Assembly (NCBI GenBank): GCA_964016885.1 | Contig: OZ024762.1 | Coordinates: 19,840,001 to 19,904,000 of the forward strand | DNA: 64,000 nt | DNA from: Eledone cirrhosa | Taxonomy: Eukaryota | Direction of reading: 5' to 3' | Shown here: in pieces, positions 1 through 64,000 of the stretch | How positions within the stretch are numbered: the stretch's first letter is position 1 | Layout: each line of letters starts with the position of its first letter | Program-made: the position numbers and the translations under genes | Notes under the pieces: model-generated | Databases searched by the model: none | Told to the model about the DNA's origin: nothing | Seen by the model: the letters and a program-made list of their open reading frames with translations, nothing else

Positions 1-86
1 ATCAACCTATCTCAGTCTCTCCTCCATCAATCTATATATATCTTCCTCACTCATTCTCTCTTTTTCTCTTCCTTTCACTCTCCCCT

Positions 87-120
<34 letters not shown>

Positions 121-240
121 AGTTCTCTCTATCTTTCTTCCTCTCTCTCACACACTCTTTTTCTCTAGTCTATCTGACACTCTCTCTTTGTCTTTCTCCT
201 CGCATCTCCCCCCTCCCTCTCTCCATCCCTTTCTCTCTTT
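1..240. repeat. CT-rich low-complexity/(CT)n microsatellite
   Basis: Visible (CT)n runs and pyrimidine-only sequence. Confidence 0.9.
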
Positions 241-468
241 ATCAAAGCCTGTCTCCTGCCCTAGTTAGCATGTACCTTTAGCAGCAGTCAGGAGGAATGA
301 CCTAGCTAAAAATACCACCACAACACCACTGCCAGCAACACCACCAACAATACCACCAAGATACCAGCAACACCACCAACAACAACATTGTCCAAGCTCT
401 AGTCAGACCAGGTCATTATAGACTGAGAGAGACAGGTGCTCTCTTACTAATCAGCATCTCCCTAGGCC

Positions 469-1400
469 GTCCAAGCTCCACACTGACCAGGTCACAGCGG
501 ACATAGAATGCCACGTGCCCTCCACATCACCGTAAGTTGTCCAAAATTCACACTGACCAGGTCACAGTGGACATAGAACGCCACGTGCTCTCCACATCAC
601 CGTGAGTTGTCCAAAATTCACACTGACCAGGTCACAGTGGACATAGAACGACACTTGCTCTCCACATCACCGTGAGTTGTCCAAAATTCACACTGACCAG
701 GTCACAGTGGACATAGAACGCCACGTGCTCTCCACATCACCGTGAGTTGTCCAAAATTCACACTGACCAGGTCACAGTGGACATAGAACGCCACGTGCTC
801 TCCACATCACCGTAAGTTGTCCAAAATTCACACTGACCAGGTCACAGTGGACATAGAACGACACGTGCTCTCCACATCACCGTGAGTTGTCCAAAATTCA
901 CACTGACCAGGTCACAGCGGACATAGAACGCCACGTGCTCTCCACATCACCGTGAGTTGTCCAAAATTCACACTGACCAGGTCACAGTGGACATAGAACG
1001 CCACGTGCTCTCCACATCACCGTGAGTTGTCCAAAATTCACACTGACCAGGTCACAGTGGACATAGAACGCCACGTGCTCTCCACATCACCGTGAGTTGT
1101 CCAAAATTCACACTGACCAGGTCACAGCGGACATAGAACGCCACGTGCTCTCCACATCACCGTGAGTTGTCCAAAATTCACACTGACCAGGTCACAGCGG
1201 ACATAGAACGCCACGTGCTCTCCACATCACCGTGAGTTGTCCAAAATTCACACTGACCAGGTCACAGCGGACATAGAATGACACGTGCTCTCCACATCAC
1301 CGTGAGTTGTCCAAAATTCACACTGACCAGGTCACAGCGGACATAGAACGCCACGTGCTCTCCACATCACCGTGAGTTGTCCAAAATTTACACTGACCAT
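469..1400. repeat. 70-bp tandem minisatellite, ~13 copies
   Basis: CCAAAATTCACACTGACCAGGTCACAGTGGACATAGAACGCCACGTGCTCTCCACATCACCGTGAGTTGT recurs every 70 bp (541, 611 ... 1381). Confidence 0.97.
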
Positions 1401-1441
1401 GCGTCATGATTAAATGATTGGAATTTTACCACACATATATA

Positions 1442-1480
<39 letters not shown>

Positions 1481-1483
<3 letters not shown>

Positions 1484-1604
1484 AACAAGTAGGGCCCCGA
1501 CGGCTGAGCTCAAGCCGTTTCGACGGCTAATTCGGGACTAAATTTAGTCCAAAATTAGCCGTCGAAACGGCTTGAGCTCAGCCGTCGGGGTCCTACTCGT
1601 TCCT
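1481..1604. mobile_element. 124-bp near-perfect palindrome (foldback/MITE-like) embedded in (TA)n
   Basis: AGGAAC...GGACTAAA|TTTAGTCC...GTTCCT, symmetric about 1542/1543 with ~4 mismatched pairs; flanked by TA on both sides. Confidence 0.75.
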
Positions 1605-2009
1605 ATATATATATATATATATATACGGACGTAAAATGATGATGATGATGAGGATGTATGTGTATATACAAAAAGGTTTTGAGGATTCGGCCCCACGGCG
1701 CTCTCTGGAATAAGTGAGTGAAAAAGAAGATATATACTGGCGTCCACCTGGTTTGGCAATCTGGAAGACATGATGATTGCAACAAGATCATGTGATGAGA
1801 GTTATGTTAGTAGGTTCTCATCAAGTTCATTGTTTCTGAGGAAGACTGATATGTATCTAGGATATTGTGACAAGAAATACGTGGTGACATAACCACTATG
1901 TCCCAGTCAAAATATCAATTTACCATGGTCAATCAACCCTCTGAAACGATAGTAAAACAAAAAATTAATTAAGAATCTATCTTTGTATTTTTTTTTATTT
2001 TCGTTGTTC

Positions 2010-2070
2010 AATACACACACACACATGTGTGTACATATGTATGAATATATATAAACACATATGCAAGCAC

Positions 2071-2142
<72 letters not shown>

Positions 2143-2286
2143 GATTGTACATGTGTGTATATATGTATATATACACACACACACACACACATGTGTGTAC
2201 ATATGTATGAATATATATATATAAACACATATGCAAGCACGTGTGTATATATATATATATATATATATAAACACATATGCAATCAC

Positions 2287-2339
<53 letters not shown>

Positions 2340-2501
2340 CATACGATTGTACATGTGTGTATATATGTATATATACACATACATACACAGTTTCCATATA
2401 TTGAAACAAAGATATAAAATTTCAATCTATTTGCTAGACCTGAAGTGTGTATGTATGTGCATATGTTTGTGTATGTATGTGTGTGTGTATATGTATGTAT
2501 A

Positions 2502-2532
<31 letters not shown>

Positions 2533-2560
2533 GCATATATATATATATGCATATATATGC

Positions 2561-2614
<54 letters not shown>

Positions 2615-2622
2615 GTGTGTGT
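2010..2622. repeat. Compound (TA)n/(CA)n microsatellite with internal duplications
   Basis: Dinucleotide runs; explains the YI/HT/CV-repeat ORFs. Confidence 0.95.
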
Positions 2623-2992
2623 GTCATCTCACCAAACCACTTCAAGATGCCATTATTTTTTTCCCCTTTCTTAATTTACATAATGTAATATATTGGTTGA
2701 CAGGAATCTGTGATGTGTTGAAATTGGAATATTGAAGATGTCATAAAGGGCCCTAGGTGGGACTTTGTGATGGGAAAGCTTCTTTAATTTGTTGGGATAT
2801 ATTAAAATCTATTCTGAGAGACTAGTTTCAGACCCCCTTTTTTTTTTTCTTGCTTGTGGGCAACTCAGAACGGTTGGTGTGTCCAAAGATGGTGACTCCT
2901 GTAAAGAAATAATAGAAGAGATCTTTTAACCCCTTTGATACCAAAACACCTCCCTCTGTTTTTATAATATATTAATCCTTTAGTATTTACAT

Positions 2993-3415
2993 TACATGCG
3001 ATGCTGCATGGTAGCAACTGCAGAGGATATGCAACAGCTGGAGAGAAATGAGGCAAGCATGCTCCGTTGGATGTGCAGTGTCAATGTGCGTGAACGACCC
3101 ACCATGGATGTGTTGAGAGAGAAACTGTGTCTGAGAGCGATAGAATGTAGTGTGCTAGAGAAGAGACTGAGGTGGTATGGACATGTGATGGAGGATGACT
3201 GATGAGTGAAGAAGTTCCAGGTGAAGGAAGACGTGGTAGAAGTAGACCACGAAAAACATGGGCGGAGGTGGGGAGAACAGACCTCAGATTGCTGAAGCTC
3301 ACGGTGGAGATGACGAAGGATCGTGACAAGTGGAGAGATGCTTTGCTGAATAGGACCCGTCTCACCCTTGCAAGCAGGGAAAAGCGGACGTAAAATGATG
3401 ATGATGATGATGATT
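2993..3415 (+). mobile_element. RTE-clade LINE 3' fragment with (TGA)n tail
   Basis: Translates to LERNEASMLRWMC...RLRWYGHVM...GRSRPRKTW, homologous to the C-terminus of the 46.5-48.4 kb RT; ends GGACGTAAAA(TGA)n. Confidence 0.9.
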
Positions 3416-3609
3416 ACTCTATATTTACTATTGTATTTTCACACTAAAGGCTTTATCTCACATAATATTGAATCTATGAGATTTTGAAGTTATTTGTTTT
3501 GAGAACAATACCTTAACGTCAGTATGAGTGGCTGGTTACAGCCAGTTTTAACAGAAAGAGCTGAGAGATTTCTGGCCAGATACGGCCAGTTTAAATGCTA
3601 ATGGGTTAA
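3416..3609 (+). mobile_element. piggyBac-like MITE (family P), left-truncated
   Basis: Same internal sequence as 25291-25790; ends TAAATGCTAATGGG-TTAA. Confidence 0.8.
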
Positions 3610-3644
3610 GCTCCTTGTTTAAAAAAAAAAAAGCTTCCTTGTTT

Positions 3645-4085
3645 CATCATCATTTTACATTCGTTTCTCTGTGTTTGCATGGGTTGGATAGGTCCTTTTC
3701 TCTCTAGTTGTTGCATTCTTTCATCATTTTCTCTGTGAGTCTCAGCAATCTGATATCAGCTCTCACCACCTCCGCTCAAGTCTGTCTATGTCTACCTCTA
3801 CAGCGGCTTCCTTCCACTGACATATCCTGGCACTTCTTCACTCAGTGATTATCATCCATCCGCATCACATGTCTGTACCAACACAGTCTTCTCTCTTGCA
3901 CACCATTTTGGATTCTTCTTAAATCTAGTTTCTCCTTCAGTTCATTCAAGCTTTACCTCTCTCTCACATTTCCGTTGCACATCCAACGAAGCATGACTGC
4001 TTCATTTCTCTCCAACTTATGCATGTCCTTTGCAGTCACTGCCCATCTTTCACTATCATGCAGCATCACACTTTGCACATGACAT
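3645..4085 (-). mobile_element. Degenerate RTE LINE 3' fragment
   Basis: Reverse complement encodes LERNEAVMLRWMC-like and YRHVMRMDD-like segments; CAT tail at 3645-3653. Confidence 0.8.
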
Positions 4086-4096
4086 GGCGTCATATA

Positions 4097-4775
4097 TATT
4101 TATCTAAAAACCTTCCATCATAATTTTATGTAAGAGCCTTTGTTAAGTTATATTCCAAATACCAACTTAATGAGAAACTAAGTTATTTGACTAAATCTCT
4201 CCAAATTCTTGACTATTTTCCAAATTATTTGAAAATTATAGGCAGTGTCTTTCATTAAAAATATATTAATGAAAAATTTAAAGTGTGTGTAAGAACCTTT
4301 GTTAAGTTATGTTCCAAATGCTGGTTGAATGAGAAAGTTAGCTTTATTACTAAACCTTTCCAATTTTTTGTTATTTTCAAAATTATTTGAAAATTATAGG
4401 CAGTGTCTTTCATTAGAGAATATGGCAAATGTTTTTCATTAGAAAATATATTAATGAAAAAGTTGAAATGTGTGTGTTTATCTAAAGTCCTTCCATCCTG
4501 ATTTCATGTAAGAACCTTTGTTAAGTTATGTTCCAAATGCTGGCTTAATGAGAAAGTTACTTATATTACTAAACCTTTCCAATTTTTTGTTATTTTCAAA
4601 ATTATTTGAAAGTTATAGACAGTGTCTTTCACTAAAAGTATGTTAATGAAAAATGTAAAGTGTGTGTAAGAACCTTTGTTAAGTTATGTTCCAAATGCTG
4701 GCTTAATGAGAAACTTAATTATATTACTAAACCCTTCCAAATTCCTGTTTATTTTCAAAATAATTTGAAAACTAT
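4097..4775. repeat. Tandemly amplified AT-rich dispersed repeat (MITE family M), ~4 partial units
   Basis: TAAGAACCTTTGTTAAGTTATGTTCCAAATGCTGG... recurs ~every 170-220 bp; homologues at 11370-12444 (reverse) and 34630-34860. Confidence 0.75.
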
Positions 4776-5367
4776 TGACAGTACCACCACCACCGTCATC
4801 ACTATCGCCACCATCACCACCACCGCCCTCTCCAATACCATCACAAACATCACCGTTCTTTATTTACACACACACACACACACACACACACTTTCCTTAT
4901 GGACATTTCAATTTTCTAAAGCCCAATTAGAAATTTCTTTATTTCGGGATACTGCCTATATTTTGGCTACAATATTTCTATGACCATATTTTTAAAATAT
5001 TTTTTCTGGAAACCAATTCCTTAATTCAATTTTCTACAAAATATTCCTTTATTTGCCTTTATAGTTCTTCTTCATTTTTCTAATTTTCTATTGGCAAATA
5101 TTGTTGCCTATGTTTATTACAATTCCACAATTGGAGATTGGTTGAATAGAGCTGGAATTCTATAGAAATTCAAACTCTATGGAAGTTACCAGTACTGCTG
5201 CTATATTGTTCAACACTCTTAATTATTATTATTATTGTTGTTGTCGTTGTCGTTGTCGTTGTTGCTGTTGTTGTTGAACTCTTGATGATTTATTGGTTGT
5301 CTACTTGTATATAAACGTGTGTGTGTATGTATGCACATATATACACACACACATATATATATGTGTG

Positions 5368-5455
<88 letters not shown>

Positions 5456-5460
5456 CATAA

Positions 5461-5526
<66 letters not shown>

Positions 5527-5563
5527 GTATATGTGTATATATATATATATATACATATGTATA

Positions 5564-5594
<31 letters not shown>

Positions 5595-5705
5595 GTGTAT
5601 GTGTGTTTGAAAATTAGATTATGTGTGACTATGTCATGTGTTAGTTTTGGTGTATTGCAGCGTAAACCATTCAATTATATTCTGTATTTATATTTCTTTC
5701 CCTCC

Positions 5706-5779
<74 letters not shown>

Positions 5780-5889
5780 TTCCCTGTCTCTCTTTCTCGT
5801 TCACTCTCTATATCTTTCTCTCTAGAACGTTATATTTATTTACTTTACCTGTTATGTTCTTTCATTATTCTCATCATCGTTAACGCAGG

Positions 5890-6880
5890 TGTGTGTCCGA
5901 GGAGGAGGAGCGTGTGAGGGTGTGGGAGAGGGCTTGAGAGATCTAGTGGTTTGACTTACTACGTATGTGTGTGTGTGTGTATGAGTTAGAAGATAGCGTG
6001 GCATGTGTGGGAGAGAGAGAGCTAGCGGTTTGTCTTATTCAAGGTTTGTTTGTGTGTGTCTGCGTATGTGTGTGTGTGTGTGTGTATGTGTGTATATATA
6101 TATATGTGTGTGTGTTTGAGAAAGAGGAGGTGGGGTGGTAGAGATACAGGGATTTGTCTTATTCCAAGTGTGTACGTGTGGTGTGTGTGTGTGTGTATCA
6201 GAAGAGAAGTGGTGGAGGTATAATGGTTTGTCCATTTCTGAGAGTGTGCGTGTGTTTATGTATGTATGTGTGTGTGTATGTGTGTGTGTGTGTGTGTGTA
6301 TATATGTGTGTGTGTTTGAGAAAGAGGAGGTGGGGTGGTAGAGATACAGGGATTTGTCTTATTCCAAGTGTGTACGTGTGTGTGTGTGTGTATCAGAAGA
6401 GAAGTGGTGGAGGTATAATGGTTTGTCCATTTCTGAGAGTGTGCGTGTGTTTATGTATGTATGTGTGTGTGTGTATGTGTGTGTATATATATCAGAGGAG
6501 GAGGGGGTGTGGAGTGGTAGTGTTACAATGGTTTGTCTTTTTCTGAGAGTATGTGTGGGTGTGTGTCTGTGTGTGTGTATCAGGAGGAGGGGGTGTGGAG
6601 TGGTAGTGTTACAATGGTTTGTCTTTTTTCTGAGAGAGTATGTGTGTGTCTGTGTGTGTGTATCAGGAGGAGGGGGTGTGGAGTGGTAGAGTTATAATGG
6701 TTTGTCTTTTTTCTGAGAGAGTGTGTGTGTGTGTATCAGGAGGGGGCGTGTGGAGTGGTAGAGTTATAATGGTTTGTCTTTTTTCTGAGAGTGTATGTGT
6801 GTGGGTGTGTGTGTATGTGTGGGTGTGTCTGTCTTGGAAGAGGAGGGGGTGATGGGGGGATGGTAGATACAGTGGTTTGC
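5890..6880. repeat. Degenerate GT/GA-rich minisatellite (two ~200-bp units plus four ~75-bp units)
   Basis: Repeated GGAGTGGTAG...AATGGTTTGTCTT...CTGAGAG separated by (GT)n. Confidence 0.85.
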
Positions 6881-7107
6881 CATAGGAGTTCCCTCAGTAT
6901 TTTTTTGTATCTGTGGGAGGGTCACCGGGGTGGGTGATTGAAATCCTCGGACATACCTTTGATGGGGTCCTATCAAAAGCAACAGTCTCTAATTGATCTG
7001 GCTGGATCTCCAAGTATGACCAACCAAGCTCATTAATCTCAACTTGGAATAAAAACTGTGTCTATGGGAAGAAGATATTGAATTAATTGGTCCAATTTGT
7101 GGTACTG

Positions 7108-7995
7108 GATCATCATCATCATCACCTTAGTCATCATCTTAGCCATCATGACTTTTGTCGTCATTATCTTCATCATCATCATCGTCGTCATTGTCATCAT
7201 GGCCGTCATCACCATCACCAACGTCATCATCACCATTATCTTAGCCATCATGACTTTTGTCGTCATTATCTTCATCATCATCATCACCATCATCGTCATT
7301 GTCATGATGGCCGTCATCACCATCACCAACATCACCATCATCTTAGCCATCATGACTTTCATCATCATTATATTTATCATCATCATCGTCATTGTCATCA
7401 TGGTTGTCATCACCATCACCAACGTCATCATCTTAGCCATCATGACCTTTGTCGTCATTATCTTCATCATCATCATCGTCATTGTCATCATGGCCGTCAT
7501 CACCATCACCAACGTCATCATCACCATCATCTTAGTCATCATCTTAGCCATCATGACTTTTGTCGTCATTATATTTATCATCATCATCGTCATTGTCATC
7601 ACGGTTGTCATCACCATCACCAACGTCATCTTTGCCATCATCATTGCCATCACCATTGCCATCACCATTATCATCATCATCATCATCATCATCACCATCT
7701 TCGTCATAGTCATCATCATCATCATCATTGTCATTGTTATGATAACAATCATCTTCCTCATCGCCATCACCATCATCAGTATTATTTTTGTCATCGACAT
7801 CATTGTTGTGATAGTCATCATCATCATCATCATCGCCATCACCATCATCATCGCCATCATCATTATCATCGTTCATTTCATCATCACTGTCACCATCATC
7901 ATCTTCATCATCATCATGACTATCATCATTATTATCTTAGCAATCATCATCATTGTTGCTATAATAATCATTATCATTGTCATCACCATCATCAG
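7108..7995. repeat. (CAT)n-derived higher-order repeat
   Basis: CAT/CAC/CGT triplets with ~110-130-bp recurring unit CTTAGCCATCATGACTTTTGTCGTC. Confidence 0.9.
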
Positions 7996-8545
7996 AAGAC
8001 ACCATGCTTTGCAGCAAAGAGTTACGGCCCTTTATGTTCTGGGTTCAAATCTTGCCGAGGTTAACTTTGCCTTTCATCCTTACAGGGTCGATAAAATAAA
8101 GTACCAGTAATACACTGGGGTAATTGCTGGCCTTGTGCCAAAAGTAGAGACAATTATTACAGGGTTGATAAAATAAAGTACCAGTAATACACTGGGGTAA
8201 TTGCTGGCCTTGTGCCAAAAGTAGAGACAATTATTACAGGGTTGATAAAATAAAGTACCAGTAATACACTGGGGTAATTGCTGGCCTTGTGCCAAAAGTA
8301 GAGACAATTATTACAGGGTTGATAAAATAAAGTACCAGTAATACACTGGGGTAATTGCTGGCCTTGTGCCAAAAGTAGAAACAATTATTACGGGGTTGAT
8401 AAAATAAAGTACCAGTAATACACTGGGGTAATTGTTGGCCTTGTGCTTAAAGTAGAAACAATTATTACAGGGTTGATAAAATAAAGCACCAGTAATACAC
8501 TGGGGTAATTGCTGGCCTTGTGCCAAAAGTAGAGACAATTATTAT
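7995..8545 (+). mobile_element. SINE family B with its 3' 77-bp segment tandemly amplified 6x
   Basis: B-box-like GGTTCAAATC then CTTTGCCTTTCATCC; unit TACAGGGTTGATAAAATAAAGTACCAG...GTAGAGACAATTAT repeats with 77-bp period (8081-8543). Confidence 0.9.
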
Positions 8546-8664
8546 CTTTCTCATCATCATCAACCTGCGATAATCATCATCATTGTCATCACCATCCTCA
8601 TCATCATCATCACCTTTGTCAGTGCCATCATCACCATCATCATCATCATCTTAATCATATCATT

Positions 8665-8822
8665 ACAGCCCTTTACGTTTCGAGTTCAAGTCCCACCAAA
8701 GTTAACTTTCCCTTACAGCCTTACGGGGGTCGAGAAAATAAAGTACCAGTCATGCACTGGGGTCGATCTAATCAACTTTCCCCTCCCCTACCTAAATTTG
8801 TGCCTAAATCAGAAACAATTAT
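8665..8822 (+). mobile_element. SINE family B copy
   Basis: GAGTTCAAGTCCCACC...GGGGTCGAGAAAATAAAGTACCAG. Confidence 0.8.
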
Positions 8823-8823
8823 C

Positions 8824-8940
8824 TTAACCTTCAGCATGCTGAGTTATTTTATGAATTATTTCCTTTGACACTGTACTATTGTATTCAGGGGAGATTACTC
8901 TATTGTCGCAATTTGTTGCTGACAGCGTATTAAAGGTTAA
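8824..8940. mobile_element. Short TTAA-flanked MITE (piggyBac-like)
   Basis: TTAA-CCTT...AAGG-TTAA ends; left end similar to the reverse complement of 54350-54415. Confidence 0.6.
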
Positions 8941-8944
8941 TCAC

Positions 8945-9480
8945 AATCATCGTCATTTTAAGACCACTTTCGATCCTGGAATTGGTTGAACAGATCAGGT
9001 TATCAGAATTTGAAACAAGGATGACCAGGGAATCAAATTTTGTGCATACGTTCCATAATTCGGCATGGTTCCTACAGCTGGATACACTTCATAATCCCAA
9101 ACCACTCTTGTGAGAGGCTGCATTTTATCATGGCCCCAGCACGTCCACTTTACAGCATGGACTGGGTGCACTTTATCATCTACCCAGCACTGCAACTTTG
9201 CAGAGTGGACTGGGCGCATTTTATCATTGCCCCAGCATTGCCACTTTGCAGAGTGGACTGGATGCATTTTATCATTGTCCCCAGCATTGCCACCCTGCAG
9301 AGTGGACTGGAGGCATTTTATCATTGTCCCCAACATTGCCACTCTGCAGAGTGAACTGGGGGCATTTTATCATTGTCCAAGCATTGCCACTTTGCAGAGT
9401 GGACTGGGGGCATTTTATCATGTCCCCAGCATTGCCACCCTGCAGAGTGAACTGGGTGCATTTTATCATGTCCCCATAAA
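8945..9480 (-). repeat. RTE/SINE 3'-end remnant containing a ~49-bp tandem array (9110-9475)
   Basis: Reverse complement has GGTTGGGATTATGAAGTGTATCCAGCTGTAG (homologue of GGTTGGTGTTAGGAAGGGCATCCAGCTGTAG); unit CCAGCATTGCCACTTTGCAGAGTGGACTGGGCGCATTTTATCATTG. Confidence 0.8.
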
Positions 9481-9565
9481 AAAGACTGTTATTGCTCCAA
9501 TCTGTTTACAAAACACTAAGCAAACACCCTAAAGGGAATGCAGATTGCATGTGTATATAGATAGA

Positions 9566-9830
9566 TAGATTTATTTATTTGCCACAAGGGCGAAAAAAAT
9601 GGGACATTACAAGACATGACGGCGAGGGTTTTACATAACATCTTTAACAATAATGAATGACAATAAACTATATGTGAAATACAATGAAACAATCGAAATC
9701 CCCAATAGGAGCGAATGTTACTGCGGGGGTGTTTTACGCCCCGTGGATAGAACAACCATTAACACCAGGAGCTCATTTTGTAGGTGTTCCTGTCTTCCCT
9801 CTGCTTGTCTTCCTCAACCTACAGGTTTAT
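9566..9830 (-). mobile_element. Tx1/L1-like LINE 3' UTR remnant
   Basis: Reverse complement ends CCCTTGTGGCAAATAAA, similar to the CCCTTGTG..TAATAAAG termini at ~54700 and ~55430. Confidence 0.5.
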
Positions 9831-10052
9831 ATACAGAGAAGGCCCAGATAGATTGATACATAAAGAGAGAGTTAGATATATAAGAGTAAGAGAGAGTTTG
9901 ATAGATAAATAAAGAGAGAGTTGGATAGCTAGATAAAGAGAGAGTTAGATGGATGGATGGATAGATAAATAGATAAAGAGAGATTTTGTTTGATAGATAA
10001 GGCAAGAGATAGATAAATAGATAGAAGAAATAGATAGATATATAGAGAGATA

Positions 10053-10274
10053 TCATCTACTGCAATATTCATGCTGATAAGCACAAAGATTGCTGGTCAT
10101 CTGTAGAATAGCGCCATCGGGAATTTGGAATAATTCTGAGAGATAACTGTGAAGAATTTTCATGTTACTCCCTTGGACATTGCATGTTTCTAAAATATCA
10201 TCTACCGTTTTAGCGAGTTGTCTTTCAACTGCTGTCATTTCTCCAGTGGCTGTTATCAATCTCCGAGATTCCAT
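10053..10274 (-). CDS. Candidate short coding exon/ORF of unknown function (MESRRLITATGEM...)
   Basis: 73-aa high-complexity ORF in a unique island between microsatellites; no recognised domain; splice sites not convincing. Confidence 0.25.
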   Translation of the reverse strand: MESRRLITATGEMTAVERQLAKTVDDILETCNVQGSNMKILHSYLSELFQIPDGAILQMTSNLCAYQHEYCSR

Positions 10275-10571
10275 TCAATGAAAGTCTTTGATGCTTCCGA
10301 CCGAATCTCTGCCAGTAAACGCCATTTGTTTTATCTCTGAATTGTTCTGAAATGATAGTCATATGTTCGGAAGTTTTCCACAGATTATCGATCTCATGCC
10401 AATTGGAGTTTCTTTCTCTGTCTCTGTGTGTGTGTGTGTGGGTGGGTGGGTGTCTGCTGACTGTGTATATATATATGGGTGTTTGGTGAGTGAGTGTATA
10501 TTTATATATATGTATATATGTGTGTGTGTGTCTGCTAAGTGTTTGTATATATGTGGGAGTTTGCCGAGTGA

Positions 10572-10623
<52 letters not shown>

Positions 10624-10636
10624 GTGTGTTTGCTAA

Positions 10637-10675
<39 letters not shown>

Positions 10676-10732
10676 GGTGTTTGCCGTGTGAGTGAATGCG
10701 TATGTATGTGTGTGCGTTTGCCAAGTGAGTGA

Positions 10733-10770
<38 letters not shown>

Positions 10771-11507
10771 GTGTGTTTGTGAGTGAGTGTTTGTATATAT
10801 TTGTGAGTGAATGTGTCTGCATATATATACATATGTGTTTGTTTGAGGAAGTCATTGTGTATATGTGTGTTTGTGAAGGAAGTCATTGTGTTTATGTGTG
10901 TGTTTGTGAAGGAGTCTCTGTTGGTTCGTGTGTGTATATATACATATATATGTGTGTGTGTGTCTGTTTGTCTGTGTGTCTATATGACATGTGCATGTTT
11001 GAAAAAGGAGATATAGAATTTTCTTTTGGCAAAAACTTCAGAAGATCCAGTTATTTCCTTTGGTAGAGAATCCAGATTAGAAATTCATTAGAATTGCCTG
11101 GCTAGGGTGATCTGAACCCTATTTGTCATATTGCTGATGAAAGAAACTCCCTATGATTTTCAAATAATTTCAAAAATGAACTTCAGGAATTATAGAAGTG
11201 TTGACTGTGTTATTTATTTGAATATGTGAGATTCCCAAATTCAGAAAAGTAGCTGCAATAACAGTTGATCACTATAAATAATAGCTGGGAAGATTGGATG
11301 AATTAAATTAGTCTTTTAGAAATGGTGGGGTGGTTGGAAAAATGGTGGTAGCTGTCACAATTTTTAATATAAATTTTGGAAATAATCTAGAAATTTCAGT
11401 GGCAGATTTAGTATTGTAACTAACTTTCTTGTTATTAAGCTGGTTTTTGGAGCATAACTTAACAAAGGTTCTCACCTAAAATTGTGATGAAAGATTTTCA
11501 GATAAAT

Positions 11508-11903
11508 CTTAGGTAATGACCAAAAGAATACTATTGCAAATGCAAATGGCTGAAATGGTGCTTCTCCGAAGGGTTTTGGGAGTAACGTTACTCAGTACGG
11601 TGTGTAGCTTGGAGGTCAGTCGGTTGTACCAGGTGGCGCTGTTACTTCTCTGAATTGAGAGATCACAGCTCCGATATCACAGACGTGGTTAGAATACCTC
11701 AGGAAAGAATCGCTGGACAGATTTTATGGGCAAAACCAACTGGCAGGAGATCCAAGGGTAGACATCCACTAAGATGGTCTTGATGACGTCTACAAGCTAG
11801 GCTAGTCTTGTCTTGGAGACGGATGCTTCTGACAGGACCTGCTGGAAGGAATACTTGAGGGCTCAGCTCCCAGACCCTCCCAGGAATAAATGGGCGAAGA
11901 AGA
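11508..11903 (+). mobile_element. Rex3/Expander-like RTE LINE 3' fragment
   Basis: VMTKRILLQMQMAEMVLLRRVLGVTLL...IERSQLR motif; ends GGGCGAAGAAGAA; flanked by ~85-bp direct duplication. Confidence 0.8.
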
Positions 11904-11999
11904 ACTTTCTTTCTCATTATTAAGCTGGTGCTTGGAGCATAACTTAAAACAGGTTCTCATTTAAAATTGTGATGGAAGATTTTCAAATAAATATAAATA

Positions 12000-12372
12000 C
12001 CGTATTTCCCGGCGCTGAAGAGGCTTCTTCCTTGAGGACGCACCCTAATTTTGACAAGCAAAAATTTGAAAAATAATAATTGTTTCTACTTTAGGCACAA
12101 GGCCAGCAATTACCCAGCACATTGCTGGTACTTTATTTTATCGACCCCGTAAGGATGAAAGGCAAAGTTAACCTCGGCGGGATTTGAACTCAGATCATAA
12201 AGGGACGTAACTCTATGCTACAAAGCATGGCGTCCAAACCCTCTACCGATACTGCCAATCAACCACCCTTTTGAAAAAAAATAATAAACAACCTTCGGCC
12301 TCCAGGACGTATGGTAGATTTTTGAGACTTATTTTAGGGGAAAAGTAGCGTCTTCGACGCCGGGAACTACAG
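12000..12372. mobile_element. Tc1/mariner-superfamily (Tc2/pogo-like) MITE
   Basis: TA-CCGTATTTCCCGGCG ... CGCCGGGAACTACAG-TA terminal inverted repeats with TA target duplication. Confidence 0.8.
12078..12268 (-). mobile_element. SINE family B, full length, nested in the MITE
   Basis: Reverse complement of family B; flanked by TTTGAAAAA(A)TAATAA direct repeat. Confidence 0.9.
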
Positions 12373-13007
12373 TAATTTAAAACTAATATTTTTGTATTGA
12401 AGAACTAGGGATCAATTCAAGTCGTTTGGTGCCAAAAAGGTTAAATCATTTCAAAGAGAACTTAACTTAAATCACCATAAACTAATTTCTAGCAGTTAGG
12501 GTCCTTCTCTCATGACCATACAGTTGTGGTTTCAATTCTTGGACCTTACTTAGAATTTGGCTGCCTCATGCATCTTGAGAAGCAGGAAGTGGCCAAAGTG
12601 CAACAATGACCACACCACAGTCAGTCGCATCTATTAATACATCCTTCAAACTTTTACTGGCGGGTTTCAGGTCCCTCTTAATTGTTTACCGTCAGTTCAT
12701 CTTCGGACGTCCTTTTTGCCTTTTTCCATGGGGGGGGGGGGGGGGGGGGGGGGGTACCGATACAGGACCTGATTAGCAAGCATTTCTCTCTCTCTCTCTC
12801 TCTCACTTGGGAGCCGTGTGTCGTGGGAGCCATGTGTTGTGGGAGCCGTGTGTTGCGTCACAACGAGCCAAGTAGATGTTTGTACAAGATATTAGACATC
12901 CATTGTTGGTATGTTTGTTGACAGACCTCGCTGTTGCTAAATTTTTTTTTTTTTATTAGTTCTTAATACTTAACATAGTTTAGCAGAAAACTGGTCTGTT
13001 AATTCAA

Positions 13008-13920
13008 GTGGTGGTGGTGGTGGTGGTGGTGGTAGTGGTAGTGGTGGTGGTGATGGGTGCTAACAGTAGTAGAGGAGGTGGTGGTGGTGGTGGTGATTGT
13101 GGTGGTGATGGTAGAGGCATTAATGGTTGTTGTGCTGTGTGGTGGTGGTGGTGGTGATGGGTGCTAACAGTAGTAGAGGTGGTGGTGGTGATGGTGGTGG
13201 TGGTGGTGGTGGTGGTGGTGGTGGTGGTGGTAGTGGTAGTGGTGGTTGTTGTGCTGTGTGGTGGTGGTGGTGGTGATGGGTGCTAACAGTAGTAGAGGTG
13301 GTGGTGGTGGTGATGGTGGTGGTGGTGGTGGTGGTGGTGGTGGTGGTAGTGGTAGTGGTGGTTGTTGTGCTGTGTGGTGGTGGTGGTGGTGATGGGTGCT
13401 AACAGTAGTAGAGGTGGTGGTGGTGGTGGTGATGGTAGAGGCATTAATGGTTGTTGTGCTGTGTGGTGGTGGTGGTGGTGGTGGTGGTGATTGTGGTGGT
13501 GATGGCAGTGGCATTAATGGTTGTTGTGCTGTATGGTGGTGGTGGTGATGTGTGCTAACAGTAGTAGAGGAGGAGGTGGTGGTGGTGGTGGTGGTGATTG
13601 TGGTGGTAGTGGCTGGCGTTAATGGTTGTTGTGTGGTGGTGGTGGTGGTGTGTGCTAGCAGTAGTAGAGGAGGTGGTGATTGTGGTGGTGGTGGCATTAA
13701 TGGTTGTTGTGCTGTATGGTGGTGGTGGTGGTGATGTGTGCTAACAGTAGCAGAGGAGGTGGTGGTGGTGGTGATTGTGGTGGTAGTGGCTGGCGTTAAT
13801 GGTTGTTGTGCTGTGTGGTGGTGGTGGTGGTGTGTGCTAACAGTAGTAGAGGAGGTGGTGATTGTGGTGGTGGTGGCATTAATGGTTGTTGTGGTGTGTG
13901 GTGGTGGTGGTGGTGGTGAT
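13008..13920. repeat. (GGT)n-based higher-order minisatellite
   Basis: Recurring GTGCTAACAGTAGTAGAGG / GCATTAATGGTTGTTGTG motifs in GGT runs. Confidence 0.92.
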
Positions 13921-14072
13921 ATATTTGCATTTTCATAATCCACTCACGTATAGGAAATGTGTGTTTGTGTGCAGCCATATTGTATGAATTTATATATAGC
14001 GTACGTATATAGATTTTCATGCCTATACACATGTCTACATACATATATATATATGCATGTGTGTGTATATAA

Positions 14073-14114
<42 letters not shown>

Positions 14115-14184
14115 CGAGAGATCGGACGTAAAAAATGATGATGATGTATTTATAAAGTAAGAGAGATTTTCATACATATACATG

Positions 14185-14220
<36 letters not shown>

Positions 14221-14470
14221 TATATACACACACGCCCACACACATATATATACACACCCACACATATATATATACACACACATATATATATATATATATA
14301 CACACACATACGCTTATGCACTTATCCAAATGTATTTATATAAGTACATACATATCGATATATCTGTATGTGCATGCATTTGCATATATACACGTATATG
14401 ATAAACTGTTACAAACTGATTGATATAAAGATGGGATTTAGTGATTTACCAATGCTTGCTTGCTTCATTC

Positions 14471-14504
<34 letters not shown>

Positions 14505-14638
14505 TGTGAGTGTCATGTTGATTCGTACTGAACAGAGTGTGGCTTGCTGAATCCCTCATGTCAGATCTACAGAATCAAGAAGAATGGACACAGAAAGTAG
14601 AAAAATCTCTTTGTATTCTTACCATTTTTTTCTGCATG

Positions 14639-14744
<106 letters not shown>

Positions 14745-14852
14745 TATATATATACCGGCGTCATCATCATTTTACGTCCGCTTTTCCCTGCTTGCGAGGG
14801 TATATATACATATATATATATATATATATAAATATATATGACTCACTATCTC

Positions 14853-14885
<33 letters not shown>

Positions 14886-14985
14886 ATATATGTATATAAG
14901 TGGACGTAAAATGATGATGATGATATATGTATATATATATATATGTATATATATGTATATGTATGTATGTATATATATATGTATG

Positions 14986-15016
<31 letters not shown>

Positions 15017-15161
15017 ATATATGTATGTATGTATGTATATATATATGTATGTAGATATATATATATATATATATACATATATATACTTCTACTTTACAAA
15101 ATGTGGTGGGTGTATTTTGGATATATGTATATACAAAAATCTATACATATGTATGTGTATA

Positions 15162-15233
<72 letters not shown>

Positions 15234-15911
15234 CATACACACACACACACACGCACATATATATAAATATATATATAACACTAAATCTTCCTCTTCTGTT
15301 TTAGTTTTTTATTATTTCTACTTTTCCATTTTTCCTCCTAATGCCTGCAAAATAAACAAACATACCATATATTTCTTTCTCTAGTGATGGATTTGCTAAA
15401 TCTATATTCCTTCCTTACTTGGCATTCAGTTCTTCAGAATGGAAGAAATTTCGGGATTTTCCATATATTCTGGGAATATTCTCTTCACTTTTTCTTGCAT
15501 GTATCCTATTTTATTTTCTATCTTTGTAATCGTTTTGTTGCAGTTATGTTTTATTTCGTCCTTACAGAGTTATTGGCAGTTCTGTGTAGACTGTAATATA
15601 TGAATTGTGTTTTCTAGCTTGTCTAGAAAATATGGCCATTTTGCTGTTTTATTCAGCTACCCTCTCACCCATCTGTTTACTCCTTCACCCAGTTTCTTTT
15701 CTAAATATGATATATATACATGCATACATACATTCATATATATATATATATATAACAAAGAGGGTGTGGTAAGATACCAGGTGGACCATAATGCACCAGA
15801 GTACTCAATACTAAAGGGTAGTAGAGTGGGTAGTATGAAAAGATTCAGGACCCCGACAGCTGAACTCTGGCTGTTTCGACAGCTAGATCCACACTCATAA
15901 ATATATATAAG

Positions 15912-16119
15912 GATCGATCGACTTTCGTCAAATCGGACCGAGGAAACAATGTTTCCGTTGGTCTTTCCAGTTGCTAGTACTATCTATCGGTCGCAACTCC
16001 AGGTAGAAGGAGCAACGTGAAATAAAGTGTCTTGCTCAAGGACATAACGCATCGCCCGGTCCAGGAATCGAACTCACAACCTCAAGATTGTGAATCCAAT
16101 TCTCTAACCATTCAGCCAC
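15912..16119 (-). mobile_element. tRNA-derived SINE family C (CORE-like body, distinct tail)
   Basis: Reverse complement: GTGGCTGAATGGTTAGAG...GAGTTCGATTCC, GTCCTTGAGCAAGACACTTTATTTCAC; partial homologue at 37938-38088. Confidence 0.8.
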
Positions 16120-16219
16120 ATATATATATGTATATGTATGTATATATATGTATGTATATAAGTAAATCCCATGTAAAATCAGCGGTAACCACAGTTTAAA
16201 AAGGTACTCAATACATTAG

Positions 16220-16603
16220 TGTATCGGTAGAGGGTCGGACACTATGCTTTGATGCATAGAGTTACGCCCCTTGCCATTCTGAGTTCAAATCGCGCCAAGG
16301 TTGACTTTGCCTTTCATCCTTACGGGGTCGATAAAATAAAGTACCAGTAATGTACTGGGTATTTGCTGGCCTTGTGCCAAAAAGTAGAAACAATTATTTA
16401 ATATAATACTTGGTGGATTGGCAGTATTGGTAGAGGGTCGGACACCATGCTTTCCAGCATAGAGTTACGCCCCTTTACGGTCTGAGTTCAAATCCCGCTG
16501 AGGTAAACTTGGCCTTTCATCTTTACGGGGTCGAAAAAATAAAGCACCAGTAATGCACTGGGGTAATTGCTTGCCTTGTGCCAAAAGTACAAACAATTAT
16601 TTA
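16220..16603 (+). mobile_element. Two tandem SINE family B copies
   Basis: Each has A-box-like TGGCAGTATCGGTAG, B-box GAGTTCAAATC and tail GTAGAAACAATTATT. Confidence 0.9.
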
Positions 16604-16609
16604 ATATAA

Positions 16610-17790
16610 CACTACTACTTCACAGTGTAGTGGGTGTATTTTATCGTGGCACCAATACTACTACTTTACAGAGTGTACTGGGCGCATTTTATTGTGGTAC
16701 CAACACTACTACTTTACAGAGTGTACTGGGCGCATTTTATTGTGGTACCAACACTACTACTTTACAGAGTGTACTGGGTGTATTTTATTGTGGTACCAAT
16801 ATTACTACTTTACAGCATGTACTGGGTATATTTTATTGTGGTACCAACATTACTACTTTACAGAGTGTACTGGGTGTATTTTATTGTGGTACCAACATTA
16901 CTACTTTACAGAGTGTACTGGGTATATTTTATTGTGGTACCAACACTACTACTTTACAGAGTGTACTGGGTGTATTTTATTGTGGTACCAATATTACTAC
17001 TTTACAGCATGTACTGGGTATATTTTATTGTGGTACCAACAATACTACTTTACAGAGTGTACTGGGTGTATTTTATTGTGGTACCAACATTACTACTTTA
17101 CAGAGTGTACTGGGTGTATTTTATTGTGGTACCAATATTACTACTTTACAGAGTGTACTGGGTGTATTTTATTGTGGTACCAACATTACTACTTTACAGA
17201 GTGTACTGGGTGTATTTTATTGTGGTACCAACATTACTACTTTACAGAGTGTACTGGGTGTATTTTATTGTGGTACCAATATTACTACTTTACAGAGTGT
17301 ACTGGGTGTATTTTATTGTGGTACCAACATTACTACTTTACAGAGTGTACTGGGTGTATTTTATTGTGGTACCAACATTACTACTTTACAGAGTGTACTG
17401 GGTGTATTTTATTGTGGTACCAATATTACTACTTTACAGAGTGTACTGGGTGTATTTTATTGTGGTACCAACATTACTACTTTACAGAGTGTACTGGGTG
17501 TATTTTATTGCGGCGCCAACACCACTACTATACAGAGTGTGATGGTGCATTTTGTTATGGAACCAATGCTGCTACTTTACAGAGTGTACTGGGTGTATTT
17601 TATTGTGGTACCAACGTTACTACTTTACAGAGTGTACTGGGTGTATTTTATTGCGGCGCCAACACCACTACTATACCGAGTGTGATGGGTGCATTTTGTT
17701 ATGGAACCAATGCTGCTACTTTACAGAGTGTACTGGGTGTATTTTATTGTGGTACCAACATTACTACTTTACAGAGTGTACTGGGTGTAT
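16610..17790. repeat. 48-bp minisatellite, ~24 copies, derived from RTE/SINE 3'-UTR motif (reverse orientation)
   Basis: Unit ACTACTTTACAGAGTGTACTGGGTGTATTTTATTGTGGTACCAACATT; reverse complement matches AAAAGCACCCAG..CACTGTAAAGTG in the RTE 3' UTR. Confidence 0.95.
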
Positions 17791-18564
17791 GTTAGATAAA
17801 CAGATTTTTGCTATCTGTATCCGTGTCTTCTCAACAATAGGGAATGCTTATCTTGCACACTTTAAATATTAATCTATGAAACAGGTGGCAGGGGAAATGA
17901 CTTTCAATGTATTCTTATAACAGCAGCTGATACATTTGTGCATTAATAATGATTGTATTGATAGCAGGGGAGGTAGGCAGTGGTTGTGGGTGTGTGTGTG
18001 TGGGGGGGGGGGGGGGGGGTAGTTGTATATATTCATGTGTGTATATGTACATACCTATGTGAGAGTGTGTATGTGTGTATTCGTGCATGTGTATATGCCT
18101 ATGAGTGCGTATATATTCATGTGTGAGTGTGTATGTGTGTATTCATGCATGTCTATATGCCCATGAGTGCGTATATATTCATGTGTGTGTGTGTATGTAC
18201 ATACCTATGTGTGTGCATGTGTTGTACATGCTTGGGTGTGTGTGTAAACACATGCTTAGCTTCTTTTACATTTCATCATCTTTCTCAGTATCTGTTGATT
18301 TCATGAAACTACTTCAGAAATGTTTGACTTTTAAGAATACATTTGGTATTCAAATCTGTTTGGCATTTTCAACAGATTGTACCAGGGTGTAATGAAACAC
18401 CGTTGGTGCACTCAGTTAATGTGCAGGTGCAAATGTTGCACACAAAAAACACAAACAACAAAAAATGCACTTAGTACACTCTATAGCCGAAATATACAGT
18501 ATCCACCACTGCATCCCACCCTCGCGTACATTTCTCATGAGGACAGGCCAAAATACTGTAAATT

Positions 18565-19632
18565 AGTCGTGATGGTGGTGACACAGTAAAAAGCACCCAG
18601 CCCACACTGTAAAGTGGCTGTGATGGTGGCACGACCAAAAACACCCAGCCCACACTGTAAAGTGGCCGTGATGGTGACACGTCCAAAAGCACCCAGCTCA
18701 CACTGTAAAGTGGACATGATGGGGACACAGTAAAAAGCACCCAGCCCACACTGTAAAGTGGTCGTGATGGTGACACGACCAAAAGCACCCAGCCCACACT
18801 GTAAAGTGGCCGTGATGGTGACACGACCAAAAGCACCCAGCCCACACTGTAATGTGGCCGTGATGGTGACACAGTAAAAAGCACCCAGTCCACACTGTAA
18901 TGTGGCCGTGATAGTGGCATAGTAAAAAGCACCCAGCCCACACTGTAAAGTGGTCGTGATGGTGACATGACCAAAAGCACCCAGCCCACACTGTAAAGTG
19001 GTCGTGATGGTGACACAGTAAAAAGCACCCAGCCCACATTGTAAAGTGGTTGTGATGGTGTCACAACCAAAAGCACCCAGTCCACACTGTAATGTGGCCG
19101 TGATGGTGGCTTGGTAAAAAGCACCCAGCCCACACTGTAAAGTGGTTATGTTGGTGTTACAACCAAAAGCACTCAGCCCACACTGTAAAGTGGTCATGTT
19201 GGTGTTACAACCAAAAGCACCCAGCCCACACTGTAAAGTGGTCATGTTGGTGTTACAACCAAAAGCACTCAGCCCACACTGTAAAGTGGTCATGTTGGTG
19301 TTACAACCAAAAGCACTCAGCCCACACTGTAAAGTGGTCATGTTGGTGTTACAACCAAAAGCACTCAGCCCACACTGTAAAGTGGTCATGTTGGTGTTAC
19401 AACCAAAAGCACTCAGCCCACACTGTAAAGTGGTCATGTTGGTGTTACAACCAAAAGCACCCAGCTCACACTGTAAATGTGGTTGGCGTTAGGAAGAGCA
19501 TCCAGCCATAGAAATCCAGCCAGAATCAGTCCTATATGAGCAAGATACGGTCACCCGACCTGACTAGCCTTTAATGGGACAACTCGTCTAACCCATGCTA
19601 GTATGGAAAATAGACGTTAAACAATGATGATG
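18565..19632 (+). repeat. 48-49-bp minisatellite (~19 copies) followed by the RTE 3' terminus
   Basis: Unit AAAAGCACCCAGCCCACACTGTAAAGTGGTCGTGATGGTGACACGACC; array runs into GGTTGGCGTTAGGAAGAGCATCCAGCC...CTAACCCATGCTAG...(TGA)n. Confidence 0.93.
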
Positions 19633-19638
19633 TTAAAC

Positions 19639-19728
19639 CTGTAACTCCTGATGAAGTCATATGGTTACCACAGTTCCTACTTGTTTTGAACATGTCTTTG
19701 TCTCCGCTGAAACTAAGGAGTAGAGCAG
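19639..19728 (+). ncRNA. Possible degenerate hammerhead ribozyme motif (second family)
   Basis: CTC-CTGATGA-AG...CT-GAAA-C-TAAGGA-G-TA-GAG; stems I and III very short. Confidence 0.3.
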
Positions 19729-19873
19729 TCATAGGGAAACTGAGGCATGTTTGGCTTTCTCAATGGCCCACCTAATTTCAAAATTGCTTTGAATTTCTTT
19801 AGTAATGTGGCCTGCCTTATGAGGAGCCACATCCTACGTGGCTCACTGATAGAAAAAAATGTTGCCCATGCCT
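19726..19873. mobile_element. Degenerate hAT-like MITE
   Basis: Ends CAGTCATAGGGAAAC / GTTGCCCATGCCTG resemble hAT TIRs; no clean 8-bp TSD. Confidence 0.45.
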
Positions 19874-20061
19874 GCTCTATAGTGTAGTAGGGCTGGTTTC
19901 ACTAAAAAGCCCATCCGATGTACCCTGTATGATGGTTGGCATTAGAAAAGGGCATCCCTCCATAGAATCCATGCTGAATATGGAACATATGAGCAAGGTC
20001 TTGAACCTCATCTGGTCTCACATATTGTCAACCTGTCCAACCCATACCAGCATTGAAAGGG

Positions 20062-20460
20062 GACAATGATGGTGATGGTGGTGGTGATGGTGATGGTGGA
20101 GGTGGTGGTGATGACAGTGGTTGTGGTAATGATGACGGTGGAGGTGATGTAGGTGGTGGTTGTGGTAATGACGGTGTAGGTGGTGGGGATGGTGGTAATG
20201 ATGATGATGGTGATGGTGATGGTGATGATGGTGGTGGAGGTGGTGATGATGACAGTGGTTGTGGTGATGATGACGGTGGAGGTGATGTAGGCGGTGGTTG
20301 TGGTAATGACGGTGTAGGTGGTGGGGATGATGGTAATGATGATGATGGTGATGATGATGGTGGTGATGAGAATGGTGATGGTGATGAGAATGGTGATGAT
20401 GGTGATGATGATAATGATGGTAGTGGTGATGATGATGATGATGATGATGAGGAGGATGGT
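20062..20460. repeat. (GAT/GGT)n repeat with ~138-bp internal duplication
   Basis: Triplet repeats; GACAGTGGTTGTGG and GACGGTGTAGG each occur twice. Confidence 0.9.
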
Positions 20461-20744
20461 CACTTCCAGCTTTTGAATTCTTGATTATTTTCAAAATTAA
20501 TTGAAAATCGCAGACAGTGTCTTTCGTTAGATGTACGATAACAAAAGAACTTGGTGGAATTATGTCTGGTATATATAATATCCTATGAGTGCTGGTTTCA
20601 TTTATCTGATGTCAAGTTTGACAACATATATAGAGAGAGTGGGAGAGACAGAGAGAGAGAATTAACATATGGTTTGAAGAAAGAGTATACATACTGAGCA
20701 AAGTTTCAAGCAGAATGTGAGAGATATTGTAAAACAAAGAACTT

Positions 20745-20858
20745 TGCCTTTTATCCTTCTGTGGTTGATAAAATAAAGTACCAGTTAGGTACTGAGGCCA
20801 ATTAATTGACTTTCCCCTCTCCCCCAAATTGCTGACCTTGTGCCTAAAATTATAAACA

Positions 20859-20892
<34 letters not shown>

Positions 20893-21079
20893 GCAGTGGA
20901 TTGGCAGTATTGGTAGAGAGTCGGACACCATGCTTTGAAGCATAGAGTTACATCCCTTTATGATCTGAGTTCAAATTCCGCCGAGGTTAACTTTGCCTTT
21001 CATCCTTACGGGGGTCGATAAAATAAAGTACCGGTAATGTACTGGGATAATTGCTGGCCTTGTGCCAAAAGTAGAAACA

Positions 21080-21115
<36 letters not shown>

Positions 21116-21552
21116 GGGTTACGGCCCCTTAGGTTCTGAGTTCAAATCCTGCCGAGGTTAGCTTTGCCTTTCATCCTTACGCAGTCGATAGAATAAAGTA
21201 CCAGTAACGAACTGGGGGTTGATTTAATTGAGCCCAGCCCCTCCAAATTGCTGGCCTTGTGCCTAAAGTAGCAACAATTATTATTATTGCAGTGGATTGG
21301 CAGTATCGGAAGAGGGTCGGGCGCCATGCTTTGCATCATAGAGTTACGGCCCTTTACGGTCTGGGTTCAAATCCCGCCGAGGTTAACTTTGCCCTTCATC
21401 CTTACGGAGTCGATAAAATAAAGTACCAGTAATACACTGGAATAATTGCTGTCCTTGTACCTAACGTAGAAACAATTATTATTACGGGGTCGATCCAATT
21501 GACTTTCCCCGCCCCCAGAATTGCTGGCCTTGTGCCTAAATCAGAAACCATT
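20745..21552 (+). mobile_element. Cluster of four SINE family B copies separated by (TTA)n
   Basis: Repeated CTTTGCCTTTCATCCTTACGGGGTCGATAAAATAAAGTACC cores with TTA tails. Confidence 0.9.
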
Positions 21553-21580
21553 ACTATTATCATTATCAATAAAGAAATCA

Positions 21581-21619
<39 letters not shown>

Positions 21620-21693
21620 GCTTTTATTTTTGCAATCTCTCACCTATTTTGTCCTCTCCTGCTAGCATGGAAAATGGACGTCATATGATGGTG

Positions 21694-21734
<41 letters not shown>

Positions 21735-21865
21735 ATATGTGTGTATGTATATATATATATATGTGTGTATATGTATATATGTATACATATATATATGTAT
21801 ATATGTATGTATATATATATATGTGTGTATAAATGTATGTATATATATATGTGTATAAATGTATG

Positions 21866-21900
<35 letters not shown>

Positions 21901-21971
21901 ATAAATGTATGTATGTATATATATATGTGTGTATAAATGTATGTATGTATATATATATATGTGTATAAATG

Positions 21972-22010
<39 letters not shown>

Positions 22011-22051
22011 ATAAATGTATGTATATATATATATATATATGTGTATAAATG

Positions 22052-22094
<43 letters not shown>

Positions 22095-22969
22095 ATAAAT
22101 GTATGTATATATATATATATGTGTATATGTATATATATATTTGTATGTATATATGTATATATATGTATATGTGTATATGTATATATATATATGTGTATAT
22201 ATATATGTGTATATATATATGTGTGCGTGTGAGTGTGTGTATTAAAGTTTTTTTTTCCTTTCCAGGTAATATATGCACAGACACACACACACACACACAC
22301 TACATATATATATATTCTTCCTGGTTTCTTAAACAGTGATATTTTATTCATATATTAAAAAAAAGAAAAAAATTCCATCTATCTCTTCCTTTCTTTTCTT
22401 TTTACTTTCCTCCTGTTATCTTCTGCTCCTCCTTCTACCCTGGTACCACCACCACCTCCGCCACCCCTGGTACCACCACATCCTCCTACTTCTCCCCTAG
22501 TACCATGACCACCTCCTCCTTCTCCCCTGGTACCACCCCCACCTAATTCTTCTGATACCAATCTTCAGAACTCTGCCATTGTTGATGGTTAAGAAAGGAA
22601 GGTTATCTGTCTGACATAAATACCAGTTCCATCTTTATAATTAACTGTTAGGTTCAATATTGTTGCTGTAGCCGGTTGCTATTGTTGTTGTAGTTGTTGT
22701 TGCAGTTCTTGAAAACACCCCTCACCAGAATCTCACTTTATTGTTGAGTTGATGTATAGCAAAATAAAAAAAAATAAAAAAATAAAAAAATAAATAAAAT
22801 AAATAAAAAAAAAATAAATAAATACTAGTAATAATAAATATTAAATACAAACAAATAAAATACAAAAATAAAAAAAAATTTACCATTGAACTTTCTTTTG
22901 GAAAGTATTTCACTGGAAACTTGACACAAAGAACTTCAGTGCAAACAGTGAAGATCATTCTATGATGCA

Positions 22970-23357
22970 GGCGGCATGGTTGTGTGGTTAAAGCAGATCA
23001 CTTCACAGCCCTATGTGGTTCTAGGTTCAGTCCCTCTGCGTTGCACCTCGAGCAGGCAAGCGTTCTGTACTGTAATGTGTTGTTTCCTTGAGCAAGACAC
23101 TTTATTTCACGTTGCTCCAGTTTACTCAGCTGTAGAAGCGGTCGTGTAGGTGCCACGGCAAAAAAGCACCCAGCACTCACTGTAAAGTGGACGTGTAGGT
23201 GCCACGGAAAAAAAGCACCCAGCACTCACTGTAAATGAGGTTGGTATTAGGAAGGGCATCCAGCTGTAGAAATCAAGCCAGCATCAGTTCCCGTCCCACC
23301 CTTGCAAGCAGGGAAAAGTGGACATAAAGTGAAATGATGATGATGATGATGATGATA
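22970..23357 (+). mobile_element. SINE family A variant (tRNA-like head, CORE-like body, RTE tail)
   Basis: CCTTGAGCAAGACACTTTATTTCAC; TTAGGAAGGGCATCCAGCTGTAG; CCCTTGCAAGCAGGGAAAAG-(TGA)n. Confidence 0.85.
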
Positions 23358-23796
23358 TATATGTAACGAAGATCACTAGTATTAAGTCAATGTTCTCCGG
23401 CCAACATCTAGCTCACTCAATGAATCTGCCGAATTGCAGTAATGTAGCCACAACCAGCTGTTCAGTGTGCACACATTTAGTTAGCAGTTAGGGTGGCTGT
23501 GTTTTTGTAGAGATAAAAGTAAACAGCTCAAGTCCTGGACGATATCATTTCTCTGCAACATAACTTCACAAATACAGATATTAGATCTGCAATGTTCAGA
23601 AAGTCACGTAATATCAGCAGATATATATATATGTATATATATGTAAGAGGTGAGTTTTATTGTAGTACAATAAAGCAATGCAGATATCGGATAAGTAGCA
23701 CTCTACAGTTTGTAGGACTGGAGTATAAATAATAATATGTTGATTTAAAACTGCACTATTCACAAGTGTGTTTTAACCTTCATATAATGTCTCCCA

Positions 23797-23865
23797 ATTT
23801 TATCTGATGAAAACGCAAATGTTATTGCATGATGATATTTGTTTTTGAAATGCGCATAATAAAAT
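23797..23865 (+). ncRNA. Minimal type-I hammerhead ribozyme motif
   Basis: Stem I ATTTTAT/ATAAAAT; core CTGATGA (23804-23810); ~16-bp stem II; GAAA; palindromic TGCGCA stem III; TA cleavage site. Confidence 0.7.
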
Positions 23866-23925
23866 ACATGGAACTCTTTTAACCATCTTTTGATCTTATA
23901 TATATATATATATGTATATATATAT

Positions 23926-24261
23926 GGAGGCACATGGCTTAGTGGTTAGAGCATTGGCCTTTCAATCGAAAGGTTGTGAGTTCAGTTCTCAGACTGGGTG
24001 ATGTGTTGTTTCCTTGAGCAAGACACTTTATTTCACATTGCTGCAGTTTACTCAGCTGTAGAAATGAGATGATAGGGACTGGGGTCCCTATTATTCCACT
24101 GCAAAGTGGTCGTGGAGGTGCCACGGCAAAAAAGCACCCAGCACTCACTGTAAATGAGGTTGGTGTTAGGAAGGGCATCCAGCTGTAGAAATCAAGCCAG
24201 AATCAGTTCCCGTCCCACCCTTGCAAGCTGGGAAAAGGGGACGTAAAATGATGATGATGAT
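23926..24261 (+). mobile_element. SINE family A, full length
   Basis: A box TGGCTTAGTGG, B-box-like GAGTTCAGTTC, CORE-like body, RTE-derived tail and (TGA)n; near-identical to 37567-37901 and 57024-57365. Confidence 0.93.
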
Positions 24262-24774
24262 ATGTATGTATAAGGTAGATCAGATTAGTTGATAATACAA
24301 CTATATAAGGCAGAGACATGTACTTTATTTTATCAACTCCGTAAGGATGAAATGCAAAGTTAATCTTGGCATGATTTGAAGTTAGAATGTAAAGGGAGGT
24401 AATTGTATGTCACAAAGCATGTCTGATACTCCACCGATACTGCCAATCCTCCACCATTTTGAATCTAGTAAAATAATGAATTTTAAACTATATTTAAAAA
24501 ATAAAGATGTTATTTTCATTTATTCAATTTTGTCATTTAACTCTTTTGTCCGACTCCATAGTTAAGTTAGTTAATTAATTTCAGAAACAATCTATTTTGA
24601 TTATGTTTCGATTGTATACAAGATGCTTAACTAGCAAGAACATCTTCGTCTTGTCTTTATTTCTTCTGTGTTTTTCTGTTCTGTTTGTTTCTCCTGTCTA
24701 CACTTCCAGTGAAGCCTCCAGCCTAAACTGTAAAGTGGTTGTATAGGTGTCACAACATTATTATTACTTACAGT

Positions 24775-25215
24775 TATTATGGGACCTTGAGTTCAAGACC
24801 TCAAAGTCCAACACAACCACCCTGATATTGTTATAACTCCCCCCCCCCTCCTCTTCTCTATAAAAATAGACTCTAATTGATATTGCGATCCCTCAAGACC
24901 ACAATATGGCTGAAAATGAAATGGAAAAGATCAATAAGTATGCATACCTTGCAGGTGCTATAAGAACTGATCACCATATAGAGACAGATGTCGAGTCAAT
25001 TGTCTTTGGGGCACTAGGCACAGTCTCTAAATGTCTTAGTTCTTTTGTCAAAATGTCTTGGGATCCCCTACTTAATGGGCAGTCCCCAAATTTCTACCAT
25101 CACTAGCAATGCCAGAATCCTAGGCCATATATTGAACCTCTGTGGTCAATTAACGCACTTCACCTAGCAACCGATTGTTAGAGAAACCTTACAAAGGGGG
25201 GGGGGTGAATTTATT
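24775..25215 (+). mobile_element. R4/Dong-like non-LTR retrotransposon 3' fragment (restriction-like endonuclease)
   Basis: LWD...HNHPDIVI...LIDIAIPQDHN...EKINKY...IVFGALG is a PD..D RLE motif; flanked by TTA repeats; sister copy at 61893-62265. Confidence 0.85.
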
Positions 25216-25290
25216 ATTATTATTATTAAAGGTGGTGGATTGGCAGTATCGGTAGAACATTGGGCAAAATATTTAGCGATATTTTTTTAA

Positions 25291-25790
25291 CCCTTTAGCA
25301 TTTACATTACTTTATATTTACTATTGTATTTTCACAGTAAAGGCTTTACCTCACATAATACCTCACATAGCATTTACATTACTCTATATATACTATTGTA
25401 TTTTCACAGTAAAGGCTTTACCTCACATAATACCTCACATAGCATTTACATTACTCTATATATACTATTGTATTTTCACAGTAAAGGCTTTACCTCACAT
25501 AATACCTCACATAGCATTTACATTACTCTATATATACTATTGTATTTTCACAGTAAAGGCTTTACCTCACATAACATTTACATTACTCTATATTTACTAT
25601 TGTATTTTCACAGTAAAGGCTTTACCTCACATAGCATTTACATTACTCTATATTTACTATTGTATTTTCACAGTAAAGGCTTTATCTCACATAATATCGA
25701 ATCTATGAGATTTTGATATTATTTATTTTCAGAATAATATCCAAAGGGAGAGAATTCTGGTCGGATAAGGCCAGTTTAAATGCTAAAGGG
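25291..25790 (+). mobile_element. piggyBac-like MITE (family P) with 6 internal repeats, inserted in a SINE B
   Basis: TTAA TSD; 14-bp TIR CCCTTTAGCATTTA/TAAATGCTAAAGGG; SINE head at 25231-25286 resumes after 25795. Confidence 0.92.
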
Positions 25791-26119
25791 TTAAGACTTT
25801 CTACTTTTTTAGTTCAAATCCCGCTGAGGTAAATTTTGCCTTTTAAAATCCCTCCCAGGTTAGCTTTGCCTTTCGTCCTTACGGGGTCGATAAAGTAAAG
25901 CACCAGTAATGCGCTGGGGTCGATTTAATTGACTTTCCCTTCCCCCAAAATTGCTGGCCTTGTGCCTATATAAGAAACCATTAATATTTGGTTAATAAAT
26001 GTGAGTTCTGCTGTGAGATACTTACTAATATTTGATTTTATTCTTATTCTCAAAGTTTTCCAAATATTCATAAATATTGTCTGGTTGTTTGTAAAAAATA
26101 TATTGTAGTCGCAAAGATA

Positions 26120-26540
26120 GTTTAGAGAGAAACAGAGTGAGTGATGGGGATAGTGGGAGAGACAGAGAGGGGGGGGGGGGGTAGTGAGAGAGAGAGATGG
26201 AGATGGAGGTAGTGAGAGAGAGAGAGAGAGAGATGGAGGAAGTGAGAGAGATGGGGGTAGAGAGAGAGAGAGAGAGAGATGGAGGTAGTGAGAGAGAGAG
26301 AGATGGAGGAAGTGAGAGAGATGGGGGTAGAGAGAGAGAGAGAGATGGAGGAAGTGAGAGAGATGGGGGTAGAGAGAGAGAGAGAGAGAGATGGAGGTAG
26401 TGTGAGAGAGAGAGAGAGAGAGAGATGGAGGAAGTGAGAGAGAGATGGAGGTAGTGAGAGAGACAGAAAGAAAGAGAAGGAAATGGAGAAGGTGAGAGTG
26501 AGAGGGAAAGAAAGAGATGGCGGTAGACAGAGAAAGAATT
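26120..26540. repeat. GA-rich minisatellite
   Basis: GAGATGGAGG(A/T)AGTGAGAGAG units. Confidence 0.9.
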
Positions 26541-26714
26541 ATCATTCTTAAAACTTCTCTGACACCCCCCACCCACCATCACTTTAATTTTTATTATCTT
26601 TCCTCAATTAATCTTTGTTGAATGTTAATGGTTTGTTAATTAAAGTTGAGATTTGTGGCCCAATTATCTTCAACTTTTTCCTCTCCTTCTTTGTCTTATC
26701 TGTCTTTTTCTTCT

Positions 26715-27443
26715 TTTTACTACTACTATTATCACCACCACTACCACTACTACTACTACTATCACCACCACCACTACCACTACTACTACTACTATCACCA
26801 CCACCACCACTACTACTACTACTACTACCACTACTATCACCACCACCACTACTATTATCACCACTACTACTACTATCACTACCACCAACCACCATTACCA
26901 CTACTACTATCACCACCACCACCACTATTATCACCACCACTACTACCATCACCACCACCACTACTACCATCACCACCACCACTATTACTATCACCACCAC
27001 CACTACTACTACTTTCACCACCACTACTACTATCACCACTACCACCACTACTACCATCACCACCACCACTACTACTATCACCACTACCACCACTACTACC
27101 ACTATTACTACCATCACCACCACTACTACTATCACCACCACTACCACCACTACTACTTTCACCACCACTACCACCACTACTACTACTATCACCACCACCA
27201 CTACTACTACTATCACCACTACCACCACTACTATTACTATCACCACCACCACTACTACTACTACTACTATCACCACCACCACCACCACTACTACTACTAC
27301 TATCACCACTACCACTACCACCACTACTACTACTATCTCCACCACCAATAATAATAATACACATGTAAGCAAGTCAATTAGAATTTTTGTTTTTGTTTTG
27401 TTTTGTTTTATTGTTATTTTATTCACTTTGCTGCTGCTGCTGC

Positions 27444-27486
<43 letters not shown>

Positions 27487-27722
27487 GGATGATTTTTGCG
27501 AATTGCTACAACTGCACAAGTCTTGCAATTATTGTAAATTCATTCAGAAACCACCACCAACGCCACCACCACCAACAACAACAACAACACCACCAACAAC
27601 ATGACCAACAACAACAATACCACCACCACCAACATCACCACCAACAACAACAGCAATACCAACATCACCAACAGCACCACCAACAACACTACCCCCCCAC
27701 CAACAACAACAACAGCAACACG

Positions 27723-27754
<32 letters not shown>

Positions 27755-27775
27755 CATTTATAATAATAACAATAA
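26715..27775. repeat. Trinucleotide repeats (ACT/ACC, GCT/GTT, AAC)
   Basis: Direct inspection; explains poly-T/V/H/Y ORFs. Confidence 0.93.
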
Positions 27776-28059
27776 TTAAGACAGAAAGAAAGGAAGGAAG
27801 AAAGTGGGAAAGGAAAGAAATTTGAGAAAAAAGTCATTAGGAATTTATTTAGTATTTCTCAAGTGTTTTAAAAGAAGAATGGACTGATGAAGAATTTAGT
27901 AGCATATGTCACTGTTGATTATATTCTACCATTCTTGATGAAAATGTAACTTGAATTCCATTGATTTCTTCAAATGAAATTTTCCAAAACTAGTCAACAC
28001 ATTTATATTATATTATATTTTATGTGTTGTTCTTTGGTTTTAGAAATTATACAAATTAT

Positions 28060-29612
28060 TGTTGTTGTTTGTAACACTTTTGTTCTGAAAGATGTTATAT
28101 CAACACTATACTAAAAGAGCGAGCCATGGCCAATAGCCAAAGGTCCTTTGGGTCATCCTTTCTCCTTCAACTTTCTAACACTCTCTTTAGAATCCTTGCT
28201 ATTCCTAGCAAGGCTGTTTTCTGCAACAATCCCGTTATACTAAAAGAGCAAGACATGGCCAATAGCCAAAGGTCTTTTGGGTCATCCCTTCTCCTTTAAC
28301 TTTCTAACACTCTCTTTAGAATCCTTGCTATTCCTAGCAAGGCTGTTTTCTGCAACAATCCTGATATACTAAAAGAGCAAGACATGGCCAATAGCCAAAG
28401 GTCTTTTGGGTCATCCTTTCTCCTTCAACTTTCTAACACTCTCTTTAGAATCCTTGCTATTCCTAGCAAGGCTGTTTTCTGCAACAATCCCGTTATACTA
28501 AAAGAGCAAGACATGGCCAATAGCCAAAGGTCTTTTGGGTCATCCCTTCTCCTTTAACTTTCTAACACTCTCTTTAGAATCCTTGCTATTCCTAGCAAGG
28601 CTGTTTTCTGCAACAATCCTGTTATACTAAAAGAGCAAACCATGGCCAATAGCCAAAGGTCTTTTGGGTCATCCTTTCTCCTTTAACTTTCTAACACTCT
28701 CTTTAGAATCCTTGCTATTCCTAGCAAGGCTGTTTTCTGCAACAATCCTGTTATACTAAAAGAGCGAGCCATGGCCAATAGCCAAAGGTCTTTTGGGTCA
28801 TCCTTTCTTCTTCAACTTTCTAACACTCTCTTTAGAATCCTTGCTATTCCTAGCAAGGCTGTTTTCTGCAACAATCCTGTTATACTAAAAGAGCAAACCA
28901 TGGCCAATAGCCAAAGGTCTTTTGGGTCATCCTTTCTTCTTCAACTTTCTAACACTCTCTTTAGAATCCTTGCTATTCCTAGCAAGGCTGTTTTCTGCAA
29001 CAATCCTGTCCTGATGGTAATTCCTAGCTTCTCAAGCCATGCATCTAACCTTCTACTAACTACTCCCAGTACACCAACCCCAATTGGTACCACTTCTACA
29101 TGTCTAACCTGCTAACTACTCCCAGTACACCAACCACAATCGGTACCACTTCTACATGTCTAACCTACTAACTACTCCCAGTACACCAACCACAATCGGT
29201 ACCACTTCTACATGTCTAACCTACTACTAACTACTCCCAGTACACCAACCACAATCGGTACCACTTCTACATGTCTAACCTACTACTAACTACTCCCAGT
29301 ACACCAACCACAATTGGTACCACTTCTATGTGTCTGATTCTCCACAGTTTCCTGATTTCCCTCTTCAGTTCCTGGTATTTCTCAACTTTCTCACTTCCCA
29401 ACTCATCCACCCTGTGGCCCCACCGTGAAGCAATATCCATAATACATACCTTGTTATTCTTCTTTTCTACAACAACAATGTCAGGCTTTCTAGCCACGAT
29501 AAAATGGTCACACTGGATGGTCATGTCCCACAAGATCTTATATCGTTCATTTTCAGCCACCGTTTCCAGTTGGCGTTCACACCATTTCTCACTTCTGCTC
29601 AGGTCATACTTA
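28060..29612 (-). mobile_element. R4/Dong-like RLE LINE 3' region with internal tandem amplifications
   Basis: Minus strand: ENERYKILWDMTIQCDHFIVARKPDIVVVEK...DIA...EKVEKYQEL...PIVVGVLG...LQKTALLG; 129-bp unit x7 (28107-29009) and ~57-bp unit x5 (29045-29330). Confidence 0.9.
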
Positions 29613-29637
29613 TGAAAGTGCTTCCAGTATTAGTAAT

Positions 29638-29785
29638 AATTGTTTCTACTTTTGGCACAAGGCCAGCAATTACCCAGTGTATTACTGGTACTTTATTTTA
29701 TCGACCCCGTAAGGATGAAAGGCAAAGTCAACCTCGGCGAGATTTGAACTCAGATCGTAAAGGGACGTAACTATGCTGGAAAGTA
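29638..29785 (-). mobile_element. SINE family B, 5'-truncated
   Basis: Reverse complement of family B core and tail. Confidence 0.85.
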
Positions 29786-29789
29786 TTAT

Positions 29790-30030
29790 TAGTAATAATA
29801 TAACTCTTTTGTTCTGGCAGATGTTATACTGACACTATACCAAAAGAGTAAGCCATAGCCAATGGCCCTTTGGGTCATTCCTTCTTCTTCAACTTTCTAA
29901 CACCCTTCTTAGAATTCTTGTTGTTCCTTGCAGGGCTGTGTTTTGCAACAGTCCCATCCTGATGATAATTACTAGCTTCTCAAGCTATGCATCTAACCTT
30001 TTAATAACTGCTCCCAGTACACCAACACAC
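29790..30030 (-). mobile_element. Second diverged R4/Dong-like 3' end
   Basis: Homologous to the 28080-29075 monomer. Confidence 0.8.
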
Positions 30031-30079
30031 TTATTGTTATTATTATTATTATTTTTATTATTATTAGTGTGAATTATGT

Positions 30080-30272
30080 GCGGTGATTGGCAGTATCGGT
30101 AGAGGGTCAGACATGCTTACCAGCATAGTTACGTCTCTTTACGTTCTGAGTTCAAATCCCGCCAAGGTTAACTTTGCCTTTCATCCTTACGGTGTTGATA
30201 AAATAAAGTACCAGTAATGTACTGGGTAATTGCTGGCCTTGTGCCAAAAGTAGAAACAATTATTATTATTAT
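30080..30272 (+). mobile_element. SINE family B, full length
   Basis: A/B boxes, core and TTA tail. Confidence 0.88.
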
Positions 30273-30284
30273 TAGGTGGAATAT

Positions 30285-30459
30285 GTATAGTTTGACCAAG
30301 ATACTCTCATGGAATGACCAAATGAAGTTTATTTTTCAACATGGTCTTTAAAAAAAAACAATGCAGTTATTCATAAGAAAAGTTGAAATTAATGCAGGCA
30401 AGATTTCACAGCACCATCATCTCTCCTTCATATGAATTTTTCATCCAACTACCCTTGTA
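30285..30459. mobile_element. Possible mariner-type non-autonomous remnant
   Basis: Ends GAATTTTTCATCC..CCCTTG-TA, resembling mariner TIRs; only one end visible. Confidence 0.35.
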
Positions 30460-31670
30460 CTGTGTCTTTTATTATAAATATGGTAATGAAAGGGCTACAG
30501 AAGAATAAGCTGAGGAACTTAGTACTGTCGCTATTTGTTAGCAGAGAAAATACACATTAAATGATGATTGTGGAAATGAATATGTGACGTGTGAAAATGT
30601 AACTAGAATTCCATTTATTTCTTGAAATCAAATTCTGCAAACCAGTCAACAGAATTATATTATGTGTTGTTCTTCTATTATATAAATTATTATTATTATT
30701 TATTATCATTATTATGATTATTTATTATTTTCATTTTCTTTTTAATTTTACTTTGTTTCTGTCAGGACAGGGCAAATTGCATTTTAATGCAATCTTTGTT
30801 TGGAAAGAGTTTTAAAAAATATAAAAAATGTATTTTAGCTGACAAGACCAGCTAAGTTATCTTAGAGATTAAATATTTTTGTTGATCTGCACTTTAATCT
30901 ATCAAGAGTTGAACTGAAATTGAATATTTATTGGTTCAAGTTTTTAAATAAACAGTGAAGTCATTTCACAACAAAAATATATAAATATAAATATATATAT
31001 ATATTTGTGTTTGATTTTAATTGAATCCACTGGGAAGACAAGCTATTTCATTGTTTTTATATTATTAAAATATATTTTTTTAATTACCTTTTTTAAAACA
31101 TTTTTGTAATATTGGATCTGACAGTTTAAACAGTGGAAAATAAGATAAAATTGTTTTTAAAAAACATTAAGGTATTAGATGTGAAGTTTTGTTGTTTACT
31201 CTGAGAAATTATTTAACTCTTAACATCCTGAACCACACAAGACAGCATGAAGAAGATGTTCTTGAAAAGTATAATACAGCACTCTGGCTGTGCTATATGA
31301 AGAATGAATGCCTTTGCCTTAACGCTGTACATTTATACTGTGCTCTGTCCCTGTATGTGGACTAGTGTGGTTTGGTGTGTTGTGTTCTTGGACAAGACAC
31401 TTCATTTCACGTTGCTTTTTATAATAGGACTGAGACCCTTATCATTAAAAAGACCCACAAAATTTTCTTTGAGATACAACCTCATAAGAGGCCAGCTATA
31501 TCTGCAGAGTTGAGAGCTGTACATTTCTTCTCTTTTTTTTTCCTGCACTACCCCAGGGTGTTAAATTCCCTGGTGTTAAAGTACTGCCCTTGCGACAAGT
31601 CTTCAGTTATCCTACTTTTCAAGTTAGCAACATTATTATTAATTTTTTTGTTTAAATTCTTTTTTTTTTT

Positions 31671-34615
31671 TTCTTCGCCCACTTATTCCTGAGAGGGTCA
31701 TTGAGGCATGGGGTAGAGTCCTCAAACACTCCTTCCAGTGGGTCCTGTCAGAAGCAACCATCTCCAACTGATCCGGCTGGATCGCCAACCATCTTGTTCG
31801 GGGTCTATCCCTGAGTCTCTTGCCAGCTGGTTTTTGTCCGTAAAATCTCTCCAGCAATTCTTTCCTGAGACATTGAGACATTCTAACCCCATGCCCGTAG
31901 TATCAGAGCTGTGATCTCTCTCAATTTCATTTTTAACTAATTATGTCCGACCATCTTGCTCAGGGTCTGCCTCATGGGCCTCTTGCCAGCTGGTTTTTGT
32001 CCGTAAAATCTCTCCAGCAATTCTTTCCTGAGACATTGAGACATTCTAACCCCATGCCCGTAGTATCAGAGCTGTGATCTCTCTCAATTTCATTTTTAAC
32101 TAATTATGTCCGACCATCTTGCTCAGGGTCTGCCTCATGGGCCTCTTGCCAGCTGGTTTTTGTCCGTAAAATCTGTCCAGCAATTCTTTCCTGAGACATT
32201 GAGACATTCTAACCCCATGCCCGTAGTATCAGAGCTGTGATCTCTCAATTTCATTTTTAACTAATTATGTCCGACCATCTTGCTCAGGGTCTACCTCATG
32301 GGCCTCTTGCCGGCTGGTTTTTGTCCGTAAAATCTCTCCAGCAATTCTTTCCTGAGACATTGAGACATTCTAACCCCATGCCCGTAGTATCAGAGCTGTG
32401 ATCTCTCTCAATTTCATTTTTAACTAATTATGTCCGACCATCTTGCTCAGGGTCTGCCTCATGGGCCTCTTGCCAGCTGGTTTTTGTCCGTAAAATCTCT
32501 CCAGCAATTCTTTCCTGAGACATTGAGACATTCTAACCCCATGTCCGTAGTATCAGAGCTGTGATCTCTCAATTTCATTTTTAACTAATTATGTCCGACC
32601 ATCTTGCTCAGGGTCTACCTCATGGGCCTCTTGCCGGCTGGTTTTTGTCCATAAAATCTGTCCAGCAATTCTTTCCTGAGACATTGAGACATTCTAACCC
32701 CATGGCCGTAGTATCAGAGCTGTGATCTCTCAATTTCATTTTTAACTAATTATGTCCTACCATCTTGCTCAGGGTCTACCTCATGGGCCTCTTGCCGGCT
32801 GGTTTTTGTCCATAAAATCTCTCCAGCAATTCTTTCCTGAGACATTGAGACATTCTAACCCCATGTCCGTAGTATCAGAGCTGTGATCTCTCTCAATTTC
32901 ATTTTTAACTAATTATGTCCGACCATCTTGCTCAGGGTCTGCCTCATGGGCCTCTTGCCAGCTGGTTTTTGTCCGTAAAATCTCTCCAGCAATTCTTTCC
33001 TGAGACATTGAGACATTCTAACCCCATGCCCGTAGTATCAGAGCTGTGATCTCTCTCAATTTCATTTTTAACTAATTATGTCCGACCATCTTGCTCAGGG
33101 TCTGCCTCATGGGCCTCTTGCCGGCTGGTTTTTGTCCGTAAAATCTCTCCAGCAATTCTTTCCTGAGACATTGAGACATTCTAACCCCATGCCCGTAGTA
33201 TCAGAGCTGTGATCTCTCAATTTCATTTTTAACTAATTATGTCCTACCATCTTGCTCAGGGTCTGCCTCATGGGCCTCTTGCCGGCTGGTTTTTGTCCGT
33301 AAAATCTCTCCAGCAATTCTTTCCTGAGACATTGAGACATTCTAACCCCATGCCCGTAGTATCAGAGCTGTGATCTCTCAATTTCATTTTTAACTAATTA
33401 TGTCCGACCATCTTGCTCAGGGTCTACCTCATGGGCCTCTTGCCAGCTGGTTTTTGTCCGTAAAATCTCTCCAGCAATTCTTTCCTGAGACATTGAGACA
33501 TTCTAACCCCATGCCCGTAGTATCAGAGCTGTGATCTCTCTCAATTTCATTTTTAACTAATTATGTCCGACCATCTTGCTCAGGGTCTACCTCATGGGCC
33601 TCTTGCCAGCTGGTTTTTGTCCGTAAAATCTCTCCAGCAATTCTTTCCTGAGACATTGAGACATTCTAACCCCATGCCCGTAGTATCAGAGCTGTGATCT
33701 CTCTCAATTTCATTTTTAACTAATTATGTCCGACCATCTTGCTCAGGGTCTGCCTCATGGGCCTCTTGCCAGCTGGTTTTTGTCCGTAAAATCTCTCCAG
33801 CAATTCTTTCCTGAGACATTGAGACATTCTAACCCCATGCCCGTAGTATCAGAGCTGTGATCTCTCTCAATTTCATTTTTAACTAATTATGTCCGACCAT
33901 CTTGCTCAGGGTCTGCCTCATGGGCCTCTTGCCAGCTGGTTTTTGTCCGTAAAATCTCTCCAGCAATTCTTTCCTGAGACATTGAGACATTCTAACCCCA
34001 TGTCCGTAGTATCAGAGCTGTGATCTCTCTCAATTTCATTTTTAACTAATTATGTCCGACCATCTTGCTCAGGGTCTGCCTCATGCGCCTCTTGCCGGCT
34101 GGTTTTTGTCCATAAAATCTGTCCAGCAATTCTTTCCTGAGACATTGAGACATTCTAACCCCATGCCCGTAGTATCAGAGCTGTGATCTCTCAATTTCAT
34201 TTTTAACTAATTATGTCCTACCATCTTGCTCAGGGTCTACCTCATGGGCCTCTTGCCAGCTGGTTTTTGTCCATAAAATCTGTCCAGCAATTCTTTCCTG
34301 AGACATTGAGACATTCTAACCCCATGCCCGTAGTATCAGAGCTGTGATCTCTCAATTTCATTTTTAACTAATTATGTCCTACCATCTTGCTCAGGGTCTA
34401 CCTCATGGGCCTCTTGCCGGCTGGTTTTTGTCCGTAAAATCTCTCCAGCAATTCTTTCCTGAGACATTGAGACATTCTAACCCCATGCCCGTAGTATCAG
34501 AGCTGTGATCTCTCAATTTCATTTTTAACTAATTATGTCCTACCATCTTGCTCAGGATCTACCTCATGGGCCTCTTGCCGGCTGGTTTTTGTCCATAAAA
34601 TCTGTCCAGCAATCT
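31671..34615 (-). repeat. 161-163-bp satellite (~17 copies) seeded from a Rex3/Expander-like LINE 3' end
   Basis: LINE terminus at 31671-31925; unit TCTTGCCAGCTGG...CAGAGCTGTGATCTCTC...CCATCTTGCTCAGGG recurs at 31818, 31981, 32144 ... 34573. Confidence 0.95.
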
Positions 34616-34629
34616 GCCTGAACCTCATT

Positions 34630-34860
34630 ACTTCTGGTTCTAAGATACAAAACTTTATTTTAGAATGTTTAGATTCATCTAAAAGCCTTACATCCTAATT
34701 TTATGCAAAAAAAAAAGCCTTTGTTATGTTACAAACACAAACGTAATAATGAGAAAATTTGTTATATTATGAAATCTTTCCAAATTCTTCATTATTTTCA
34801 AAATTGTTTGACAAACATAAGCATAAGCAGTTTCTTTCACTAGAAATATGGTAATGAAAA
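34630..34860. mobile_element. MITE family M copy
   Basis: Similar to 4097-4290 (CCTTTGTTA.GTTA...CCAAATTCTTCATTATTTTCAAAATT). Confidence 0.6.
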
Positions 34861-34861
34861 T

Positions 34862-35473
34862 ATATGTGTATGTGTTTATGTGAGTGTGAGTGTACATATA
34901 TGTGTGTATGTGTATATATGTATATATATGTATGTATGCCTGCGGATATATATATGTATGTTTGTATGTGAGTGTATATATATATATATGTGTGTGTGTG
35001 TGTATGTATATATGTATGTATGTATGCATGCATGTATGCATGTAGATATATAAATATAGGTATGCTTGTATGTGTGTATATATGTGTGTGTGTGTGTGTG
35101 TATGTATATATGTATGTATGCATGTGTGCATGTAGATATATATATGTATGTTTGTATGTGTTTGTATATATATATATATGTGTGTGTGTGTATGTATGCA
35201 TGTAGATATATAAATATAGGTATGTTTGTATGTGTGTGTGTGTGTGTGTGTGTATGTATATATGTATGTATGCATGCATGTGTGCATGTAGATATATATA
35301 TATGTATGTTTGTATGTGTGTGTATATATATGTGTGTGTATGTATATATGTATGTATGCATGCATGTGTGCATGTAGATATATATATGTATGTTTGTATG
35401 TGTTTGTATATATATATGTGTGTGTATGTATGTATGATTGCATGTATGCATGTAGATATATATATGTATGTTT

Positions 35474-35552
<79 letters not shown>

Positions 35553-35640
35553 CGTGCGTGCGCGCATATATATATAAATTTTTGTGTGTATGTACATATA
35601 TATCTGTATGTATATATATATATGTATGTTTGTATGTGTG

Positions 35641-35696
<56 letters not shown>

Positions 35697-35784
35697 CGTG
35701 CGTGCGCGCATATATATATAAATTTTTGTGTGTATGTACATATATATCTGTATGTATATATATATATGTATGTTTGTATGTGTG

Positions 35785-35844
<60 letters not shown>

Positions 35845-35932
35845 CATGCGTGCGCGCATATATATATAAATTTTTGTGTGTATGTACATATATATCTGTA
35901 TGTATATATATATATGTATGTTTGTATGTGTG

Positions 35933-35990
<58 letters not shown>

Positions 35991-36078
35991 CGTGCGTGCG
36001 CGCATATATATATAAATTTTTGTGTGTATGTACATATATATCTGTATGTATATATATATATGTATGTTTGTATGTGTG

Positions 36079-36146
<68 letters not shown>

Positions 36147-36228
36147 CGTGCGTGCGCGCATATATATATAAATTTTTGTGTGTATGTACATATATATCTG
36201 TATGTATATATATATATGTTTGTGTGTG
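34862..36228. repeat. Compound TA/TG microsatellite including five ~150-bp tandem units
   Basis: CGTGCGCGCATATATATATAAATTTTTGTG recurs five times in 35550-36185. Confidence 0.93.
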
Positions 36229-36546
36229 AGGGAGAGAAAGAGGATATTTGCATAAAACTATTGATTATTATGTGAAAATAGATTTTTGAAAATGTTTTGT
36301 TTCTCCCCCTCCCTCTTTTTCTCCCCCTCCCTCTTTTTCTCTATCTCCTCTCTTTTTCTCCCTCTCCCTCCTTTTCTCTATCTCCTCTCTTTTTCTCCCT
36401 CTCCCTCCTTTTCTCTATCTCCTCTCTTTTTCTCCCTCTCCCTCCTTTTCTCTATCTCCTCTCTTTTTCTCTATCTCCTCTCTTTCTCTCTCTTGGATTA
36501 GCTAAATAGACATGAACAGTACCATTGCATTGAGTAACAGATATAG

Positions 36547-37130
36547 TGTGGTGGTGGTGGTGGTGGTGGTGGTGGTGGGTAGTGGTTGTGGCGTTGGTAG
36601 TGGTTATGGTGATGGTGGTGTTGTTGGTGGTGGTGGGTAGTGGTTGTGGTGTTGGTGGTGGTGGTGGGTAGTGGTTGTGGCGTTGGTGGTGGGTAGTGGT
36701 TGTGGTGATGGTGGTGTTGTTGTTGGTGGTGGGTAGTGGTGGTGGTGGTGGTGGTGGGTAGTGGTTGTGGTGTTGGTGGTGGTGGTGGGTAGTGGTTGTG
36801 GCGTTGGTGGTGGGTAGTGGTTGTGGTGATGGTGGTGTTGTTGGTGGTGGGTAGTGGTGGTGGTGGTGGTGGTGGTGGTGGGTAGTGGTTGTGGTGTTGG
36901 TGGTGGTGGTGGGTAGTGGTTGTGGCGTTGGTGGTGGGTAGTGGTTGTGGTGATGGTGGTGTTGTTGTTGGTGGTGGGTAGTGGTGGTGGTGGTGGTGGT
37001 GATGGTGGTATTGGTGTTGTTAGTGGTGGTGGTTGTGGTGTTGTTGTTGGTGGTGGTTGTCGTGGGTAGTGGTGATGGTGGTATTGGTGTTGTTGTTGGT
37101 GGTGGTGGCTGTGGTGGTGATGGATGTGAG
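36547..37130. repeat. (GGT)n-based minisatellite
   Basis: GGTGGGTAGTGGTTGTGG units. Confidence 0.92.
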
Positions 37131-37414
37131 GGGGGGGGGGGGGGATATCGGTGTTGGTGGTGGGTAATGGTAATGATGCTATATAGTATGGCAGGCAATA
37201 GTTTACCATTCAACCATTGCTGGATTCTAACAATCTAAACCTACAAGCTACCAGAGAAAGTGAAATCAAATTATATCTTAATGGATTTATCATTCATTTC
37301 TTATTTATTCATATTTCCAACCATTCCTTCATCGATACAGTTAGTTATTTTCAGTCATTCCCTTGTTTTTTTAATTATTTATTCATTTATATACATATAT
37401 ATATATATACATAC

Positions 37415-37486
<72 letters not shown>

Positions 37487-37566
37487 ATATAATAATAATA
37501 AATTTGAAGACTAAAATCCAAAGAGGGCTCGATAAGGATAAATATTTGTTATTTTAATAAATCTAT

Positions 37567-37901
37567 ATTCATTTCATTTTACATCCGCTTTTTCCCTGCT
37601 TGCAAGGGTGGGACAGGAACTGATTCTGGCTTGATTTCTACAGCTGGATGCCCTTCCTAACACCAACCTCATTTACAGTGAGTGCTGGGTTCTTTTTTTG
37701 CCGTGGCACCTCCACAACCACTTTGCAGTGGAATGATAGGGACCCCAGTCCCTATCATCTCATTTCTACAGCTGAGTAAACTGGAGCAATGTGAAATAAA
37801 GTGTCTTGCTCAAGGAAACAACACATCACCTGGTCTGAGAATTGAACTCACAACCTTTCGATTGCAAGGCCAATGCTCTAACTACTAAGTCATGTGCCTC
37901 C
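37567..37901 (-). mobile_element. SINE family A, full length
   Basis: Reverse complement of 23926-24261. Confidence 0.93.
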
Positions 37902-37937
37902 ATATATATATATCTATATATATATATGTGTGTGTGT

Positions 37938-38087
37938 GGGCGATGCGTTATGTCCTTGAGCAAGACACTTTATTTCACATTGCTCCTTCTACCTGGAGTT
38001 GCAACTGACAGATAGTATTAGCAATTAGAAAAACCAACGGAAACATTGTTTCCTCGGTCCAATTTGACGAAAGTCAATCTACTGTCG

Positions 38088-38088
<1 letters not shown>
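37938..38088 (+). mobile_element. SINE family C, 5'-truncated
   Basis: Matches the reverse complement of 15915-16058. Confidence 0.8.
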
Positions 38089-38148
<60 letters not shown>

Positions 38149-39114
38149 GGTATGTGTGTGATTTCATTCATTCATTTGTTTCATCTTCATTCAATGAAGA
38201 CCTTATCTTCTTCTACTTCTTCTTCTTCTCTTTCTTCTTCTCCTTCTTCGTCTTCTCCTTTTTCTCCTTCTTTTTAACCTTTTTCTTCCTCCTCTTCTTG
38301 TTCTTGTTCATCTTGTTCTTCTTTTTCTTCTTGTACTTCTTCCTTTTCTTTTCCTTCTTCTTTTCCTTCTTTTTCTTGTACTTCTTACCATCTCCTTTCT
38401 TCTTCCTTTTCTTCTCCCCCTCCTCCTCCTTCAGCAGCAACACTAGGGGAGTAGGAGGAGCAATGTTGACAATAAATGAAGTTTCTAATCAATGTTGACA
38501 ATCTTGTTCTCATTAAGTTCAATTATATCCGGTGTGGCCCTTCACAGCTTAGCACTTGGTGACACTGTTGCCTTCCCTACACCCCCCCTCTCCAGTGGGA
38601 GATGGGGTGGGTGGGGAGTGAGGGAGGGGCTGGGGTGATTTGGAGTGGTGAGTGAGAGAGGGTGGGGTGGAGTGGTGAGTGAGGGAGGGGTGAAGTGGAG
38701 TGGAGAGAGTGTGAGGGGTGGGGTGTAGTGAAGAGTGAGATGGGGGGGGGGGGGGGATGAGAGAGGGCTGAAAGTATTCCAGTTAAATAAATTTTATTTT
38801 GAAGGAAAATATCTGAAATTGGTAGAAACAGAAGATAATGAAATGAAATAGTGATGATGACGATGATGATGATGATGATGATGATGATAGTTAATATAAT
38901 GCTAATTATATTAATTCTTTGTAACACTGGAACAACGCCAGCAATTTCGGAGAAGGAGAAAATCAATTATATCAACCCCAATACATGACTGGTACTTTAT
39001 TTTATTGATAACAAAAGAATAACAGGCAAAGCTGACCTTGGCAGGATGGCAGTTGTGATGATAATGTTGACAACAGCTAAGCTGAAATCATTTTAATATC
39101 AAAAGAAGGTTTAA

Positions 39115-40356
39115 CCCTTTAGCATTTACATTATTCTATATATACTATTGTATTTTCATGGTAAAGGCTTTACCTCACATAATATCTCCCATAATATTTA
39201 CATTACTCTATATATATACTATTGTATTTTCACGGTAAAGGCTTTACCTCTCATAATATCTCACATAACATTTACATTACTCTATATATACTATTGTATT
39301 TTCACAGTAAAGGCTTTACCTCACATAATATCTCACATAACATTTACATTATTCTATATATACTATTGTATTTTCACAGTAAAGGCTTTACCTTACATAA
39401 TATCTCACATAACATTTACATTACTCTATATATACTATTGTATTTTCACAGTAAAGGCTTTACCTTACATAATTATCTCACATAACATTTACATTACTCT
39501 ATATATACTATTGTATTTTCACAGTAAAGGCTTTACCTCACATAATATCTCACATAACATCTACATTACTCTATATATACTATTGTATTTTCACAGTAAA
39601 GGCTTTACCTCACATAATATCTCACATAACATCTACATTACTCTATATATACTATTGTATTTTCACAGTAAAGGCTTTACCTCACATAATATCTCACATA
39701 ACATTTACATTACTCTATATATACTATTGTATTTTCACAGTAAAGGCTTTACCTCACATAATATCTCACATAACATTTACATTACTCTATATATATATTA
39801 TTGTATTTTCACAGTAAAGGCTTTACCTCACATAATATCTCACATAACATTTACATTACTCTATATATATATACTATTGTATTTTCACAGTAAAGGCTTT
39901 ACCTTACATAATTATCTCGCATAATATTTACATTACTCTATATATACTATTGTATTTTCACAGTAAAGGCTTTACCTCACATAATATCTCACATAACATT
40001 TACATTACTCTATATATACTATTGTATTTTCACAGTAAAGGCTTTACCTTACATAATTATCTCACATAACATTTACATTACTCTATATATATATTATTGT
40101 ATTTTCACAGTAAAGGCTTTACCTCACATAATATCTCACATAACATTTACATTACTCTATATATACTATTGTATTTTCACAGTAAAGGCTTTATCTTACA
40201 TGATTATCTCACATAATATCTAATCTAAGAGATTTTGACATTATTTATTTTGATAACGATACCTCAACATCAGTATGAGCAGCCGGTTACAGCTGGTTTG
40301 AACAGAAAGAGGTGAGAGAATTCTGGCCAGATATGGCCGGTTTAAATGCTAAAGGG
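39115..40356 (+). mobile_element. piggyBac-like MITE (family P) with ~15 internal 72-bp repeats
   Basis: TTAA-CCCTTTAGCATTTA ... TAAATGCTAAAGGG-TTCA; TAAAGGCTTTA recurs 15 times. Confidence 0.92.
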
Positions 40357-40664
40357 TTCAAATTAGCCTTCAAACATTAGACCCTGCCTGTTTAAATGCT
40401 AAAACTTTAAGCTTAGCCTTCAAACATTAGATCCTGCCTGTTTAAATACTAAAGAGTTCAGCTTATATGTGAAACATTAGATCTTGCCTGTTTGAATGCT
40501 AAAGGGTAAAGCTTAGCCTTCAAACATTAAATCTTGCTTGTTTGAATGCTAAAGGATAAAGCTTAGCTTAGCCTTCGAACATTAGATCCTGCCTATTTGA
40601 ATGCTAAAGGGTAAAGCTTAGCCTTCGAACATTAGATCCTGCCTGTTTAAATGCTAAAGGGTTC
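40341..40664. repeat. ~50-bp tandem array built from the MITE right TIR plus flank (~7 copies)
   Basis: GTTTAAATGCTAAAGGGT..AGCTTAGCCTTCAAACATTAGATCCTGCCT repeated. Confidence 0.85.
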
Positions 40665-41062
40665 AGGAAAGTAGAGTGTAGATATTATTATAAGGGCGAT
40701 AGATTCACAGTATTGATAGAGTGTCATACACCATGCTTTGTGGCATTGAGTTACGTCCCTTTACGTTCTGAGCTCAGATCCCACCGAGGGTAGCTTTACC
40801 TGTCATCTTTATTCTTTTACCTGTTCCAGCCATCCGGCTGAGGGCATGCTGGGGCACCACCCTTGTTGATACACATTCTATCTCCAGCCTGTGTTGGCTG
40901 GCCATTGGTGTAAGAGGGAGTTTGTTGCTGCTGCCCTTAGGTTACCTTCGTACCATGCTGTTGGCTCGTTAGGAATCCTGGACGGCAGGGTGTCGAGATG
41001 TTTCTTAGAAACATCCACATCCACACCATGCAGATCTCTCAAATTTCATGGCAGCTTGTTAA

Positions 41063-41277
41063 CCCCTTAACATTCACATTATTCTATATTTCCTATTTCA
41101 TGGTAAAAGCTCTATCTTATATATTTATCTCACATAATATCGAATCTATGAGATTTTGATATTATTTATTTTGAGAACAATACCTTAACATAAGTATAAG
41201 TGGCTGGTTATAGCCAGTTTGAACAGAAAGGGGTGAGAGAATTCTGGCCGGATATGGCCGGTTTAAATGCTAGAGGG
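41063..41277 (+). mobile_element. piggyBac-like MITE (family P), single-unit form
   Basis: TTAA on both sides, CCC...GGG termini. Confidence 0.88.
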
Positions 41278-41727
41278 TTAAAGGGTTGAGGGCCTTTGAA
41301 CCCCAGGCTATTGCGGTATCTGCTCCTTATTGCAATAGATAGAAAAAGTACCAGTAATCCACTGAGGTCGACTTATTTGACTTTTCCTCTCCCCCAATAT
41401 TGTTGGCCTTGAGCTTAAATCAGAAACCATTATTTTTTTGCAGCGATGTCGGTGTGGGGGTGGGGGGGGGGGGTAAGAGAATCACCAAAAAAAAAAAAAA
41501 ACCACGGCAACAACACATTTTATTTTTAAAAACTAGATAAATCATTTGAGATCATTATAATGCATTAGAAGGCAACAACAAAATCAATGAAATTATCTGT
41601 AAGGAATAATGATTGGGAAATAACAAAGACTGTCTATCTCATGTGTATATATGTATGTATGTATGTGTGTGCGTGTGTGTGTGTACATATATGTGTGTGT
41701 ATATATATATGTGTGGGTGTGTATATA

Positions 41728-42155
41728 TCATCATCATCATCATCATCAACGTTTAACGTCCGTGTTCCACGCTTGCATGGGTTTGGACGGGGGTAGTCCC
41801 ACTTGAGGCAAGAGTGATTGTCTTGCTCGCATAGGACTGTCTGGCAGGTTTTCTACAGTTGGATGCCCTTCCTAACACCAACCACATTTACAGTGTGGGT
41901 CTGGGAGGTTTTTACCGTGTTGCCTACACGGCCACATTACAGCGTGGACTGTGTGTTTTTTTGTCGTGACACCTACACGATCTCATTTGTTTCGGCCCGG
42001 ATGGCGCGGCACCAACATAACTTTACATAGGACGGGGTGGTGTGGATGGGGTGGGGGTGGTGGTGGTGGGACGGGGTGTATTTTGTTAGAGATGCCTACT
42101 GGCAAGGCGGGTCTTCTCTGTTACTGAGTACCGCCAAAGGTCTCGGTCCAGTGAC
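41728..42155 (-). mobile_element. RTE 3' end (related subfamily)
   Basis: CAT tail and GGATGCCCTTCCTAACACCAACC; sister copy at 45311-45572. Confidence 0.8.
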
Positions 42156-42229
42156 ATTTATATATATATATCTGGGTGTGTATATATACATATATATGTG
42201 TGTTGTGTTTGTGTGTATATATAAAAGAC

Positions 42230-42527
42230 AGAAGACCCGACCCCCCCCCCCCCCCCACGGGTACAAGCCGAAGCTGAAACATATAGACAATATGCCCCCC
42301 ACACCCTCCCATTGCAAAGGGGTCGTGGAGGTGCCACGGCAAGAAAAGCCCCCAGCCCCCACTGTAAATGAGGTTGGTGTTAGGAAGGGCATCCAGCTGT
42401 AGAAATCAAGCCAGAATCAGTTCCTGTATAGGCAAGACAGAGTCAGCTGACCGGACACTGCCCACAACAGGACAACCCGTCTAACCCATGCTAGCGTGGA
42501 AGACCGGATGTAAACCGGTGATGATGA
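42230..42527 (+). mobile_element. RTE 3' UTR fragment
   Basis: Homologous to 48385-48700. Confidence 0.85.
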
Positions 42528-42947
42528 TATATATATGTGTGTATATATATATGTGTGTATGTAGTAAGCATATATATTTGTGTGTATGTATATATATGTA
42601 AGCATATATATTTGTGTATGTATATATATGTAAGCATATATATATATATGTGTATATATATACATATACACATATATATATACACAGATACACACACAAA
42701 TATATATACATACACACACAAATATATACATTCACACACATATATATACATACACACACACACATATATATACACACATACACACACAAATATATATACA
42801 TACACACACAAATATATACATTCACACACATATATACATATACACACATATATATACACACATACACACACAAATATATATACATACACACAAATATATA
42901 CATACACACACAAACATATACATTCACACACATATATATATATACAT

Positions 42948-43005
<58 letters not shown>

Positions 43006-43150
43006 ACACATACACTCACAAATATAATCATTCACACACACATATATATACATGCACACACACATATATATATATGCACACATACACACACAAATATATA
43101 TACATACACACACAAATATATACATACACACACACACACATATATATATG

Positions 43151-43183
<33 letters not shown>

Positions 43184-43651
43184 GCACACATACACACACA
43201 AATATATATACATACACACACACATATATATATATATATGCACACATACACACACAAATATATATACATACACACACATATATATATATATGCACACATA
43301 CGCACACAAATATATATACATACACACACAAATATATACATTCACACACACACACACATATATATATATATTATGTATTAAGTAATTTAACCCAATTTCC
43401 AATAGACAAAGAACGAAGCAGGCTGTTGTATCATTTTATAGAGTTTTTAGAATTAAAATATCTACAAAGCAAGAACACGAAACTTCTTCTTGCAGAATTG
43501 CTGTGTCATCAATATTAGCTTCCTAAAATGTCATCATAACATATATATATATATGTGTATGTGTGTATATATATATGTGTGTGTGTGTATATATACGTAT
43601 ATATATATCTGTGTATGTATATATATATATATATATACATTTACACACATA

Positions 43652-43685
<34 letters not shown>

Positions 43686-43789
43686 TATATGTATATATAT
43701 ATATATGTGTGTGTATATGTATATGTGTATATATATGTATATATATATGTGTATATATATATATATGTGTATATATATATATATATATA

Positions 43790-44670
43790 TCATCATCACC
43801 GTTTTACGTCCGTTCTTCCACGCTAGCATGGGTTAGACGGGTTGTCCTGTTGTGGGCAGTGTCTGGTCGGCTGACCATGCCTTGCTCATACAGGAACTGA
43901 TCTGGCTTGATTTCTACAGCTGGATGCCCTTCCTAACACCAACCTCATTTACAGTGAGTGCTGGGTGCTTTTTCGTGGCGCCTACACGTCCACTTTACAG
44001 TGTGGGCTGGGTGCTTTTTTGCCGTGGCACCTCCACGACCACCTTGCGGTGGGGGGGGGGGGGCATATTGTTTATATGCTTCAGCATGTACCCATGGGAG
44101 GTCGGGTACCCTGTATTACTGCGTGACGCCAGAAGTCACGGTCGTGTGTCATTGACTTTGAGAGGTGTAGTTGGGTAAGGTCGGCTTTTATCACCTCATC
44201 CCAAGTCATCTTGGGTCTCCCCACTCCGCGGTTTCCATCAACTTCTAGTGCTCTGCACCTTTTTATGCAGCTGTCATCCTTCATACGCATCACATGTCCA
44301 TACCAGCGTAACCGCCTCTCCTGCACGCAGCATTTGATTCCTCTTATGCTCAGTCTCTCTCTCAATTCATTTATGCTTTGTCGTTCACGTATATTACTGT
44401 TACACATCCATCGGAGCATGCAGGCTTCGTTTCTCTCTAATCTACGTAAGTCTTCCACCTTCAGCGCCCAGGTCTCACTACCATGCAACATCGCTGTTCG
44501 GATACACGCATCACACAGTCTGCCTTTCATTCTGAGGGAGAAGCCTTTTGCAGCTAGCAGTGGTAGTAGTTCCCTAAACTTCTTCCATCCCGTTCTTACC
44601 CTAGTTATTGTACTTTCTGAGCACCCACCTCCGTTGCTAATTCGGTCACCTAGGTAGCAGAAGCTGTCTA
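43790..44670 (-). mobile_element. Young RTE LINE, 5'-truncated, near-identical to 47821-48702
   Basis: Translation [11 protein letters not shown]...RPPMGTC differs from the long copy at only two residues; same 3' UTR. Confidence 0.95.
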
Positions 44671-44917
44671 GGTGACCGAATATATATATTCGGTCACCGA
44701 ATATATATATATATATACACATATATATAGACACACATATATATATATGTGTGTGTGTGTATATATATATGTGTATATATATGTGTGTGTGTGTGTATAT
44801 ATATGTGTATATATATGTGTGTATGTATATATATATGTGTATATATATGTGTGTGTATATATATATATATATGTGAGTGTATATATGTGTGTATATGTAT
44901 GTGTGTGTGTGTGTGTA

Positions 44918-44956
<39 letters not shown>

Positions 44957-45270
44957 ACATAAAAAATAAGTCAAGGCCGTGTAACTTGGAACAAAAAGAC
45001 TTCTCCAAATACACTGTGGAGGAGGAAAACTTATAGCTGAGGAAAATATATAAATACTGACTCTCTATCTGTTTATTTTGACATATATTATTTATATATA
45101 TACATATATATATATATATGTATATGTGTGTGTGTGTGTTTGTGTGTACAGTATGTATTCATGCAAATATACATATTTAAACACATTCATATATAGTTTT
45201 TATGCCTGCTTTCCATGCTTGCAAAAGAAAAGAGAAAAATGTTGGTACATATATGTGTGTGTGAGTGTGT

Positions 45271-45310
<40 letters not shown>

Positions 45311-45313
<3 letters not shown>

Positions 45314-45572
45314 TCATCATCATCGTTTAACGTCCATGTTCCATGCCTGCGTGGGTTTGGACGGGAGTTTTCACACTTGAGGCAAGAGTGGTTGTCTTGC
45401 TCGCATAGGACTGTCTGGCGGGTTTTCTACAGCTGGATGCCCTTCCTAACACCAAACACGTTTACAGTGTGGGACTGGGAGGTTTTTACCGTGTTGCCTA
45501 CACGGCCACATTACAGCGTGGACTGTGTGTTTTTTTTCGTGACACCTACACAATCTCATTTGTTTCGGCCTG
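45311..45572 (-). mobile_element. RTE 3' UTR fragment (related subfamily)
   Basis: Homologous to 41728-42000. Confidence 0.8.
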
Positions 45573-45573
45573 G

Positions 45574-45605
<32 letters not shown>

Positions 45606-45649
45606 TACTTCAAAATATTTAAAAATATAGACATTCATGTGATCAAATA

Positions 45650-45715
45650 TATTTTATTATACATATTTCAGAGGTACTGAGGTATTTCAACAGTACGTCC
45701 TCATCAGATAAAATA
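45650..45715 (-). ncRNA. Minimal type-I hammerhead ribozyme motif
   Basis: Minus strand: TATTTTAT-CTGATGA-GGAC GTACTG[11-nt loop]CAGTAC CTCT-GAAA-TATGTA-TA-ATAAAATA; perfect 8-bp stem I. Confidence 0.72.
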
Positions 45716-45787
45716 AATTGATGTCTGACATACCTTGACTGTGTTGGTGGTTAAAATTCATTATATATATATATATATATATATAAA

Positions 45788-45830
<43 letters not shown>

Positions 45831-45845
45831 TATATATAAAATCTG

Positions 45846-45903
<58 letters not shown>

Positions 45904-46051
45904 TACATATATCTAAGTAGAACGGATATTTAATTTGTTGGGAATTCAACAAATATAAATGTTTATAACTGATTCAGAACACTCGACAGCTTTCTGGAGT
46001 AAATATTCAATGATATTAAATAAATGGAAACTATATTTATAAAATCATATT

Positions 46052-46113
46052 TATTCTATTATATATATTTCAAGGGTACCAAAAAGTTTGGTACGCTTTC
46101 ATCAGATAAAATA
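46052..46113 (-). ncRNA. Minimal type-I hammerhead ribozyme motif
   Basis: Minus strand: TATTTTAT-CTGATGA-AAGC GTACCAAA CTT TTTGGTAC CCTT-GAAA-TATATA-TA-ATAGAATA. Confidence 0.72.
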
Positions 46114-46186
46114 CAAAGAGTGTTTTATAAATTTTGACATATATTCATACTTACATAAAACTATATATAGATATGTATGTATATAA

Positions 46187-46227
<41 letters not shown>

Positions 46228-46340
46228 TATATGTATATGATTTCTCTTACTTCCAAAAGGACACGTTTTGTGATTTGTAAACAAACTAACTTCTGCTCTC
46301 ACTTTCTTCTTGAAAATTTATATATATATACATATATATA

Positions 46341-46391
<51 letters not shown>

Positions 46392-46444
46392 AATATATAT
46401 ATATATTATATAAATATGCATATATATATGTGCAAATATATATG

Positions 46445-46475
<31 letters not shown>

Positions 46476-46508
46476 ATATATATGTGCAAATATATATGTA
46501 TGTATATA

Positions 46509-46556
<48 letters not shown>

Positions 46557-46558
<2 letters not shown>

Positions 46559-48410
46559 GTGTGTCAGAGATAGTTGTGATGTCATTGGAGAGAAGTGTAT
46601 CCGGAATGATAAAGGTGAGCTTGCCCTCACAAGTGCTGAGAAGAAAGATGCATGGAAGAGTCATTATGATAGATTACTAAATGAGGAGAATGCATGGGAA
46701 GAAGAGACCCTACCCCACGTAGACCCTATAGAGGGACCAGCAGTACAAGTCAGCGGCAGCGTAGTAAGTAAGGCAATCAGAGATATGAAGATAGGGAAGG
46801 CAACCGGTCCATCGGGTATAGCTGCCGAGATGCTGAAGGCATCTGGGTCTGTAGGTCACACTATAACCACACGTATCGTTAACCAGGTAATACTAGAGGG
46901 GGCCATACCAAAAGATTGGTGCAGTAGCATCATTGTCAACTGCTACAAAGGTAAAGGCGATGCACTAGATAGAGGAAACTATAGAGGTATAAAGTTGATG
47001 GACCAGGTCATGAAAGTAACAGAAAGAGTTATAGCACAGCTGATTAGGGACCGGGTGAATATAGACGAGATGCAATTTGGGTTTGTACCAGGGAAAGGCA
47101 CCACTGATGCGCTCTTCCTTGTGAGGCAATTACAGGAAAAGTACCTAGCTAAAAGTAAGCCACTCTACTTGGCATTTGTCGACCTTGAGAAAGCCTTTGA
47201 CAGAGTTCCACGTGCAGTAATCTGGTGGGCTCTTAGAAAACTAGGAGTAGATGAATGGCTTGTGAAAGCGGTACAAGCCATGTATAGGGGAGCAGTCAGC
47301 AAAGTTAGGATTGGCAATGAGTATAGCGAGGAATTTAGCGTACAGGTTGGGGTCCACCAGGGCTCTGTTCTTAGCCCTCTCCTGTTCATCATAGTCCTGC
47401 AGGCAATAACGGAGGAGTTTAAGACCGGATGCCCATGGGAACTCCTGTATGCTGATGACCTCGCACTCATAGCTGAATCTATGGTAGAACTAGAGAATAA
47501 ATTCCAAACCTGGAAGCAGGGACTAGAGAGAAAGGGCCTCAAAGTCAACATGACAAAGACTAAGGTCCTTATAAGTAGACGAGAAAACAGAACCCAGATC
47601 CCCTCAGGGAAATGGCCTTGCTCAGTATGTAGGAAAGGTGTAGGTAGGAACTCCATTCTTTGCCCCAAATGCAAACAATGGGTACACAAGAGATGTAGCG
47701 GGATCTCAGGAAGCTTAATTAAGAATGTAGGATTCACATGCAGCAGCTGTGCTGAAACAGCAAGCAAACAGCCACAGGAAACAAGTACCACCAATCTCTG
47801 GGAGGGCCCTGTAGAAACAGTAGACAGCTTCTGCTACCTAGGTGACCGAATTAGCAACGGAGGTGGGTGCTCAGAAAGTACAATAACTAGGGTAAGAACG
47901 GGATGGAAGAAGTTTAGGGAACTACTACCACTGCTAGCTGCAAAAGGCTTCTCCCTCAGAATGAAAGGCAGACTGTATGATGCGTGTATCCGAACAGCGA
48001 TGTTGCATGGTAGTGAGACCTGGGCGCTGAAGGTGGAAGACTTACGTAGATTAGAGAGAAACGAAGCCTGCATGCTCCGATGGATGTGTAACAGTAATAT
48101 ACGTGAACGACAAAGCATAAATGAATTGAGAGAGAGACTGAGCATAAGAGGAATCAAATGCTGCGTGCAGGAGAGGCGGTTACGCTGGTATGGACATGTG
48201 ATGCGTATGAAGGATGACAGCTACATAAAAAGGTGCAGAGCACTAGAAGTTGATGGAAACCGCGGAGTGGGGAGACCCAAGATGACTTGGGATGAGGTGA
48301 TAAAAGCCGACCTTACCCAACTACACCTCTCAAAGTCAATGACACACGACCGTGACTTCTGGCGTCACGCAGTAATACAGGGTACCCGACCTCCCATGGG
48401 TACATGCTGA
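46557..48410 (+). CDS. RTE-clade LINE ORF, 5'-truncated: reverse transcriptase plus PHD-like finger plus C-terminal domain
   Basis: Uninterrupted frame with [47 protein letters not shown] motifs; no APE endonuclease; first 46 aa of the track ORF are (TA)n artefact. Confidence 0.95.
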
Positions 48411-48714
48411 AGCATATAAACAATATGCCCCCCCCCCCCCACCGCAAGGTGGTCGTGGAGGTGCCACGGCAAAAAAGCACCCAGCCCACACTGTAAAGTG
48501 GACGTGTAGGCGCCACGAAAAAGCACCCAGCACTCACTGTAAATGAGGTTGGTGTTAGGAAGGGCATCCAGCTGTAGAAATCAAGCCAGATCAGTTCCTG
48601 TATGAGCAAGGCATGGTCAGCCGACCAGACACTGCCCACAACAGGACAACCCGTCTAACCCATGCTAGCGTGGAAGAACGGACGTAAAACGGTGATGATG
48701 ATGATGATGATGAT
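46557..48714 (+). mobile_element. Young RTE LINE insertion including 3' UTR and (TGA)n tail
   Basis: ORF followed by ~280-nt UTR ending GGACGTAAAACGG(TGA)n; inserted in TA-rich microsatellite. Confidence 0.95.
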
Positions 48715-48810
48715 GCAAATATATATATATATATTATATAAATATGCATATATATATATATATATATATATGCAAATATATATGTGCAAATATATATGTA
48801 TATATATATA

Positions 48811-48846
<36 letters not shown>

Positions 48847-48871
48847 AATATATATATTATATATGTGCAAA

Positions 48872-48909
<38 letters not shown>

Positions 48910-48915
48910 ATGATG

Positions 48916-48954
<39 letters not shown>

Positions 48955-48992
48955 CATTTTACAATAAATAATAATCTATTTATTATCATCAT

Positions 48993-49039
<47 letters not shown>

Positions 49040-49231
49040 TTGTTGTTGTTGTGGCTGTTTTTTTTTTATATATGGTTATCTGGAAACTACTTTATAAGTA
49101 TGATGTAGAAAGGAAGTGTGTGTTTGTAGAATAACTGTTATAACAATGTCAAACGGATGATGGTTCACTACCCTGAAGTATGTTTCACAATGAAGAGTTT
49201 ATTAATAGTCTTGTAAATGTATGTATGTATG

Positions 49232-49311
49232 TATTGGTTCAAGTATGAAATTTGTAGAAATTTGTAATTTGTTTGCAAATTCCTACAAATTTCATACTTG
49301 ACAACCCAATA
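49232..49311. mobile_element. 80-bp hairpin MITE (Tc1/mariner-like ends)
   Basis: TATTGG.TCAAGTATGAAATTTGTAG ... CTACAAATTTCATACTTGA..CCAATA. Confidence 0.7.
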
Positions 49312-49521
49312 AATATGTTCGTGTGTGTCTATGTATGAATGTGTGTGTGTATATCTATGTATTTATGTCTGTACGTATGTATGTATACATGCATATATAT
49401 ATATATGTATGTATATTTCTATGTGTGTATGTATGTATATTTGTATGTATATATCTGTGTATGCATGATAATGTGTAAATTTCGAAGTATGTATGTGTGT
49501 ATGTATGTTTGTATGCATAAT

Positions 49522-49896
49522 TCTAGGAGAAGGAAAACTCTGATATAACACCTGCAATGCTGATGGTATCCAATGATGTTGACTTGTTCTTCTTTTTGGT
49601 AAATATCATCTTGGTTAAGAGAGTGGGACTGGCTTTGTGCAGTGCCTTTGCTCACTATAAAAGCTTCACGGCACAGGCATTGCTTTATATCTGGAGATCT
49701 CTCTGCACTTATCGTCACATGGTACCATGGGCCCAGCACTATGTGTCAATAATTGTCACAAGTGTAGTGTTTGTACCAGAGTTTTGAAGTCGCTGGCTGG
49801 ACTAAAAAGTCACACTCGTTCAGCGCATCGGTAGGGGTTCTCCTACATGGATATAAAGTAGTGGCCGTACTCGAAAACGAGTTGGCAGCCACCATA
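49522..49896 (+). mobile_element. Bipartite non-autonomous RTE (BovB-like) element
   Basis: 5'-UTR-like TCTAGGAGAAGGAAAACTCTGA joined to a terminal C2H2-like coding remnant CSVCTRVLKSLAGLKSHTRSAH* and a 3' stem-loop. Confidence 0.65.
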
Positions 49897-49987
49897 TATA
49901 TGTATGTAAATTCCTATGTATGTGTGTATATATGCATGTATATTTCTATGTATGTATGTACATATACATCCATATGTATGTATATGT

Positions 49988-50340
49988 GCAGGGACATAGA
50001 AATAGTCGGGCTGGATTCCTGATCGCGTGGTTAAACCACTGGGAGTGAAGGACCCCTAGCCTTTTTCAGGGCATTCTTCTAGGAGAAGGCAACTCAGGAA
50101 ACTGGGATAACTCCGATATAAAACCTGCGGATCAGTGGTTTCCGATGATGTTGATCTTTTCTTCTTTTCGGGTTATAGCTACTGTCGCTGAGAGAGTGGG
50201 ATTGGCTCAGTGCACAGTCTTTCCTCACTTTAAAAAAAATCTTCACCGCACAGCAATTGCACGATAGAATTAATTGATAATTATTAATAATGTTATATCA
50301 TGCAATGGCCATACTTGATAACGAGGGGGCAGCCATCATA
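49988..50340 (+). mobile_element. Related bipartite RTE-derived element
   Basis: Shares TCTAGGAGAAGG, GATGTTGA..TTCTTCTTTT, GAGAGTGGGA.TGGCT and terminal TGGCC.TACT.GA.AACGAG..GGCAGCCA with 49522-49896. Confidence 0.6.
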
Positions 50341-50356
50341 TATACATGTACATATA

Positions 50357-50546
50357 AGGTGCATGGCTTAGTGGTTTGAGCATTGGGCTTGCAATCAAAA
50401 GGTTGTGAGTTCAATTCTCAGACCGGGTGATGTGTTGTGTCCTTGAGCAAGACAAGGTCAGCCGACCGGAGACTACCCACAACAGGACAACCCGTCTAAC
50501 CCCATGCTAGCGTGGAGGAACGAACATAAAACGGTGATGATGATGA
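50357..50546 (+). mobile_element. Short SINE chimera: family A head fused to the long-RTE tail
   Basis: Head up to CCTTGAGCAAG, then GGTCAGCCGACC...CCATGCTAGCGTGG...AAAACGG(TGA)n. Confidence 0.8.
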
Positions 50547-50879
50547 TATAAATGTACATATGTATGTCTGTAGCTAAAACAGTCCATTGCCTTAACCTGA
50601 ACATAAATACACCCAGAGTAAACCAAAATAAACCATCTGGGTGTATCAAACCATATCAAACCATACCACTCAAGGTTGAGCAAACTTAAGCACATTCTTC
50701 TATGCCCTCACCCCGCCAATGATAACCCAACCAACCACCTGGATTATAGTTTCTTTTTGTTTTTAGTTACATCAAATAATGTGTCTACTTTTGGCACAAG
50801 GCCTGCAATTATCGCAGTACATTACTGGTACTTTATTTTAACGACCCCCGTAAGGATGAAAGGCAAAGTTAACCTCGGC

Positions 50880-51722
50880 GGTTTATCAGCTTTGACGTTG
50901 GTTTATCAGTTCTAATGTTGGTTTGTCTGTTGTGATGTTGGTTTAATATTGGTTTGTCTGTTGTGACATTGGTTTATCAGTTGTGGTGTTGGTTTATCAG
51001 TTGTGATGTTGGTTTATCAGTTGTGATGTTGGTTTATCAGTTGTGACATTGGTTTATCAGTTCTAATGTTGGTTTATCAGTTGTGATGTTGGTTTATCAG
51101 TTGTGACATCGGTTTATCAGTTGTGATGTTGGTTTGTCTGTTGTGAAGTTGGTTTATCAGTTGTAATGTTGGTTTGTCTGTTGTGATGTTGGTTTAATGT
51201 TGGTTTGTCTGTTGTGACGTTGGTTTATCAGTTGTAATGTTGATTTGTCTATTGTGATGTTGGTTTGTCTGTTGTGATGTTAGTTTATCAGTTGTGGTGT
51301 TGGTTTATCAGTTGTGATGTTGGTTTGTCTGTTGTGATGTTGGTTTGTCTGTTGTGATGTTGGTTTATCAGTTGTGATGTTGGTTTGTCTGTCGTGATGT
51401 TGGTTTATCAGTTGTGATGTTGATTTATCAGTTGTAATGTTGGTTTAATAGTTGTGATGTAGGTTTAGTAGTTGTGATGTTGGTTTAATACTTGTGGTGT
51501 TGGTTTATCAGTTGTGGTGTTGGTTTAGTAGTTGTGATGTTGGTTTACCAGTTGTGACATTGGTTTAGTAGTCATGATATCAGTTGTGATGTTGATTTAG
51601 TCATTGTGGTGTTCGTTTATCAGTTGTGATGTCAGTTTATCAGTTGTCATGTTCGTTAAGCAGTTGTGATGTCAGTTTATCAGTTGTGATGTTGATTTAG
51701 TTATTGTGATGTTCGTTTAGCA
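50880..51722. repeat. 20-bp minisatellite, ~40 copies
   Basis: Unit GTTGGTTTATCAGTTGTGAT. Confidence 0.93.
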
Positions 51723-52104
51723 GAAACTCATAATTTTGTAATCCTAATTTTCCTTCAAGTCCTTCAACACCAAATGTAAATCAAATAAAACAAAAATAAA
51801 TAAATAAATGAAAAATAAAATAAAGACATTTCTTGTTTTCAGATTAAATTAAAGTCATTTATCTTATTTTCCGTTGCTAAATATTTGAAAACTCTGAAAA
51901 TTCCTAAACTTAAGAATTTTCTAAATTGATTTAGATTTTTGTTGTTGTTGTTGTTGTTGTTGTTGTTCTTCTTCTTCTTCTTCTTCTTCTTCTTCTTCTT
52001 CTTCTTCTTCTTCTTCTTCTTCTTCTTCTTCTTCTTCTAATATCATCATCATCATCATCATTGTTTAACATCCACTTTCTCTGCTTGCAAGGTGTCATAA
52101 TGTT

Positions 52105-52372
52105 TATCCCGCCGAGGTTGACTTTGCCTTTCATCCTTTCGGGGTCGATAAAATAAAGTACCAGTAATACACTGGGATAATTGCCGGCCTTGTGCCAAAA
52201 GTAGAAACAATTATTATTCTGATTTCATATCCTGCCAAGGTTAGCTTTGCCTTTCATCCTTACAGGGTCGATAAAATAAAGTACCAGTTATGCACTGGGA
52301 TCGATTTAATCAACTATCCCTTCCCCTTCAAATTGCTGGCCTAGTACCTAAAGTAGAAACAATTATCATTAT
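52105..52372 (+). mobile_element. Two truncated SINE family B copies
   Basis: Core CTTTGCCTTTCATCC...GTACCAG and tails. Confidence 0.85.
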
Positions 52373-52467
52373 TACTAGCAGAAAGAACCGCCCTAGCATA
52401 TGTAGTGTGCGTATTGGTATTATATGCAAATATATATGCATATAGATATGATATGTAAATTGACAAT

Positions 52468-53606
52468 ATCTTCTTCTTCGTCCACTTATTTCTGATAGGG
52501 TCGTGGCGGCAGAGCCCTCCTCAAACACTTCTTCCAGAGGGTCTGCCAAAAACAACCATCTCTAACTGATGCAGCTGGATCCCAAAGTGTGACCAGGCAA
52601 GCTCATGGATGTGATCCAACCATCTTGCTCAGGGGTCTACCCCTGGGTCTCTTGTTGGTTGCTTTTTGCCTGTAAAATCTGTCCAGCAATTCTTTCCTGA
52701 GACATTCTAACCACATGTCCATAGTATCAGAGCTGTGATCTCTCAATTCAGAGAAGAAGCGGCTCTACCTGGAGTGACTCTCTGATCTCTGAGCCACAAA
52801 TCTGTCCAGTGATTCTTTCCTGAGACATTCTAACCACATGTCCATAGTATCAGAGCTGTGATCTCTCAATTCAGAGAAGAAGCGGCTCTACCTGGAGTGA
52901 CTCTCTGATCTCTGAGCCACAAATCTGTCCAGTGATTCTTTCCTGAGACATTCTAACCACATGTCCATAGTATCAGAGCTGTGATCTCTCAATTCAGAGA
53001 AGAAGCGGCTCTACCTGGAGTGACTCTCTGATCTCTGAGCCACAAATCTGTCCAGTGATTCTTTCCTGAGACATTCTAACCACATGTCCATAGTATCAGA
53101 GCTGTGATCTCTCAATTCAGAGAAGAAGCGGCTCTACCTGGAGTGACTCTCTGATCTCTGAGCCACAAATCTGTCCAGTGATTCTTTCCTGAGACATTCT
53201 AACCACATGTCCATAGTATCAGAACTGTGATCTCTCAATCTGGAGAAGTAGCGGCTCTACCTGGAGTGACTCTCTGATCTCCAAGCTATGCGCTTTATCG
53301 ACTAAAGTTACTCCAAAGACCCTTTGAAGGAACCCCATTTCAGCCGCTTGTATTTGCAATCGCATTCTTTCAGTCATTACCCAAGATTCATGACCCTAGG
53401 TAAGTGTTTGCAGGAATACCAGGAAGACAGTGAGTTTGGCTTTTACACCTACCTCCCTTCTTCTCATTACTGAATGCTGAAGCTGGTGCATTAATGCATC
53501 AGCTTTTGCAATTCTTGCATTTAATTCAGCATCCTGCCTTCCATCACTCATGAACACGGCCCTGAGGTACTTGAACTTCTCTACCTGCTTCAGTGAAACT
53601 CCATTC
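52468..53606 (-). mobile_element. Rex3/Expander-like RTE LINE fragment with internal 123-bp repeat x5
   Basis: Minus strand: LKQVEKFKYL...GHESWVMTERMRLQIQAAEMGFLQRV...VEPLLL.IERSQ; AAATCTGTCC recurs at 52675, 52798, 52921, 53044, 53167. Confidence 0.9.
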
Positions 53607-53829
53607 ACATGTATATATTAATTTGAGCGACTTCTGTCCATCCATCACACAATGTGTGTGTTTGTGTGAATGTATGTGTGTATAAAAGGAAGGAAGGGGA
53701 TACATACATATATATATATGTCTCTAACTTAAAAACACTGACGCACACACACACACATATATATATATGACACATACATGTCTCTAATTTAAGAATGCCG
53801 ACAAACTCACACGCACGCATTTTGTCGCC

Positions 53830-54415
53830 TATGTCAAAAAATATTGTTCCGGTATTTTAAACTGGTAAGACCATACTTTTGATTCAGGACAAGGCTAAAC
53901 TTTTGTTTTCCAATGCCATTTTTAATTGTTCTTTATTCAACATGTGTGTGTAAACAGTTGTAGAAGAAGGAGGAGTTTGGGTTTTTGAAAATGGTGACAA
54001 CTATGAAAGAAAAGTTTGTGGAAGATATCTATATGGATTCTGATTCAGATGAATTAGGACTTATGCCAGCCAATATTGATGGTGAAGTAGTAGAATATAA
54101 TGGTGGTCGCTGTGATGGCAGTGATGCTCTGGGAAGCAATGTACCGAGGCGGGTAATCTAATCCTTGTGATTTGGGGTTTTTGTATTGTTTTATTTGTTT
54201 TTCAATGTTATAAGATACATACAGAACATAATGTATTACACAAAATATTGTCCATGTATCCCTTTATTAGTAGAGAAAACATAAAGTCTGTACACGAAAT
54301 ACAAAGTAAGTTATAATAATTTAACAACAGAGGGTGCTTACATTTTTTGTTACCACAAAATAATGTAATGTCAGGGGAAACAATTCAAAAATATTACCAG
54401 TGTGCTAAAGGTTAA
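53830..54415 (+). mobile_element. Possible internally deleted piggyBac-like element
   Basis: Short acidic ORF from 54003 (MKEKFVEDIYMDSDSDELG...) and right end GCTAAAGG-TTAA similar to the 8824 MITE; left end not seen. Confidence 0.35.
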
Positions 54416-54731
54416 AAGTTGTGGATTGGCAAAGTCCTTAGAGTGTCTAACAAACTGCTTCGAAGTCTTTAGTAACGGAGCCTTACATTCTGAGTTCAAA
54501 TCTCGCCAAGGTCAAATTTGTCTTTCAATCCTTTCAGGTTTGATAAACGAATATTTTTATTTTTTTTACATTGTTAAAATTTGTTTACATCCAAAACTCA
54601 TAAACATATACACACATATACACACACCATATACACACAAACATACACACTCTATGTTTTCATCCTGTACTGTCATAATGTTTTTCTTGATGTAAACCCT
54701 TTGTGGTTAATAAAGAAATCATTATCATTAG

Positions 54732-54922
54732 GGTGGTGGATTGGCAGTTTTGGTAGAGAGTCGGACGCCATGCTTTCCAGCATAGAGCTACGCCCCTTTA
54801 CGGACTGAGTTCAAATCCCGCCGAGGTTAACTTTGCCTTACAGGGTCGATAAAATAAAGTACCAGTAATGCACTGGGATAATTGCTGGCCTTGTGCCAAA
54901 AGTAGAAACAATTATTATTATT
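54732..54922 (+). mobile_element. SINE family B
   Basis: A/B boxes, core with small deletion, TTA tail. Confidence 0.88.
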
Positions 54923-54925
54923 GTT

Positions 54926-55447
54926 AGTGCTCGTCTTCAGCCCTTTCAGACGCATCCACCATACCATGGTGAAAGAGATAGTATGGTGGACGAGTCTGAA
55001 AGGGCTGAAGACGAGCACTTACCTCTTCGGTGATGCCCTGATTAACTTTTTCAAATTTCATTTGAAAAGGAAAATCAGGGTAGAGAGGGAAGTGCTCTCT
55101 TCCCAGCATTTTGTTGAAAGATGGGTGAGAGAGGCAAGAATGGCCCGAGTGAATGGGCCTACTCTGAGTATGTGTCTGTAAATTAAAGGTGGAAAACTGG
55201 GAGAGGGCACTTGCCCTGGTGGTCAAGGTCACCGTGGCTTTTTTTTAATGGGCTTTCTCCACGATGGCCCTCGGAAGTCTCCCCCCCCCCCCCCCCCCCT
55301 ATTAAGGAATTTTTCATTGTTCCTTTTTTTTTTTTTGTTACATCCTCTGTTTTTGGTTTTTTTTACACGCAGAAATGCCCATTTGTACCATCCTGTACTG
55401 TCCTTAATGTCTCACTTTGTGTAAACCCTTGTGTTTAATAAAGAAAG

Positions 55448-55450
<3 letters not shown>
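54926..55450 (+). mobile_element. Tx1/L1-like LINE 3' end with 5' foldback
   Basis: MVKEIVWW...LINFFKFHLKRKIRVERE...FVERW resembles an L1/Tx1 ORF2 C-terminus; T-rich UTR, AATAAA and (TTA)n tail. Confidence 0.7.
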
Positions 55451-55493
<43 letters not shown>

Positions 55494-55690
55494 TTGCAGG
55501 CTGTCCTCTTAGCTTATGTCTCAATCTTTGGATTAACTGGTTTAACACAGTAAGTAAACACAAACCTTATTTCCATTTCTCTCTCTCAAACTGAAAATCT
55601 TATTTATTTTTCTAAATTAATACAAATGCCTGAGCAAGAGAGATTTATCAATTTAATGTTTGTTGTACTTCGAATGTATGTGTATATGTA

Positions 55691-55733
<43 letters not shown>

Positions 55734-56264
55734 CCACACAAACTTATATATATATATACACATATACATATGTACATTAAGCTCACACATATATGCATAT
55801 ATATACACACACTCACATACATATGTATATATGCATATATATGTGTGTGTGTATATATATATATATACATATATATGTTTACATACAGGTATATATGCAA
55901 CTTTGTTTGAACAAACACCTTAATATATATACTCAATATATATATAGTTTACTTTTTGTTCTGAAATCTCTTGAAATCCATTGCGAGAACCAATTCTTTT
56001 TGCTTTTTCTTTTCTTCCAATGTAAACCATAATTTAATTAAAGGAATCAATTAAATTGCTTTTCTGAAAGATTAAATAAAATTCGGAGACTTTTGTTTTA
56101 AAACAAAATAAAAATTAAATATATTTCTTAACACTTTCTAAAATTACTATTTGGAAGAAAAAAAAACCTTTATTTTTTTAAAATAAATCTCTAACTTTGC
56201 AAAGCAAGTTTTCTTTTCAAAGTTAGAGATCTATTTGCCTAGTATATATATGTGTATATATTGT

Positions 56265-56560
56265 GTGTCAAATCACATGACTTTGTGGGTAGAATGTTCG
56301 TTTTGTGATTGTGAGTTTGTGAGTTCAATATCTAGGCTAGATAAACCATTTCCTTGTATATATTGTGTGTGAAGTAGGTAAAGTACTCCATTTATGATTG
56401 GGAGATTGTGAGTTGAATATCTAGGTTAGACAGCCCATTTTCCTAGTAAATATGTGTGTGACACACATAACTTAATGGGTAAAGTGTTCGGTGTATGATT
56501 GTGAGTTTGTGAGTTCAGTGTCTAGCCTAGATAGCTGATTTTCTTAGTATATATGTGTGT
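56265..56560 (+). repeat. Three degenerate tandem tRNA-like SINE heads
   Basis: GGGTAAAGTGTTCG...TGTGAGTTCAATATCTAGGCTAGA repeated; further copies near 56935 and 57400. Confidence 0.6.
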
Positions 56561-57023
56561 GTGTGTGTTTATAGGCAGCTAATCAGCAGAGTAATTAGAA
56601 CGCCAGATAGAATGTTTTATGGTATTTGTACTGGCTCTCTGCTCTCTGAGTTGAAATCTTAATGAAGTCAACTTTGCCTTTCATCCTTTCAATGTCGATA
56701 AAAAAAAGTACCAGTCTAATACTGGGGTCAATTCTTCCTATATCTCTTTCTCATTTCCTCTCGCTCACTTTCTATATTTCTCCGGAAGAAATCTGCTGTA
56801 CTCAGGCCTGGAGAGCGATGGGCTCCACCAGGCTTAAAATGCCCGAGAAACGCCATAAGTCAATACGTCACCCCTACCACTGTATCAGGAGTTACGGGAC
56901 CATACCATATGTGTGTATATTTTGTGTATGAAAACACACGGCTTAGTGGGTAAAGTGTTTAGTTTATGATTGGGAGATTGGGAGTCTAATATCTAGGCTA
57001 GACAGTTCATTTTCCTTGTGTAT

Positions 57024-57365
57024 CATCATCATCATCATTTCATTTTACGTCCACTTTTCCCTGCTTGCAAGGGTGGGACGGGAACTGATTCTGGCTTGAT
57101 TTCTACAGCTGGATGCCCTTCTTAACACCAACCTCATTTACAGTGAGTGCTGGGTACTTTTTTGCCGTGGCACCTCCACGACCACTTTGCAGTGGAATGA
57201 TAGGGACTGGGGTCCCTATCATCTCCTTTCTACAGCTGAGTAAACTGGAGCAATGTGAAATAAAGTGTCTTGCTCAAGGAAACAACACATCACCCGGTCT
57301 GAGAATTGAACTCACAACCTTTCGATTGCAAGCCCAGTGCTCTAACCACTAAGCCATGTGCCTCC
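57024..57365 (-). mobile_element. SINE family A, full length
   Basis: Reverse complement of 23926-24261. Confidence 0.93.
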
Positions 57366-57397
57366 ATATGTATATGTGTGTATATATTGTGTGTGAA

Positions 57398-57572
57398 GAG
57401 GCATGGCTTAGTGGGTAAAGTGTTCGGTTTATGGTTGTAAGATTGTGAATTTATTATCTCGGCTAGACAGCTCATTGTGTTCCTTGAGCAAGATACTTTA
57501 TTTTACATTGCTCAAGATTACTCAACTGAATAAAAAATTGAGTCAAACCTGTAACTCAAAGGGCAAACCTTC

Positions 57573-57606
<34 letters not shown>

Positions 57607-57716
57607 TTTGCCATGCTGAATCTTCTTGAGAACCATGTTAATGGTGCACATGTCTATGGAATGTTCAGCTGCTTGTACATTAACTTTGCAAGCAGTCTCC
57701 TCCATTGATTGAACAA
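57398..57716 (+). mobile_element. Older tRNA/CORE-like SINE with a different 3' body
   Basis: GCATGGCTTAGTGG head and TCCTTGAGCAAGATACTTTATTTTAC body. Confidence 0.6.
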
Positions 57717-57914
57717 AGCAAAAGAACCAATCATAAGAGCGGAAGGAAACAATATTTCCAATGGTCTTTCTATTGTTGATACTACTTGCCAGTTGCAACT
57801 GCTTGGAAAATGCAGGACACATTTTAATTGCACAATTATGTCAAGACATCTTGACCTGCTCCGTTCAATTGAACTTATAGCGTCTTTCAACGATTTATTA
57901 GAAAATATCTTAAA

Positions 57915-58778
57915 GCTGGTTTGTTAGTTCAGATGTTTTTAGTATCTTTATTAGTTGGCAGATTGTTGTGAAAATTTGCAGTATTAACTGTTAACATCTT
58001 GTAATGATTTAGCAGAAAGTATCTAAAAACAGGTTTGTTTGTTCAAATGTGTTTAGTATCTTTATTAGTTGGCAGATTGTTGTGAAAATTTGCAGTATTA
58101 ACTGTTAACATCTTGTAATGATTTAGCAGAAAGTATCTAAAAACAGGTTTGTTTGTTCAAATGTGTTTAGTATCTTTATTAGTTGGCAGATTGTTGTGAA
58201 AATTTTCAATATTAACTGTTAACATCTTGTAATGATTTAGCAGAAAGTATCTAAAAAACAGGTTTGTTTGTTCAAATGATTTTAGTATCTTTATTAGTTG
58301 GCAGATTGTTGTGAAAATTTTCAATATTAACTGTTCACATCTTGTAATGATTTAGCAGAAAGTATTTAAAAACAGGTTTGTTTGTTCAAATGATTTTAGT
58401 ATCTTTATTAGTTGGCAGATTGTTGTGAAAATTTTCAATATTAACTGTTAACATCTTGTAATGATTTAGCAGAATGTATCTAAAACACAGGTTTGTTTGT
58501 TCAAATGATTTTAGTATCTTTATTAGTTGGCAGATTGTTGTGAAAAATTGCATATTAACTGTTCACATCTTGTAATGATTTAGCAGAAAGTATCTAAAAA
58601 CAGGTTTGTTTGTTCAAATGTTTTTAGTATCTTTATTAGTTGGCAGATTGTTGTGAAAATTTGCATATTAACTGTTAACACCTTGTAATGATTTAGCAGA
58701 AAGTATTTAAAAACAGGTTTGTTAGTTCAGGTGTTTTTAGTATCTTTATTAGTTGGCAGATTGTTGTGAAAATTTGAA
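57915..58778. repeat. ~114-bp tandem repeat, ~7.5 copies
   Basis: TAGTATCTTTATTAGTTGGCAGATTGTTGTGAAAATT recurs 8 times. Confidence 0.95.
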
Positions 58779-58811
58779 GTAAAGATTTTAATTCTTAACA
58801 GAGTACAGCTT

Positions 58812-58879
58812 CACCCAATATGGGGCTCAAATTCACAACCCCTAGATTAAGAGTCTTGTACTCTGCTGACTGAGCAGCC
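58812..58879 (-). pseudogene. tRNA-Lys(CTT) pseudogene
   Basis: Reverse complement GGCT-GCTCAGTCAGCAGAGTACAAGACTCTTAATCTAGGGGTTGTGAATTTGAGCCCCATATTGGGTG aligns to metazoan tRNA-Lys-CTT with many transitions and a lost 5' end. Confidence 0.8.
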
Positions 58880-59226
58880 TAAATGGGGTTCTTCCAAAGT
58901 GTTTTTGGAGTAATGCTATTGAATAGAGCTCAGAGATCAGGGAGTCACTCCAGGTATAGCCTCTATTTCTCCAAATTGAGAAATCACAGCTCTGATACTA
59001 TGGGTTTATGGTTAGAATGTCTCAGGTAAGAATCGCTAGACAAATTTCAGAAGCAAACCAATTGGCAAGATGGTTGGATAGAATCCATGAGCTTGGCTGG
59101 TCTCACTTGGGGATCCAGCTGGATCAAATGGGGACAGTTGAGTATGACAGGACCCACTGGAAGGAGTAATTGAGGACTCTTCTCCCACAACTTTCATAGG
59201 TGTAAGTGGGCAAAGAAAAAGAAGAA
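58875..59226 (+). mobile_element. Rex3/Expander-like RTE 3' fragment
   Basis: Homologous to the reverse complement of 52468-53345; ends GTGGGCAAAGAAAAAGAAGAA. Confidence 0.8.
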
Positions 59227-59336
59227 TGTGCTACAGACATAATGCTGTTTTGTATTTTTTTATGGATATCTTGTTAATGTGGTTTCATGTGGTTAGTTAA
59301 TTAAAATCTTGATAGTATCTTTATTTAAATGTTTAA

Positions 59337-59824
59337 CCCTTTAGCATTTACATTACTCTATATATACTATTATATTTTCATGGTAAAGGCTTTACCTCAC
59401 ATAATATCTCACATAGCATTCACATTACTCTATATATACTATTGTATTTTCATGGTAAAGGCTTTACCTCACATAATATCTCACATAGCATTTACATTAC
59501 TCTATATATACTATTGTATTTTCATGGTAAAGGCTTTACCTCACATAATATCTCACATAATATTCACATTACTCTATATATACTATTGTATTTTCATGGT
59601 AAAGGCTTTACCTCACATAATATCTCACATAACATTCACCTTACTCTATATATACTATTATATGTTCATGGTAAAGGCTTTACCTCGCATAATTATCTCA
59701 TATAATATCGAATCTATGAGATTTTGAAAGTATTTATTTTGAGAACAATACCTTAACATCAGTATGAGCGGCCAGTTTCAACAGAAAGAGGTAGAGAATT
59801 CTGGCCGGTTTGAACATTAGAGGG
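59337..59824 (+). mobile_element. piggyBac-like MITE (family P) with 5 internal repeats
   Basis: TTAA TSD on both sides, CCCTTTAGCATTTA left TIR. Confidence 0.9.
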
Positions 59825-60068
59825 TTAAGAAGCAAGTCACAGTGTTCTTTTGTACTTTTCAAGAAAAATCTTGCTAACACAGTTTCATGTGATTTGTTAA
59901 TTCAAATGTTTATAGCATCTTCCCTAGTGGACAGATTATTGTGAAATTTAGCCTTATTAGAATAAAGACCTTAGTTTCTCATGTGGTACAGTCAATGTGA
60001 AGTTTTGTACTCTTCAAGAATATGTCTTGCTATTGTACTTTGTTAATTTGTGTGCAAAAGGACCTTAA

Positions 60069-60286
60069 CCCTTTAGCATTTAAACTGGCCATATCCAACT
60101 AGAATTCTCTCACCTCTTTCTGTTCAAACCGGCTGGAACCGGCCACTCATACTGATGTTAAGGTATTGTTCTCAAATTAAATATCAAAATCTCATAGATT
60201 CGATATTATGTGAGATAATTATGTGAAATAAATTGTTTACTGTAAAAATATAATAGGAAATATAGAGTAATGTAAATGTTAAAGGG
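60069..60286 (-). mobile_element. piggyBac-like MITE (family P), single-unit form, reverse orientation
   Basis: TTAA TSD and TIRs; reverse complement of 41063-41277. Confidence 0.9.
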
Positions 60287-60399
60287 TTAAATGTGCAAAA
60301 GAACCTTAAGAATTTAACTAAGCATTGGTTTCTATCACACAGCTGTTAAATGGTACTAATTTGATTTCATGTTTGGCGTCTACTCAACTGTATTGGGAG

Positions 60400-61120
60400 T
60401 GCCTCTTGTGGGCATATGGCTCACAACACAGCACTGTGGCCTCTTGAGGTCATATGGCACACAACACAGCACTGTGGCCTATTGTGGCTTACAACACATC
60501 ACTGTGGCCTCTTGAGGTCACATGGTTCACAACACCACACTGTGGCCTCTTGTGGGCATATGGCTCACAACACAACACTGTGGCCTCTTGAGGTCATATG
60601 GCACACAACACAGCACTGTGGCCTATTGTGGCTCACAACACATCACTGTGGCCTCTTGAGGTCATATGGCACACAACACAGCACTGTGGCCTATTGTGGT
60701 TCACAACACAACACTGTGGCCTATTGTGGTTCACAACACAGCACTGTGGCCTCTTGAGGTCACATGGCACACAACACAGCACTGTGGCCTCTTGTGGTTC
60801 TATGGCACACAACACAGCACTGTGGCCTCTTGTGGTCATGTGACACACAACACAGCACTGTGGCCTCTTGAGGTCACATGGTTCACAACACCACACTGTG
60901 GTCTCTTGTGGTCATATGGTTCACAACACAGCACTGTGGCCTCTTGTGGTTCTATGGCACACAACACAGCACTGTGGCCTCTTGTGGTTCTATGGCACAC
61001 AACACAGCACTGGTCTCTTGTGGTCATGTGACACACAACACAGCACTGGTCTCTTGTGGTCATGTGACACACAACACAGCACTGGTCTCTTGTGGTCATG
61101 TGACACACAACACACACACA
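60400..61120. repeat. 28-40-bp minisatellite
   Basis: CACAACACAGCACTGTGGCCTCTTGTGGTCATATGG variants. Confidence 0.93.
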
Positions 61121-61892
61121 ACTCTGCTGTTTGTTATTAATTCAATAATTATTCTGTCTGTGTACCTATATATGTGTGTGAATCAGGCTCATTGCCTTCT
61201 CTCTCTTTTTCCCCCACTCAACCTTTGTCTCTATCTCTTCCACTTCTCCCCCCCCCCTCTCTCACGCCATTCTTTCTCTCACCACCCCCTCTCTTTTTCT
61301 TTTTCTATCTATTTCACTTCTCTTCCTACCTCTTTCTTTTCTCTCTCCCTATTTGTCTCCCTCTCCCTCCCTCAGTCTGTTCACTATCTCCACCACCACC
61401 CTCTCTGCCACTTCTCTTCCTTAATCAGTAATTAATTAATAATAACAGTCTAATTAACTGGATCTAATGAAGGGTAGGTTGGTGCTGTGGTGTGGTATGG
61501 TGTGGGGTGGTGTGGTGTGGTTATTGAGGTGCAGTCTGATGTGATGTGAAATGGACTTGTGTGGTATGGTATGGAGTAGGTTGTGGTATGGTGGTATGGT
61601 GATATGGCATAGTGGTGTGCAGTAATTTGTGGGATGGGATGGAATGGTGGTGTGGTGTAGTGTAGTGCAGTGCAGTAATGTGTGGTGCGGTGCAGTGCAG
61701 TAAGCTGACTGACTCTTTCCATCTTAGATTTAGCCAACTCCGCTATTAATATTATCAGAGTCTGGATTAAACCTTTTCATTACTGTATTTTAATTGAAAG
61801 ATATTATTCAGCTGGTGTGTGGAACATCGACCTCAGTACATTACTGGTACTTTATTACATCAACCTCAGAAGGATAAAGACAAGGTTGAATA

Positions 61893-62265
61893 TTTCCTCC
61901 CCTTTTGTAAGGTTTCTCTAGCAATCGGTTGCTAGGTGAAGCGGGTTAATTGACCTCAGAGCAATCCCTGACCTCAGAGGTTCAATATATGGCCTAGGAT
62001 TCTGGCATTGCTAGTGATGGTAGAAATTTGGGGACTGCCCATTAAGTAGGGGATCCCAAGACATTTTGACAAAAGAACTAAGACATTTAGGGACTGTGCC
62101 TAGTGCCCCAAAGACAATTGACTCAACTTCTGTCTCTATATGGTGATCAGTTCTTATAGCACCTGCAAGGTATGCATACTTATTGATCTTTTCCATTTCA
62201 TTTTCAGCCATATTGTGGTCTTGAGGGATTGCAATATCAATTAGAGTCTTTTTTGATCTCAAGGG
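61893..62265 (-). mobile_element. R4/Dong-like RLE LINE 3' fragment
   Basis: Near-identical reverse complement of 24865-25200 (LIDIAIPQDHNMAENEMEKINKY). Confidence 0.85.
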
Positions 62266-62284
62266 GCCAAAATAACTCTTAATA

Positions 62285-63037
62285 ACTGTTTCTATTTGTG
62301 GCACAAGGCCAGCAATTTTTCCAGTGCATTACTGGTACTTTATTTTATCGACCCAGTAAGGATGAAAGGCAAAGTTAACCTCGGCAGGATTTGAACTCAG
62401 ACCATAAAGGGACGTAACTCTATGCTGCAAAAAACATAGCGTCTGACCCTCTACCGATACTACCAATCACCGCCCTTAATAATAATAATTGTTTCTATTT
62501 TTGGCACAAGGCCAGCAATTACCCAGTACATTACTGGTACTTTATGTTATCGACCCCGTAAGGATGAAAGGCAAAGTTAACCTCGGCGGGATTTGAACTC
62601 AGATCATAAAGGGACGTAACTCTATGCTTCAAAGCATGGCGTCCGACTCTCTACCGATACTGCCAATCCACCGCCCTTAATAATAATAATGTTTTCTGAT
62701 TGGCTTATGCACAAGGCCAACATATTTGGGTGAAGGGGAAAGTCAATCAAATCAACCCCAGTACGTTACTGATACTTTATTCTATCGACCCCCGTAAGGA
62801 TGAAAGGTAAAGCTAATCTTGGTGGGATTTGAACTCATAGTAATAACACGTAATAATTGTTTCTGCTTTAGGCACAAGGCCAGCAATTACCCCAGAACAT
62901 TACTGGTATTTTATTTTATGGACCCCGTAAGGATGACAGGAAAAGTTAACCCCAGTGGGATTTGAACTCAGACTGTGAAGGGCTGTAACTCTATACCACG
63001 AAGCATGTTGTCCGACGCTCTGCCAATCCACCACCCT
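62285..63037 (-). mobile_element. Cluster of four SINE family B copies
   Basis: Head-to-tail copies separated by (AAT)n. Confidence 0.9.
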
Positions 63038-63129
63038 TTGGCTAGTATAAATAATAAACAAGAGCCCCTCCCCATTTCTCTGATTAATATTTCAGCTAGG
63101 GGCTGGTTCCATAAAACCTTAATCCACCC

Positions 63130-64000: not shown

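Follow-up and report, generated by a model that had tools for sequence, protein, structure and literature searches.

What is the 69-nt motif at 23797-23865 of this window (the whole 64,000-nt stretch of Eledone cirrhosa DNA analysed here), and what kind of element could have carried it there? The first part of the question can be answered plainly, for 23797-23865 is a real type I hammerhead with an intact core. Its sequence and limits had been given by a sequence-only reading of the window and match the letters. The parts of this copy, hereafter copy A, are laid out as follows.

23797-23865, plus strand: hammerhead copy A, type I, dimer-type (descriptor scan, folding and core-anchored pair table)
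23797-23803, plus strand: 5' arm of stem I
23804-23810, plus strand: core box C3-A9, CUGAUGA, with no extra base ahead of stem II
23811-23846, plus strand: stem II, 36 nt
23847-23849, plus strand: GAA
23850-23857, plus strand: stem III, 8-nt self-complementary AUGCGCAU
23858, plus strand: A17 of the AUA triplet; predicted cleavage after A17
23859-23865, plus strand: 3' arm of the 7-bp stem I

Three helices surround the core, and helix I is open-ended (stem I of 7 bp, stem II of 3 + 12 bp). Stem II of copy A comprises three A-U pairs, a C·U mismatch, 12 pairs, four of which are G·U, and a 4-nt loop; in folding calculations the first three pairs reach probabilities of about 0.6 and the remainder 0.86-1.0. 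Stem III runs from A15.1 (23850) through UGCGCA to U16.1 (23857). It had been described as a hexameric palindrome, and it is indeed self-complementary, its length being 8 nt and not 6 because A15.1 and U16.1 belong to the palindrome.

When a type I descriptor was scanned over both strands of the 64-kb window, exactly three matches were returned, the same number of copies as had been counted by eye. The other two lie on the opposite strand.

45714-45651, minus strand: hammerhead copy B, with a G·U first stem II pair, a C·C mismatch and AUAUGUAU
45597-45762: piece of about 165 bp surrounding copy B, flanked on both sides by TA tracts
46112-46053, minus strand: hammerhead copy C, with an A-U first stem II pair, a C·C mismatch and AUAUAUAU

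The hammerhead core (C3-U4-G5-A6-N7-G8-A9, G12-A13-A14, A15.1-U16.1 and H17) is complete in 3/3 copies. As the sequence-only reading had recognized, all three share the AUA triplet, a 7-bp A/U stem I, and a stem II of three pairs, a C·pyrimidine mismatch (position II.4, unpaired in 3/3) and a longer helix, and the first stem II pair is A-U in A, G·U in B and A-U in C. Of the structural covariation that it claimed, the two-sided changes are seen in stems II and III and not in stem I. Pairs were counted outward from the core, since a MAFFT alignment puts the stem II arms wrongly, and the resulting table revealed two-sided changes at 6 of the first 10 positions of stem II and at 2/4 positions of stem III, although with n=3 copies such changes carry no covariation statistic. 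In stem I, 6/7 pairs are invariant and the seventh has a one-sided change, which therefore represents sequence conservation and not covariation. Past the fifth pair the stem II helices are very different, and judging from their sequences they may have been replaced rather than covaried. The assignment of the copies to one family applies to the ribozyme motif only; the flanks barely align, and A, B and C are therefore probably three related families. Candidate matches of the B and C flanks around 30800-31100 were rejected as A/T-rich noise.

Copies C and B lie on one strand with their cut sites 402 nt apart. Both sit between a LINE at 46571-48734 (plus strand), which we take to be RTE-like and which holds a long open frame for a reverse transcriptase and a PHD finger, and a 914-nt inverted copy of the 3' end of that LINE at 43757-44670 (minus strand, 98% identity). 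Additionally, a single weak C2H2 zinc-finger match (E 0.0015, under the Pfam cut-off) at 49661-49831 (plus strand) is possibly a small exon.

Could such a motif have arisen by chance in A/T-rich DNA? In favor of this, the folding energy of copy A is by itself ordinary (MFE z-score -0.31), and no hammerhead was matched by Rfam, either over the whole window at the gathering score or in local scans to E 10 around A and B (not C by itself). The local scans returned chance snoRNA and sRNA rows, and in a whole-window scan by E-value microsatellite matches dominate among the best 150 of 469 rows. Against it stand 300 dinucleotide shuffles made in 500-nt blocks: 13 held one loose descriptor match, one held a match with a stem I of at least 7 bp, and none combined a fully self-complementary 8-nt stem III with a stem I of at least 5 bp, the stricter criteria having been set post hoc with the motif already known. 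We count the chance reading as refuted by the 0/300, and its probability is negligible. The same direction is indicated by a pattern scan of metagenomes, in which none of the 19 matches by sequence alone carried an octamer self-complementary throughout, versus 3/3 here. The best of those 19 reached 37.9 bits on the three-copy model, a score partly met through selection by the pattern, and all were rejected as family members and taken as chance. In one metagenome match, L001 2498-2568 (minus strand), the two hammerhead boxes enclose a stable hairpin, and this match is perhaps an unrelated hammerhead variant of microbial origin; among viral contigs the pattern scan gave no match. Within the window, the covariance model built from A, B and C (which score 73-87 bits on it by construction) found no fourth copy, the next best score being 17.4 bits, and a fuzzy search for the 5' box across the window revealed no further copy.

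How, then, would such a ribozyme work? As a monomer, stem III amounts to 2 bp and a tetraloop, and its pairing probability on folding is 0.00 in A, B and C; as a dimer it becomes 8 bp. The octamers are self-complementary in 3/3 copies, one of them via G·U pairs. Duplex energies for stem III are -10.5 kcal/mol for A-A, -3.2 for C-C and B-C, -2.2 for B-B, -1.6 for A-B and +1.7 for A-C; from the contrast of A-A with A-B and A-C, copy A is therefore predicted to need a partner of its own family. On these energies C and B, being on the same strand, could pair with each other. A read-through RNA over 45651-46112 (minus strand) could fold a double hammerhead from two families through the 8-bp B-C heteroduplex (-3.2 kcal/mol). 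The first stem II pair had been suspected of reducing activity, and a PLE (Penelope-like element) hammerhead with an A-U first stem II pair occurs (PMC4209133), while U-U at 10.1-11.1 is reported active and palindromic loops III are found in repeat-type motifs (Perreault et al., PMC3088659). The folding model predicts that the 2-bp stem III is the stronger limit on activity and that a partner copy is needed. The three octamers differ yet stay self-complementary and the core is kept, as selection on dimer cleavage predicts.

The second part of the question concerns the surrounding DNA. Public sequencing runs were searched with 23360-23905; 22 are listed, of which 19 contain part of it, and no RNA run carrying it is among the 22. 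Contigs of four of these runs, from four organisms (X1 and X5-X7), were then aligned to this 546-nt stretch at 80% likeness, together with the contig ends that continue elsewhere, and the following parts could be distinguished.

23360-23620: neighbouring separate repeat of lower copy number (depth 170-4500 in X1, 0 in X5-X7)
23621-23642: left TA microsatellite tract, likely insertion target
23645-23734, minus strand: inverted 3' tail of the copy A element, about 90 bp, with two hairpins (contig continuations)
23735-23898, plus strand: forward, 5'-truncated end piece with the hammerhead (depth and loose contig ends)
23899-23925: right TA microsatellite tract, likely insertion target

In X1, 4121 contigs aligned to 23360-23905. 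Summed depth is 170-4500 over 23360-23625, falls to 0 across the left TA run, and steps from 0-170 at 23607-23644 to 2.9e5 at 23645. Over 23645-23891 it amounts to 3e5-2e6, versus 6-14 for individual contigs of the listing; such summed values do not give a copy number, and they are read here only as a sign that the repeat with copy A is very abundant, plausibly with tens of thousands of copies. The runs from the three other organisms (X5-X7) cover 23645-23905 and none of 23360-23644. Thus the repeat of copy A is about 250 bp long, of very high copy and common to four organisms, and the proposal of a real, dispersed and abundant family is upheld. The same coverage shows that 23360-23800, proposed as one decayed Penelope 3' end, spans two unrelated repeats: 23360-23620 is separate, and 23645-23734 is the element's own reversed tail.

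The separate repeat gave no protein match, either in its Pfam frames or in a search for related proteins. A hand count in X1 placed 10 of its 17 majority differences from other copies at one codon position, and about 70 codons of one minus frame are interrupted by just one internal stop, a hint of a decayed coding piece. Two related SINE-like repeats, each with a terminal GAT microsatellite, flank the locus at 23926-24260 and 22960-23340, and parts of them recur many times in the window.

In the insertion, the forward piece 23735-23898 is joined head-to-head to its own inverted 90-bp 3' tail, 23645-23734. Ahead of 23735 each of the four runs shows loose contig ends, the longest of 216 nt in X7, and the forward piece is therefore cut short at its 5' side, with just 62 bp of element upstream of the copy A ribozyme; loose ends also occur past 23891. 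Those past 23734 (X5, X7) and past 23738 (X1) equal the reverse complement of 23885-23899, the 3' end of the forward piece, and therefore the tail directly continues the forward end in other copies. Since the minus strand from 23734 to 23645 continues the forward end elsewhere, 23645-23734 is the element's tail, inverted here. Furthermore, 14 of the 15 joints listed (of 21) connect the tail, at a position within 23672-23734, with the forward piece, at a position within 23734-23878; each joint has sides of 21-28 nt at 80% likeness and comes from one contig. These sequences fit other insertions of the same layout with different break points. TA tracts flank A, B and C, and a target-site duplication at A is indistinguishable from the TA tracts.

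Does the tail occur outside copy A? A candidate was found beside copy C.

45912-46012, minus strand: directly oriented tail of copy C with a TA tract at its end; a relative of the inverted A tail

Among 1268 windows on both strands, the best local match of the A tail lies directly downstream of hammerhead C in direct orientation; the match is modest, since the second-best window scores 29.5 versus 30 and a score of 30 is attained in 81 of 5000 shuffles. The two tails align over their full length and share a motif with 2 occurrences in the window versus none in 100 shuffles, the pattern having been picked post hoc. Each can form two hairpins, placed alike in both tails, with a compensatory A-U to G-C change in the second, and neither folds better than its own shuffles. 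The hairpins of both tails (23645-23734 and 45912-46012), the first of them bulged, may be a binding or priming signal for the reverse transcriptase. The tails open at 23718-23734 and 45994-46020 (both minus strand) with a U-rich run that ends in CAG and looks like a 3' splice site; introns are frequent in this region of PLEs. A frame across the tail is open in A, and a short V-E-C peptide of it is shared in C.

Could a miniature DNA transposon, or another hairpin-ended repeat with an incidental likeness to a hammerhead, account for this locus? The insertion is short, very abundant and TA-flanked, with hairpins at both ends. Its ends, however, are not inverted repeats of each other, the internal joint varies among copies and the whole catalytic layout is kept in three diverged copies, so that this explanation is already largely refuted and must be called highly improbable.

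PLE insertions are described as 5'-truncated, often with an adjacent inverted piece, and with a tail at one end only (PMC8557442). All three traits are present at A, and at C the tail is direct and of modest score. From this we consider it likely that copy A, within its 250-bp insertion, belongs to the truncated 3' end of a Penelope-like retroelement, with predicted dimer-only cleavage after 23858 in the AUA triplet. The link to Penelope that the sequence-only reading had drawn gains support from the insertion layout; no PLE protein was found, and the limits 23360-23800 were wrong. In particular, where a GIY-YIG domain had been anticipated, Pfam found no match in six frames of 23355-23800, nor any family, GIY-YIG included, once three frames behind C were added (9 local frames). 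On 132 frames of the unmasked window it detected no PLE reverse transcriptase or GIY-YIG, the sole clear match being to the reverse transcriptase of an unrelated LINE. For the 32-residue open frame in the tail there was no match among 1.84 billion proteins, weak evidence for so short a query, and the nearly open frame at 23382-23621 had none among 10 candidates, which is weak evidence as well. Both ATG frames in the motif of copy A stop within 14 codons. Because PLE enzymes are absent from the frames scanned, PLE membership rests on architecture and not on enzymes.

As to the clade, Neptune and Naiad elements favor microsatellites, and Naiads are without canonical hammerheads (Craig et al. 2021, PMC8557442); a Naiad is therefore unlikely for the copy A element. 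By analogy, the TA target suggests the Neptune clade, which is otherwise recognized by a CX2-5CxxC linker and RT phylogeny; on this assignment we would not go beyond even chances. Against the PLE reading, the tail is about 90 bp here versus the published 30-40 bp. The repeat landscape of the window resembles that of an octopus genome. Octopus genomes carry many Penelope families (PMC13282606, PMC8967140), and hammerheads are unmentioned in the portions of these two accounts that were compared.

The lack of coding sequence in the frames scanned, together with the very high abundance, would also suit a non-autonomous, non-coding hammerhead element, i.e., a dispersed retrozyme monomer or a SINE-like PLE derivative borrowing a PLE protein, whose ribozyme would cut unit-length RNAs that may circularise. 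Retrozymes do carry type I hammerheads, and axolotl HHR_Amex2 has a 2-bp helix III with a tetraloop and a helix II mismatch (PMC7229834); they have been argued to derive from PLE ends and to occur as dispersed monomers (bioRxiv 10.64898/2026.07.22.740005), and the proximity of C and B on one strand points the same way. Nevertheless, no tandem unit occurs in the window, C and B differ and have a TA tract between them, break points vary, the family extends at least 216 nt further upstream in X7, and the canonical loop 1-loop 2 motif is absent. We hold this origin to be rather unlikely, and its insertion chemistry would equal that of the PLE explanation.

The truncated PLE end would have arisen by the following steps, several of which have a parallel in the Poseidon PAc element of the green anole. 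There, two internal sites downstream of the hammerhead serve as starts for reverse transcription, and the tail extends from one to the other; A/T-rich DNA is cut, and extended, on both strands; and the ribozyme cuts only with protein present, while catalytic mutants still insert in vitro (PMC11167929). In the copy A element, with a stem III too weak alone, two transcripts or two tandem copies would form the 8-bp helix III, and the dimer would cut a long (tandem) precursor RNA, probably slowly and, by analogy with the anole, perhaps only with an element protein bound. Insertion would begin with nicks made by the element's endonuclease in both strands of a TA tract, and a single RNA would then be reverse-transcribed from two start points, the far and the near ends of the tail. 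This would yield the tail by itself and, separately, the 164 nt that lie upstream, and joining the two would give the layout at 23645-23898. Such two-strand priming on one RNA resembles the twin priming of L1. Copy A itself, for which neither promoter nor reading frame was found, is probably a dead copy, and its ribozyme would matter only if a host transcript reads through it.

Alternatively, the fold may persist because the retroelement enzyme binds to it or primes on it, with no RNA cutting in cells. PLE hammerheads cleave weakly in vitro (PMC4209133), and in the anole element insertion in vitro was unaffected in the catalytic mutants, while the cut site coincided with the end of no RNA read (PMC11167929). 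Moreover, stem I is sequence-invariant and the first stem II pair is not G-C. Speaking against it, three diverged families retain every core base, the NUH triplet and a self-complementary octamer, and the variants listed among paralogues avoid the 5' side of the motif. In the 40 of 84 variant rows listed, all at or before 23837, none of the 14 variants of 23770-23837 falls in 23798-23814, i.e., the stem I arm, the core and the base of stem II (P about 0.01, listed rows). A binding function without cleavage thus appears quite improbable. All 6 listed variants at paired positions of stem II keep the pair, which is not significant (P about 0.25) because most transitions there would do so. At 23815 and 23821 copy A has G·U where most copies carry A-U, and is therefore somewhat worn, with its core intact. 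The A/G differences in stem II at 23815-23837 may be retrocopied A-to-I editing or plain transitions, which are not separable.

It is tempting to go further and to see here a distinct PLE hammerhead subclass, in which the C·pyrimidine mismatch of stem II docks on the invariant A/U stem I in place of the loop 1-loop 2 contact, host transcripts are cleaved in trans and the joints record twin priming. We regard this combination as unlikely. If it were true, host transcripts would be able to cleave each other by means of tens of thousands of copies that have an intact core and octamers specific to their families, and twin priming from two fixed start sites on a single RNA would be recorded in the exact tail-plus-body joints. 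A tertiary docking site at the mismatch, should it be confirmed, would be a new way to stabilise a dimer hammerhead.

Where does the truncated PLE end with its hammerhead stand among known systems? PLE-type motifs number in the thousands per genome, with a palindromic helix III and weak dimer cleavage (Cervera and De la Pena 2014, PMC4209133), and the variants published there include ones with A-U as the first pair, with AUA as the triplet or with a bulge in helix II. Like these, our copies are of type I, with a CUGANGA/GAAA core, a palindromic helix III and a long helix II, in many diverged families per genome and mostly found singly on truncated elements. Read by machine, the alignment in Fig. 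S3 of that paper gives the D. willistoni PLE motif an A-U first pair, a palindromic tetraloop and the AUA triplet, and that of M. japonicus an A-U first pair with no extra base. Unlike the published motifs, ours have a fixed-sequence, all-A/U stem I of 7 bp versus 2-5 bp typically, lack G10.1-C11.1, and in 3/3 copies carry the C·pyrimidine mismatch at the fourth helix II position, which differs from the alignment rows compared; the exact combination is absent from those rows. The min-HHR consensus (over 80%) of G10.1-C11.1 with an extra base between A9 and 10.1 is replaced here by A-U, G·U and A-U with no extra base; published PLE variants deviate from that consensus too, and the copies are therefore a variant and not strict min-HHRs. 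The dimer-type trait, a palindromic 15.2-16.2 plus loop 3 with a helix III unstable as a monomer, is found in 3/3. The dimer model of small PLE hammerheads is stated in a review (PMC6765202) citing Lunse, Weinberg and Breaker (RNA Biol 14:1499), whose hammerheads, as reviewed there, share with ours the diminished palindromic stem III, the dimer cleavage and the PLE link.

With Neptune and Naiad insertions the copy A element has in common TA microsatellite targets, 5' truncation, an adjacent inverted piece and a one-end tail (PMC8557442). With PAc (Frangieh et al. 2024, PMC11167929) it shares a hammerhead followed within about 130 nt by a two-ended tail, A/T-rich targets and a tail stem-loop with an A/C-rich side, whereas the PAc frame starts in the hammerhead and the ATG frames of copy A close within 14 codons, the PAc tail is 30-40 bp versus about 90 here, and no protein was recovered here. 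Non-LTR retrozymes (PMC7229834; bioRxiv 10.64898/2026.07.22.740005) likewise have a type I hammerhead in a non-coding repeat, and axolotl HHR_Amex2 (PMC7229834), with its 2-bp helix III, tetraloop and helix II mismatch, cleaves better as a dimer; unlike retrozymes, our family shows no tandem units of 170-400 nt in the window, no canonical loop-loop motif, and variable truncation with an inverted tail.

In the literature compared on hammerheads, octopus, Neptune and pLTRs there is no account of the copy A family, which the alignments of Lunse et al. or file S2 of PMC8557442 may contain. Just three features are without a match in the published accounts compared: the mismatch fixed in stem II, the sequence-invariant stem I and the two-hairpin tail of 90 bp. 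As one more family of a described class, it therefore matters mainly for annotation. More promisingly, its abundance in four organisms permits a well-powered test, through covariation and core conservation, of selection for PLE hammerhead cleavage, which is left open by the published work compared, and its many tail-to-body joints offer a genomic read-out of the two-start-site priming model, shown in vitro for one element. By analogy with these systems, copy A would work like the published dimer-type PLE hammerheads, and is most likely one of them.

Follow-up and report, generated by a model that had tools for sequence, protein, structure and literature searches.

The two hammerhead motifs at positions 45650 to 46113 of the stretch analysed (64,000 nt of Eledone cirrhosa contig OZ024762.1, hereafter the window) appear to be the pseudo-LTR (pLTR) ends of two different high-copy Penelope-like element (PLE) families: A, which carries Hydra-clade motifs, and B, which is related. 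We assign a probability of about 0.88 to this reading, under which both ends were likely inserted independently, as short 5′-truncated copies, into one (TA)n tract and are likely inert at the locus. Because A and B come from different families and likely landed separately, the pair is likely ordinary transposon debris, not a self-excising circular-RNA unit. Independence of the two landings is something we infer; target-site duplications are unreadable in (TA)n. The features of the locus are as follows.

46113-46052, minus strand: hammerhead motif A, type I, loop III TATATA, predicted cut at 46060/46059
45715-45650, minus strand: hammerhead motif B, type I, loop III TATGTA, predicted cut at 45658/45657
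45907-46141, minus strand: family A stub (pLTR plus tail), probable 5′-truncated 3′ end of Penelope-like family A with Hydra-clade motifs; 235 nt, starting 82 nt upstream of the predicted cut
45907-46000, minus strand: optional tail of family A, ~93 nt, between the short and long 3′ ends; ~46000 is where inverted partners and the majority of 3′ pLTRs end
45602-45760, minus strand: family B stub (pLTR, short form without tail), 5′-truncated, 159 nt
45762-45906, no strand: (TA)n microsatellite tract, probable common insertion target of A and B
45574-45601, no strand: (TA)n run adjoining the B copy on its 3′ side, read from the sequence
46557-48410, plus strand: 5′-truncated LINE ORF with RT and PHD finger (Pfam RVT_1 E 3.8e-32, PHD E 6.5e-6)

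Direct reading of the minus strand upheld the two motifs of the original prediction, each with the full hammerhead core and an 8-bp stem I, and with predicted cuts 402 nt apart. In motif A, stem I is TATTTTAT/ATAGAATA, including one G-U pair, and CUGAUGA (46105-46099) is followed by stem II (46098-46072), GAAA (46071-46068), loop III and UA. Stem I of motif B is TATTTTAT/ATAAAATA, with CUGAUGA at 45707-45701, stem II at 45700-45670 and GAAA at 45669-45666. Both motifs have the core CUGAnGA...GAAA...UH with helices I, II and III in type I order. The (TA)n part of the spacing, put at ~150 nt in the original prediction, measures ~145 nt (45906-45762). Stem II does differ between the motifs while still pairing, as had been said, but the helix quoted (6 or 8 bp) is preceded in each by a 3-bp base (AAG/CTT, GGA/TCT) and a C.C mismatch, which had been omitted. 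A palindromic stem III was correct for TATATA and not, strictly, for TATGTA, which is self-complementary only via two G-U pairs. The proposed comparison with shuffled sequence also came out in favour of the motifs: over 300 block-wise dinucleotide shuffles of the window, the hammerhead descriptor gave 0.02 matches per window at a stem I of at least 4 bp and 0 at 8 bp or more. Rfam did not flag either motif, with no hammerhead among 10 matches to the motif region at E ≤ 10 (Rfam models may not cover minimal variants) or among the 150 listed of 414 matches to the whole window. The Rfam matches in the window were rejected as microsatellite-driven miRNA matches below the gathering score.

By sequence comparison, A and B are the ends of two separate high-copy families and not repeats of one unit. 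The regions around the two ribozymes are ~71% identical in an alignment of the window pieces. The family A piece (46141-45907) was found at 94-97% identity over 228-238 nt in at least 39 other genomic places (query 45905-46150; 40 of 1,776 first-look candidates scored), and the family B piece at 94-98% identity in at least 42 other full-length places (query 45600-45765; 2,061 first-look candidates). Exact 23-mers covering the 5′ half of the core have 2,829 (A) and 5,883 (B) occurrences in the 3.0-Gb assembly, against 0 for the reversed controls; a 23-mer downstream of A's cut, common to sister subfamilies, occurs 14,408 times. The 3′ end abuts (TA)n in nearly all of the A and B copies printed, at one of two points, and an inverted shorter copy lies head-to-head upstream in ~19 of 29 other A loci. 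The window copies differ from the commonest column letters at ~8 (A) and ~4 (B) positions, against medians of 4 and 3 in the best-matching copies. Inside the motifs, changes private to the window fall in loop II only (46086, 45682), and both cores are intact.

The window holds only the ends of these elements. In other genomic copies, an ORF of up to 699 aa without a stop encodes an RT followed by GIY-YIG. The ORF search used a 352-aa frame (P0001) at locus L013, for which there were 74,879 first-look candidates in the genome, 115 of them scored. Among the best 20 ORF loci, the family A piece lies downstream in sense orientation in 14 (10 with an intact motif), at a distance of 0.5-1.3 kb; it lies in sense just before the ORF start, ending at the tail, in 4, and inverted upstream in 9. 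Long copies of the families consist of pLTR plus tail, RT-GIY-YIG ORF, a UTR of ~1.1-1.2 kb, pLTR and (TA)n, and are frequently preceded, head-to-head, by an inverted truncated copy. Locus L164 shows the complete plan, with pLTR and tail, ORF, UTR and a pLTR without tail, and pLTRs, inverted truncated partner and optional tail are found in L164, L163 and L165. In full-length copies, the long end (tail) lies ~50 nt before the first Met (L163 sequence). An early reading from L013, with the ribozyme antisense to the Penelope ORF, was rejected; the copy concerned is the inverted partner, and the 3′ pLTR is sense. For family B, the link to an ORF is one broken copy, at L161, where a broken RT-EN ORF is followed by a 1.24-kb UTR, pLTR and tail; this ORF has ~45% identity to family A (42-62% in pieces). 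Locus L162 has the family B UTR and pLTR, and the ORF is absent. The original prediction had pointed to a Penelope origin for minimal type I motifs with a palindromic stem III, and the RT-GIY-YIG ORF links in long copies bear this out.

Natural copies of the family A ORF carry RW[R]-AFH, DKT, CxCX5C, VVY..YVG with a single cysteine, CxxC-E, CxH and YxDD. Across eight family A copies, DKT is present in 4/8 (DKI in one, N-terminus absent in three) and CxCX5C-P in 7/8, with RWR or RWC for the RWK-type motif. The family B ORF fragment has CxCX5C-P, CxxC-E and CxH; its N-terminal part is absent. An AlphaFold model of the C-terminal 449 aa of the family A ORF had a mean pLDDT of 74. Model residues 314-429 matched I-TevI (Z 9.7, rmsd 2.2, 88 aligned), T4 EndoII (Z 7.8) and the UvrC GIY-YIG domain (Z 6.7), and residues 13-191 matched RTs at up to Z 7.9. 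The RT fold matches were retroviral, group II intron and DGR RTs, and TERT was absent among the 50 matches listed. Foldseek found no match to the predicted structure at E ≤ 0.001. Pfam gave nothing on P0001 or three family A ORFs, and GIY-YIG, below cut-off, on one of five homologues. None of the 38 homologues retrieved carried a name, and ESM Atlas offered, as a lead only, a cluster in which 31% of the members have GIY-YIG at 0.95. By motifs and architecture, the putative C-terminal GIY-YIG nuclease and N-terminal RT make the parent an EN+ PLE.

Family A most likely belongs to the Hydra clade, an assignment made from motifs and not from a tree. Features of this clade according to Craig et al. 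2021 (PMC8557442) are the Hydra motif set, canonical hammerheads and (TA)n insertion. In line with that description, the families here have one ORF with RT then GIY-YIG, RWK-like and DKT motifs, a CxCX5C linker and no CCHH; CxxC and CxH surround the catalytic E and N, a sense hammerhead lies near the 3′ end, and (TA)n and inverted truncated partners recur. They differ in a length of ~3.4-3.6 kb, a UTR of >1 kb, RWR in place of RWK and a tail of ~93 nt, where '<3 kb' units are typical of Hydra and published tails measure 30-40 nt. The hammerhead of Hydra-1_Obim from Octopus bimaculoides, as given there, has a 6-bp stem I and loop III ACCA-A-TGGT, unlike A and B, which were therefore taken, by eye, to be other families.

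A literature search found no paper on these particular families, though Repbase or Dfam entries may already list them. On cephalopods or Octopus together with hammerhead ribozymes, only Craig et al. 2021 (PMC8557442) and a twister paper were found, and the main text of a 2026 Octopus vulgaris repeat annotation has 0 mentions of ribozyme, hammerhead or Hydra. Families A and B appear to be unlisted Hydra-type PLE families. Further Penelope-like ORFs adjoin A or B copies at L161:5068-7898 and L078:3-911, one of them GC-richer and ~44% identical to family A; this suggests that several PLE lineages nest in the same targets.

The motifs themselves resemble the minimal PLE type I hammerheads described by Cervera and de la Pena 2014 (PMC4209133): helix II is long and helix III a tiny palindrome, most of the thousands of motifs stand alone and derive from truncated PLEs, pairs on opposite strands lie 100-700 bp apart, and one genome holds many sequence families. 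In contrast to the 4-5 bp described there, helix I here has 8 bp; helix II has the 3-bp base and C.C mismatch, and the G10.1-C11.1 pair is replaced by A-U in A and G-U in B.

Copy ends were then compared with the predicted cuts. For 30 B loci picked via the 5′ half of the core, the 3′ end was of the short kind in 21 and the long kind in 9, and at the cut in 0. For 30 loci picked downstream of the cut, 3′ ends lay at +52 to +61 in 20, at +147 to +154 in 9 and at +96 in 1. There are thus two fixed 3′ end points, ~56 and ~150 nt past the predicted cut, and a (TA)n run was present at one of the two in 30/30 B loci. As 3′ ends lie past the cut and never at it (0/30), the templates were likely uncleaved. 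Contigs from runs X1-X3, which are of unknown kind and represent one sample at most, have loose ends in (TA)n at positions 46003 and 45907, and cannot reveal RNA ends.

The 5′ ends were less sharply placed. Among 30 B loci, 11 start at -104 to -117 and one at +9, with none within 8 nt of the cut; for A loci picked by similarity, 22/30 start at -111 to -126. The 5′ pile-up coincides with a predicted hairpin and could represent an RT stop or a transcription start, to which subfamily divergence from the single reference copy may add. In the window, A starts at -82 and B at about -103; the core is kept in 27/30 A-group loci. Copies picked at the ORF start gave 5/30 near the cut, scattered at -12, -6, +2, +8 and +19, so that some use of cleaved RNA is possible. 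The 5′ pLTRs of full-length family A copies at L164/L208 and L202 start 2 nt after or 6 nt before the predicted cut, which could reflect cleaved templates or chance truncation. The proposal that the ribozyme cut sets the copy ends was rejected, given 0/30 3′ ends and no 5′ pile-up at the cut.

A mechanism for the stubs can be outlined. The element's GIY-YIG nuclease would nick (TA)n, and the RT would start at one of two internal RNA sites, giving the short and long ends, and stop early. The product would be ribozyme-bearing stubs of 160-290 nt from uncleaved RNA. Under this scheme, A would have used the distal start, keeping the tail, and B the proximal start. The AT-rich stretch after each end in the parent could pair with a (TA)n primer, and the shared (TA)n target would let stubs of all families accumulate in the same tracts, in either orientation. 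The start at two internal sites is proposed by analogy with an in vitro result for Poseidon, the PAc element of Anolis (Frangieh et al. 2024, PMC11167929), which has two internal RT start sites, with uncleaved RNA as the main substrate. Carrying two-site internal RT start over from Poseidon to this clade is an analogy across clades. PAc is also alike in its two fixed 3′ ends around an optional tail, both downstream of the cut, in its AT-rich targets and in insertion from uncleaved RNA. The PAc ribozyme extends over the start codon, and RT initiation lies 111-118 nt into the ORF, whereas both ends here precede the first Met (by ~145 and ~50 nt).

The comparison across copies argues that the motif is probably a ribozyme at family level. 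Further genomic copies with covariation, a point raised in the original prediction, were found: in addition to the 23-mer counts given above, stem II pairs switch among A-U, G-C and G-U in 159 distinct motifs, with the C.C mismatch mostly kept, although copies inside a family are not independent. Without any pairing imposed on it, loop III proved self-complementary in 25 of the 27 motifs sampled (chance ~6% each), the palindromes being of only three distinct kinds and so reflecting few independent events. The monomer fold lies above the free fold by 3.6 (A) and 5.1 (B) kcal/mol, and for the two-strand double hammerheads (A.A, B.B, A.B) the penalty relative to the free cofold is 1.5-3.1 kcal/mol, with energies below those of the two monomers added together; neither tertiary contacts nor assistance from proteins enter into these values. 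They fit the dimer model of minimal PLE hammerheads, which are described as cleaving weakly in vitro (PMC4209133); PLE hammerhead dimers are also credited to Lunse et al. in PMC6765202. In active parents, the predicted ribozyme would act in dimeric form, joined via the palindromic stem III and probably aided by protein.

Whether the pair in the window could itself be active was judged from the same calculations. Here, a minus-strand read-through RNA would fold A and B, brought together by chance, into a mixed double hammerhead, cut at both sites and free a 402-nt RNA, perhaps circularised. The cores are intact and private changes are confined to loop II, and the A.B structure is valid in all 44 pairs, canonical or G-U, with two crossed stems I (8 bp each) and a stem III of 8 bp that includes one G-U. 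With the strands isolated, A.B is about as stable as the homodimers (-24.8 vs -26.8 and -21.8 kcal/mol). In the read-through RNA, however, the mixed fold exceeds the minimum by 8.8-13.1 kcal/mol, according to which ends are taken, and the probability of stem I is ≤0.04 and that of B stem II ≤0.06. Also missing from the A copy are the 40 nt further upstream in which most short copies have their start; minimal PLE hammerheads are described in PMC4209133 as cleaving poorly even as dimers, and PLE RNA-seq showed no reads ending at the cut (PMC11167929). Activity at this locus is therefore very unlikely on these grounds.

To place the pair in its genomic background, a blind sample of 80 10-kb stretches at round coordinates on 22 contigs (800 kb) was searched. 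It held 43 hammerhead motifs in 23/80 stretches, against 0-1 in each of 10 shuffles, and 27 of the 43 were of the A/B build. The density of ~54 motifs/Mb extrapolates to roughly 160,000 genome-wide, an estimate with wide error because motifs cluster. If so, it would rank among the highest reported for an animal (126,247 motifs are given for axolotl in PMC7229834), and it compares with 2,000-9,000 in the genomes described in PMC4209133. A third hammerhead of the window, alike in build, from core to cut at +23804-23858 with loop III TGCGCA, lies in a (TA)n-flanked stub at 23645-23897 (+) of another high-copy family. That family was matched in 11/80 sampled stretches, and, by prediction, its palindrome does not pair with that of A. 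The window's three motifs (47/Mb), set against ~54/Mb in the sample, therefore represent background, and the pair itself is ordinary for this genome.

Neighbouring motifs were mostly head-to-head. Within 600 nt, the sample contained 5 same-family head-to-head pairs and 6 mixed-family pairs (1 on the same strand), with 0 same-family direct tandems among the 43 motifs. Among the first 100 exact matches on C1, neighbours within 1 kb comprised 7 head-to-head and 0 direct for A, and 7 head-to-head and 3 direct (65, 65 and 205 nt) for B. The A-then-B arrangement was looked for on C1:1-77.55 Mb and in fetched loci: 0/48 exact A motifs on C1:1-77.55 Mb had an exact B motif within 11 kb, and copy numbers alone would give ~1.2 exact A-then-B pairs genome-wide in a 450-nt band. 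In 60 B loci taken in genome order, some overlapping, a motif of another family occurred on the same strand at 429-526 nt in 5 and on the opposite strand at 258-350 nt in 4. At locus L231, B is preceded by an A-related motif at a distance of 482 nt, which closely mimics the window pair. Direct family B tandems occur at L180/L181 (C1:13822132 and 13822337, 205 nt apart) and as a 65-nt triplet at C1:63697747-63697877, and these rare tandems on C1 are better retrozyme-like candidates than the window pair. At least four other hammerhead builds were seen (L096, L097, L098, L099, L104, L155), mostly as head-to-head pairs, for example with a 5-bp stem I and loop III GGAC/GAAC, or with loop III CCACTGG.

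These numbers lend themselves to a bolder scenario, which we also regard as very improbable. Some 160,000 stubs on one (TA)n target would yield thousands of mixed pairs, and where the stem III palindromes are compatible (UAUAUA with UAUGUA, not with UGCGCA), a mixed double hammerhead in read-through RNA would excise a small RNA circle; the locus would then be a retrozyme at birth, with the palindrome as pairing code. If true, mixed-family pairs excising circles would offer a route for retrozymes to arise from PLE ends.

A single chimeric insertion, in which the RT switched from family B RNA to family A RNA so that both stubs arrived together, would account for their common strand and the kinship of the two families, and PLEs are described as typically showing complex insertions, whether tandem or inverted (PMC8557442). 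It is nevertheless highly improbable, with ~145 nt of (TA)n between the A 3′ end and the B 5′ end, as if each had primed on target DNA, and with no strand bias among mixed-family neighbours (5 same, 4 opposite).

The retrozyme-like tandem unit of the original prediction, a 402-nt monomer between two ribozymes propagating in tandem via circular RNA as a non-LTR retrozyme, shares with that class its size (170-400 nt), a low GC content (19%) and type I topology (PMC7229834), ribozymes a few hundred nt apart and, as described in PMC7229834 and 10.64898/2026.07.22.740005, kinship with PLE pLTRs, and the three direct B neighbours on C1 point the same way, but it is scarcely credible. Metazoan retrozymes are described in those sources as arrays in which a single monomer recurs in direct tandem, the ribozymes being mostly canonical, and as expressed in circular form; here no 150-450-nt monomer is directly repeated with its ribozyme, the ribozymes belong to two families ~71% alike, each with thousands of dispersed copies ending in their own (TA)n, and the spacer is not a repeated monomer. 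Both families also trace to ORF-bearing elements and so are not non-autonomous, and the neighbour counts above, mostly head-to-head, together with the ~1.2 A-then-B pairs predicted by copy numbers alone, stand against tandem spread.

The two families themselves are of modest use: their young copies are very numerous, and their 3′ ends fall sharply at two points. They would suit tests of two-site internal priming outside Poseidon and of PLE hammerhead cutting in vivo.

The remainder of the window was surveyed as well. The RT ~450 bp from the pair, to which the original prediction had linked it, belongs to a LINE (RVT_1 plus PHD), and the Penelope ORF had no tblastn match in the window. By its domains, the LINE ORF, of 617 aa without a stop, with an internal PHD finger and beginning directly after (TA)n, is not part of the hammerhead elements. 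Its 3′ part and flanking sequence form a 914-nt inverted duplication (43757-44670 and 47821-48734, 98% identical), attributable to recent rearrangement or to an assembly artefact; its arms enclose the hammerhead pair, and a small foldback is present at 44647-44700. Three tandem arrays, in which the hammerhead descriptor found no motif, lie at 31788-34613 (163-nt), 28107-29009 (129-nt) and 479-1399 (70-nt), and are young, with 97% matches.
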